A DNA stretch of 32,386 nt from Candidatus Woesearchaeota archaeon (GTDB lineage: Archaea; Nanobdellota; Nanobdellia; Woesearchaeales; GW2011-AR4), in NCBI GenBank assembly GCA_016192955.1, contig JACPTD010000016.1, positions 1 through 32,386 on the forward strand. The letters run 5' to 3'. Made by a program: the position numbers and the translations under genes. This document shows, in pieces, positions 1 to 32,386 of the stretch. How positions within the stretch are numbered: the stretch's first letter is position 1; the number at the start of each line of letters is the position of its first letter. The notes beneath the pieces are model-generated. The model ran no database searches. It saw nothing but the letters and a program-made list of their open reading frames with translations, and was not told the DNA's origin.

Positions 1-1
1 C

Positions 2-1615
2 TGTCTGGTTTCAAATATACCTGTTAACCTGAATTATTGCAACCCAAGCTTAAATCAAGTATGTGTAAATGGCAACAGCTTATGCGGCGTATCAGCTGTT
101 CAACAGCCTTCTTGCACTGACACTGACAATGGTTTGAATTATAATGTTAGAGGCACTGTTACACAAGGAAGTTTAAGCTACACAGACTATTGCGAACTTG
201 GCAACAATCTATTTGAAGGTTATTGTGCAGCTAATGGCAGCATAATAACAAACTACCTGTATGTATGCCCAAATGGTTGCAGCGATGGCGCGTGCTTGAG
301 TGCGACACCTGTAATAAATCAAACTAGTCAAACGCCACCGCTTCCAGATTTGATAGTCTTAAATATTTCCATTACACCTTCTAATCCAACAAATCAAGAT
401 AGAGTAACATATAGAATAACTGTTAAAAATATTGGAACAGCCGCTTCAGGAATATCCACGTTATGGTTTAATAATTCACGAGTGATTGGAAGATTATTTC
501 CTGATAGTATTGCGCCTGGTTCCACCTATACGACAGTTGATCTGGGAGGGAGTAGTTTAGCAGGAACGAGAACTATTACTGTAATAGCTGATGCAGACAA
601 TACAATTCCAGAGTTAAATGAAAACAACAATGTGTTAGTTAAAACCTATACAGTGGCACAAGCACCTCCAGCCCTTAACGTACCAGATAATATACGAATA
701 ACAACGAGTGCGGAACTTAGAAGTGCACCTTTTATCTACGGTAACTATATTGTATGGCGTGACTTTAGAGATGGCAACTACGAAATTTATATGTACGATT
801 TGTCAACCAACCAGGAAAGGCGGCTGATAACAGGTACAATAATCCAATCTGTTGCCAGTATATACGAGAATAATATCTTACTGCAGCGCTTAAATAATAC
901 CAACAATAGTATTTATCTATACGACCTATCCACAAACCAGGAAAGGCGTATAACACTTGGCAATCATGACCACCGTTCTCCTTATATTTACGGTAATAAA
1001 ATTCTTTGGGAGGATTACAGAAAATTTGACTATAGGCTTGGGGGCATAAAAAATACAGACATCTACATGTATGACTTGTCAACAAACCAGGAAAGGCAGA
1101 TAACAACAAATCCTTTAGGCCAATATTACCCCCATATATACGGTGATAAGATAGTATGGTATGACCTAGTAGATGTAATAAATTCAATTTATGACATCTA
1201 CATGTACGATTTGTCAACCAACCAGGAAAGGCGGATAATAGCAAGGACAGGGTCGTCTCCTTCCATCTACGGTGATAAGATAGTATGGTCTGACAACAGA
1301 AATGGTATCCTGAATTCCGACATATACATGTATGACCTGTCAACAAACCAGGAAAGGCAGATAACAACAAATAATGCGGGCCAGGGTGGTGCCATTATAT
1401 ATGCTGATAAGATTGTATGGACAGACAATAGAAATGGCAACTACGACATATACATGTATGACCTGTCAACAAACCAGGAAAGGCAGATAACAACGGATGC
1501 AGCAGCTCAAGTTAGCCCTTCTATCTACGGCAATAAAATTGTATGGGCGGATAGTAGAAACGGTCACACTTTGCCTTTCTGGAAATATGATATTTACATG
1601 GCAACAATCTCCTAA
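2..1615 (+). CDS. Cell-surface protein, 5'-truncated: Cys-rich CxDTDxG repeat, CARDB domain and TIGR04275-like beta-propeller repeats
   Basis: The frame is open from position 2 (CLVSN...SCTDTDNGLNY), so the start lies outside the window. Cys motif YTDYC...CPNGCSDGAC; CARDB signature PDLIV...VKNIG...ADADNTIPELNENNN; six YDLSTNQER repeats plus a terminal DIYM blade. Confidence 0.85.
   Translation, partial: CLVSNIPVNLNYCNPSLNQVCVNGNSLCGVSAVQQPSCTDTDNGLNYNVRGTVTQGSLSYTDYCELGNNLFEGYCAANGSIITNYLYVCPNGCSDGACLSATPVINQTSQTPPLPDLIVLNISITPSNPTNQDRVTYRITVKNIGTAASGISTLWFNNSRVIGRLFPDSIAPGSTYTTVDLGGSSLAGTRTITVIADADNTIPELNENNNVLVKTYTVAQAPPALNVPDNIRITTSAELRSAPFIYGNYIVWRDFRDGNYEIYMYDLSTNQERRLITGTIIQSVASIYENNILLQRLNNTNNSIYLYDLSTNQERRITLGNHDHRSPYIYGNKILWEDYRKFDYRLGGIKNTDIYMYDLSTNQERQITTNPLGQYYPHIYGDKIVWYDLVDVINSIYDIYMYDLSTNQERRIIARTGSSPSIYGDKIVWSDNRNGILNSDIYMYDLSTNQERQITTNNAGQGGAIIYADKIVWTDNRNGNYDIYMYDLSTNQERQITTDAAAQVSPSIYGNKIVWADSRNGHTLPFWKYDIYMATIS
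1318..1494 (+). repeat. Identical 51-nt intragenic direct repeats (1318-1368 and 1444-1494)
   Basis: CGACATATACATGTATGACCTGTCAACAAACCAGGAAAGGCAGATAACAAC occurs twice, with near-copies at about 790, 920, 1059 and 1193. Confidence 0.9.
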
Positions 1616-1690
1616 ATAATTTTTATTAACGGATAATACGAAAAATTTATATCCACACTCTTTACTTAATTCTTTAAAAAGAGGCATTAT

Positions 1691-1732
1691 AGCAAATCAC
1701 ACAAATATTTGAGCATAAAAATGTGATTTGCT
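1691..1732. repeat. Inverted repeat, 11-bp arms and 20-nt spacer; possible diverged copy of palindromic module A
   Basis: AGCAAATCACA (1691-1701) / TGTGATTTGCT (1722-1732). The interior CACACAAATATTTGAGCATA resembles CACAAAAATAATTGGGTATA at 21175. Confidence 0.65.
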
Positions 1733-1781
1733 TATTACGAACGAGCAGGTATTGCTCAATTAATTATGCGAGTGAGTATAG

Positions 1782-2874
1782 ATGAATTCTAAATCCCAAG
1801 CATGGTATATGGACTTTGCAATAGGGTTGTTGCTTTTTACATTCACTTTGGTTGTTTATTTCAGCTATACCAATAATTTTCAAAGGCAGGAAAAGGACAA
1901 CCTTGACGTCCTGCTAAATGACGCAAAAGCAGTGTCAACTTCCCTTGCCCTGCCAGGCTACCCTCTGGACTGGAATAATGACACTGTGCTGAGGATAGGC
2001 ATATCAAACGATCAGGAAATCAACGCGACAAAAGTAAAGCAATTCAAGCAGTATAACTATACAATGAGCAAGGCAAAGTTTGGCACGCAGTATGATTATG
2101 TTGTGTTTTTTACAAACGACAAGGGCGAGGTTTTAAACATAAACAGCGTATGTGCTGTTGGCTACCCGCTTGTTAATGCAAGCTACAACATCAAAGCGGC
2201 TTATTATTATCAGGATCCTTCTGATTCTTTCCTAAAGGATTTTATGAACAATACTCTTAATGCTGATATTTATTTTAAAAACGAGAATAATGACATTTAT
2301 AAGCTGGAAGGCTTAATGAGCAACATAAGCAAATACAGCCTAATAGTGTTCGAGCATCCTTTGCTGAGCGGCGGAGACTACAATGAATACTATAGGGAAC
2401 TCAATAATTACACGGCAAGCGGCGGATTTTTTTTAATCAGCGGGGAACTGGCAACAAGCCAAGGAAGAGTTCTTATCTTTAAATGTTAAGGATGAGATTA
2501 CATTCAACCAGTATTATTATGTGACAAACAGCACATCGCTTCCTATAGAAGAAGACCCGGATGATGATGATTACAACCCATTTCCTGCAGCTGAATTCAA
2601 GCTAATTGCCTCATTTAACAAGACTCCGGAGGATTATGCAATCGCCACATGGCATTATGGCAATGGAACTGCATATTTTTTCAGCGATTTCGATGTTACA
2701 GAATTTTCCGGAAATTTTTTACAGGTTGTGGAGGGATTGGCAACAAGCTTTATCGAAGGCACGTGCAATCCCATCAATGCCTCTGTTATAAACAAGAAAA
2801 AGCTTGTCAAGACCGAGCGCTATTTGAATTATAAGTCAAAAATCGCCAAGATGGTGGTTTATTTATGGCAATGA
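1782..2874 (+). pseudogene. Minor pilin-like protein with class III signal peptide, split into two frames (1782-2489 and about 2461-2874)
   Basis: N-terminus MNSKS-QAWYMDF plus a hydrophobic helix. The +1 frame reads KEEFLSLNVKDEITFNQYYYVTN from 2461 and ends ERYLNY...KMVVYLWQ, a beta-strand end like that of the next pilin-like gene. The break may be an assembly artefact. Confidence 0.7.
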
Positions 2875-5621
2875 AAAAAGGGATATTTTTCACTATCGAT
2901 GCTTTGCTTGCATCAGGCATTATCATAATTGCAATTTTGCTTATTTCAAATTTTTACTCTGTGGAGCAGCAAAAAGCCAATGTGAACTACGCTTCCCAGG
3001 ACTTGGTCAGGGTTTTTTCAACAATGACTGTCGGCGAGTCAGACAATGAATACGCAAGGGCGCTGATTGCGCAGGGACAGGTAACAAACATTAACAACAC
3101 AATATTTGAGCAGGTTGGGGATTTCTGGGCGAACAACGACATAGTGCTTGCAAAAAACCTGATAACAAACCTCAGCGATGCCATAATCCCAGGCAATTAC
3201 GGCTTCAGCGTGCTTGTAAACGGGGAGGAAATCTACTCAAGGAACATCCCTGTAAAAAGGGTGCTTGTTTCGTCAAGAAAAATAGTAAGCGGCATAGCAA
3301 AGGCAAAGCCTACAGAAGGGTTTACCGCAAGGGCTTTGCTGAGCGGGATAAAAAGCAAGAAGACAAACGCTTATGCTTACTTCGGAGGCTATGAAGGCGA
3401 TGGCAATTTAACAAAAAAACTGACTTTGCCGAATGATGTGATTTCTTTCAACAGCTCTTATCTTGAGGTTGATGCCGGCGGGAATTTCAACCTTTATATT
3501 AATGGATTTTTTTCAGGCAGCTACGCAAAAGGCTCAGGCGGCGGTGGCGATATGCGCGCTGACAAGTGGAATTTAAGCGATGATTATCTTGCAAATTTCA
3601 GAGCAGGGGAAAATAAGATAAACATAAATTTCACATCAGGCGGCAGCTATATTGCAGGCGGATTTTTGAGAGTGGCTTACATCACTTCTTCCCTTAATGA
3701 CACGCAGACTCCTGGCTATGAAAAATACATGTTTCCCGGCATTGAAGGGACTATAAACCTGTACTCGTCAGTTTATGTGCCAAACTCATTAAACGATATG
3801 AGCGTATTTCTCAATTATTCAAGCAATTACACAATGTTCCTGAGGCTTGGAAACACGACAATATACGAGAATAACACAAATGGCACAAAAACAGAGATAA
3901 CCTTGGCAAACTCAACATTGAGGGATTTGATTGACTATTCAATATTCAACCAAAATACCATTCCATTGAGAATGGGCTTGGCAAATGCAACAAGCCTCAG
4001 CGGAACAGCAGACGCTGTGCTGGTCAGCGATGTGAGCGGGAGCATGGAGTTTTGCTCGCAGACAAGCAGTTGGAGCGGTCCTTTTTCTCAAGGTTATTCT
4101 CCAACAAGAGGGTGTATATACAATGGTATGTGGCGTGGTAATGAGTTATGGTATTGGGTTTACTACAATGGAAACCCAACAGGTTACGCAGAAGCAAATC
4201 AAACAAACTGGAATAATGGATTGAACGATTTATGTGGATGCAGATGGAATACAAATTGTGGGACTGACGTTACTAAATTATCAATCTACAAAACTGCTGC
4301 TGATAATTTTGTTAACATTTCCTTGAATATAACCGGAAATAAGGTAGGCCTAGTTGATTTTAGCGAAACAAATCCGTGGCCGGTTTATATAAACACCTGT
4401 TCAAGACGTTCTTCCACCACAACAATCTTTCCAGATTCAATTGCAAGAACAAGTGACTTAACAAACAGCAAATCTCAGATAAGCGACATGATTAATGCAA
4501 CAGAAAGTTGGTGGGGAACTTGCACATGCTGCGGGATAAATAAAGCTGTTGAAATGCTAAACTCTCAGAGTGGTAGCCAAAGAGAAAAATACATAATTCT
4601 AATGAGCGATGGTGAAGCAAATGTACAATGTTCACAACAGTCAAACGGCACAGCAATCAGGGATGCTGTCCAATCAGCATGGGACGCATGCAACCAAGGG
4701 ATTAGCGTTTATTCCATCGCTTTCGGTGCTGACGCAGACACTGCTACAATGCAGAGGATGAACTGCAGCGGAGGAAGATATTATAATGCAGTTGATGCGT
4801 CTAATCTTCAACAAGCTTATAATGAGATCGCAGGCGAGATTAACAAATTAAGCTATAATGAACAAACCATTAATACTTCGAATTTAGCAAAATCTTTTGT
4901 CCATCCAAGCTCCTACATAGAATTTAACTACACGGCTTCAGATACACAATTCAACAAGTTGCCTTTATCTTTTGAGACCGACAGGTTTGAGAACAACATT
5001 TCGACTGGAACATTGACAATTTATGCAAATACTTCTGTTTTAGATGCAAAAGTAACCTCTTACTCAGGAAGCAAATGGACTGACAATTTGGTTGTCAATA
5101 GCAACACTATTTACAGATTAAGCGATTACGGAGATGATTACCAAATCCTAGGCGATCCATTTGCAGTAAACATTCCAATAAGCAGCATAAACCAAGGAGC
5201 AAACAGCATAACAATAAGCACAGGATTAAACTCAACATACACAACAAACGGCTCAAGCGATGATAGGGTTATCTACACATTATTATTGAATGGGTTTTCT
5301 GATTACAGCGCTGTTGTCGCCAAGTCTGACGGATGCTCGTGGAATGTGGCTTTTGAAGACGAGACATTCTCAACAATAAAAATTCCCGCAGGATACGCTG
5401 GAAGCGATGCTTGCAGCTATACGAGCGCAACAAAAACTTACGATTCAAATGACGCCTTAGACAGCACGGTTTATCAATTGTTCAATAACTTAGACCTTGA
5501 CAAGGACGGAAAGCTCGAGGTAAAAATAGACGAGAACAGCCTTGATTTCAGCACTTTGACAATATCAAAAGTCCCTTCATTGTGGGGGCCTGCAATAATA
5601 GAGATAAGGGTGTGGGAGTAA
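2871..5621 (+). CDS. Large minor pilin / putative tip adhesin with a von Willebrand A domain
   Basis: Class III-like signal MKKG-IFFTIDA plus a hydrophobic helix. MIDAS DVSGS, GTCTCCGI and LMSDGEAN motifs. ATG 2871 overlaps the upstream TGA (ATGA coupling). Confidence 0.85.
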   Translation: MKKGIFFTIDALLASGIIIIAILLISNFYSVEQQKANVNYASQDLVRVFSTMTVGESDNEYARALIAQGQVTNINNTIFEQVGDFWANNDIVLAKNLITNLSDAIIPGNYGFSVLVNGEEIYSRNIPVKRVLVSSRKIVSGIAKAKPTEGFTARALLSGIKSKKTNAYAYFGGYEGDGNLTKKLTLPNDVISFNSSYLEVDAGGNFNLYINGFFSGSYAKGSGGGGDMRADKWNLSDDYLANFRAGENKININFTSGGSYIAGGFLRVAYITSSLNDTQTPGYEKYMFPGIEGTINLYSSVYVPNSLNDMSVFLNYSSNYTMFLRLGNTTIYENNTNGTKTEITLANSTLRDLIDYSIFNQNTIPLRMGLANATSLSGTADAVLVSDVSGSMEFCSQTSSWSGPFSQGYSPTRGCIYNGMWRGNELWYWVYYNGNPTGYAEANQTNWNNGLNDLCGCRWNTNCGTDVTKLSIYKTAADNFVNISLNITGNKVGLVDFSETNPWPVYINTCSRRSSTTTIFPDSIARTSDLTNSKSQISDMINATESWWGTCTCCGINKAVEMLNSQSGSQREKYIILMSDGEANVQCSQQSNGTAIRDAVQSAWDACNQGISVYSIAFGADADTATMQRMNCSGGRYYNAVDASNLQQAYNEIAGEINKLSYNEQTINTSNLAKSFVHPSSYIEFNYTASDTQFNKLPLSFETDRFENNISTGTLTIYANTSVLDAKVTSYSGSKWTDNLVVNSNTIYRLSDYGDDYQILGDPFAVNIPISSINQGANSITISTGLNSTYTTNGSSDDRVIYTLLLNGFSDYSAVVAKSDGCSWNVAFEDETFSTIKIPAGYAGSDACSYTSATKTYDSNDALDSTVYQLFNNLDLDKDGKLEVKIDENSLDFSTLTISKVPSLWGPAIIEIRVWE

Positions 5622-5622
5622 G

Positions 5623-5654
5623 AAGATTTAAATAGTACCTGTATGTATAGTACT
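5623..5654 (+). promoter_or_regulatory. BRE/TATA promoter with putative operator for the TA pair
   Basis: AAGATTTAAATA (5623-5634), then inverted repeat AGTAC (5634-5638) / GTACT (5650-5654). Confidence 0.55.
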
Positions 5655-5659
5655 TATGG

Positions 5660-5869
5660 GTGTTACATTTGGCTATTAAATACAGCAAACATGCCAGAGA
5701 GCAGATGGTTGCCAGAGGCGTATCGGAAAAAGAGATTGAAGACGGCATCAATAGGGGCTCCAAAGAACTTCAAAAGCCAAATAAGATTTTATCGTATTAT
5801 AAGTATTATTGTGTTGTGTACAAAAAAATAGGAAAGGATATTTATGTCATAACTGTTAAACCAAGGTGA
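5660..5869 (+). CDS. DUF4258 / RelE-like toxin (start GTG 5660 or TTG 5669)
   Basis: Small basic protein with YSKHAREQMVARGVSEKEIE and terminal IYVITV, typical of DUF4258. Its stop lies within the GGTGA RBS of the next gene. Confidence 0.75.
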   Translation: MLHLAIKYSKHAREQMVARGVSEKEIEDGINRGSKELQKPNKILSYYKYYCVVYKKIGKDIYVITVKPR

Positions 5870-5875
5870 TGAGAA

Positions 5876-6202
5876 ATGAGATGCCCGGTTTGTGAAAAAG
5901 GGACTTTAAAAAAAGGAAATATTGAGGAAACCATGTTTGGCGTGTACTTGGGCAAGTTTCCTGCGGAAATATGCAATAAATGCAATGAGTCTTTTACGGA
6001 CCAGAAAACCACAGGAGCAATACAAGAAGCGGCCAAGAAAAAGGGAATATGGAACTTAGGGAAAAAGACTAAGATAACAAAAACAGGGAATTCTTTGGCT
6101 GTTAGGATACCAAAAGAGATTGCAAATTTCCTGAAGTTAGAAGAAGGCAATGAAGCTTATATACACCCAGACAAGGGTAAGTTAATTGTAGAGTCCATTT
6201 AA
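5876..6202 (+). CDS. Antitoxin-like protein: YgiT-type zinc finger fused to an AbrB/MazE/SpoVT DNA-binding domain
   Basis: CPVC...CNKCNE zinc ribbon, then KITKTGNSLAVRIPKEIANFLKLEEG, an AbrB-fold signature. Confidence 0.85.
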   Translation: MRCPVCEKGTLKKGNIEETMFGVYLGKFPAEICNKCNESFTDQKTTGAIQEAAKKKGIWNLGKKTKITKTGNSLAVRIPKEIANFLKLEEGNEAYIHPDKGKLIVESI

Positions 6203-6251
6203 ATAGAGAGCCTCTCTTGATAACGAAATCGAAAGGCTTTCACAATTTAAC

Positions 6252-7211
6252 ATGCTAAAAAAAAGGGGCATTTTTTACACAATATCCGCAATCGCCTTGA
6301 CAATAGTCATAATCACAACTTACAGCGCCTATACAACATACAGGCTAAGCGATAAGATGGAAGTGATAGGCACAAGGATTGAAACAGTTAATTTTTTCAT
6401 AAAAGACGTTGAAAGGGACATAAACAAAGGAGCTTCGATTGCAACATTCAGGACTTTATTGAGCTTTAACCAGTTCATTGCAAATAATGGAAGCTTCATT
6501 GACAATGTAAATGACAGGTTTAAAGAGTCATTTTTAAATGGCACTATAAAACAGCAGCCATTAAGCTTGATGAAAGACTCAACTTTCACTGACTGGGCTG
6601 ACAAGATTTCTGCAGAAGCTGACAAAATCGATATAAAATTCAATTTCACAATAAATGATGTTAAGATAAACCACACAGCCCCTTGGAGTGTGACTGTTGG
6701 AGTAAATTTAACACTTGATGTAAGAGATAAACGGAATACCAGTTATTGGGTGCGGGAAAGGTATCTGGCTAATACAATCAGCATTCTGGATTTTGAAGAC
6801 CCTCTTTATATTGTCAACAGCAAGGGAAGAGTTACAAATACAATAGTCAAGTCTAATATAACCCAGTTTTTTGTTGAAGGAAAAGTTGACAATTTATTGT
6901 TTCATATGAACAATTCTTATTACATAGCGCATGATGACAGCCCAAGCTTTTTAATGAGATTTGAAGGAAATCTTGGAAATTCAACTTATGGAATTGAAAG
7001 CCTTGTCAATCTTGCTGAATTCCAAGAACAAGGGTTGCAATTAAAGGATAGAAGCATTGTTGATTACATTTATTTTGGAACTAAGCCAACAACAAATTTT
7101 AGGATAAATAACACTCCAGAATGGTTTAAGATAGACGGAAGCTTGCCTGCGCCTGGTGTTGACAAAGGAGAGCATCTAGATGTTTATCAGGTTAGGAATA
7201 TAACTATTTAA
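6252..7211 (+). CDS. Minor pilin-like protein with class III signal peptide
   Basis: MLKKRG-IFYTISA plus a hydrophobic helix; many N-x-S/T sequons; lies in the pilus cluster. Confidence 0.7.
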   Translation: MLKKRGIFYTISAIALTIVIITTYSAYTTYRLSDKMEVIGTRIETVNFFIKDVERDINKGASIATFRTLLSFNQFIANNGSFIDNVNDRFKESFLNGTIKQQPLSLMKDSTFTDWADKISAEADKIDIKFNFTINDVKINHTAPWSVTVGVNLTLDVRDKRNTSYWVRERYLANTISILDFEDPLYIVNSKGRVTNTIVKSNITQFFVEGKVDNLLFHMNNSYYIAHDDSPSFLMRFEGNLGNSTYGIESLVNLAEFQEQGLQLKDRSIVDYIYFGTKPTTNFRINNTPEWFKIDGSLPAPGVDKGEHLDVYQVRNITI

Positions 7212-7212
7212 G

Positions 7213-8799
7213 TTAGATGCCTCCAGGTGGTGGAGGGGGTGGAGGGGGCGGTGGAGCGCCGCCATCATCTCCTGACGTGCCTGTGCCTGATCCGTCTGGA
7301 GCGACTGTTACATTAACCCTTGCGGTAGCAGGATTGCTTGTTGCTCCTGACCAATCAACTGCAATAGCCCCTACCTCATATATTCCGGAATTTAGGAATC
7401 TTATCCTTGGCTCAAAAGAACCAGGGTTTGAATTTGTTATAGAAAAGGTGCTAGGCGCTGGACCTCCTAACAGAGTTCTAATGGTAACTTGTACATCCTT
7501 AATGTCTATGATTCCATCGGGGTCCGTACAGCTATATGAAGGAACGAAAGTACCGGGACCCATATTATATATTCCAGAACTAGTTGTTGGATTTACAGTC
7601 CTGCAAACAGGGGCTGAATTAGGAACTATGATCATGCCATATAGCTGCTCCGGGACTCCACTAGTCAATCTTACCGCCCCTAGTGGATAAACCTTTGAAT
7701 CAGTCGGAACAAATGTTGCAATTCCGTTATTCAAGGAAGTGTCTAAAGGCCCATGTGTCAACAAAAAGGTACTCATTGGACTATCATTATGGAAACTAAA
7801 AGTACAAAGCTGATATTTTCGGCATACTGCGGTGGTCGAACTTGCTCTTGGAAAACTACCATCTGCAAGTCCCAGTGACAGCAGCCCTTCCAGCCCATCA
7901 GGATTGTTCTGCCCTGTTTGATTGCTTGAAGTGATTTGCATACCAGGAATTCTGACTCCTCTATTGAATTGTACGCTTAAGTCCAAATCTAAGGTTCTTA
8001 ACACAACAGGTTCATTAAATAATAGCTTTCTTTCTACGCTACCTGGACCGTATACTGGTATTTCACCTATATCGCTATGAAATCCTTCAGCGCGAAGTAT
8101 TCTGACTCCATTTTGATCTACCAATCCTTCCAAGCGAGCAACTGGAAATCCAAACACCTCTTCAGCCAAACTTGTGACGTCAGCTATGTACTGATGATTT
8201 TTTCCATCCAGCATGTGCATCCTGCCAAATCTATCAGCTACAAAAATTCTATAATAATCGGTGCCGTTAAGATTAATCTTTAGTTTTCCTACACTTGCAC
8301 CCTCAGAACCAATCTTTCTAGCAATATAAGGTCCTACGTCTATTCCATCAGCATCCTGTCCATATAATAAAGTCCTAATTGTCGGATTTCCATTATTATC
8401 CGGTACAACGCTTCTAACTAAATAATAAGGTGAATCCCTGCCTTTTAATCCTAATTCTGTTACAGCAAAAGGTATTTTTCCGCCTTCAGTGAATCGCCTT
8501 GTTAGTTCTGGATTGGTCTGTGCAGGCATATTTCCATAAACCTCCCGCACCACAACCGGGCTTGTTTGCTGCGCATATGTGCTGTTTGCCCAGATACCCT
8601 CTACTATTCCTGTCAATCCAACGCTACCGAGAAAACTAGCCAATGCTCTTTGCCATTTAGTATGACTGGAACCTCCCTCCCCGAACACGTGTTGTAGATA
8701 GAAGTATGCACCTATAGTTGCATGCTTTATTCCAGGAGGTAAGTTTCTTGGATCTGCTATTCTTGAATAAGCATCTAGAACCTTGTTTACTATTGTCAT
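7213..8799 (-). CDS. Hypothetical secreted protein with a C-terminal Ig/PKD-like domain and a P10 polyproline tail
   Basis: 528-aa ORF with a hydrophobic segment ending TYA-QQ. NSAPVC...SCTDPDG...GIYEVGAIAVDWSGATS resembles Ig-like/PKD domains. Ends GGAPPPPPPPPPPGGI. Minus-strand TATA (GAAAGGTTTAAATAT) at 8821-8835. Confidence 0.7.
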   Translation of the reverse strand: MTIVNKVLDAYSRIADPRNLPPGIKHATIGAYFYLQHVFGEGGSSHTKWQRALASFLGSVGLTGIVEGIWANSTYAQQTSPVVVREVYGNMPAQTNPELTRRFTEGGKIPFAVTELGLKGRDSPYYLVRSVVPDNNGNPTIRTLLYGQDADGIDVGPYIARKIGSEGASVGKLKINLNGTDYYRIFVADRFGRMHMLDGKNHQYIADVTSLAEEVFGFPVARLEGLVDQNGVRILRAEGFHSDIGEIPVYGPGSVERKLLFNEPVVLRTLDLDLSVQFNRGVRIPGMQITSSNQTGQNNPDGLEGLLSLGLADGSFPRASSTTAVCRKYQLCTFSFHNDSPMSTFLLTHGPLDTSLNNGIATFVPTDSKVYPLGAVRLTSGVPEQLYGMIIVPNSAPVCRTVNPTTSSGIYNMGPGTFVPSYSCTDPDGIIDIKDVQVTIRTLLGGPAPSTFSITNSNPGSFEPRIRFLNSGIYEVGAIAVDWSGATSNPATARVNVTVAPDGSGTGTSGDDGGAPPPPPPPPPPGGI

Positions 8800-8921
8800 A
8801 ACCTAAACAAACAAATATCAATATTTAAACCTTTCTATCTAACTCACTTGAAAGTAGTAAGAAAAGATTTCAATTTTAAAACATAACATTTTTAAACAAG
8901 CAAAAACAAAAATTCATCAGG

Positions 8922-10067
8922 ATGGAAATAGCAAGCAGCGTTATAGAGACAGGAGTTGACAAATTAGTTAGCATTGTCAAGCAAAGGGGAAGAATCGCTT
9001 TGCTGGATGCTGCAAAAGAGCTTGGGGTAAGCATTACCGTAATCCAGGAATGGGTTGAATTTCTTGAGGAGGAAGGAATAATAAGCGTTGAGTACAAATT
9101 AACAAAGCCCTATCTTGTTGACAGAAAGCTCACAAAAAAGGAAGTTGAGTCAAAGGCAAAGGAATTCGCAAGCAAAAAAGACGTTTTTGTAAGGAAAGCT
9201 GAGGTAAGCTTGAGCTTTCTTGAAAAGCATGCTGAGGAATTAAAAAAGGTTAAAATAGAGTTTGATAAGATGAAAGCTGAGCTTGGAATGGAGCTTGACA
9301 CAGTCAGATATGAACTCAAGGAGCTGGAAAAATACCAGCAGATGAGGCAGGATCTCCAGAAGCAGATTGAAGAGCAGAAATATGGCACAAAAGCAAAGAT
9401 TGAGGAGTTCGCAAGGCAGATACTTACAGAGCAGAGAAAATACCAAGAGCTTGTCGCTGACCTGAAGAGAGAAAGGGAAACCTTAAGCAAAGAGAAAGTA
9501 GAGGCAAATTCAATAGAAGAGAGCGAGAAGATACTCAACAAGAAGCTTGCAGAGCTTAAGAACATGATAGTCACCATAGAAAAAAGAGTATCTGATGAGG
9601 ATGATGCAATAAAAAATTCCGAATCGCACATAGAAAGGCTCAACCTGCTGATGGAAGACATAAAGCAGCATGTTGATCAGGAAAAGTCATCAATTGAGCC
9701 GCTTGTGCTGAAGAGCAAAGAGCTTAAGGACAAGATGATGGAGCTGCAAAAAAGCATAGTGAAAAAGCTCTCAGAAAAGCAGAAGAGCGCTGTCAATATC
9801 GATGGCATGACAAAGAAAGTGAATAATTTTTTTGAAAGGAAGCTGGCTGTTGTCAATCTTGTGGACAAGGTGAATAATGACAGTGATGAACTTGAAAAAA
9901 GCCTTATTGAGCTGATAAAAAAGGCCAAATCGTTCCAGCTAAGCGCCAAGGGAAAAGACATGGGCAGGGAAATGATTGAGCTTGAGAAGAAGTTTGAAGA
10001 TGTTGATAAAAAGAAAAGCGTGTTTGAGGAGGAGCTCAAGAAATTTAGTTCCTTTTTCAAAAAATAA
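8922..10067 (+). CDS. N-terminal winged-HTH plus long coiled-coil protein
   Basis: DKLVSIVKQRGRIALLDAAKELGVSITVIQEWVEFLEEEGII is wHTH-like; the remainder is E/K/L-rich heptad sequence with no TM segment. Confidence 0.75.
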   Translation: MEIASSVIETGVDKLVSIVKQRGRIALLDAAKELGVSITVIQEWVEFLEEEGIISVEYKLTKPYLVDRKLTKKEVESKAKEFASKKDVFVRKAEVSLSFLEKHAEELKKVKIEFDKMKAELGMELDTVRYELKELEKYQQMRQDLQKQIEEQKYGTKAKIEEFARQILTEQRKYQELVADLKRERETLSKEKVEANSIEESEKILNKKLAELKNMIVTIEKRVSDEDDAIKNSESHIERLNLLMEDIKQHVDQEKSSIEPLVLKSKELKDKMMELQKSIVKKLSEKQKSAVNIDGMTKKVNNFFERKLAVVNLVDKVNNDSDELEKSLIELIKKAKSFQLSAKGKDMGREMIELEKKFEDVDKKKSVFEEELKKFSSFFKK

Positions 10068-10093
10068 CTGGCATAAAAAAAGAGGTGTGATAT

Positions 10094-11926
10094 TTGGTTA
10101 AGTTCATACATACAAAAAAAGAGGAGAAAGCAGCTGATAAATCCAAAACAAGAGATTCAATACTGCGCAAAATAGAAGACAAATTTCTCCATGGGCATCC
10201 GGAAGCCAAGCCAAAGGACAAGAAAGTTGAAGAGCACAGGCGCAGCTTGTTCGGCGTATTCAAGGCTTTTCAGTCAAAAAAAGCCCAAGAAAAAGAAAAC
10301 ACTGAGGTAAAAGGCATAAGCGCCGTGCATCTGCCTGCAACTGAAAAAAGTGAGATAAAGGTCACTGGGCTGCCGCCAATTGTGCCAAAAGAGGAAACTA
10401 AAACCAAGGAAGAACCGAAACGCGGCGTATTGCCTGCTAAAAAAGAGGACGTAAAAATACTTGCAACATACAACTTTGTTTCTGACAACATACCAATAAC
10501 AATCAATATATACAAAAAAAAGGGCGAATTCGTGCCTATATATGATGTGTCGATATCAAGCATAAGCAAGACAACTGAGATAATCCTTGAGAAGATAAGG
10601 GAGGAATTGACAGCGCAGGTAAGCCTGGGCATGGTTGACATTCTGCAAACAAAAGACACAGGAGTCATAGAGCAAAGGTTCATGGATGCAATAACAAATC
10701 TTGTCAGCAAGCATTTTCCTGACGCTGATGAAAAGACAGAAAACTTTTTGAAATCCTACCTGATACAAAGAAGCCTTGGGCTTGGAAGCATTGAAATCCT
10801 GATGGACGACGTGAACCTTGAAGAGGTGGCAATAAATGACGCTGAAGATCCTGTATGGGTATATCATGTGAAGTTCGGCTGGCTGAAGACAACAATAATG
10901 CTTGCAAGCGAAGAGCAGACAAGGCACTATGCAACAATGATTGGCAGAAGGGTTGGGCGCCAATTGACAATTTTAGAGCCGTTAATGGACGCCCATCTTA
11001 AAGGCGGCGACAGGGTGAATGCAACTCTCGAGCCCATATCTGTAAAGGGCAACACAATAACATTGAGAAAATTCGCAGCCAAGCCATGGACTATAACAGA
11101 TTTCATACAGGACAGCACAATCTCGCCGGAAGCGGCTGCATTGATATGGCTCGGAGTGCAATACGAGCTTTCAACACTGATTTCAGGAGGAACCGCAACC
11201 GGAAAAACTTCTATGCTTAACGTGGTGGCGAATTTTTTTCCTCCAAACCAAAGGGTGATAAGCATAGAAGACACAAGGGAAATCCAGCTGCCAAAATTCC
11301 TGCACTGGGTTCCCATGGTCACAAGGCTTCCAAATCCTGAGGGCAAGGGCGAGGTTTCCATGCTCGACCTTCTTGTGAATTCATTAAGGATGAGGCCTGA
11401 CAGGATTATTGTCGGCGAGATAAGAAGGAAAAGGGAAGCTGAAGTGCTGTTTGAGGCCATCCACACGGGCCATTCTGTTTATGCAACAGTGCACGCAAAT
11501 GACGCGCATGAGACGATAACAAGGCTCACAAATCCTCCTATTGAGATTCCGAAATCCTTGCTGCCTGCCATATCCATGATAGTTGTCCAGTACAGGAACA
11601 GGCGAACAGGGGTAAGAAAAACGTTCCAGATAGCTGAAATACTCCCCGATGCAGAGCCCAATGTGCTTATACAGCTTGACATAAGAAAAAGCATCCTGAA
11701 AAAAGTCGCAAACTCAAAAGCCCTGCTGGGCACAATAGAGCTATTCACAGGATTCTCAAGAAACGAGCTGAGCAGGTCTTTAACAGAAAAAGAGGCTGTG
11801 TTGAAATGGCTTGTAAAAAATAAGATTAACACTGTTGACACTGTTGGAAGGGTAATGGCGGAGTATTACACAAACACTGACAATTTGATGGCTCATGTAA
11901 GAAAAAACAAGCTTCTTGGTGATTAA
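10094..11926 (+). CDS. pilB: Type IV pilus assembly ATPase (VirB11/TadA/CpaF family)
   Basis: Walker A GGTATGKTS, Asp box IEDTRE, LRMRPDRIIVGE Walker B, His box HTGH; RBS GAGGTG before the TTG start. Confidence 0.95.
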   Translation: MVKFIHTKKEEKAADKSKTRDSILRKIEDKFLHGHPEAKPKDKKVEEHRRSLFGVFKAFQSKKAQEKENTEVKGISAVHLPATEKSEIKVTGLPPIVPKEETKTKEEPKRGVLPAKKEDVKILATYNFVSDNIPITINIYKKKGEFVPIYDVSISSISKTTEIILEKIREELTAQVSLGMVDILQTKDTGVIEQRFMDAITNLVSKHFPDADEKTENFLKSYLIQRSLGLGSIEILMDDVNLEEVAINDAEDPVWVYHVKFGWLKTTIMLASEEQTRHYATMIGRRVGRQLTILEPLMDAHLKGGDRVNATLEPISVKGNTITLRKFAAKPWTITDFIQDSTISPEAAALIWLGVQYELSTLISGGTATGKTSMLNVVANFFPPNQRVISIEDTREIQLPKFLHWVPMVTRLPNPEGKGEVSMLDLLVNSLRMRPDRIIVGEIRRKREAEVLFEAIHTGHSVYATVHANDAHETITRLTNPPIEIPKSLLPAISMIVVQYRNRRTGVRKTFQIAEILPDAEPNVLIQLDIRKSILKKVANSKALLGTIELFTGFSRNELSRSLTEKEAVLKWLVKNKINTVDTVGRVMAEYYTNTDNLMAHVRKNKLLGD

Positions 11927-11946
11927 AATAAAGATTAGCGACTAAA

Positions 11947-12774
11947 ATGAAGGCAGGATTTTTAAGCACAATCTTCCAGAGAATTGCAAAAGCGTCCCCT
12001 GGGCTGAAATTAAAGCTGAAGCAGGCGGGAATGGACGACAAGCCTGAAGATTTCATAAAAAAAACATTCATTTCAGCCTTTTACATGACAACAGGCTTGT
12101 GTGTTTTTTTGTTTTTGGTTCTCGCAAAATTAAATGTTCTTAAGGGTGTGCTGTTTTTTATTGTGCCCGTAATATTTGCTGTAATGTTCTTTTACATGAT
12201 AAGGCTGCCTGATGTCAGGATATCAAGAAAGGAGAAAGAGATAAGCAGGGAAATTGTTTTTGCAGGCAGGTTCATTATAATAGAGCTTGAATCCGGAGTC
12301 CCTCTGTACAACGCCATGCTGAATGTCTCAAAAAATTATGATATCATAGGCAGGTATTTCAAGGAAATAACAGACAAGGTTGATTTGGGGACGAGCATGG
12401 AAGACGCATTGAATGAGGCAGTTGAGTTCATCCCTTCAAATGACTTCAGGAAGATTTTGTGGCAGATTATAAACTCGATGAGGACAGGCTCCAATGTGGC
12501 AAAATCGCTTTATTCTGTCATGGAGCAGGTAACAAAAGACCAGATTACTGAAGTCAACAAATACGGCAAAAAGCTCAACCCATTGGCAATGTTTTATATG
12601 ATAGTCGCTGTCATTTTGCCTTCTTTGGGGATGACAATGCTGATAATACTTTCATCATTCATAAAGTTTGAGATAAGCCTGACTGTACTGCTTGCTCTTG
12701 CAGGCTTCCTGGGATTTGTGCAGTTTATGTTTATTTCCATGGTAAAGTTCTCAAGGCCTGCAATTGAGTTTTAA
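11947..12774 (+). CDS. pilC: Type II secretion F / TadB-TadC-like pilus platform membrane protein
   Basis: Two TM pairs flank a T2SSF domain (ELESGVPLYNAM...DLGTSMEDAL...MRTGSNV); follows the ATPase. Confidence 0.9.
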   Translation: MKAGFLSTIFQRIAKASPGLKLKLKQAGMDDKPEDFIKKTFISAFYMTTGLCVFLFLVLAKLNVLKGVLFFIVPVIFAVMFFYMIRLPDVRISRKEKEISREIVFAGRFIIIELESGVPLYNAMLNVSKNYDIIGRYFKEITDKVDLGTSMEDALNEAVEFIPSNDFRKILWQIINSMRTGSNVAKSLYSVMEQVTKDQITEVNKYGKKLNPLAMFYMIVAVILPSLGMTMLIILSSFIKFEISLTVLLALAGFLGFVQFMFISMVKFSRPAIEF

Positions 12775-12811
12775 GCCTTTGCGAGAATGCTAAAATGCCA
12801 GTTTAAATGCA

Positions 12812-13915
12812 ATGTTCAGCATAAAAAACCTGTTCAAGAAAAAAAGCGGCGCAGCCCAGCCTGAGAGAAGAATTGATTTCTTCAAAAAAAAATACAAAAA
12901 AGCCCGGCAAAAAAAATTAACCGCACAGGAGAGAAAGCAAAGGCTGAAGGATTACCTTGAAAGGGCTGGCCTTCAGGTGAACACGCAGAAGCTTTTCAAA
13001 ATCTTTTTCAACACAGCTATTTTGATAAATCTAATAATATCAGGCTATCTTATTTATTATTTCTCTGCCACATACGGCATATCATGGGGGACTGTGGTTG
13101 CATCCATGCTTGTGCTCTGGGTTCTTGTCTTCATACTGCTGATATTTGCAATGTGGATTGCATTCTACATTGCTGTGGACCTAAAGATTTTCAAGAGAAA
13201 GGTTGACATTGAGGAGGTTTTGCCTGACTTCCTGCAGCTTACAGCCTCAAACATAAACGCAGGAATGACTATTGACAAGGCTTTGTGGTTTGCGGTAAGG
13301 CCCAGGTTTGGGGTCTTGGCAAAAGAGATAGAGGCAGTTGCAAAGGAAACAATGAGCGGAGTTGATCTAAAAACAGCCCTGGAGAAGTTTGCTGCCAGAT
13401 ACGACTCAGTTGTCTTAAAGAGATCTATAAGCATGATTAATGAGGGCGTGGAAGCTGGCGGCGAGATAGGGAATTTGCTGAACAGGATAGCTACAAACAT
13501 ACAGGAGCAAAAGGCAATGCTAAAGGAGATGTCTGCCAATGTGACAACTTATGTCATATTCATAACCTTTGCCTCTGTGGCTGCTGCGCCGTTTTTGTTT
13601 GCATTGTCGGGCGTTTTAATAGAGGTGGTGCAGAATCTCGGCTCTGCCCTGGGAAGCACGACAAATGTTGCTGCAACATCTGGAATCAGCCTGAGCTTTT
13701 CAGGAACAGGAGTGACACAATCCGATTTCAGGATCTTCGCAATTGTGTCCTTGGTAATAACCTCGCTGTTCTCGGCAATGATGATCTCAACCATAAAAAA
13801 AGGGAACATAAAGTCAGGCGTGAAGTACATCCCCATTTTCATATTCATATCGCTGGCCCTCTATACAATTGCGCAGGGATTGGCAGGAAAACTGCTTGGA
13901 TTTTTTATATCGTGA
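12812..13915 (+). CDS. pilC: Second type II secretion F / TadC-like platform membrane protein
   Basis: EEVLPDFLQLTASNINAGMTIDKAL...GVEAGGEIGNLL T2SSF motif with multiple TM helices. Confidence 0.9.
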   Translation: MFSIKNLFKKKSGAAQPERRIDFFKKKYKKARQKKLTAQERKQRLKDYLERAGLQVNTQKLFKIFFNTAILINLIISGYLIYYFSATYGISWGTVVASMLVLWVLVFILLIFAMWIAFYIAVDLKIFKRKVDIEEVLPDFLQLTASNINAGMTIDKALWFAVRPRFGVLAKEIEAVAKETMSGVDLKTALEKFAARYDSVVLKRSISMINEGVEAGGEIGNLLNRIATNIQEQKAMLKEMSANVTTYVIFITFASVAAAPFLFALSGVLIEVVQNLGSALGSTTNVAATSGISLSFSGTGVTQSDFRIFAIVSLVITSLFSAMMISTIKKGNIKSGVKYIPIFIFISLALYTIAQGLAGKLLGFFIS

Positions 13916-13948
13916 ATATAACATAACCAGCGCAATTATCTATATGAA

Positions 13949-13960
13949 AAGATTTATATA
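13949..13960 (+). promoter_or_regulatory. BRE/TATA promoter of the major pilin pair
   Basis: AAGATTTATATA; the same AAGATTTAWATA motif occurs at 5623, 26356 and on the minus strand at 20628-20639. Confidence 0.6.
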
Positions 13961-14015
13961 TTAGTTATTCAATTTGTATTCAAAATAAAATTATTTTAAA
14001 AAGAAGGTGAAATTA

Positions 14016-14465
14016 ATGAAAATTACCACACAACATAAAAAAGCCCAAGCTGCAATGGAGTTCCTGATGACTTATGGCTGGGCCATACTTGTCGTGCTTG
14101 CTGCAATCGCTGCTCTTGCTTATTTTGGCGTTTTAAGCCCAGAGAAATTTTTGCCAGAGAAATGCATTTTGCAGCCTGGAATCGCTTGTGTCAGCCACAA
14201 GGTAGAGCCTTCAAAAGTCACGCTTGTCATATCAAACGGCATGGGAAGGACAATGATAATAAACAGCATAACTGTAGGGAGCTGCAGCGGCACATTCAAC
14301 CAGACATTGCTTAGCGGAACTGATTATACATTTGTAGTAGGGGGAGCATGCAACAACGGCATCTCAAAGGACAAATTCAAGGGGGATATAACCTTAGCTT
14401 ACACTGAAAAAGACACTAACCTTACCAAAACAGCATTTGGCAATCTTAACACAAAAATTGAGTGA
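14016..14465 (+). CDS. Archaeal type IV pilin 1
   Basis: KKA-QAAMEFLMTYGWAILVVL class III signal with Glu at +5; RBS GAAGGTGA upstream of ATG 14016. Confidence 0.9.
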   Translation: MKITTQHKKAQAAMEFLMTYGWAILVVLAAIAALAYFGVLSPEKFLPEKCILQPGIACVSHKVEPSKVTLVISNGMGRTMIINSITVGSCSGTFNQTLLSGTDYTFVVGGACNNGISKDKFKGDITLAYTEKDTNLTKTAFGNLNTKIE

Positions 14466-14492
14466 GCATTGGCAAAAAAGAAGGTGAAAATT

Positions 14493-14960
14493 ATGAGCAA
14501 AAAATCACAGGCAGCATTGGAATTCTTAATGACTTATGGCTGGGCCATACTTGTTGTTCTTGTTGCAGTAGGCGCCTTGGCTTATTTTGGGGTTTTAAGC
14601 CCTGACAAGTTTTTGCCTGCCAAATGCATTTTGCAGCCTGGAATTGCATGCTTAGACCACAAAGCAACTTTGACATCGCTTGTGGTTAGAGCCCAGAATT
14701 CTGGTGGGTATGACCTAACTGTTAATAATGTAAAGGCAACTGGTTGCACATGCCAGTCAAATCCTATAGCAGGAGATTGCACTTTACTATCAATTGGAAC
14801 AACGCTTGCAAACGGAGGAGCTGCAACATATACATTAACCTGTGCAAATTTAGGCTTATCAAAGTATAATGGGCAGTTTAACATCACTTACACCACATCA
14901 ATTGATTTAGGTGGAATTCAGCACACTAATGTAGGTCAGATAACAACAAGGATAGAATAA
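14493..14960 (+). CDS. Archaeal type IV pilin 2 (paralog of pilin 1)
   Basis: KKS-QAALEFLMTYGWAILVVL; the same RBS GAAGGTGA lies upstream of ATG 14493. Confidence 0.9.
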   Translation: MSKKSQAALEFLMTYGWAILVVLVAVGALAYFGVLSPDKFLPAKCILQPGIACLDHKATLTSLVVRAQNSGGYDLTVNNVKATGCTCQSNPIAGDCTLLSIGTTLANGGAATYTLTCANLGLSKYNGQFNITYTTSIDLGGIQHTNVGQITTRIE

Positions 14961-15367
14961 GCGATTGTTTCTTTTTTATTGTTTTATTATATTCCACCAA
15001 ATACACTCTAACTTTGTTCTGGCATACTCATTGAGTCTGTCCAATCTCCATATTCACTTACTGCGTCCATGACCATTATCATTCCAAAACGAACCTCCAC
15101 AATTCCTTTTTGATGCAAGGGTATTGTTGAATATCAAGCGAGCAAGCACTCCAGTTTTTTATTGGGGCTTAACCTGAGCCTTAGAATGATGTATTTCGGG
15201 GTAGCTAAACCCACAACAACAGAAAATAGCTCGCTGTGCCGATTGCTTCAAATTTGAAGTAACCTCTTGTAATTAACCACCCATGGGAGAATCTTTTAAA
15301 ACCCACTCTTGGCTTTTTCTCAAAAAGCACTTGTTAAAAATAAAAGAAATAAGTTAAAAACAAAGAT

Positions 15368-18300
15368 TTACTCTCCTTTCTTCTTCTGCCACATGAAGTA
15401 GCCTAGTCCAGCTGCAATAACTATAATAGCAACAACTATCCATGCAATCGCTGTGCTGCTTAGCTTTTTCTCCATGACCTCAGGTGGAACTGGCGGAACT
15501 TCTGGTGGCACTGCCTGTGGAACTTCTGGCGGCAGAACTTCTGTTGGCGGAACTTCCCCAGATGGCGCTACTAATACCGGAGCTGCTTCCCTGCTTCCTA
15601 TGGCAAATGTGCTAAATCCTGGAGTTGTTGCTTGGTACAATACGTTATTTGCATCATCGCCTGTCTTTGCTGTTAGAAGCGCATTCCACTTGCCTTCGCT
15701 GTACCTGTACAGCAAAACATCAGCTTCCGCAACCCCATTGCTTGTCAGCCATGATTTTGGCACTTTAAAGTTGACTGAAATCTTTGAGGTGTCTGAATCA
15801 GCGATATTTGATTTAGTCAATTGCAAGTACTGGTAGACTTTTGCTGCAGCTGGTGTTGATATCGGGTTTGCAGTCAAGCTTGCAACTTTTATCTCAGCAT
15901 TTGCAACAGTATTCTTAACATCAACTATGACACCTGTAACGGCTATTTTTTCATTATTAACTGTTATAACCCCGCTTGAGCCAGCTGCCAGACTGTCCCA
16001 TTTTCTTGATGTGCTTGCTGCTTCAGCGCTTGGCACAGCTGCTCCTCCACCTCCACTTGATGTTGATGCGGCGGCGGCTGCGTCTGCGGCGGCGGCTGCG
16101 TCTGTTGTGAAGCTAAATACTGTTGTGTTTGTCTTGCAGTTTTCATTAAAGTCACATACAGTTACATTAAAGTAATATGTTGTGGATGCTGATAAACTGC
16201 TTAAGGTTACAACTTGTGTTTCGTTAAAATCAGTTTCCATTGCTGAAGATGTCAAAGATGTGTTAGTAGTGCCAAAAGCTACTGTTGCATTGACAGTTTC
16301 ATTTGTGCCTGTGATTGTAACTGTTGCGCTTGTTGTGCTTGGTGAAGATGTAATTGCTCCATTATTTGGTGGAGTATTGTCAGTCACATTGAACTTAAAG
16401 AGATAAGTGTTAATGTTGTTATTTGCGTCTATTGTAAAGAAAGTAAAGTTATTCGGCGCTCGAGTGTCATTGTAATTTTTGAACCGTTCTGTACTGCCAA
16501 GGCACACATTTCCTGTTTTTACCATGGAGAAGTTGGCTGTTGTAACATTATGGGTGTATAGGCATGTAACTGTATCTTCTGAAACTGTTATATTTGGAAT
16601 AAACATGCCTACGCTATGATTCATTGAAGAGGGTGTTGTCACATTAATTGTAGGAAACCCACCATAACTCCTGAGCTGTTCCAGTATTAGTCGTTTTTGA
16701 TATGTTCACTGGCCATTCAACAACTCCAAAGTAGGAGTCATTGCTTGGCAGGAATTCCTCAAGCGAGTTATTGAAGCTTACAGACATGAGTACTGAATTT
16801 GTCCAGTTATTTCGAAGATGTGCTATTGCTGTTGACCTATTAACAAGGGGTGTAAAGTTTATCTTGTCCCAGTTGGCACTTGAACCGTTGAAATCTGTAA
16901 TTGAGACATTTGTTTTATTCGAATTTTGTATAGTGAATAAAATTTCATAAATGGTTTCAGATGATATGTTACGCTGACCGCTGCCGCTTTTTGCCGTAAA
17001 GACTCCTGAGTCTGCTTTTGCCCTTATAGTAACATTCATGATAGCAGGGCCATAAGGTCCTGCAGAATAATTTGAAGAGCTTTCACTCAGATTGCCAGGG
17101 TCTAACAATCCGGTACTCTTAAATGTTATAACACTGCTGTTCCTGACATTTCCCAATGTGTCATTTACCGATATCTTTATTGTGTGTGTTCCTGGCGTAA
17201 AGTTAACTAGTCTGCTTATGATTGAGGTGTTTTGTCCAGTGCCTCTTGTTAAGTTCGTAGTTTCGTTAATTGAATGGTTTAGCACTGTATTTATGCCATC
17301 CAAATAGTAAAATATTGAATCTACGTGGCTTTCACTGTCAAATGCTGATACGTTTACAGATGTCAAGTTATCAAAAATCGAGCCTTCTGTAGGTGTATGG
17401 AAAACTAAACTCGGAGCTTCATTGTCAACTGTAAACCCAAATACGGTTGTATTGGAATTGCCTGCTTTATCTGTTATTGTGATTGTTAATGTCCGGTTGC
17501 CTGATGTGGTTGGGCATGTTGATTCATTAAATGGGTAGATAGCAGTTGCATTTTTTGTGAGCACAGTTGCTGATGTGTTGCAACTTGAAACATAGGTAAG
17601 ATTTTCAATGCTTACAGCACCACCTGTTCCTGAGAAAGTGAGTCCCATTAACGAGGTTATAGGTGTGTTATTAACTGGGTTGTGCTTTTCAGAAATGTTC
17701 CTATTGTTTAATAAGTCAGTTATATTGTTTAGCACCAGCCCAGGGACACTTCCGCTTTGAACTGTAAATAGATGGGATGTCTGGTTAACATTGTTCCAAG
17801 TGTCAACCACTCTTACAGTTATATTGTGTGTGCCGTTGCCTAATGTGCATGCAGGATCATCTGCAATCTGGAATGAAGAGTTTCTGAATTTTTCTATAAA
17901 ATTAGTGCCAACTGTTCTGTCAAAAAATGCAGATTTCTGGCAGCTGCTTTCAACACCTACACCTGCTCCTACAGTACCGTCAACACTTACGTTTATGCTG
18001 GTCAATTGGTTTGGCTCATTTAAAAACCAGCTTATTATTGGCCTTGTGTCGGTGGTATTAAGCCCATTTACACTAATAGTGCCATTTATGGTTACAAGAG
18101 CAGGGGTTGTGTCATTAATCTGTATTGTTATGTTTCTAACAATAGCTGAATTATTAATATTGCCTAATGTGTCATTTACAAGAATCCTAAAGCTTACATT
18201 TTTTCCTTCAAACGCATCATTATGGCCTGTAGATGGCACGAAGCTAAAATTAGCAGTTGCATTTGTCCTTGTTCCAACATTGGTTAGATTAAATTGGTTG

Positions 18301-20568
18301 CCGAACTGGTTAGTGCTTGCATTTACCGTCTGCCAGCCAGGTGTGCTAGCATTATAGAACTGCAGTACCGCATTAAATGGCTGTGTCAAGTTATCTGTAT
18401 AGTTTGCAAGCGCAAATAGCTTTCTTCCTTGTGCCCATGTGCCATCTCCGGCAGCAGGAACAGTTGCTGGGTCTTGTCTGCCTAAAGATGCGGTAGTATC
18501 ATACACAGAACTATTTGAAAAGTTTAAGGTTAGTAAGACAGGCGGTATCTGGTCAACTATGATTAATACAGAAGTCACATTCCTATTTGAGTTATTGCTT
18601 GCATCTACAGCTGTAACAGTTATATTCTTAGTTCCATTTGTCAATGCTGAAACTGTAACAGTGCAATTTACACCATCAGTTAAATTGCCCATGGCATTTT
18701 CACCAGTTATATTGAAGACGCTTGAGTTTGTTGCAAATCCAACAGGAAAACAAGTCAAATTTCTGCCTATGCCGCTTATAAAGAATACCCCAGCACTCAA
18801 TCCTGTATCGCCTGCAGGCACAACAGTAACATTAATGGTATTATTAATAGACATATTGATCCCTGTGCTGTTTAAGTCTGCTACTGTAAAATTAATCACA
18901 ATGGAAGTGCCTGTTGTATTAAAGATTGATACATCAGATGGAGGAGTTTGATGCCTTGTCCTGCCACCATCGTTGTTGATTAAGCTTCCATGCAATTGTA
19001 TTTCTGGAGCGCCTGTATCATTGCCAACTGTGCCTTGGGAGAAGTGACTTACAAAAGTGTATGTTTTTCCTGTTGTTAATGCAACACCATTTAATTGTGC
19101 TTTGTCACCCTCAAGCCAGCATGCACTTGCCCCCCCTACTGTTGAATTTGTAAAAATTGTATTCAACACAGCTGAATCATTATTAGCTCCAAATGCTGTT
19201 GCATTACATCGGTTAATTGCTGTGCAATTTGGGCTGCTGAAAAGGTCTGATCCTGAACAATACATATGCTTATCAAATCCAACGCCAGCAAGCTCTATGA
19301 CGCCAAATTTATATAGCACGAAGCTTGGGATGAATTTGGCAAATTCGCCTCCTGCCATTGTGGTTGCAAACCCGCTTCCTATAGCCTGAGTGACGCCTTT
19401 TTGAGCAGTTGTAGTGAGATTTGCATTGCTTAAATTTCCTAGTTGGTTTTCATCAACTCTCAAGCCAACAATGTATATCTTAGTTGTTGCGCTAGTGTTA
19501 AATATAAAAGTGTAGTTTCGAGCTAGCGGGTCAAAAAAGCTCGCTGCAGCAGGCGTGCCTGCGCCTCCTGTAGAATCTGCAGCTGAAGGGATTTCTGTTC
19601 CATTTCCAAATGTTATGTTTATTCCTACTGAGCCTGCTGAGCCAAAGCTTTGCAATGTCTCTTCGAATTGTGTTATATTGCCGCCTGTAACCAAAAAGTC
19701 ATAGGAACCTATGCATCTTGAATTGCCAGCGCTGTCATTTGCGCAGAATATAACGCTATGAGCTCCCGGACCTCTCCAAGTGCTCGAAAAATTTAGTGAA
19801 ACGTTGATTGTATACGTCTCCATTACGTTGATATTGGTGCTGGTAATGGACCTCAGCATTGATATATTTTTAACCGAGTTGCTTTGGCCAATGCTAAATT
19901 CCGCGTTGACACTGCTATTCTCCAATTGGCCGATTGTAGAAAATGTTGACGCTAAAAGTGATTGGCCATCCTGTGAAATTTCCAGTTGATCCTCCCCATA
20001 AACCATTACTTGTCAGAGTCGCATTTGGCGTTAGGGCAACCAATCTTGGCGGGGCTGTGTCAATATAAATTGAGCGATTCCCCGAGAATGTCAATCCACT
20101 AGCAACGCTTGCATTAGTAAAGTTATAACACGCAATTGCAAACGTATAATTTCCATCTGCGCTGAATGTATGATTCACATAACTTATTGTCTGATTGGAT
20201 ATATTAGCGTCTTCAGTTGGTGAATCTATAGTAATATTTTTTGCAATATCCCATTTTATGACATTGGTAGTGCTGTTTATCCACAGACTGCAATTCGACC
20301 TATTTTCATGTAAATCTGCTTGCCCTGCTGCATCACCAAAACTCCAAGTGGCATTATATGTAATGTTAACCTTTCTAGAAGCTGTGTTATTAAAAATTGT
20401 AAAATTTAATCCATGTGGGGTGCCAGGTGATATAATATTAAGAGTCATTGCCTCGACATAGACTACACTTAAAACAAAAATCAAAACTATAGAAGCTAAC
20501 AGCACTAAATTTACCTTGCCCTCTCGAGAATTAAAAAAACTACTGTAACCCTCTTTTTTCATCATCAC
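15368..20568 (-). pseudogene. Giant S-layer-like surface glycoprotein with PGF-pre-PGF domain and C-terminal TM anchor, split into three ORFs (20568-19915, 20006-16644, 16642-15368)
   Basis: A signal peptide occurs only in the first ORF (...VVYVEA). Ig-like D-x-x-P repeats and dense N-x-S/T sequons run throughout. ATTPGFSTFAIG, a PPEV linker, a TM helix and a KKK tail occur only in the last ORF. The gene may be intact in vivo if the breaks are assembly errors. Confidence 0.75.
16067..16102. repeat. Perfect 18-nt tandem duplication encoding DAAAAA twice
   Basis: TGCGGCGGCGGCTGCGTC at 16067-16084 and 16085-16102. Confidence 0.9.
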
Positions 20569-20627
20569 TCCTCTTATATATGTATAATATGTGGCAAATA
20601 ATTAAAGATTATTGGTTTGGCAGCATA

Positions 20628-20639
20628 TATTTAAATCTT
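20628..20639 (-). promoter_or_regulatory. BRE/TATA promoter of the S-layer-like gene
   Basis: Reverse complement reads AAGATTTAAATA about 60 nt upstream of the start; a GAGGAG RBS lies next to the start codons. Confidence 0.55.
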
Positions 20640-20817
20640 TTGATTTATAACATAACCTGCATGTAAAAATTCTAGCTAATAACGTAAAATTTGAAACACA
20701 AAACCCCCTTTGGATTTCAAAAAATCAGAGAATATTTAAACTTTGTTATATTGTATATCCTGCAATACATATATTTAACAAAATGTTTTTATAAACATAC
20801 TTCAACCGAATTTTAAG

Positions 20818-21162
20818 ATGTTGGTCAGGAACACAACAAAAGGCAGGGTTGTCCAGCGCGATGCCGAGCTAATTGAGGATATTCTATCAAAATTTATCGG
20901 CTTGATGTTCTCTGCAAAACAAAAAAAGGCTTTAATTTTCAAATTTGACAAGGAAAAGGTGATTGCACTGCATATGCTTTTTGTTTTTTACCCGATAGAT
21001 GTTTTATTTCTGGACAAAGGCAAGATTGTCGTGGATAAGAAAGAGAATTTCAAGCCATTTGCATTTTACAATTCCAGGAAAAAGGCGATGTACGCAGTTG
21101 AATTGCAGAATGAAGCTATAAAAAAGTCTAAAACAGGAGTAGGCGACAAAATTGAATTTTGA
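20818..21162 (+). CDS. DUF192 family protein
   Basis: GLMF...ALIF...LHMLFVFYPIDVLFLD...YAVEL...GDKIEF pattern. Confidence 0.9.
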   Translation: MLVRNTTKGRVVQRDAELIEDILSKFIGLMFSAKQKKALIFKFDKEKVIALHMLFVFYPIDVLFLDKGKIVVDKKENFKPFAFYNSRKKAMYAVELQNEAIKKSKTGVGDKIEF

Positions 21163-21171
21163 TTTATAGTC

Positions 21172-21260
21172 AGCCACAAAAATAATTGGGTATAGTTGTG
21201 GCTTCCTAATAGTCGACAACAAATCATAAATAACACCTAATTACTTTGTTAGTCGACTAT
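21172..21260. repeat. Composite palindromic element: module A (21172-21203) plus module B (21209-21260)
   Basis: AGCCACAA-N16-TTGTGGCT and ATAGTCGACAACAAA-N21-TTTGTTAGTCGACTAT; homologous to 25124-25215. Confidence 0.8.
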
Positions 21261-21588
21261 ATTTCATATTTTTGAATAAAATTGATATAAAGCATGCCAG
21301 CAAGTACACCAAAACCAAATTCAACGCAAAAGCCACCGGGTTGAACAAAAAGCCCCCAAACCTGCCAAAATATTCTCCAAGAAAAAATTTATTTGCGTTG
21401 CTAGAAGCCCCTTCGATGCCCCCTGTTATCATGTATTGAAAAGGAAATCCGTGGGCGTTGTAGCAAAATGCGAAGAAAAAGCTTACTGCGCAAACGCTTT
21501 CTTTTGCAAAATAGGAGTATACAATGCCTATAAACAAAAATATTAATATTTTAAGGCCAGATGGTTTTAAGAACTCTTTTACATTCAT
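21241..21588 (-). CDS. Small hypothetical membrane protein (two or more TM segments)
   Basis: 115 aa with hydrophobic N- and C-terminal helices and a central GFPF motif. Confidence 0.7.
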   Translation of the reverse strand: MNVKEFLKPSGLKILIFLFIGIVYSYFAKESVCAVSFFFAFCYNAHGFPFQYMITGGIEGASSNANKFFLGEYFGRFGGFLFNPVAFALNLVLVYLLACFISILFKNMKYSRLTK

Positions 21589-21644
21589 AAAAAATGAAGA
21601 ATATCTTTTCTATTTAAAATTTTGCAATAAGCAAATCAACAACC

Positions 21645-21652
21645 TTTAAATA
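21645..21652 (+). promoter_or_regulatory. TATA box of the tRNA-Trp gene
   Basis: TTTAAATA ends 25 nt before the mature tRNA 5' end. Confidence 0.65.
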
Positions 21653-21677
21653 ACTAAAACAAATTCTCTATGTTGGC

Positions 21678-21840
21678 GGGGACGTCGTATAAAGGAGCAA
21701 TCCGTACAACCTGGTTATTATCGCCGGCTCCAGTATTGGAGCGTTGAGCTTTTAGCGATGAAAGAAAATTGGCGATACCGGCTGATCTTTGCAAGAAATT
21801 GCTAAGAGTCGAAATCAGAGTTCAAATCTCTGCGTCCCCA
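21678..21840 (+). tRNA. trnW: tRNA-Trp(CCA) with three introns (21693-21709 at 15/16; 21734-21776 at 37/38; 21785-21813 at 45/46)
   Basis: Spliced sequence GGGGACG TC GTAT AACCTGGTTA TTAT C GCCGG CTCCAGA CCGGC TGAT CAGAG TTCAAAT CTCTG CGTCCCC A folds as a cloverleaf. Anticodon at 21730-21732; no encoded CCA tail. Confidence 0.92.
21734..21776 (+). ncRNA. Putative minimal intron-encoded box C/D guide RNA for Cm34 of tRNA-Trp
   Basis: TTGGAGC (21736-21742) is complementary to GCTCCAG. D-like box TTGA at 21744-21747 and C-like box GCGATGA at 21755-21761. The fifth nt upstream of the D box pairs with C34. Confidence 0.6.
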
Positions 21841-21867
21841 TTTTCTCCATACAAAAAATCAGCAAAT

Positions 21868-23928
21868 CTAATAATAAACTTCCTGTTCTTTGTTTGTTTC
21901 TTCGCTTAAATCCTTATTATTGCCTTGCAAGTATTTAATAACCCCGAAAGATAGGCCTATTAAAGCAAGTATAATGGCAAATCCTATCAAAATCGCTTTT
22001 AAAATGGCTTTGAGACTTGCGCCCAGCAATCCTCTTTTTGCCACAATGACATCCCCTTTTAAATGAATCTGCGCTAATGCCTTTTCATTGTCCTTGATTG
22101 TAACAACAAACGTCTGCTCGCCTATCGCGTTCCCTTTTGAGGAAGCATACAGGTATATTGTCTTTGACTCTTTTGGCTTTATGATAAAGGCGTTTGACTC
22201 CTTCAATCTCAAATCAGCCCAGTTTGCGCCATCCATAAGCAAGGTGTAAGTTTTTGCATCATTCCCCTCATTTGTTAAAATCAGAGGGTATATTACCTCG
22301 CTGCCGTCATTTTTCATGTTTTGTCTTAATAGGGGCGCATTTATCACAAGCCTGTCACTCACAAACTGCCTGGCTTGATCACTCTTGCCTAGAATAAAAA
22401 CAGGAAACTCCTTGACTTCGCTCTCGCTTCCAGACTGGGAAACTATCTCCAGCCTTAGGGTGTAAGTTCCTGTCGGCACATTATCAGAAATTTTCAGCGC
22501 AAAATCTTCTTTTGCTTCAGGAAGCTTGCTGTTTTTAATGTTGCCTAAAAACTTTGTTGATGAAACTTCCAGCTCCGGTATGCTGATCTTTGCGCTTATG
22601 CCGTCAAGGGGAACAACTCCAAGATTTTTAAAATTCAACGTCACAACAAGCGATTTGCCTGCTTCTGCATTGCCCTCAGGGCTTAGTAAAACGCTGCTTA
22701 TAATGAAAGGAAATTTCTTCTGGCTTATTTTCAGGCCGTAAAGCTTCTCTTCTGAATTTCCCTCTGCATCAATAACTTTTACCCTGAGCTTGAAGCTGTT
22801 TTGCTCAAATTGTCCTATCAAAGGCAGCTCAAGGTCTTTAACTGTGTTTTGTCCATCGAGCACGTCAAATGTTGTCGTGGCATCTGCAACAACATCCCCA
22901 TTTTCAAATGCAAGCACAGCGTCAACATGGGCATCCTCAACATCCTCAAGAGATGTAAGCCTTACTTTCAGGTTGAGCTTTTTTTCGCCTTGGTCTATTA
23001 CGACAAAATTATTCTCGCCTTCTGCCAGAATCTTATTTTCAACCTCTACATTGTCTATCGAAACGTCCAAAGCCCTGCCGCCTGCGCCGCCAGCTGTTCC
23101 ATCCCTTCCACGCATTTGCATGCCGTATGTCTGCTGAACAAAATCCCCTTCAGCATCAATAATTTTAACGGTTAATTCAAAAGAATTGCTTTGCCTCAGC
23201 CTGTCTATAAGCTCCAGCCTGAGCCCTCTTGCGAGGGTATTGCCGTCTTGCAGATTGAAATTTGGAGACGAGTCTGCAATAACATTGCCGCTCCTCAAGT
23301 CCCTAAGCACAGCTTCGACACGGGCATTTTCCAGGTCTTCCAGAGCAGTAAATTCAACCAAAACATCAAAATTATCGCTTTCATCAATGAAATTTGGACT
23401 CGATTGCGCAACAACCCTGCCATTTACCCTTACCCTGTCTATTGAGACGTCAAAGGTGCCCCTTCCAATCCTTCCGCCTGTGAACCTTAAGCCGTAATTT
23501 TGCGTCCTTGTATTGCCATCTGCGCCAACAACTCTTATATCAAGCCTAAAATCGCTCTGCCTTCTGAGCGAATCTATAAGACGAAGGCTTAACGCCACTA
23601 CGCTGCTTTGGTTTGTCCTCAGCAGGAAAGTGCCGCTTGAATCGGAAATTGTATTGCCGGTGCTTGAGTCTGTTAAAACAGCCTCGACATGCACATTTGA
23701 AATATCATTTAGAGCTGTGAGGCTTACAACGACATCCAAATCGTTTGTGTCTTGCAGAAAGTTTGTCCTGTCCCGTGCAAAAGTATTGCCATTTACCCTT
23801 ACCCTGTCTATTGAGACGTCAGATGCGGAAAATGAGTCAGATGAAGCAGCAAGGGCATAGGGCGCACTGCTAAATAAAATTCCAAAAGCCAGCAAAAATG
23901 CCGTCAAAGCAAAAATCTTTTTATTCAT
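21868..23928 (-). CDS. Membrane-anchored surface protein: three tandem ~120-aa repeats, a CARDB/COG1361-like region and a C-terminal TM helix
   Basis: Signal peptide ending ALA; DVSIDRVRVNG / DVSIDNVEVEN repeats; NLGVVP...GTYTLRLEI; C-terminal hydrophobic helix. An identical 35-nt repeat occurs at 23418-23452 and 23787-23821. Confidence 0.8.
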   Translation of the reverse strand: MNKKIFALTAFLLAFGILFSSAPYALAASSDSFSASDVSIDRVRVNGNTFARDRTNFLQDTNDLDVVVSLTALNDISNVHVEAVLTDSSTGNTISDSSGTFLLRTNQSSVVALSLRLIDSLRRQSDFRLDIRVVGADGNTRTQNYGLRFTGGRIGRGTFDVSIDRVRVNGRVVAQSSPNFIDESDNFDVLVEFTALEDLENARVEAVLRDLRSGNVIADSSPNFNLQDGNTLARGLRLELIDRLRQSNSFELTVKIIDAEGDFVQQTYGMQMRGRDGTAGGAGGRALDVSIDNVEVENKILAEGENNFVVIDQGEKKLNLKVRLTSLEDVEDAHVDAVLAFENGDVVADATTTFDVLDGQNTVKDLELPLIGQFEQNSFKLRVKVIDAEGNSEEKLYGLKISQKKFPFIISSVLLSPEGNAEAGKSLVVTLNFKNLGVVPLDGISAKISIPELEVSSTKFLGNIKNSKLPEAKEDFALKISDNVPTGTYTLRLEIVSQSGSESEVKEFPVFILGKSDQARQFVSDRLVINAPLLRQNMKNDGSEVIYPLILTNEGNDAKTYTLLMDGANWADLRLKESNAFIIKPKESKTIYLYASSKGNAIGEQTFVVTIKDNEKALAQIHLKGDVIVAKRGLLGASLKAILKAILIGFAIILALIGLSFGVIKYLQGNNKDLSEETNKEQEVYY

Positions 23929-24052
23929 TATGCTAAAGCGGGAATGTGTTGCCCTTTTTAAAGTTTTCGTTATTGGAGAGTAGGTACAAATTTAGTCATT
24001 TTAGAATGTGCCTTGCATTAGGTATATAAACAATAAATAAACACCAAAATCC

Positions 24053-25183
24053 ATGATAGCAATAGTCGGGGCTGGTCCTGCAGGCTCTTATCTTGCTTAT
24101 CTGCTTGCAAGGCAGGGCAAAGATGTGACAATATTGGAAGAGCATGACAGGATTGGGAGCCCTGTCCAATGCACAGGCATTGTCACCCATTCAATTGAGA
24201 AATTCTTCAAGTTAAAAAATGAGGTTATAGCAAAAAGGCTTGACAAAGTGGTTGTTGTGGGCAAAAGCAGCAAAATAAGCGTAAATGTTGATGAGATTGT
24301 CATGTGGCGCGACAAATTTGACATGTTTGTTGCTGAAATGGCCCAGGATGCAGGAGCCAAGATTCTGCTGAATCACCGATTCATTGGCTTTGATGGAAAG
24401 CAGTCAATAAAAGTAAAAGACAGGAAAAACAGCAAGCTGAAAGAAATAAAGGCAGATATAATTGTGGGGGCTGACGGCCCTTATTCTGCTGTTGCAAATG
24501 CTGCTGGAATGGGCTCAAATTCAAAAAATTATATTGGCATGCAGGCTAAAATAAGGCTAAAAATGGACACAACTGCATTTGAAACTTATTTTGGCATTGA
24601 TTTTCCAAACTTTTTCGGATGGGTTGTTCCTGAAAGCGAAGACACGGTAAGGCTTGGAATAGGCTGCTTTGAAAATACCAAGGAATATTTCTATAAATTC
24701 CTTAAAATGAGAACAGGCAAAAAAGACATTTTATGCTGGGAAAGCGGCTTAATTCCTTTATACAACCCAAAAAAAACAATACAGAAAGGCAATGTATATT
24801 TAATCGGCGACGCCGCAACCCATGTTAAAGCCACAACAGGAGGAGGCATAATACCATCGCTTAAGGCAGCGCACACATTATGCGACTGCATTGCCAGCAA
24901 CAAAAACTACAACAGGGAATTCAAAAGGCAGTCTGGAAAAGAACTCCTTTTGCATTTAAGGCTAAGAAATATCCTAAACAAGTTCTCTGACAATGACTAT
25001 GGCAAGCTACTGAGCCTGATGAGCCAGGAAAAGGTTAAAAAAATATTGAAAAAGTATGACAGGGACACGCCAATACCCTTGCTGGCTAATCTGCTGCTTA
25101 AAGAGCCAAGGTTTTTATTATTGCCAACCACAACAATACTTAAAAATTTTTGTGGTTGGAAAGGTAGCCGAACAACAAAGTAA
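24053..25183 (+). CDS. Geranylgeranyl reductase family FAD-dependent oxidoreductase
   Basis: GAGPAG, PVQCTG, RDKFD, VGADG, FGWVVP and GDAA...TGGGI motifs. Confidence 0.9.
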   Translation: MIAIVGAGPAGSYLAYLLARQGKDVTILEEHDRIGSPVQCTGIVTHSIEKFFKLKNEVIAKRLDKVVVVGKSSKISVNVDEIVMWRDKFDMFVAEMAQDAGAKILLNHRFIGFDGKQSIKVKDRKNSKLKEIKADIIVGADGPYSAVANAAGMGSNSKNYIGMQAKIRLKMDTTAFETYFGIDFPNFFGWVVPESEDTVRLGIGCFENTKEYFYKFLKMRTGKKDILCWESGLIPLYNPKKTIQKGNVYLIGDAATHVKATTGGGIIPSLKAAHTLCDCIASNKNYNREFKRQSGKELLLHLRLRNILNKFSDNDYGKLLSLMSQEKVKKILKKYDRDTPIPLLANLLLKEPRFLLLPTTTILKNFCGWKGSRTTK

Positions 25184-25215
25184 TTATGCATTATCAATTG
25201 TTTGTTGTTCGGCTA
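25124..25215. repeat. Composite palindromic element: module A (25124-25159) plus module B (25165-25215)
   Basis: CCAACCACAA-N16-TTGTGGTTGG and TAGCCGAACAACAAA-N21-TTTGTTGTTCGGCTA (perfect 15-bp arms). Confidence 0.85.
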
Positions 25216-25318
25216 TATTTGCAAAAATGCTTTTTGCTTAAAGCTTAACTTGAACCTTTGCGTTTTTCCTCTATAAGCACTTCTTGATTTCTGACATATA
25301 TTCTATACCACATAAAAG

Positions 25319-25350
25319 TTTATATACTTAAGATATCTATAGATATCTTA
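25319..25350 (+). promoter_or_regulatory. TATA box plus a perfect 22-bp palindromic operator
   Basis: TTTATATA at 25319-25326; TAAGATATCTATAGATATCTTA at 25329-25350, one nt before the ATG. Confidence 0.7.
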
Positions 25351-25351
25351 T

Positions 25352-25513
25352 ATGAAAAAAATAGAATTAAAAAACGAAACTTTGGTGTTAGTAGACAAAG
25401 AGATTCTCGGTTTTATCGAGAAAACAGTAACTCCGTTCGGGACGAGCGCCAAAGTGGACTGCCCACGAAAGTATATTGGCAAACGAGCTTATCTTATTAT
25501 TTGTAAAAAGTAG
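25352..25513 (+). CDS. DUF2080 family (putative transposon-associated, AbrB-like) small protein, 53 aa, absent from the ORF track
   Basis: Manual translation MKKIELKNETLVLVDKEILGFIEKTVTPFGTSAKVDCPRKYIGKRAYLIICKK; EKxVTPFGTSAKVDxPxKYIGKRAY is the DUF2080 pattern. Confidence 0.85.
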   Translation: MKKIELKNETLVLVDKEILGFIEKTVTPFGTSAKVDCPRKYIGKRAYLIICKK

Positions 25514-25636
25514 AGGTAAACTTGTCTTTGCCGATAAAAGATGTTCCAGTTAGATTCAAGGCTCTTCTTTCTTTTTACAAGAAGTGTTTTACAAGACCAC
25601 TAAGTAAGATTTTTATATTACAACAAAAATTAGGTT

Positions 25637-26341
25637 ATGATGGTTGAATTAACAGTTGTGATTCCTACTTTCAATGAAGAAAAGCAGATCAAAAAGACTA
25701 TGCAGGGAGTTTATGCCTATATAAAAAAACTGAGATTAAATCCTGAAATATTGGTTATTGACGATAGCACAGACAAAACATACAGTATTTTGAAAAGATT
25801 AATGAAGAGGTATAATAACCTTAAGGTAGAACATAGGACCTATCAAAGAGGTGTAGGCTCAGCAATTAGGTTAGGTATTGAAAAAGCAAAAGGAAGTTAT
25901 ATAATAGTTTATATGGCAGATGCTCCAAATGATGCAAAATATTTTCCTGCTATACTTAAAAAATTGAGAGAAGGATATGATATAGTGCAAACTTCACGAT
26001 TCTTCACGGAATCCAGAATTATAGGCTATCCTTTTAAGAAAAGAATATGCAATTGGTTATGTAATAACTTTATTAAGGTTTTATTTTTTGAGTTTAAATT
26101 AAGAGATTTCAGTAGCTTGTTCAAGGGTTTCAATAAAAAAAGAGTAAAAGCCTTAGGTTTACGAGCAAATGAATTTGACCTTGGGCTCGAGATAGTGCTT
26201 AAGGCAATACGAAAGAACTATAGAATTGTTGAGTTACCGGTCGATTGGAAAGAGAGAGAAGGTGGTGAGAGCAAGCTGAAGCTGTCGAAATATGCAAGGC
26301 ATTATTTCATGAGTGTTATGAAAATACGGCTTACCTATTGA
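25637..26341 (+). CDS. GT2 glycosyltransferase (DPM1-like)
   Basis: VVIPTFNEE, LVIDDSTDKT, GVGSAIRLG, YMADA and REGGESK motifs. Confidence 0.9.
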   Translation: MMVELTVVIPTFNEEKQIKKTMQGVYAYIKKLRLNPEILVIDDSTDKTYSILKRLMKRYNNLKVEHRTYQRGVGSAIRLGIEKAKGSYIIVYMADAPNDAKYFPAILKKLREGYDIVQTSRFFTESRIIGYPFKKRICNWLCNNFIKVLFFEFKLRDFSSLFKGFNKKRVKALGLRANEFDLGLEIVLKAIRKNYRIVELPVDWKEREGGESKLKLSKYARHYFMSVMKIRLTY

Positions 26342-26417
26342 CAAATTGCAACAAAAAGATTTAAATATTAATAGGTGTGTTCATTGCCATAATTTGAAAT
26401 CATAACAATGTAATAAA

Positions 26418-27851
26418 ATGAAAATCCTAGGAATATCATGTCCATTGAAATTAGGCGAGCATGCAAGAATTGTTTCTGTGCATTTTCCTATTGGATTGGG
26501 TGTTTTATTGGCACATCTCAGGAACAATGGTTTTGAAGTGGAGTTATTGGATTATAATGTTGAGACTTACACTGATGAATTGTTTATTCAGAGACTTAAA
26601 CAATCAAAACCAAAGGTTGTAGGATTAGCCGCTACTACTGCTGCTATCAAGAGCGCACATCGATTGGCCACATTAATTAAAAAAAATGCGCCTGAAATTA
26701 TAATTGTCGCCGGCGGCCCGCATGTAGATGCCCTCCCCACCGAAAGTATGGAGGAATTCCCAAATTTCGACATCGTTATCTATGGAGAAGCAGAAGATAC
26801 TTTCTTGGAATTATGTCAACGCATAGAAAAGAACGAATCACTTGATGGCTGCAAAGGCATTGTGCATAGGAATAATGGTGAAATTATAAAGGAAAAACCC
26901 ATGCCATTAATCCAGAACTTAGACAAATTGCCTTATGCTGCAAGAGATCTTGTAAATTTTGATAACTATAAAACAGCTCATGTCCAGAGAGGGATTAGCA
27001 GAAAATTTATGAATATAATGGAGTTTATGACATCAAGGGGGTGCCCAGCAAAGTGCATTTTTTGCGCGTCTGGGGCAAATAAGCCGCCTACTGTAAGGTG
27101 GAGGAGTGTGCCACATGTGGTGGGAGAGATAGATGAATGTATTGAGAAGTATGGAACAACTTATGTAGATTTAATGGATGATACCTTTACTCTGAATAAA
27201 AAATATGTCTATGAATTTTGTGATGCCATGAAAGTTCGTGGCTTGCAATGGGGTTGCTTAACTAGGGTTGATTGTGTTACTAAAGAATTGCTTCAGACAA
27301 TGGTTGATTCTGGTTGCATAAGGGTTTCTTTTGGAGTAGAAAGCGGGTCGCCAAGGATTATGGCGATGAACGGCAAGGCTATTACAATAGACAAAGTCAG
27401 GCAAGCATTTAAATGGGCGCATGAAGTAAAACTCAAAATTATTGACGGCAGTTTCATAATTGGCAGTCATCCGGATGAGAATTATGAGGATATAGAGCAT
27501 ACAATTAAACTGATTAAAGAGGTTAATCCTAATTTTTTTTCTGTGAGTATAATTGTTCCATTGCCCGGCACTGCATCTTACAACATGATGAAATCAAAAG
27601 GGTTGATACTTGCTGACAATTGGGAGAAATTCGTTTATATTGGGGAGAAACCAAGCTGGAGGACTGTATATTTTTCTCCAGAAGAGCTTGTAAGGTTGCA
27701 GAAATACGTCTTGAGGAAAACATATTTCAGGCTGGGCTATATAATTCCGCTCTTTCTTAGGATTCGTAACTTGAATGAGTTAAGATACTTTGCCAATATT
27801 GGCTGGGAATCATTTAAACAGGTTTTGCTGAGCAAAGAAACATGGTATTAG
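26418..27851 (+). CDS. Cobalamin-binding radical SAM enzyme (class B methyltransferase-like)
   Basis: N-terminal B12-binding domain (PIGLGVLLAHL, GGPH, GEAE); SRGCPAKCIFC; DDTF; FGVESGS; PLPGT. Confidence 0.92.
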   Translation: MKILGISCPLKLGEHARIVSVHFPIGLGVLLAHLRNNGFEVELLDYNVETYTDELFIQRLKQSKPKVVGLAATTAAIKSAHRLATLIKKNAPEIIIVAGGPHVDALPTESMEEFPNFDIVIYGEAEDTFLELCQRIEKNESLDGCKGIVHRNNGEIIKEKPMPLIQNLDKLPYAARDLVNFDNYKTAHVQRGISRKFMNIMEFMTSRGCPAKCIFCASGANKPPTVRWRSVPHVVGEIDECIEKYGTTYVDLMDDTFTLNKKYVYEFCDAMKVRGLQWGCLTRVDCVTKELLQTMVDSGCIRVSFGVESGSPRIMAMNGKAITIDKVRQAFKWAHEVKLKIIDGSFIIGSHPDENYEDIEHTIKLIKEVNPNFFSVSIIVPLPGTASYNMMKSKGLILADNWEKFVYIGEKPSWRTVYFSPEELVRLQKYVLRKTYFRLGYIIPLFLRIRNLNELRYFANIGWESFKQVLLSKETWY

Positions 27852-27868
27852 TTTGCTATTTTTCATAA

Positions 27869-28699
27869 TTAAACCACCGGGAATAATTTGTTTAATTGTC
27901 CCATATCCCTTTTTCTAAGGTTCCACCCCGATATCTTAATATTTTCTTTAATATGCTGAAGTGAAGAAGATTTTGTGATGGCAACTACATTTTTGTGTGA
28001 GACTATCCACTTTAATGCAATTTGTGCATTTGTTTTACCATACTTTTTCGAGATTTGGTCAAGTATTTTTATGCCTTTACGCGCAAGTTCTCCTCCAGCC
28101 AAAGGGCGATAAGCTATTACCGTTACACTGTTTTTCACGCAAAACGGAATAAGTTCGCGCTCTGCTTCTCTTCTTATTAGGCTGTACTCTATCTGATTAG
28201 CAGCTATTTTATGTTTTCTAAGATATTTTTGCGCTTTTTTGAGGTCAACAACAGAAAAATTACTAACACCTATAGCCCTTATTTTGCCTTGCTCTGCCAA
28301 ATACTCCATAGCCTTCATAGTCTCTTTCAATGGAATAGCGGTGTTTGGCCAATGCACCAGATAAAGATCAACATAATTTGTTTGTAGCCTTTTTAGACTT
28401 TTTTTCAATGAAATTATTACATTATCATAATTAAGATTAGTTTTCCAAACTTTTGTTGTTATAAACAATTTTTCTCTGTCAAATTTTCTTATAGCTTTCC
28501 CAATCTCCTTTTCTGTCTGGCCTTGACCATAAAGTTCAGCAGTGTCTATGTGCCTTATACCAAAATCAATTGCTTGCTGAATTATTCTTATCTCTTCCCT
28601 TTCCTTGGATGAATCAGCCTCGAAGTTTCCACCTATTCCCCACGTTCCTATTCCAATTACAGGAATCTTCTTGCCATTTGATAATTTTTTGTTTTTCAT
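27869..28699 (-). CDS. Aldo/keto reductase
   Basis: GIGTW, IDTAELYG, ITTK, DLYLVHWP, IGVSNF, NQIEY and AYRPL motifs. Confidence 0.95.
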   Translation of the reverse strand: MKNKKLSNGKKIPVIGIGTWGIGGNFEADSSKEREEIRIIQQAIDFGIRHIDTAELYGQGQTEKEIGKAIRKFDREKLFITTKVWKTNLNYDNVIISLKKSLKRLQTNYVDLYLVHWPNTAIPLKETMKAMEYLAEQGKIRAIGVSNFSVVDLKKAQKYLRKHKIAANQIEYSLIRREAERELIPFCVKNSVTVIAYRPLAGGELARKGIKILDQISKKYGKTNAQIALKWIVSHKNVVAITKSSSLQHIKENIKISGWNLRKRDMGQLNKLFPVV

Positions 28700-28714
28700 A
28701 TTAGGTCTAGAGAA

Positions 28715-29929
28715 CTAATCGACAATATGAGGCCATGGAACAGGAACAATAATTTTACCTTTGTAGCCAAGTTTCTTAATTTTTGGGATAAGTTCTTCTG
28801 CTATGTTCCAAGATAATAGTAATGCATAATCAGGCTGCTCGTCAAATAATTGTTTTTCATCAACAATACTAATATGCATCCCTGGAGTGTATAGTCCTAT
28901 CTTTAAATTACTTCTTTCCACTAAGTACTCCATTATATCTGGGGTTATGTTGCAGTAATTGAGTAAAGTATTTCCTTTTGCAGGCGCACCTATCCCTGCA
29001 ATTTTTTTCCCTTCTTTCTTTATCCCTATAAGCATTTCCTGAATTTTGATTTTATGGGCCTTAACTTTTTGGGCAAACTCGTGGAAGGTTTCTTTATTAT
29101 AAAGCCCATAAGATTCCTCCTCCTTAAGAATTTTGGCTATATTATCCGAATTAGGATACATATTCTTTTTGCAAACATAAATCCTTATAGAACCTCCATG
29201 CGTGGTTATCTTTTCTGCATCAAATATATCCATATTAAATAATTTAAATAAATAAATTAACGGCTTTAGACTATAATATCTCAAGTGTTCGTGATATATA
29301 GAGTCCCATTGCATTCCTGTAACAAGACTTAGAATGTGGTGAGATTCACAAATGAATATCCCATCATCGCTCAAAAGTTTTTTTACACCTTCGACAGAAG
29401 ACATAATGTCTTTCACGTGCGCAAAAACATTTGTTGCTGTAACAACTTTTGCCTTTCCATATTTTTTTACAATTTTCATTGGCGTGTCTCTGTTGAAAAA
29501 TTCCTTCATGGTGGGAACCGAATTTTTGATTGCAATTTCTGCTACGTTCGATGGCTCTATACCTAAGATTCGTATATTGTACTTTAAATAGCCTTTAAGC
29601 AATGTCCCGTCGTTAGAGCCTATATCTACAGCAAGGTCCTTTCCAGCAAGTTTGAATCTAGCGACAATTTTATCAACAAGCTCTGCAAAGTTTTTTATCA
29701 GGCTTTTGTTGGTCTGTGTACTATAAACATAATTTCTAAAGAGAATTTCTGGTTTAACTTCATAACCAAGCTGCACCAAGCCACAGTTTTCACAGTAATA
29801 GACATCTAATGGGTAATATGTTTCTGGTTTGTTTAAGCCTTCAAACCTCAAAAACGAATTGCTGGGAGGTTGATGACCTAAAGTTAGAAAGTTGCACAGA
29901 TTCTGATAATTACATATAGAACATTTCAT
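28715..29929 (-). CDS. NDP-hexose C-methyltransferase family (zinc-binding, class I SAM-dependent)
   Basis: CSIC...CENCGLVQL zinc site; DIGSNDG; NVFAH; YHEH; HGGSIR; GAPAKGNTLL; LLSWN. Confidence 0.9.
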   Translation of the reverse strand: MKCSICNYQNLCNFLTLGHQPPSNSFLRFEGLNKPETYYPLDVYYCENCGLVQLGYEVKPEILFRNYVYSTQTNKSLIKNFAELVDKIVARFKLAGKDLAVDIGSNDGTLLKGYLKYNIRILGIEPSNVAEIAIKNSVPTMKEFFNRDTPMKIVKKYGKAKVVTATNVFAHVKDIMSSVEGVKKLLSDDGIFICESHHILSLVTGMQWDSIYHEHLRYYSLKPLIYLFKLFNMDIFDAEKITTHGGSIRIYVCKKNMYPNSDNIAKILKEEESYGLYNKETFHEFAQKVKAHKIKIQEMLIGIKKEGKKIAGIGAPAKGNTLLNYCNITPDIMEYLVERSNLKIGLYTPGMHISIVDEKQLFDEQPDYALLLSWNIAEELIPKIKKLGYKGKIIVPVPWPHIVD

Positions 29930-29934
29930 TTTTC

Positions 29935-30906
29935 TTAAAATTTATCTTTGTACCATTCATAACATTTACTCAAGCCATAGTCAAGATCTATTTTTGCAGT
30001 AAAGCCGAGGTTTCTTAATTTTGTTGTATCAGGACACCTTCTTTTTGAGCTTCCTTCAGGCGCAGGTCTTATATCAAGAGCGGGGTTTACTCCTACAATC
30101 TTAAAAAGCTTTTTCGCTAAATCTGCTATTTTTATTTCGTCATCACTTCTTCCTATGTGTATTGTTTGACCATTTGTTTTTGGGCTTTCCATAACTAGCT
30201 TTGTTGCCTTTAATGCATTATCTATATAACAAAAAGATCTAGTTTCATTGCCACCATATATCACGAAGGGATTTTCTTTTTTAACAATCCTTCTAATGAA
30301 CTGTGGAACCACATGGTCATAGCCCATTCTTGGACCATAGATATTGTGATACCTTATTATTACAAAATCTTTGAGGCTATAAGCTTTCGCATACGAGTGC
30401 ATAGCAACCTCTCCAAGTAGCTTGCTTGCCCCATAGCTCCATCTTACATTTTTTGGATTATCAACAACGAGAGGCACTTCCTCAGGTGTAGGGATAGGGA
30501 ATCTTTTTCCGAGCAATTTTAAAGCTCCGCTATAAGCCTCTGAACTTGAACTGAAAAGTAATTTTCCTTTTTTGCACTTGACAAACCAGTCTAAAATATT
30601 TATAGTCCCTAAAACACCTACTTTTAAAACCCTATCGGGAATTTTGTAGAAATTTGCAGTTCCGTTAATTGCAGCTAGATGGTATATTTGATCATAATCA
30701 TTATCTAATTTATCAAAGGTTTCTGATAACGTGACGTCTCCCTCAATTAATGCTATATTATTTTTGATTACTTCTTCATTTAAATCTGGCTCTTTTGATT
30801 GCCTTTCAAAATTATCGAGGATTGTTACATCATACTCATGATTAGCAAGATAGTTAGCTAAATGAAACCCAATAAATCCAGCTCCGCCAGTTATAAGCAC
30901 TTTCAT
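29935..30906 (-). CDS. NAD-dependent nucleotide-sugar epimerase/dehydratase (extended SDR)
   Basis: TGGAGFIG, HLAA, SSSEAY, YGASK, RYHNIYGPR and TRSFCYI motifs. Confidence 0.93.
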   Translation of the reverse strand: MKVLITGGAGFIGFHLANYLANHEYDVTILDNFERQSKEPDLNEEVIKNNIALIEGDVTLSETFDKLDNDYDQIYHLAAINGTANFYKIPDRVLKVGVLGTINILDWFVKCKKGKLLFSSSSEAYSGALKLLGKRFPIPTPEEVPLVVDNPKNVRWSYGASKLLGEVAMHSYAKAYSLKDFVIIRYHNIYGPRMGYDHVVPQFIRRIVKKENPFVIYGGNETRSFCYIDNALKATKLVMESPKTNGQTIHIGRSDDEIKIADLAKKLFKIVGVNPALDIRPAPEGSSKRRCPDTTKLRNLGFTAKIDLDYGLSKCYEWYKDKF

Positions 30907-30997
30907 AATATATCTTCTGTCCCTTAAAGAACTAATAAAGCTATTTAAATTTTGTTCTTGAGCAATATACCAGGAAATAACTTATTTCATTTAGAGC

Positions 30998-32206
30998 TTA
31001 GTTATGGTTCTTTTTTGCTACATTCCAAAGGTCGATTATTTCAACTCTTTTGGGTATGCGCAGTCCCTTATATGCAGAATGAGGCACCCCCACAACAACA
31101 ACCTCACATGATTTTAGCAATTCTTCTTTTGATACAAAAGTAGGATTTTTCGCATATTCATCTGAATAGTAAACCTTTGCCCCATGAAAACGCAATATTT
31201 TGCCGAGCTTGAATGAAAGCGAGTCTCTGATATCGTCTATATCAGCCTTAAATGCCATTCCAAGGATTCCTATCTTGGTTTTGCTTAAATCATATTTTTT
31301 TCTTAGGTTTTCCACTATAAAATTAGGCAACCCTTCATTAATCATCATGGCTGCATGCCCTAAGAGGAAGTTATTGTTGTTGAAAGCTGCCAACTGCATA
31401 GTGTCCTTTAAAAGGCATGGCCCTGCTGCAAAACCTGCTGTTGGCAAAGTGGCTGTCCTTCCATAGCCATCAGTCATCGCGCGGCGCACCTTGTCATAGT
31501 CAACACCAAAAGCAGTGGCAATCATATAAAACTGGTTTGTCACAGCGAATTGTATATATCTCCAGCCATTTGAAAAGAATTTCACCAATTCTGCTTCGCC
31601 CATTGAGGTTTTTATTATCTTTGGAGAAAGTCTGCCGAACAGGCTTGCAGCATCCTTTACTGCCTTATCGCTCAATCCTGCGACAATCTGCGGCAGTTCT
31701 TTTAGCTCTTTGATGGAGTAGCCTTGAACAATGCGCTCCGGGCAATAAGCAATGTGCCACTCTCTATTATTTCCATTCTTCAATAGATTTAAAACTTGCT
31801 GGCAGGTGTGAGGGTACACTGTGCTTCTAACTATTATTGTCTGTTCCTCGCTCAGATATTTTTTTAAAGCGGTGACGGATTCCAAAAACGCCCTTGTTTT
31901 CGGATTTAAGTACTCATCAACAGGGGTTCCTATGGCAATAATCACGTACCTTGCCTTTGAAACACTGCTTGCATCAAGAGAAATCTTTAGCTTGCCATCT
32001 TTAATAACCTTTTTTAAGATCGGCTCGGCGCCGTACTCAATGAACGGCATTACGCCTTGCTTGACAGAATCTGCCTTTTTAGCGTCAACATCATACAGGC
32101 ACACTCTCAAACCGCTGTCTGCAAAAGCTATGCCCAGAGGCAGCCCTACATGGCCTAAGCCCCCTACAATAACTATATCAAATTCAGGATTAATTTGAGA
32201 TGGCAT
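30998..32206 (-). CDS. Nucleotide-sugar dehydrogenase (WecC/WbpO-like; ORF track start 32296, probable start 32206)
   Basis: GLGHVGLP, IGTP, RSTVYP, CPER, AELVK, GPCLLKD and GMAFKADIDDIRDS motifs. A TATA-like TTTTTAAA lies about 25 nt upstream of ATG 32206. Confidence 0.92.
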   Translation of the reverse strand: MPSQINPEFDIVIVGGLGHVGLPLGIAFADSGLRVCLYDVDAKKADSVKQGVMPFIEYGAEPILKKVIKDGKLKISLDASSVSKARYVIIAIGTPVDEYLNPKTRAFLESVTALKKYLSEEQTIIVRSTVYPHTCQQVLNLLKNGNNREWHIAYCPERIVQGYSIKELKELPQIVAGLSDKAVKDAASLFGRLSPKIIKTSMGEAELVKFFSNGWRYIQFAVTNQFYMIATAFGVDYDKVRRAMTDGYGRTATLPTAGFAAGPCLLKDTMQLAAFNNNNFLLGHAAMMINEGLPNFIVENLRKKYDLSKTKIGILGMAFKADIDDIRDSLSFKLGKILRFHGAKVYYSDEYAKNPTFVSKEELLKSCEVVVVGVPHSAYKGLRIPKRVEIIDLWNVAKKNHN

Positions 32207-32339
32207 CTCCTTTGCAGAGGATTTTATCGCTTTAAAAAGCTTATGGAATTCCTTTCTATTGTGAATGCTGATTATTTTTGTCAAAAACAGCTTCATCCAA
32301 AAAATAGATTAACCATCAAATTCTATGATAAAATAAAAT

Positions 32340-32366
32340 GGGTAAGCCGAATATTCGGCTCAACCC
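32340..32366. repeat. Perfect 16-bp palindrome within a longer hairpin
   Basis: AGCCGAATATTCGGCT (32345-32360), flanked by GGGT...ACCC; shares its outer arms with module B. Confidence 0.6.
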
Positions 32367-32386
32367 ACAAATAGACTCTATTCGTA

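Follow-up and report, generated by a model that had tools for sequence, protein, structure and literature searches.

Two loci in the window (the whole 32,386-nucleotide stretch of Candidatus Woesearchaeota DNA that was analysed) are very probably copies of one non-autonomous transposable element, a MITE that is mobile, or was formerly so, with loop flips in situ, and are not assemblies of shuffled modules. The element is a new MITE family, being small (95-97 nt), non-coding and multi-copy, with flanks unrelated between copies. Each locus is a single bounded unit of about 95 nt, in which a hairpin A is followed by a hairpin B, with TA at either flank. The element ends are an imperfect inverted TAG/TAC...CTA. 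In alignments that include the flanks, one of 20 and one of 16 copies, identity begins at TAT and stops at CTATA, and the DNA beyond is unrelated. The A-then-B order and the termini are the same in all 24 aligned full copies. TA is present at the left junction in 65/65 copies examined and on both sides in 64 of them, on the right after CTA. The left end is identical to the reverse complement of the right end at 10-12 of 16 positions, including TATA, which makes a weak, short terminal inverted repeat, and hairpins A and B begin 0-3 nt from the element ends.

A sequence-only reading had placed palindromes A and B at both 21172-21260 and 25124-25215, and sequence and fold confirm them there. The conserved TA-bounded units are a few bases longer, however (21167-21261 and 25121-25217), and the stem of hairpin A has 13 positions rather than the 8 first given to its arms. 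Folding yields two adjacent hairpins per locus on either strand, with Z-scores of -3.9 to -7.2 against 200 dinucleotide shuffles, none of which (0/200) folded equally well. The compensatory arm changes noticed earlier are real: over an alignment of 24 family members, pairing holds in 96.4% of 550 cells, compared with 32-52% when the partners are slid, and 6/23 pairs are altered on both sides. Among the 25 longest of the 1406 inverted-repeat pairs of the window, 21216-21265/25159-25208 (50 nt, 76% complementary) ranks first by length and 21171-21201/25128-25158 (31 nt, 81%) fourth. Variants of the element include longer forms with additional internal hairpin modules between A and B, and 46-nt "terminal-only" derivatives. 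Rfam 15 gave nothing at the gathering score for 20500-26000 of the window; the sole match was to the Plastid-psbA-2 3'UTR RNA (23.4 versus 55.8 bits, E 0.5).

Copy 1, of subfamily 1, occupies 21167..21261 of the forward strand (nhmmer 82.6 bits; covariance model 108.2 bits), as judged from sequence, fold and sharp boundaries. The TA at its left junction (21165..21166, forward) is the target or the left copy of a TA duplication. Hairpin A (21167-21208) has a TAG/CTA outer stem, a TC.TC internal loop, a AGCCACAA/TTGTGGCT core and a 16-nt loop, whereas hairpin B (21209-21260) has a 15-bp stem with one bulge and a 21-nt loop; the terminal TA is at 21260-21261. The copy starts 4 nt past the stop codon of a DUF192 gene (20818..21162, forward; Pfam PF02643, E 4e-15), and genome G001 (contig C1) has a copy at the orthologous site, with a homologous upstream gene end. 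The stretch 21141..21166 (forward), made up of the final 22 bases of the DUF192 gene and 4 more, recurs upstream of another copy, G000:C3:8467-8561, in the window's own genome, G000 (BLAST of C16:21141-21261 against C3:8441-8561, 94.2% identity over 121 nt). Since the Pfam DUF192 match reaches the last residue, this stretch is native at copy 1. Copy 2, of subfamily 2, lies at 25121..25217 on the same strand, as judged from sequence, fold and alignment, and both its loops have the opposite orientation to those of the family and of an orthologous copy. Its hairpin A (25121-25159) keeps the core stem CCAACCACAA/TTGTGGTTGG with decayed outer pairs, its hairpin B (25165-25215) has a perfect 15-bp stem, and its terminal TA is at 25216-25217. 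Contigs from two samples of one study span copy 2 unchanged. A third, related copy, of subfamily 4, has TA at either end and lies on the reverse strand at 1688..1780 (47.2 bits in nhmmer against the subfamily-4 profile; sequence and fold). Its hairpin A is decayed and its hairpin B perfect, and it sits between a gene end (1615) and a start codon at 1782.

Copy 2 has inserted into the 3' end of a gene for an FAD-dependent oxidoreductase (24053..25183, forward; Pfam FAD_binding_3 and related families), cutting off the native gene end. The TA at its left junction (25119..25120, forward) is formed by the last two bases of the oxidoreductase codon TTA. The final 21 codons of the ORF (25121-25183) come from the element, and the frame ends within it. 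Orthologues align to the query only up to residues 355-364 of 376, except that of the sister species G013 (373), which has the insertion in common. The orphaned native 3' end is at 25218..25241 of the forward strand (TTT GCA AAA ATG CTT TTT GCT TAA, or FAKMLFA*). Deletion of 25121-25217 (97 nt) in silico restores ...RFLLFAKMLFA*, and the C-terminus reads ...F.K..F.* in 26/26 orthologues without the element. At this site the element is thus present in G000 and G013 and absent from all 26 other orthologues. Metagenome contigs from three runs join 25116 to 25222 without the element, which represents the empty allele. Copies at G003:C29 and G004:C8 are likewise absent from the orthologous intergenic regions of G000, so that presence and absence differ among relatives, a check that had been proposed earlier. 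The filled and empty sites fit TA duplication, or insertion 3' of TA by a TA-ending element, equally.

The order of the modules had been described as B-A at one locus and A-B at the other. This description stands if orientation is set by the spacers: those of B are identical at 14/21 positions in reverse orientation, as reported, versus 7/21 directly, and those of A at 11/16 versus 8/16. However, both loci run A then B in their termini, linker and arms, which are collinear. In the G013 copy orthologous to locus 2, whose flanks are 80% identical over 400 nt, the B loop matches that of locus 2 at 20/21 positions when reverse-complemented and at 8/21 directly, and the A loop at 14/16 and 9/16, respectively. 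Because this orthologous copy has the same loops reverse-complemented, the B-A versus A-B appearance is due to loop inversion in situ; what separates locus 2 from locus 1 is that both loops have been inverted in place, with no module reordering. The loop orientation is as in G013 in 22/24 aligned copies. The loops flip separately in each hairpin, both having done so at locus 2 and only that of A in G016. Arm-to-arm recombination or template switching within each hairpin might produce the loop inversion and also arm changes that appear compensatory. In plastid non-coding DNA, minute inversions of hairpin loops occur between short inverted arms; the arms stay, and alignments are misled. The element is similar in that the loop is reverse-complemented in place with the arms unchanged, but the genome and context are different, and the inversions are inside a mobile element and independent in two hairpins.

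The hosts of the element are a group of tiny groundwater archaea, represented by Candidatus Woesearchaeota MAGs. The proposal of a dispersed, REP/MITE-like family of mobile hairpins was borne out by a genome-wide count: G000 has about 16 copies or variants, namely 3 copies of subfamilies 1-2, and 9 full and 4 long or variant copies of subfamily 4. Covariance model R1 matches in 31/43 genomes of the genus (E<=1e-3), whose MAGs are 62-99% complete with repeats often unassembled; for other genera of the order the figure is 5/120 (E<=1e-6). In one genome, G003, the element has undergone a recent burst, with up to 39 model matches and at least 12 near-identical copies. Twelve of these differ at 0-3 of 97 positions, and six of the twelve have an identical score of 113.5 bits. 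G053 has three subfamily-4 copies with identical scores. In G000 and G053 together 49/50 copies are intergenic, several of them 0-5 nt from stop codons. Where the flanking genes are co-directional, copies point with or against them at random (4 co and 4 anti in G000; 11 co and 10 anti in G053). The hairpins are retained at orthologous sites that have diverged by about 25%. In G053, GC skew tracks the coding strand and no replication signal was seen; neighbouring copies have like orientation in 19/28 pairs by hand count, which is not significant.

There is about an even chance that the copies are mobilised in trans by a TA-duplicating IS630-type transposase. In its favour are the TA at both junctions, the weak terminal inverted repeat and the likeness of the ends to those of a resident IS630-like element. 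Such an IS630/Tc1-mariner-type DDE enzyme would bind the terminal 14-16 nt of the element and would cut and paste it into TA, duplicating the TA. DDE_3 (IS630) transposase genes are present in 11/43 genomes, including three places in G000, and at G000:C26:2407-3464 lies an IS630-like element of 1058 bp with TA on each side. The ends of subfamily 4 match its inverted repeats at 11/16 positions on the left and 12-13/16 on the right. As a null, the genome contains 13442 16-mers that start with TATA; 11 matches are reached by 2.8% of them, and 13 by 0.14%. For subfamily 2, to which window locus 2 belongs, the agreement is no better than 7-9/16. An IS630-like element is also present in the burst genome G003, with termini TA/TAG...CTA/TA, and its repeat matches the element in the first 5 bases only. 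A search for a partner had been proposed with an HUH or RAYT enzyme or a DDE transposase in mind; no HUH or RAYT gene was found beside the repeats, but the search did turn up a DDE element of IS630 type whose ends are similar. It counts against this mechanism that the C26-type IS can be detected at the DNA level in only 3/43 genomes and that its transposase in G000 is split into two ORFs. DDE_3 was searched for and not found in G053 (93% complete, 8 contigs; 0/2 candidates passed), or in G001, G004, G008 and G022. The target of the element is TA in AT-rich intergenic DNA. In subfamilies 1-3, A is found at -3 in 26/36 copies versus 11/36 at the mirrored position (p 0.0008; 8 tests made), and in subfamily 4, C is found at -1 in 12/21 versus 3/21 (p 0.009; 8 tests made). 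The preference is oriented and confined to the left flank. This asymmetry counts against the IS630 reading because a symmetric TA-duplicating enzyme predicts none. Maintenance of the local hairpins through changes in both arms, with conserved bulges and internal loops, also counts against it because a DDE enzyme needs none of these.

It seems unlikely that the element is of a palindrome-associated (PATE/REP-like) kind and is moved by an HUH (Y1) transposase as single-stranded DNA. Such an enzyme would take hairpin A for the left end and hairpin B for the right, and insertion would fall without duplication on the 3' side of a short, oriented target that ends in TA, the element itself ending in TA. 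The two local, imperfect end hairpins with covariation and the oriented preference on the left flank agree with such movement, the empty site fits it equally, and Y1_Tnp genes are present in 23/43 genomes of the genus. However, hairpin feet 0-3 nt from the element ends are unlike the geometry of IS608, and duplication is the simpler account of TA on both sides. The two resident IS200-like types (G000 contig ends and L060; G013:C4/G003:C122/C123) differ from the element in their end hairpins, which are unrelated, and in their junctions, which are not TA, and the Y1 of G053 is truncated and not bounded by A...B. The numbers of Y1 genes and elements do not rise together (8 and 1 in G048, 7 and 0 in G050, 0 and 13 in G001, 0 and 10 in G022). 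No examined Y1, TnpB or other transposase locus bears the repeats, nhmmer at 11 transposase loci finding only one adjacent copy, in G013, whose position 27 nt beside an IS was taken as chance. Also doubtful is an orphan mobile element, with an enzyme outside the profiles used or supplied by an unbinned virus or plasmid, and with a likeness to IS630 ends that is convergent or ancestral. Of eight transposase families searched for, none occurs in all five of the element-rich genomes tested per search, and G001 had 0/7 of the families searched there. On the other hand, MITEs often outlive their partner transposon, the MAGs are incomplete to the extent given above, and of 30 loci that a 16-mer scan found in viral contigs, 0 have the element. 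The terminal-only derivatives and nested insertions, which favour an HUH enzyme, recall haloarchaeal PATEs as these are described in PMC3119063.

That A and B are independently mobile and assemble in varying order like bacterial REP/BIME mosaics, as the sequence-only reading had it, is highly improbable. Solo and tandem A hairpins do occur (G008:C39; G001), and the extra internal hairpins of the long variants point the same way. But in G053 most "solo A" matches proved to belong to long A...B variants, the units flank no RAYT-like gene, neither order nor termini vary among the 24 full copies aligned, and inversion of the loops, seen at an orthologous site, accounts for the B-A look. Host cis-elements (for example protein-binding sites, or structures at terminators or the 3' ends of transcripts) that were dispersed through duplication and not by transposition would account for the intergenic positions near stop codons and for the persistence of the hairpins at diverged orthologous sites. 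This account is very unlikely in view of the random orientation, the sharp TA-bounded ends with unrelated flanks, the near-identical burst in G003, the insertion that truncates a gene, and the Rfam search.

MITEs that duplicate TA, of the IS630/Tc1-mariner type, include Sulfolobus SM1, the Correia elements of Neisseria and pneumococcal RUP. Like these, the element is about 100 bp, non-coding, multi-copy and intergenic, with stable stem-loops, TA at both junctions, a terminal inverted repeat that is short and imperfect, and ends like those of a resident IS630-like element. Unlike them, its body is two different local hairpins and not one end-to-end palindrome, its loops flip independently, its flank preference is asymmetric, and the partner IS is missing from most copy-rich genomes. 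With REP/BIME and their RAYT (Y1) enzymes it shares intergenic imperfect hairpins, mosaic variants with variable linkers and arm covariation; it differs in its fixed A-then-B unit, sharp TA-bounded ends, archaeal host and lack of a flanked RAYT-like gene. MITE density in a Woesearchaea genome has been reported before. MITEEc1_IS630 is the commonest ISfinder match in a census, according to PMC11602168.

According to PMC3119063, PATEs are palindrome-associated transposable elements of Haloquadratum walsbyi derived from IS200/IS605. They resemble the element in having near-terminal palindromes, a length too short for a protein, homogeneous bursts with heterogeneous relatives, a short oriented target by the 5' end, deletion forms of about 50 bp that keep only the termini, and other small repeats often nested. 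As described there, however, PATE palindromes resemble those of resident IS605-type transposons, and PATEs have 20-50 bp beyond the palindrome and no inverted terminal repeats, whereas the hairpins of the Woesearchaeota element do not resemble resident ones, reach its ends, and are accompanied by a weak terminal inverted repeat and TA...TA. That paper also describes SMR-A of Haloquadratum, of about 110 bp, with inverted terminal repeats and no known transposase (PMC3119063). It is similar in size, in terminal repeats without a clear transposon tie and in an unsettled mode of mobilisation, but it is described as making no target duplication and as targeting PATE palindromes, in contrast to TA. 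Strand-specific movement of the Woesearchaeota element as folded single-stranded DNA, with A and B as the recognised ends and an oriented target A-N-W-TA or ACTA on one flank, is improbable. The enzyme would be HUH-type or of an unrecognised kind, unrelated to the resident IS200-like elements, and the loops would flip back and forth as a side effect of hairpins or cruciforms being extruded often. If this were true, the TA...TA flanks and IS630-like ends would be a coincidence, and the element would represent a new kind of REP/PATE-like system in DPANN archaea.

The two loci of the window are copies of one non-coding element of about 95 nt, in which hairpins A and B adjoin with a TA on each side: locus 1 at 21167-21261 (subfamily 1) and locus 2 at 25121-25217 (subfamily 2). 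In both, a 16-nt loop closes hairpin A, whose core stem is 8-10 bp long (13 positions once the outer stem is counted); in hairpin B, a stem of 15 bp carries a loop of 21 nt. The two hairpins fold on either strand at both loci (Z -3.9 to -7.2) and none of 200 shuffles folds as well, confirming both modules where the sequence-only reading had placed them. Among the 25 longest listed of the window's 1406 inverted-repeat pairs, the loci are first and fourth by length. When 20, then 16, copies were aligned with their flanks, the ends proved sharp, with 95 nt from TA to TA and unrelated DNA outside. The layout is ...TA / T(A/T)(G/C)(T/C)C, hairpin A, 0-1 nt, hairpin B, ...CTA / TA, and the element's own terminal repeats match at 10-12/16 positions. 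TA precedes the element in 65/65 copies and follows the right-end CTA in 64/65, the exception being G053:C5:47212 (G000 is the window's own genome, other G numbers are relatives and C numbers contigs). An Rfam scan of 20500-26000 gave no family at threshold. In an alignment of 24 sequences, 96.4% of 550 stem cells are paired, against 32-52% with the partners slid; 6/23 stem pairs change on both sides, and paired stem changes distinguish the subfamilies. The compensatory arm changes noticed in the window are thus borne out.

The modules had also been read as independent units assembled in shuffled order. The spacer counts behind that reading are reproduced (B 14/21 reversed vs 7/21 direct; A 11/16 vs 8/16), and the copy in the relative G013 (C32) explains them differently. 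It lies at the same site of the same gene as locus 2, the flanks sharing 80% identity across 400 nt, and its loops match those of locus 2 when reverse-complemented (B 20/21, A 14/16) rather than directly (8/21 and 9/16). Termini, arms and linker follow one another in the same order in every copy, so the modules have not been reordered; each loop has been inverted in place. The G013 orientation is found in 22/24 aligned copies, the flipped loops being both of those at window locus 2 and A alone in G016:C26. Inversion would presumably proceed by recombination or template switching between a hairpin's own arms. An assembly artefact is unlikely, because two samples yielded contigs that cross the flipped locus-2 copy without change, and because arms of 13-15 nt fall below the length of assembly k-mers. 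As arm-to-arm exchange could yield "compensatory" changes without structural selection, the covariation is weaker evidence of function. A high-depth B-A junction in metagenome contigs, considered as a tandem or circle, was rejected; it reflects canonical copies mapping in reverse onto the flipped window copy. In practical terms, palindromic repeats may appear reordered or inverted though only their loops have turned over.

The genome-wide count that the sequence-only reading had proposed gave further copies. In G000 (1.2 Mb, 130 contigs, 84% complete) BLAST detects three copies only, the third being C3:8441-8561, 94% identical to 21141-21261. The covariance model of the element, R1, brought in subfamily 4, which shares termini, left arm and linker with the other subfamilies and differs in its B stem; the nine full copies in G000 include one in the window (1688-1780, minus strand), and the genome also has long variants with further small hairpins between A and B. 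A first draw of 40 related genomes gave full copies in many of the same genus and only weak matches (best E 0.004) in the 16 other genera included. R1 matches 31/43 genomes of the genus, with 39 matches in G003, 28 in G053, 16 in G004, 15 in G008 and 13 in G001; in other genera of the order it matches 5/120 genomes, 2 verified as full copies by nhmmer. In G003, 12 copies differ at 0-3 positions, a sign of a recent burst. A viral link was sought through the 16-mer CCTAATTACTTTGTTG, which matches 30 IMG/VR stretches; the element is in 0/30, and by a rough estimate the matches could be explained by chance.

The whole G053 genome holds about 50 copies or fragments, including four-hairpin forms and 46-nt forms. 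The latter, at C2:6714-6759 and C7:211414-211459, are single hairpins in which the A left arm is fused to the B right end; judged from their sequence, they are "terminal-only" deletion derivatives. Recurrent extra hairpins between A and B occur at G000:C12:1297-1439 and C112:6745-6943, G004:C17, G022:C27 and several G053 loci (e.g., C5:130056-130215). They begin directly after the linker AATA, with stems such as TGTCGAAAAT/ATTTTCGA, CTCGAAAACC/GGTTTTC and CAAAAATTTCA/TGAAATTTTTG, and may represent another hairpin element, smaller still, that nests at TA. At no fewer than three G053 loci (at least C1:48756, C1:94714 and C6:62121, minus strand) subfamily-2 copies are themselves nested in a palindromic repeat of larger size, delimited by TATAGAGAACTTTGAAT...ATTCAAAGTTCTCTATA.

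The copies lie between genes or at extreme gene ends (15/15 in G000, 34/35 in G053), and relative to the neighbouring genes they are oriented at random (G000, 4 co and 4 anti; G053, 11 and 10). In the window, the FAD-oxidoreductase ORF (24053-25183) reads through hairpin A of locus 2 and stops in the B loop. The alignment with its orthologues stops at residues 355-364 of 376, G013 (to 373) being the exception, and all 26 element-free orthologous 3' ends read ...EPRF(L/F)..(S/A/T)K..F. followed by the stop. In-silico removal of 25121-25217 gives back RFLLFAKMLFA and stop, the remnant lying at 25218-25241; the insertion has cost the gene its final 7 codons and given it a tail of 21 codons read from the element. 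An empty allele also exists: contigs from three metagenome runs of one study join 25116 to 25222 without the element. In groundwater metagenomes, element-holding bins are 10-50x deeper than flanking DNA. Two G003/G004 insertions are missing from the orthologous G000 intergenic regions, at a divergence too high for base-level junctions. With copies in most genomes of the genus and filled and empty orthologous sites, the claim of a mobile hairpin repeat family is upheld.

Other copies also abut genes. The subfamily-4 copy at 1688-1780 ends 1 nt upstream of the ATG at 1782, so the promoter of gene 1782-2489 must lie within or beyond the element; its A loop has the AT-rich TTAATTAT, 15-22 nt upstream of that ATG. 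At the C3 copy of G000, the 26 nt upstream (C3:8441-8466) equal the native DUF192 3' end (window 21141-21166) and supply a 1857-aa ORF with its final 7 codons and stop, a duplication predicted by neither transposition model. Downstream of this copy, a small antitoxin-like gene is preceded by a motif TATATCTATATA; the motif resembles AAGATATCTATAGATATCTT, a perfect 20-nt palindrome at window 25330-25349, shortly before a start codon (about 25354), that may be an operator. Elsewhere in the window, the first ORF (2-1615) has 5-6 tandem 126-nt coding repeats (776-1563; 60-85% identity), and the 164-nt stretches 14037-14200 and 14499-14662, 80% identical, lie in adjacent ORFs (14007-14465 and 14469-14960) that look like tandem paralogues.

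Which enzyme moves the element is less clear. The chances are about even that it is a TA-duplicating enzyme of the IS630/Tc1-mariner type. This reading draws on the TA...TA flanks with the element's own terminal repeats, on DDE_3 (IS630-type) genes in 11/43 genomes and at three places in G000, and on resident elements of this type. G000:C26:2407-3464 is a TA-flanked, 1058-bp IS630-like element; between its repeats and the ends of subfamily 4, 11/16 and 12-13/16 positions agree (in a genome-wide null, 11 is reached in 2.8% and 13 in 0.14%). An IS630-like element of G003, the genome with the burst, has termini TA/TAG...CTA/TA. Against it count the absence of a DDE_3 gene from the G053, G001, G004, G008 and G022 searches, the presence of C26-type IS in 3/43 genomes only, the weak match of C26 ends to subfamily 2, the type of locus 2 (7-9/16), and an asymmetric flank preference: in subfamilies 1-3, A is at -3 in 26/36 vs 11/36 mirrored (p 0.0008), and in subfamily 4, C is at -1 in 12/21 vs 3/21 (p 0.009), among eight tests. 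The TA flanks themselves may be written in two ways, since TA + 95 nt + TA and a 97-nt insertion ending in TA, 3' of a TA, are the same sequences with the same empty site.

The asymmetry would suit a single-strand mechanism by a HUH (Y1) transposase, as would the local imperfect hairpins and the Y1 genes in 23/43 genomes of the genus. We nevertheless regard this mechanism as doubtful: two resident IS200-like types have unrelated ends, no transposase locus examined has the repeats as bounds, and Y1 counts do not track element counts. G053 offers no skew signal usable for replication direction, and orientation runs of its copies are not significant. A partner search by adjacency, in five-genome sets, covered Y1_Tnp, Cas12f1-like_TNB, OrfB_IS605, DDE_3, DEDD_Tnp_IS110, DDE_Tnp_1, rve and Resolvase; no family of the eight occurred in every genome of its set, none was repeat-bounded, and the HUH/RAYT or DDE transposase flanked by the same arms that had been suggested as a check was not found at the loci examined. 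An unrecognised or external enzyme is quite unlikely. Two would-be partner links, a copy 27 nt from an IS200-like element (G013:C7) and a Y1 remnant within an element cluster (G053:C5), were judged coincidental.

The resident IS elements have features of their own. The C26 element (2405-3466) has inverted repeats of about 24 nt and a transposase in two ORFs (160 and 136-177 aa); G047 contig ends carry related IS ends, one about 90 nt from the G047 oxidoreductase gene. At G000 contig ends lie the ends of an IS200-like element that is multi-copy and about 940 bp long, with left ends at C2:1-142, C105:1-140, C67:6672-6811 and C22:1-39 and right ends at C44:18356-18616, C10:1-141 and C106:2383-2516; a full copy is in G013:C7 (locus L060, about 1112-2050). 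Because it breaks the assembly, its Y1 gene is not called in G000 even though both kinds of end are there. These ends form the hairpins ATGCC-TTTGA-GGCAT and ATGCGC-TTTGA-GCGCAT. At G000:C22:1-157 one left end lies directly against a long subfamily-4 copy, at the 3' arm of its hairpin A; on the evidence of this junction, the IS200-like element is inserted into the MITE.

In its behaviour the element resembles a MITE. With its A/B order fixed and no RAYT at the transposase loci examined, it does not belong to the REP/BIME systems. Like the PATEs of Haloquadratum, as set out in excerpts of PMC3119063, it has palindromes close to its ends, derivatives reduced to the termini, and nesting; PATE ends match a resident IS605-type element, by the same excerpts, whereas those of the present element do not. 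MITEs in the lineage are not new, since excerpts of a census give 105 per Mb for one Woesearchaea genome (PMC11602168). Text searches of the literature turned up no account of this family. The repeats and the multi-copy IS elements lie at break points of the assemblies, and the elements could be used as strain markers. The single-strand reading, if true, would mean a new hairpin-dependent mobility system in archaea. DPANN genomes are very small, yet this genus carries a proliferating hairpin-repeat family whose copies reshape gene ends, as in the window's oxidoreductase.

Follow-up and report, generated by a model that had tools for sequence, protein, structure and literature searches.

The window that we analysed (32,386 nt from Candidatus Woesearchaeota) very probably contains a functional tRNA-Trp(CCA) gene, at 21678–21840 on the plus strand, that is interrupted by three BHB introns of 17, 43, and 29 nt. 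The host is a tiny groundwater archaeon. The anatomy of the gene can be read directly, orthologues without introns mark junctions, and genes for EndA, L7Ae, Nop5, and fibrillarin are present in the genome. The strongest support is comparative: introns are absent at the predicted junctions in some orthologues, and the stems of the tRNA covary. Newly recognised here are a K-turn in intron 2 that is a candidate guide for methylation, the polymorphism of the introns among congeners (with up to four in this gene), the pairing of these introns with a lone α-type EndA in a Woesearchaeota lineage, and BHB introns in the RtcB gene of congeners.

A preliminary description of this DNA had proposed a tRNA-Trp(CCA) gene with BHB introns in the D loop, the anticodon loop, and the variable loop, and both the identity and all of the boundaries hold (Table 1). 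It also stated that removing the three introns gives a cloverleaf with A15 and U48. The product that we spliced at these coordinates is 74 nt, has both of these nucleotides, and is called as tRNA-Trp(cca) by ARAGORN. The acceptor stem has 7 bp (GGGGACG, 21678–21684, with CGTCCCC, 21833–21839) and is followed by the discriminator A21840. The combination of A73 with G1-C72 comprises the archaeal identity elements for Trp. The T arm is CAGAG-TTCAAAT-CTCTG, with a loop of the form TTCRAAT. The anticodon arm begins with GCCGG-CTCCAG and resumes after intron 2 with A-CCGGC, which gives a 5-bp stem and a 7-nt loop with CCA (21730–21732, inside exon 2). In the mature tRNA, the D stem pairs weakly (G.U, U-A, A-U, and U.U), and the U13.U22 pair is found in 16/20 orthologues. 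The precursor is predicted to fold at −57.4 kcal/mol (z = −4.43), which was reached by 0/200 shuffles. This fold contains the acceptor stem and the T arm, along with the helices of introns 1 and 3.

Table 1. Features of the interrupted tRNA-Trp gene, numbered from the first letter of the window.
Feature	Position	Strand	Remarks
TATA-box-like promoter element TTTAAATAA	21645..21653	+	about 29 nt upstream of the gene; putative promoter function
Exon 1: acceptor 5' strand, positions 8-9, D-stem 5' strand, A14, A15	21678..21692	+	
Intron 1, 17 nt, position 15/16, HBh' motif	21693..21709	+	central helix 4/4, inner helix 3 bp, without outer helix
Exon 2: D loop, D-stem 3' strand, position 26, anticodon-stem 5' strand, loop positions 32-37	21710..21733	+	
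Intron 2, 43 nt, canonical position 37/38, relaxed BHB	21734..21776	+	carries the K-turn guide candidate
Candidate guide TGGAGC, complementary to G31-A36	21737..21742	+	G21739 pairs with C34 (21730)
Predicted K-turn hairpin	21744..21761	+	D'-like TTGA, stem GCT/AGC, TTT loop, 3-nt bulge GAT, GA (C'-like GATGA)
Exon 3: A38, anticodon-stem 3' strand, positions 44-45	21777..21784	+	
Intron 3, 29 nt, position 45/46, HBh' motif	21785..21813	+	central helix 4/4, inner helix 4 bp
Exon 4: positions 46, 48, T arm, acceptor 3' strand, discriminator A	21814..21840	+	CCA not encoded
T-rich stretch, likely terminator	21841..21848	+	directly 3' of the gene; putative terminator function

The gene is intergenic. 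The neighbouring ORFs (DUF192 and Ig-like repeats) are uninformative about the tRNA. A search for sequencing runs that cover 19500–24500 gave four, all of them DNA metagenomes from one study and none of them RNA. The interrupted gene is also found on independent DNA unitigs from these runs; one of the unitigs covers 21634–21839 with 0 differences. The motif TTTA[AT]ATAA lies upstream of the gene in 20/20 aligned orthologues. In 18 of these it is at about −33 to −24, and in L003 and L009 it is farther upstream. T-rich tails also follow the orthologous genes.

Because three introns cut the gene into four pieces, standard finders miss it. The preliminary description had expected as much, and we can show this for ARAGORN and for the Rfam tRNA model, both run on the unspliced DNA. 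In fact, no Rfam family matched anywhere in 21400–22100, even at E values of up to 10. We found no other tRNA-Trp in this 84%-complete assembly, in which only 10–12 tRNAs are detectable. On the other hand, ARAGORN's verdict on the spliced sequence is not discriminating. There are 37 permissive BHB-like pairs in a 180-nt region, and when we enumerated removals of such BHBs, ARAGORN accepted 97/7,146 variants as full-length tRNAs, only 11 of them for Trp. Its call alone is therefore weak, and the enumeration was too permissive for ranking splice variants. We also searched the window for mRNA introns. We found 29 strong BHB hairpins on the plus strand and 17 on the minus strand, versus 16–19 in five plus-strand shuffles, which is no clear signal.

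We compared 20 genes: the window's gene and 19 orthologues from the same genus. ARAGORN calls the spliced products as tRNA-Trp(cca) in 20/20 cases (73–75 nt, with 16 distinct mature sequences). Three stems are paired in 20/20 genes and show compensatory changes: the acceptor stem at pairs 5 and 6, the anticodon stem at pairs 1, 2, and 5, and the T stem at pairs 1, 2, and 4. Intron 2 is present in 20/20 genes and introns 1 and 3 in 15/20 each; because the orthologues are kin and were chosen by their BLAST similarity to the window's gene, introns included, these frequencies are biased and are not independent.

The helices, bulges, and hairpins that had been described for introns 1 and 3 are as the sequence reads. 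Intron 1 has the central helix GTAT/GTAC, the bulges AAA and AAC, and the hairpin GGA-GCAA-TCC. Intron 3 has the central helix CGGC/GTCG (with one G.U), the bulges TGA and AAA, and a stem of TCTT/AAGA that continues, past a U.U mismatch, into GCAA-GAAA-TTGC (4 more bp). Both have a 4/4 central helix and 3-nt bulges but no outer helix, which is the HBh' class. Wherever either intron occurs, its central helix is 4/4 (15 of 15 orthologues for each), and the inner helix of intron 1 has 3–7 bp.

The junctions of introns 1 and 3 are fixed independently by the orthologues that lack them. Intron 1 is missing from L008, L010, L011, L017, and L018, and all of these run straight through the predicted junction. 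Intron 3 is missing from L014, L015, L016, L019, and L020, and L016 runs straight through. The background rates of such motifs at a fixed spacing, counted along the window, are 48/32,349 positions for a 17-nt span (central helix 4/4, inner helix at least 3 bp) and 17/32,337 positions for a 29-nt span (central helix 4/4, inner helix at least 4 bp).

As a BHB, intron 2 is relaxed and resembles the hBH form. The central helix is 3/4 (with a U33.C mismatch), the outer helix is the 5-bp anticodon stem, and the inner helix has 1 bp. Among the orthologues, the central helix is 3/4 in 16 and 2/4 in 4. The central-helix pairs that adjoin the bulges are each kept in 20/22 distinct sequences. Thermodynamic folds favour a different structure, the guide hairpin, over the BHB. 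We rejected another strong BHB-like pair as an intron. Located at 21721/21779, with helices of 4/4 (central), 5 (inner), and 4 (outer), it would delete the anticodon, and it arises where the tail of intron 2 pairs with the exon.

We consider it likely that intron 2 is a minimal form, with one K-turn, of the box C/D intron of tRNA-Trp, and that it guides methylation at C34. Counting upstream from the D'-like box, the fifth base is G21739, which would pair with C34. This is the guide register expected for a D or D' box, although the duplex is only 5–8 bp. So far as the fold can be predicted from sequence, the hairpin has the canonical stem, the 3-nt bulge, and the tandem G.A/A.G of a K-turn. Automatic parsing of the orthologues recovered NUGA, a stem of 3–5 bp, RAU, and GA in 18/20, and in these C34 again pairs with the fifth base upstream. 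The K-turn stem has eight versions among these 18 clean parses; two of its three pairs show changes on both sides, and 97% of the cells are paired. The putative guide helix, scored over 22 distinct sequences, is 96.3% paired. The guide conformation as a whole is 97.5% paired, and 0/500 shuffles reached either that value or its covariation score.

Similar introns are found beyond the genus. A covariance model of this intron type (R1) matches 127/151 genomes of the order, a count that includes one unpublished genome (G172). In tRNA-Trp genes parsed from other families, 4/5 have the C34 register. The same type of intron is found in three tRNA-Leu genes and in a tRNA-Met(CAU) gene of other families, where the candidate guide is altered to match the anticodon and the register is still at C34. 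ARAGORN calls two of these tRNA-Leu genes as Leu-CAA and the third (L125) as Leu-CAG, while the alignment to R1 places a CAA loop in all three.

The main alternative accepts the gene with all three of its introns but holds that the hairpin in intron 2 is no methylation guide: it might just bind L7Ae or fold as a splicing aid, and the pairing with the anticodon would be the ordinary helix of an anticodon intron. We think that this is unlikely, but there are several points in its favour. We looked in intron 2 for a terminal K-turn of box C (RUGAUGA) and box D (CUGA) along with an internal C'/D' pair and found one K-turn only. The single candidate for box D (CUGA at 21782–21785, comprising C43-U44-G45 and the first base of intron 3) was rejected: it is 17 nt from the C'-like box, it has no box C partner, and it is not kept in 9/20 genes (L004–7, L012, L014, L015, L019, and L020). 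Also, the guide duplex is short, the target columns are invariant within tRNA-Trp and so permit no covariation inside helix 2, and one tRNA-Trp gene of another family (L112) has a plain 24-nt intron without a K-turn. Against this, the spacing from the D'-like box to the partner of C34 is constant in 18/20 genes even though the guides differ. The same architecture recurs with a matching guide in tRNA-Leu(CAA) and tRNA-Met(CAU), which are both known for C/D-guided wobble methylation in Pyrococcus. And the fibrillarin and Nop5 genes are present.

The mature tRNA might also arise through other cut sites or through another motif in intron 2, such as a bulge-helix-loop in the guide-hairpin fold or cuts that are moved by 1–3 nt where the sequence permits. 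Identical products result from three pairs of cut sites for intron 1 and from four for intron 3, and in the folds a hairpin loop contains the 5' site of intron 2, while its 3' site is in a 3-nt bulge beside the anticodon stem. But for introns 1 and 3, only the cuts in Table 1 combine a 4/4 central helix with 3-nt bulges, and only one pair of cuts in intron 2 gives the 7-nt loop CUCCAGA. Given also that the helix pairs next to both bulges of intron 2 are so widely kept, we regard other cuts as highly improbable. Less probable still is a decayed, non-functional relic whose insertions merely resemble BHBs: it would fit the failure of ARAGORN and the Rfam model on the unspliced gene, the weak D stem, and the abundance of permissive BHB-like pairs, but not the conservation of the gene with its promoter motif in 20/20 genomes, the compensatory changes in three stems, BHB geometry exactly at junctions that are backed by intron-less orthologues, or the lack of another tRNA-Trp in the assembly.

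The preliminary description had reasoned that this genome needs a splicing endonuclease of broad specificity. That reasoning stands, with a twist: the sole EndA that we found is of the α type and has no loop insertions. It is encoded by a single ORF on contig C89 (105–704; 199 amino acids, with PF02778 and PF01974) of the α4 type, and it is predicted to form a tetramer. Residues 49–199 align to residues 22–171 of EndA from M. jannaschii (1A79) with one 1-residue gap. The protein lacks the 6 extra residues that the α loop of N. equitans has between the catalytic Tyr and His, and we saw no insertion of the CSL, ASL, or NEQ type, which are the loops of broad-specificity enzymes. It does have an N-terminal extension of about 27 amino acids that is rich in Lys and Glu. 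A single α-type protein that aligns this well to M. jannaschii's and has no loop is not an ε2 or (αβ)2 enzyme. We searched the genome for a second subunit with Pfam, the NCBIfam model for the β subunit, tblastn, and phmmer, and found none. Among 41 genomes of the genus, 33 have at least one match to PF01974 (32 above the cut-off), just one (G027) has two strong α-like matches, and no match reaches the cut-off of the β-subunit model. The close relatives of this EndA are from Candidatus Woesearchaeota or Nanoarchaeota, so the genome had been correctly described as DPANN-like.

The genes for L7Ae, Nop5, and fibrillarin are on contigs C42 and C44. No RtcB gene turned up in this 84%-complete assembly, although 32/40 congeners have one. 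The RtcB gene of congeners appears itself to be interrupted by BHB introns.

From these features we infer how the gene would be expressed, from transcription through cleavage, ligation, and methylation to any order of splicing. A promoter of the TATA type would give a 163-nt precursor of tRNA-Trp. EndA would excise the introns at 15/16 (17 nt), 37/38 (43 nt), and 45/46 (29 nt), an RtcB-type ligase would join the exons into the 74-nt tRNA, and CCA would be added later. Introns 1 and 3 each use a strand of a mature stem for the 4-bp central helix: the 5' strand of the D stem for intron 1 and the 3' strand of the anticodon stem for intron 3. Intron 2 may have two folds. In the first, its 5' part would pair with the anticodon loop beside the K-turn hairpin; the hairpin would bind L7Ae and recruit Nop5-fibrillarin, which would put C34 at the position for methylation. 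In the second, the 3' end of intron 2 would pair with positions 32–35 to form the relaxed BHB that is cut.

More broadly, the Woesearchaeales may have an unusually permissive BHB system that is built on a single loop-less α-type EndA, with up to four introns per tRNA gene, a split RtcB mRNA, half-guide introns at 37/38, and ordered splicing. We offer this joint reading tentatively, as its chances are somewhat below even. The RtcB mRNA would be interrupted by BHB introns inside an active-site motif, in which case making the ligase would itself require splicing. At 37/38, the introns of tRNA-Trp, tRNA-Leu(CAA), and tRNA-Met(CAU) would be box C/D guides reduced to a "half" with one K-turn. The half guide would methylate C34 in cis, and the precursor would then refold for splicing. 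Also, the 3' tail of intron 2 (GGCGAU) might sequester the 5' strand of the anticodon stem in the window's gene, which would leave the 3' strand free for the BHB of intron 3 and so would put the three splicing events in order.

The preliminary description considered triple-intron tRNAs to be rare and best known from the Thermoproteales. This agrees with the available portions of PMC4033280 and PMC8450103, where three introns per tRNA gene is the stated maximum. As in Thermoproteales such as Pyrobaculum calidifontis, several short BHB introns share a gene, relaxed HBh' or hBH motifs are at non-canonical positions, and introns have apparently been gained and lost quickly. In contrast to those Crenarchaeota, the lineage here belongs to the DPANN (Ca. 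Woesearchaeota), and instead of an (αβ)2 enzyme with a Crenarchaea-specific loop, there is one α-type EndA without loop insertions. Also unlike in Thermoproteales, the introns do not have other copies in this genome. Searches with blastn-short against the genome itself gave self matches only for all three introns (the next best match had E of about 0.09), so there is no sign of intron transposition.

Intron 2 has parallels in the Euryarchaeota. In H. volcanii, the tRNA-Trp intron can adopt either the guide fold or the BHB fold but not both at once, and the two folds that we predict for intron 2 would likewise be mutually exclusive. Other similarities to euryarchaeal box C/D introns (103 nt in Haloferax volcanii; sR50 in Pyrococcus), as far as the accessible parts of PMC7714728 and PMC7994747 describe them, are the position (37/38), the pairing with the anticodon loop, and the location of C34 opposite the fifth base upstream of a D-type box. 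Intron 2 differs in being shorter (38–57 nt in 19/20 orthologues) and in having one K-turn (a D'-like NUGA and a C'-like RAUGA, closed by a hairpin) instead of a box C/box D pair. A guide for position 39 is also lacking; this position is C here, not U. If intron 2 is a guide, then a one-K-turn intron of 40–50 nt would be the smallest natural guide of the C/D type, and guides in tRNA-Trp introns would extend from the Euryarchaeota to the DPANN.

For DPANN genomes, incomplete predicted tRNA sets and tRNAs with multiple introns are reported in the accessible parts of Kaneta et al. 2018 (PMC5829648) and Hirata et al. 2012 (PMC3488258), along with EndA of the α4, (αβ)2, or ε2 type. The same portions describe α-type EndA as strict for the canonical BHB, and they already link α4-type EndA to disrupted tRNA genes, including in one MAG from Woesearchaeota. 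Broader specificity is tied to the "L3" loop in the part of PMC5829648 that we could draw on. EndA from this genome lacks the 6 N. equitans loop residues and has the length of the α4 enzyme from M. jannaschii. Relaxed HBh' introns alongside a strict-looking α4-type EndA bear on the accepted link between the architecture and loops of the endonuclease and the type of intron. A related arrangement in that portion of PMC5829648 is pre-tRNA-Glu(UUC) of Methanopyrus kandleri, which likewise has an HBh' intron in its D loop and a canonical one at 37/38; it has two introns and an (αβ)2 enzyme, rather than three introns and an α-only enzyme.

Since an essential tRNA gene is invisible to the finders and so few tRNAs are detectable in this genome, the "missing tRNAs" of DPANN are at least partly a detection problem. 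This makes tRNA counts a misleading measure of genome quality for DPANN genomes.

Finally, the introns that come and go within this one genus form a natural series for the gain and loss of introns. Six congeners have four introns in the tRNA-Trp gene, which exceeds the maximum of three that the available portions of PMC4033280 and PMC8450103 give for Thermoproteales. The relaxed HBh' introns of congeners are also found at 53/54 and at 59/60.

The tRNA-Trp(CCA) gene lies in an intergenic stretch (21589–21867) flanked by two minus-strand ORFs. The preliminary description expected standard annotators to miss it, and this stands for ARAGORN and Rfam: on the unspliced DNA, ARAGORN found no tRNA in the whole window, Rfam gave no match over the window at the gathering score, and the four Rfam matches in 21400–22100 with E up to 10 were all unrelated, with nothing tRNA-like among them. 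Excising the three introns by coordinates yields a 74-nt tRNA-Trp(cca) according to ARAGORN. Taken alone, this call is weak evidence, because ARAGORN also accepts as full-length tRNAs 97 of 7,146 permissive removal variants of the same stretch that resemble bulge-helix-bulge (BHB) introns; only 11 of these 97 are Trp. In the predicted fold of the whole precursor (-57.4 kcal/mol, z = -4.43; equalled by 0 of 200 shuffles), the acceptor stem and T arm form, as do the intron 1 and intron 3 helices. Four runs from a single study yield DNA unitigs with the interrupted gene, and one unitig covers 21634–21839 with zero differences. Therefore, the introns are genomic and not an assembly artefact.

At the sequence level, the comparison with orthologues is the decisive evidence for the gene and its introns. 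BLAST of 21640–21870 against 60 relatives gave 19 loci from the same genus (L002–L020), all of which we parsed along with the window's gene, for 20 genes. In the five genes without intron 1, the sequence is continuous at the precise junction predicted for the window, and in L016, which lacks intron 3, the window's exon letters are fused exactly at the predicted join. When cut by coordinates, all 20 genes give tRNA-Trp(cca) of 73–75 nt (ARAGORN), with 16 distinct mature sequences. The acceptor, anticodon, and T stems are paired in 20/20 genes, and compensatory changes are seen in the acceptor stem (pairs 5 and 6), the anticodon stem (pairs 1, 2, and 5), and the T stem (pairs 1, 2, and 4). Pairing in the D stem is weak, consisting of G.U, U-A, A-U, and, in 16/20, U.U. 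The original reading as a tRNA-Trp(CCA) with three BHB introns is borne out by the call on the spliced product and by the matching junctions of intron-less orthologues.

Across the 20 genes, the number of introns is two in 6, three in 8, and four in 6, and these frequencies (like those in the table) are biased because the loci are kin that were picked by similarity to an interrupted gene. The genes with four BHB introns are L004, L005, L006, L007, L013, and L015. Two articles give "up to three" or "a maximum of three" introns for archaeal tRNA genes (PMC8450103, PMC4033280).

The introns were scored against the standard BHB geometry: four pairs in the central helix (H), bulges of 3 nt in which the cut follows the second base, and flanking helices on the inner (h') and outer (h) sides. 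By this geometry, introns 1 and 3 are relaxed HBh' motifs. With the span fixed at 17 nt, the geometry of intron 1 arises at 48/32,349 positions of the whole window; that of intron 3, with a 29-nt span, arises at 17/32,337. In an alignment of intron 2 (23 sequences, 22 distinct, from 5 families), the H pairs adjoining the bulges, C32:G(-3) and C35:G(-6), are conserved in 20/22 each, and the inner two pairs in 7/22 and 15/22.

Features of the tRNA-Trp gene, its introns (frequencies among the 20 genes), other tRNA candidates, and RtcB insertions
Feature	Location	Strand	Details
Acceptor stem	within 21678–21840	+	GGGGACG / CGTCCCC, 7 bp, then discriminator A (sequence)
T arm	within 21678–21840	+	CAGAG-TTCAAAT-CTCTG, uninterrupted (sequence)
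Anticodon arm halves	within 21678–21840	+	GCCGG-CTCCAG and A-CCGGC, separated by 43 nt (sequence)
Intron 1	21693–21709; position 15/16	+	15/20 genes (missing from L008, L010, L011, L017, L018); window H 4/4, h' 3 bp, no h; orthologues H 4/4 in 15/15, h' 3–7 bp
Intron 2	21734–21776; position 37/38	+	20/20 genes; window H 3/4 (U33.C), h' 1 bp, h = anticodon stem, 5 bp; orthologues H 3/4 in 16/20, 2/4 in 4
Intron 3	21785–21813; position 45/46	+	15/20 genes (missing from L014, L015, L016, L019, L020); window H 4/4, h' 4 bp + 4 more past U.U, no h; orthologues H 4/4 in 15/15, h' 2–9 bp
Four introns, L004–L007 and L013	15/16, 37/38, 45/46, 59/60		
Four introns, L015	15/16, 37/38, 53/54, 59/60		
Asn candidate	C10:288–398		D-arm + 37/38 introns
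Gln candidate	C33:12268–12377	-	D-arm + 37/38 introns
Gln candidate	C46:1946–2042		D-arm + 37/38 introns
Val candidate	C67:1188–1309	-	D-arm + 37/38 introns
Val candidate	C79:524–632	-	D-arm + 37/38 introns
RtcB insertion, G010 (L117)	G010:C19		31 nt; H 4/4, h' 11 bp
RtcB insertion, G001 (L118)	G001:C4		33 nt; H 4/4, h' 9 bp
Second RtcB insertion, G001 (L118)	further on		12 nt; H 4/4, h 5 bp
RtcB insertion, G011 (L115)	G011:C11, nearby site		33 nt; H 3/4, h' 5 bp

Intron 2 has features of a guide RNA. TGGAGC in its 5' part is complementary to G31–A36, and 3' of this is a conserved hairpin (NUGA, a 3–5 bp stem, a short loop, the second stem strand, RAU, and GA). As read from the sequence, the hairpin has K-turn geometry, combining a canonical stem with a 3-nt bulge and tandem G.A pairs; its 5' side carries a D'-like box and its 3' side a C'-like one (GAUGA). 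The hairpin was parsed automatically in 18/20 orthologues, with eight versions of the stem; in each of these, C34 is paired with the base five positions upstream of the D'-like box. Of the other two, L009 has the boxes and no stem, and L012 has an insertion in the hairpin. On alignment A1 of intron 2 sequences, the guide structure is 97.5% paired, and neither this value nor the covariation score was reached by any of 500 shuffles. Two of the three pairs of the K-turn stem vary on both sides; no covariation is possible in the guide helix within tRNA-Trp, because the target is invariant. Genes for fibrillarin, Nop5, and L7Ae are present in the window's genome.

When 151 genomes from across the order were searched with a covariance model of the tRNA-Trp anticodon arm with intron 2 (R1), 127 matched with E up to 1e-3 (these include G172, which is flagged unpublished). 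In a phylum-wide sample, R1 matched 70 of 121 genomes at an E limit of 1e-4, and five of the 70 belong to other order(s) of the same class. We fetched four weaker matches from other families of the order (L125–L128, from G051, G074, G134, and G046). ARAGORN identifies L127 and L128 as Leu(CAA) and L125 as Leu(CAG), and the R1 alignment gives all three a CUCAAG loop, i.e., CAA; L126 is tRNA-Met(CAU). All four have a one-K-turn guide intron at 37/38, with the guide altered to fit the anticodon loop and the register unchanged: the fifth upstream base pairs with C34. These isoacceptors match the literature.

Two articles describe a tRNA-Trp intron as guide sR50, which directs Cm34 and Um39 (PMC7994747), and the 103-nt H. 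volcanii intron likewise as a guide for both (PMC7714728). Intron 2 falls short of a full member of the box C/D family: it has a single K-turn, no box C / box D pair, a short guide duplex, and no guide for position 39.

Intron 2 also varies in length. In L012:1539–1844 (from G020) it is 186 nt, with a ~120-nt insertion inside the K-turn hairpin. Unitigs from the window's own study (runs X3 and X4) fork at 21734 into a long intron resembling that of L012, so strains that differ in this intron seem to co-occur.

Predicted folds of intron 2 favour the guide hairpin over the BHB. The guide and BHB folds of the H. volcanii tRNA-Trp precursor reportedly need a switch, and by analogy this precursor would have to switch folds as well. 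Together with A38, the 3' tail of intron 2 reads GGCGAUA (21771–21777) and is complementary to U23–C29 (UAUCGCC, 21719–21725), and this helix dominates the minimum-energy precursor fold. By eye, a 6-bp core between the tail (GGCGAU or GGUGAU) and exon positions 24–29 is kept in 13/20 orthologues, and it covaries: exon AUCGCC or AUCACC changes together with the tail. The tail could sequester the 5' strand of the anticodon stem, leaving the 3' strand to build the central helix of intron 3, and it may have a role in ordering the splicing events. For this gene, we infer transcription, cleavage, ligation, methylation, and the order of events from sequence.

The window's genome (1.2 Mb, 130 contigs, 84% complete) has 12 tRNAs by ARAGORN with introns allowed, and the Rfam tRNA model has 17 hits with E ≤ 1, 10 of which exceed its cut-off. 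Neither set includes a tRNA-Trp or any tRNA on the gene's contig, and the gene is the only tRNA-Trp found in this incomplete assembly. A screen for the acceptor and T-arm signature gave 27 candidates, several of which are best explained as genes with a D-arm intron and a 37/38 intron, as modelled with a permissive enumerator in a single genome. Kaneta et al. 2018 take incomplete tRNA sets as hinting at undetected disrupted genes, and their genome set includes one Woesearchaeota MAG (PMC5829648).

The genome was also expected to need a broad-specificity splicing endonuclease (EndA). We found only one EndA gene, whose 199-aa product combines an N domain with a catalytic domain, and no paralogue in this genome by tblastn or phmmer, but the architecture of the enzyme is "strict". 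Among solved structures, it is closest to N. equitans alpha (E 5.8e-36) and M. jannaschii alpha4 (E 4.4e-34); residues 49–199 align to the latter with one 1-residue gap only, and the 6 extra residues between the catalytic Tyr and His of N. equitans alpha are missing. The loop in question is the N. equitans-specific one, given as residues 90–98 (PMC3488258). Among 41 genomes of the genus, 33 have at least one match to PF01974 (over the cut-off in 32), only G027 has two strong matches, and no match to the beta-subunit model reaches its cut-off. Two articles state that relaxed non-canonical introns are removed only by (alpha-beta)2 and epsilon2 EndAs (PMC5829648, PMC3488258), and Kaneta et al. 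2018 report alpha4-type EndAs with an "L3" loop in DPANN lineages rich in disrupted tRNA genes (PMC5829648).

At its N-terminus, within the first ~48 residues, EndA (G000:C89:105–704, minus strand) is longer than M. jannaschii EndA by a Lys/Glu-rich extension of ~27 residues. More distant relatives align only from residue ~25 onward. The enzyme is otherwise loop-less, and this extension is a candidate for an RNA-binding tail.

Overall, the original observation and its interpretation both hold. The gene is a new addition to the multiple-intron tRNA genes already known in archaea, and it is a variant and not a plain member because of the minimal K-turn guide in the canonical intron and the EndA of "strict" architecture. 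In this lineage, multiple-intron tRNA genes are expected yet undocumented; in the literature on Woesearchaeota tRNA introns, DPANN splicing endonucleases, and four-intron tRNA genes, we found neither this gene nor a one-K-turn intron described.

The window's own assembly (84% complete) gave no match to the tRNA ligase RtcB, which is present in 32 of 40 congeners. Some of the congeners' RtcB genes are broken by short BHB insertions within the conserved CMPDGHWGYGFPIGG motif, and we found no report of BHB-interrupted RtcB in the literature. Taking out the insertions restores CMPDGHWGYGFPIGG as in the uninterrupted gene of G018. In about 17 of the 32 RtcB-matching congeners, the match either covers a longer span that contains in-frame stops or is divided between frames.

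Follow-up and report, generated by a model that had tools for sequence, protein, structure and literature searches.

A 43-nt tRNA-Trp intron as a probable minimal, single-K-turn box C/D-type methylation guide in Woesearchaeales

Intron 2 of a tRNA-Trp(CCA) gene in a 32,386-nt stretch of Woesearchaeal DNA (the window) is probably (about 0.75, judged from sequence comparison) a minimal box C/D-type methylation guide that is built into the pre-tRNA and consists of one K-turn and a 5-7-nt antisense element. Work in vitro has led to the view that archaeal C/D RNPs methylate efficiently and at the right site only when two box pairs are juxtaposed. If the reading is true, a single-K-turn guide that is conserved order-wide and recurs in several tRNAs would contradict the two-pair requirement with a natural example, and structural and synthetic studies would gain a minimal RNP. 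With guide and target in one transcript, the system would be a clean one for the cis-versus-trans question in intron-guided tRNA methylation, and it could show how methylation and splicing are ordered.

The tRNA-Trp gene and its three introns

The gene carries introns in the D-loop, at the canonical 37/38 site and at the 45/46 site. Its parts, all on the plus strand, are as follows.

21645..21652, plus strand: TTTAAATA, a TATA-like box and likely archaeal promoter some 30 nt before the tRNA 5' end
21678-21840, plus strand: three-intron tRNA-Trp(CCA) gene; acceptor stem 21678-84 / 21833-39, discriminator A 21840
21678-92, plus strand: exon 1
21693-21709, plus strand: intron 1, 17 nt, D-loop; BHB with bulge AAA, 4-bp helix GUAU/GUAC and bulge AAC
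21710-33, plus strand: exon 2
21734-21776, plus strand: intron 2, 43 nt, canonical 37/38 site
21777-84, plus strand: exon 3
21785-21813, plus strand: intron 3, 29 nt, 45/46 site; canonical BHB read from sequence
21814-40, plus strand: exon 4

The map is based on relatives that lack one or another of the introns and on BHB logic. Homologous tRNA-Trp loci were found by BLAST in 29 relatives. At the point of intron 1, relatives without this intron (L012, L014, L015) have the sequence GTATAACCTGG, and relatives without intron 3 (L031, L025, L030) proceed from TGAT directly into the T-stem. Intron 1, the helix and bulge of which also appear in the minimum free energy (MFE) fold of the precursor, can alternatively be placed at 21691-21707 or 21692-21708 with identical mature RNA. 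The BHB of intron 3 has a central helix of C40-C43 (21779-82) with GUCG (21808-11; GCCG in relatives), the bulges UG/A and AA/A, and an outer helix of UCUU with AAGA. Removal in silico of 21693-21709, 21734-21776, and 21785-21813 restored the cloverleaf and yielded a 74-nt RNA that ARAGORN called as tRNA-Trp(cca). An earlier note on this DNA had placed a 43-nt intron at 21734..21776, and these borders proved right. Boxes TTTAAATAA and TTTATATAA, which are similar to TTTAAATA, lie at the same distance from the tRNA in the loci of several relatives.

Because of its three introns, the gene is missed by ARAGORN and Rfam: the unspliced gene gave no ARAGORN call and, in the window scan, no Rfam match at the gathering score, and an Rfam E-value scan of 21600-21900 returned a weak partial tRNA match and no C/D family. 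In the whole 1.2-Mb genome, ARAGORN with intron search reported only 12 tRNAs, 10 of which bear introns; thus, heavy disruption of tRNAs is the rule in this genome. Most tRNA genes of the lineage are probably multi-intron and unannotated, and the exon map together with the covariance model described below is a route to the numerous tRNA genes of these genomes that escape standard tools. T-loop introns also occur in relatives (e.g. L007, L009, L014).

Proposed guide, boxes, and K-turn of intron 2

Read from 21723, the anticodon arm with its intron has the layout GCCGG CUCCAG / UAUUGGAGCG UUGA GCUUUUAGC GAUGA AAGAAAAUUGGCGAU / A CCGGC, in which the slashes mark the splice sites. The following elements are distinguished.

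21728..21733, plus strand: anticodon-loop nucleotides C32-G37; proposed methylation target C34 at 21730
21736..21742, plus strand: guide UUGGAGC with core UGGAG (21737-21741), antisense to G31-G37 (21727-21733)
21744..21747, plus strand: D'-type box UUGA, the non-bulged K-turn strand, one nucleotide after the guide; sheared pairs predicted via G21746 and A21747
21748..21756, plus strand: C-stem hairpin GCUUUUAGC, 9 nt, which closes the K-turn; the stem covaries
21757..21763, plus strand: C'-type box with 3-nt bulge G-A-U (21757-59), sheared G21760 and A21761, then A21762 and A21763

As the earlier note had proposed, the guide TTGGAGC pairs with tRNA positions 31-37, forming six Watson-Crick pairs plus G37.U21736, and G21739, the fifth nucleotide upstream of the UUGA box, faces C34 as required by the N+5 rule. 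The note's C-like box, GCGATGA, is indeed found at 21755-21761, but its GC belongs to the hairpin stem, and covariation as well as box variation make (G)AUGA-AA the better description. A21762 and A21763 are able to pair with U21745 and U21744. A scan of the window for the combined pattern GGAG-N3-TGAG-N5-20-C-N-ATGA gave one match, compared with 0.02 expected from 100 shuffles.

Covariation was evaluated in an alignment of 23 anticodon-arm-plus-intron sequences from 23 genomes, drawn from the 29 loci found by BLAST after one identical duplicate, four introns of more than 60 nt, and locus L027 were left out. No sequence deviates in the CTCCAG of the anticodon loop, the GGA of the guide, the GA of the first box, or the A.GA of the second. 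The three pairs of the stem that links the boxes persist through changes on both sides, and the middle pair of the hairpin is UA in 13, CG in 8, and GC in 1 of the 23 sequences. The covariation score of the whole proposed structure was reached by none of 500 shuffles and exceeded those of all slid controls. Without guidance, RNAalifold predicted the anticodon stem, the helix between guide and anticodon loop (guide with U33-A36), and the hairpin.

A larger set comprised the tRNA-Trp loci of 77 genomes (29 from BLAST, 27 from a search of the order, and 21 from a phylum-wide search). Guide, both boxes, and the spacing from guide to box are the same in 76 of the 77, a count that overstates independence since the relatives are kin; the exception, in genome G010 (L027), is a 16-nt intron without the motif. 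A parser passed 74 of these 76 loci, and two were judged by eye, namely L013, with a poorly paired hairpin, and L017, with an insertion in the hairpin loop. As the parser demands ATGA and at least four of five pairs in the N+5 register, these features are not independent and some of the counts are partly circular. Of the 74 parsed loci, 69 have TGGAG at positions 7-3 upstream of the box; the D'-type box is ATGA in 57, CTGA in 8, TTGA in 6, ACGA in 2, and AAGA in 1; the hairpin is closed by G-C in 72; and the first bulge nucleotide before AUGA is G in 63, A in 8, and T in 3.

A variable first bulge nucleotide, a retained AUGA, and a covarying stem fix the register of the K-turn. The hairpin is thus predicted to be the canonical stem and N-A-U the three-nucleotide bulge, followed by a GA that would be sheared against the GA of xUGA. 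In this arrangement a box C-type and a box D-type element together form a predicted K-turn, which reads as an internal C'/D' motif with the guide 5' of D'. The box consensus is RUGAUGA/CUGA, and a K-turn consists of tandem sheared G.A pairs, a 3-nt bulge, and a canonical stem. Intron 2 departs from this consensus in having UUGA and an A instead of U after the sheared GA.

A covariance model (R1) built for the motif matched (E <= 0.01) 124 of the order's 151 genomes, the matches coming from more than 100 families, and 96 of the 115 genomes that are at least 90% complete. In a phylum-wide draw, 92 of 151 genomes matched, including seven from other orders of the class. Omission of genome G168 (locus L041), which is flagged as unpublished, changes the order-wide count to 123/150 and the count of inspected loci to 75/76. 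The earlier note had asked for conservation of guide and boxes in relatives, and both the inspected loci and the model bear it out.

Its statement that there is only one motif pair and one guide is true of intron 2. No second box pair (terminal C/D plus internal C'/D') occurs in 21734-21776. The sequence CTGA at 21782-85 in the 3' exon was considered as a D box and rejected, because it is not conserved (relatives have GGAT, TAAT, or CTAA). The tail of intron 2 has no stretch complementary to A38-C43, which is present in 11 other loci (L005 not among these), so that the pair of guides for nt 34 and nt 39 that characterizes sR50-type introns is not found in intron 2.

Several relatives have longer tRNA-Trp introns. 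L017 (genome G020) contains about 140 nt inserted in the K-turn hairpin loop, giving an intron of 186 nt, and L029 has an extended stem of 41 nt. A common 33-nt insert with a GCAAC...GUUGC hairpin lies between splice site and guide in L017, L026, and L028. Introns with tails of 25-32 nt (L045, L052, L089, L092, L096, L100, L104) contain an antisense element to A38-N43 whose sequence covaries with the stem, then, three nucleotides on, a UCGC-like conserved tetramer and, ending 4 nt before the 3' splice site, a CUGAUGAAGA-like motif. This arrangement may represent a second guide or box. A second K-turn formed from the CUGAUGAAGA-like motif or from UCGC did not fit: N+5 is obtained only if UCGC is taken as the box, but UCGC lacks GA.

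Related introns in other tRNA genes

The guide of tRNA-Trp is unable to covary because the anticodon is fixed; therefore, covariation evidence for the guide has to come from other tRNAs, mostly in other genomes. Twenty weaker matches of model R1 from other genomes of the order (L065-L084) were fetched, and all 20 proved to be anticodon-arm introns of other tRNAs with the same single K-turn.

tRNA-Leu(CAA), eight loci: guide UUGAG, nt 34 at N+5
tRNA-Met(CAU), eight loci: guide AUGAG or UUGAG, nt 34 at N+5
tRNA-Cys(GCA), three loci: nt 39 at N+5; 7, 7, and 6 of 7 pairs
tRNA-Leu(UAG), one locus of the twenty: nt 39 at N+5; 6 of 7 pairs

The UGGAG of the Trp guide is replaced by UUGAG or AUGAG in all 16 introns of tRNA-Leu(CAA) and tRNA-Met. 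At guide positions 2-8, five of these introns form 7 of 7 pairs, ten form 6, and one forms 5, and the N+5 register for nt 34 is the best or tied for best in 15 of the 16. In the introns directed at nt 39, the guide duplex begins in the last two or three intron nucleotides and continues through A38 into the 3' side of the anticodon stem.

The source genome has its own nt-39 K-turn intron in a tRNA-Leu(UAG) gene on contig C31 (4599-4751, minus strand; L085/L188), where 6 of 7 pairs are formed. The guide of this intron, GGUGUU, lies upstream of AUGA; its partners are the final intron nucleotide, A38, C39, and C40, which places C39 at N+5. ARAGORN wrongly labels this gene as tRNA-Lys. Among 30 loci fetched with the C31 gene, nine parsed as tRNA-Leu(UAG) genes with a K-turn intron; the remainder comprised two genes without introns, 15 genes for other tRNAs, and four that were unparsed or had shorter introns. 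In the nine tRNA-Leu(UAG) K-turn introns, as in the three of tRNA-Cys, nt 39 at N+5 is the best register, and eight of the nine pair at positions 2-6. A compensatory change is seen in L201, in which the last intron nucleotide has changed from C to U and guide position 3 from G to A; in L216 the pair at position 3 is lost and the duplex extends to nt 41-42. In the tRNA-Leu(UAG) gene of genome G035 (L203), two Gs of the nt-39 guide apparently come from the exon, namely G36 and G37, which immediately precede the 5' splice site.

These retargeted guides are the strongest evidence for the guide reading and, as far as sequences can tell, the signature of a box C/D-type guide: as the anticodon changes, the guide changes with it, and nt 34 or nt 39 is kept at N+5. 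The earlier note's proposal of a C/D-type guide is supported accordingly. According to PMC2584109, the intron guide of Haloferax tRNA-Trp methylates positions 34 and 39. That the sister guides are aimed at the same two positions is our main ground for taking the Trp intron to be a methylation guide rather than a mere structured intron.

The guide might instead need to be excised first and then, linear or circular (the earlier note had suggested the excised circle), act in trans on mature tRNA-Trp or on further pre-tRNA-Trp molecules, an alternative that we regard as unlikely yet as the most serious. In-vitro work on Haloferax favours trans action (PMC2584109, citing Singh 2004), archaeal tRNA introns and C/D RNAs are described as circles (PMC7994747), and the Trp guide pairs with exon nt 31-37 only, so that spliced tRNA would also be a possible target. 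A duplex of 5-7 bp, however, would hold poorly between separate molecules. In tRNA-Leu(UAG) and tRNA-Cys the nt-39 guides include the final two or three intron nucleotides in their duplex, so that at least these need an unspliced substrate, and the covariation of helix A, described below, points to the structure of the intact precursor.

Proposed mechanism and comparison with known systems

The 3' end of intron 2 and its partner in the tRNA are the following.

21771..21776, plus strand: 3'-terminal hexamer GGCGAU of intron 2, with two alternative pairings
21720..21725, plus strand: tRNA nt 24-29 (AUCGCC), partner of the whole hexamer ("helix A"), from the MFE fold and covariation

In the MFE fold of the whole precursor, helix A and the guide hairpin both form (z = -3.6). 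GGNN-type intron ends are found in 39 of 72 loci, and in these 137 of 156 helix A pairs at positions 26-29 are possible; shuffled tails averaged 121 and peaked at 132, so that none of 2000 reached 137, with the caveat that two of the tail positions served to define the class. In the 39 loci, pair 26:n-2 is CG (16), AT (10), TG (4), GT (2), or GC (1), and pair 27:n-3 is GC (22), AT (6), or GT (6). In the other pairing, GGCG of the hexamer faces C35, C34, and C32 in a weak central BHB helix with 3 of 4 pairs (C32-G, C34-G, C35-G, and the mismatch U33 x C). Introns 1 and 3 have a 4-bp central helix with two 3-nt bulges, and intron 2 is without an outer BHB helix. Its central helix likewise has mostly 3 of 4 pairs (56 loci) or 2 of 4 in 73 relatives, and the anticodon-loop nucleotides pair better with the guide than with their BHB partner. 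In distant relatives the intron 5' end appears, on reading of the sequence, to pair with the intron's own tail as an outer BHB helix, often overlapping the UGG of the guide. The central helix of intron 3 (21779-21782 with 21808-21811) uses the 3' strand of the anticodon stem; thus, intron 3 is cleavable only while that stem is open.

The proteins for such a guide are encoded: genes for fibrillarin and Nop5 are adjacent on contig C44 and L7Ae is on C42, as the earlier note's check for C/D proteins had called for. EndA is encoded by one gene. Nop5 (340 aa) aligns with residues 100-374 of Pyrococcus Nop5 with short gaps only, the coiled coil included, and a Nop5 without the dimerising coiled coil was rejected on this alignment. 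Since the coiled coil is kept, a single-K-turn RNA would fill one side of a Nop5 dimer, or a dimer may be shared between two such RNAs.

We propose that L7Ae binds the K-turn of intron 2, that Nop5-fibrillarin would then dock on the L7Ae-bound K-turn, and that fibrillarin would 2'-O-methylate C34, the nucleotide opposite the fifth guide position. In the proposed methylation-competent precursor the anticodon stem would be open: the tail of intron 2 would hold nt 24-29, the guide would cover nt 32-36, and intron 3 would take up nt 40-43. Subsequent refolding would close the anticodon stem and leave C32-C35 in a weak helix with the intron 3' end, and this form would show the splice sites to EndA. 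An open-stem guide conformer followed by refolding into the BHB would place methylation before splicing. Features that count against the guide reading include the single box pair, the off-consensus boxes, and the short duplex of 5-7 bp. Canonical archaeal guide duplexes are longer, about 10-12 bp.

More tentatively, and with less than even confidence, we suggest a natural "half-mer" C/D RNP in Woesearchaeal and related archaea, in which single-K-turn introns of at least five tRNA species would program Nm34 or Nm39 in cis and a conformational switch would enforce methylation before splicing. In this three-intron gene the switch would be set off once intron 3, by which nt 40-43 are tied up, has been removed.

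L7Ae binds K-turns of several unrelated RNAs (PMC5539422). It is conceivable, though improbable, that the K-turn recruits L7Ae only as an RNA chaperone or fold-lock and that the antisense element masks the anticodon loop or times splicing, with no methyl transfer. The presence of a single K-turn and the two mutually exclusive conformers (guide and helix A versus BHB) would suit such a role, but masking leaves unexplained why nt 34 or nt 39 lies exactly opposite guide position 5 in five tRNA species, these being the known guide-methylated positions of Haloferax tRNA-Trp (PMC2584109). That intron 2 is a decaying, non-functional remnant of a dual-guide box C/D intron, as its shortness, its lack of a terminal box pair and of an nt-39 guide, and the extra antisense stretch to nt 38-43 in a few longer-tailed relatives might suggest, is very improbable, because a core kept with compensatory changes in 124/151 genomes and more than 100 families is not expected of a relic and purifying selection is already evident.

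The preferred reading, a methylation guide within the precursor, was compared with known systems, of which the published euryarchaeal tRNA-Trp introns and the Nanoarchaeum tRNA-Met intron come closest. At least 29 archaea are reported to have a tRNA-Trp intron that acts as a guide and carries both C/D and C'/D' pairs (PMC2584109), and known tRNA-Trp intron guides have a median length of about 65 nt (PMC4090602). Intron 2 resembles the euryarchaeal pre-tRNA-Trp guides (the 103-nt intron of Haloferax volcanii and Pyrococcus sR50) in its 37/38 site, in the antisense element 5' of an internal D'-type box, in C34 at N+5, in the same three encoded proteins, and in a guide pairing that competes with the BHB (PMC2584109, PMC7994747). 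It differs from them, by description, in having 43 nt, one K-turn, one guide, and no terminal boxes, where the euryarchaeal type has two box pairs and guides Cm34 and Um39, and in a 3' end that pairs with tRNA nt 24-29.

A second DPANN case is the 66-nt intron that sits in elongator tRNA-Met of Nanoarchaeum equitans, which is described as stable, abundant in RNA-seq, and a "potential guide" (Randau 2012, PMC3491384). Like intron 2, it is a non-dual-guide tRNA intron with one box C-like motif, one box D, and a hairpin; unlike intron 2, as far as the description goes, it lies in tRNA-Met, is 66 nt long, and has a hairpin of six GC pairs. Engineered single-site ("hemi") box C/D RNPs, which share with intron 2 the combination of one K-turn and one guide, are described as active in vitro but losing site specificity (Hardin & Batey 2006, PMC1635284). 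These RNPs are synthetic, trans-acting, and non-specific, whereas the target of intron 2 is tethered in cis by a 3-4-nt loop, and this tether might supply the missing specificity. In Pyrococcus and Haloferax, trans-acting Cm34 sRNAs for tRNA-Met and tRNA-Leu(CAA) have the same targets as the sister introns of this order (PMC7994747, PMC2584109); there they are separate genes with two motifs, and here the guides are intronic. The tRNA-Met guide, "always exonic" according to PMC2584109, is thus intronic in this order. A search of a literature collection with few subscription journals found no account of single-K-turn tRNA-Trp introns in Woesearchaeota or DPANN.

The genome was also scanned for other guides. 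Regular-expression scans for canonical two-motif C/D sRNAs gave no match with a strict pattern (0-1 in shuffles) and six with a looser one (1-5 in shuffles). The absence of canonical sRNAs from these simple scans weighs against the guide reading, and it would reflect either degenerate boxes or few classical guides in the lineage. A generic "xTGA-hairpin-NATGA" pattern was not enriched in the genome (103 matches, compared with 84-102 in shuffles). In a genome scan for self-targeting, the Trp intron was the only meaningful recovery. Two short sequences, one beginning TGTCAAAATTCTCTAAGAGAA and the other TTCTGCACTTTTGGTGA, each recur in near-identical copies on several contigs (C5, C17, C69, C89, C93, C122, C124; C7, C40, C89) and look like dispersed repeats or mobile-element ends.
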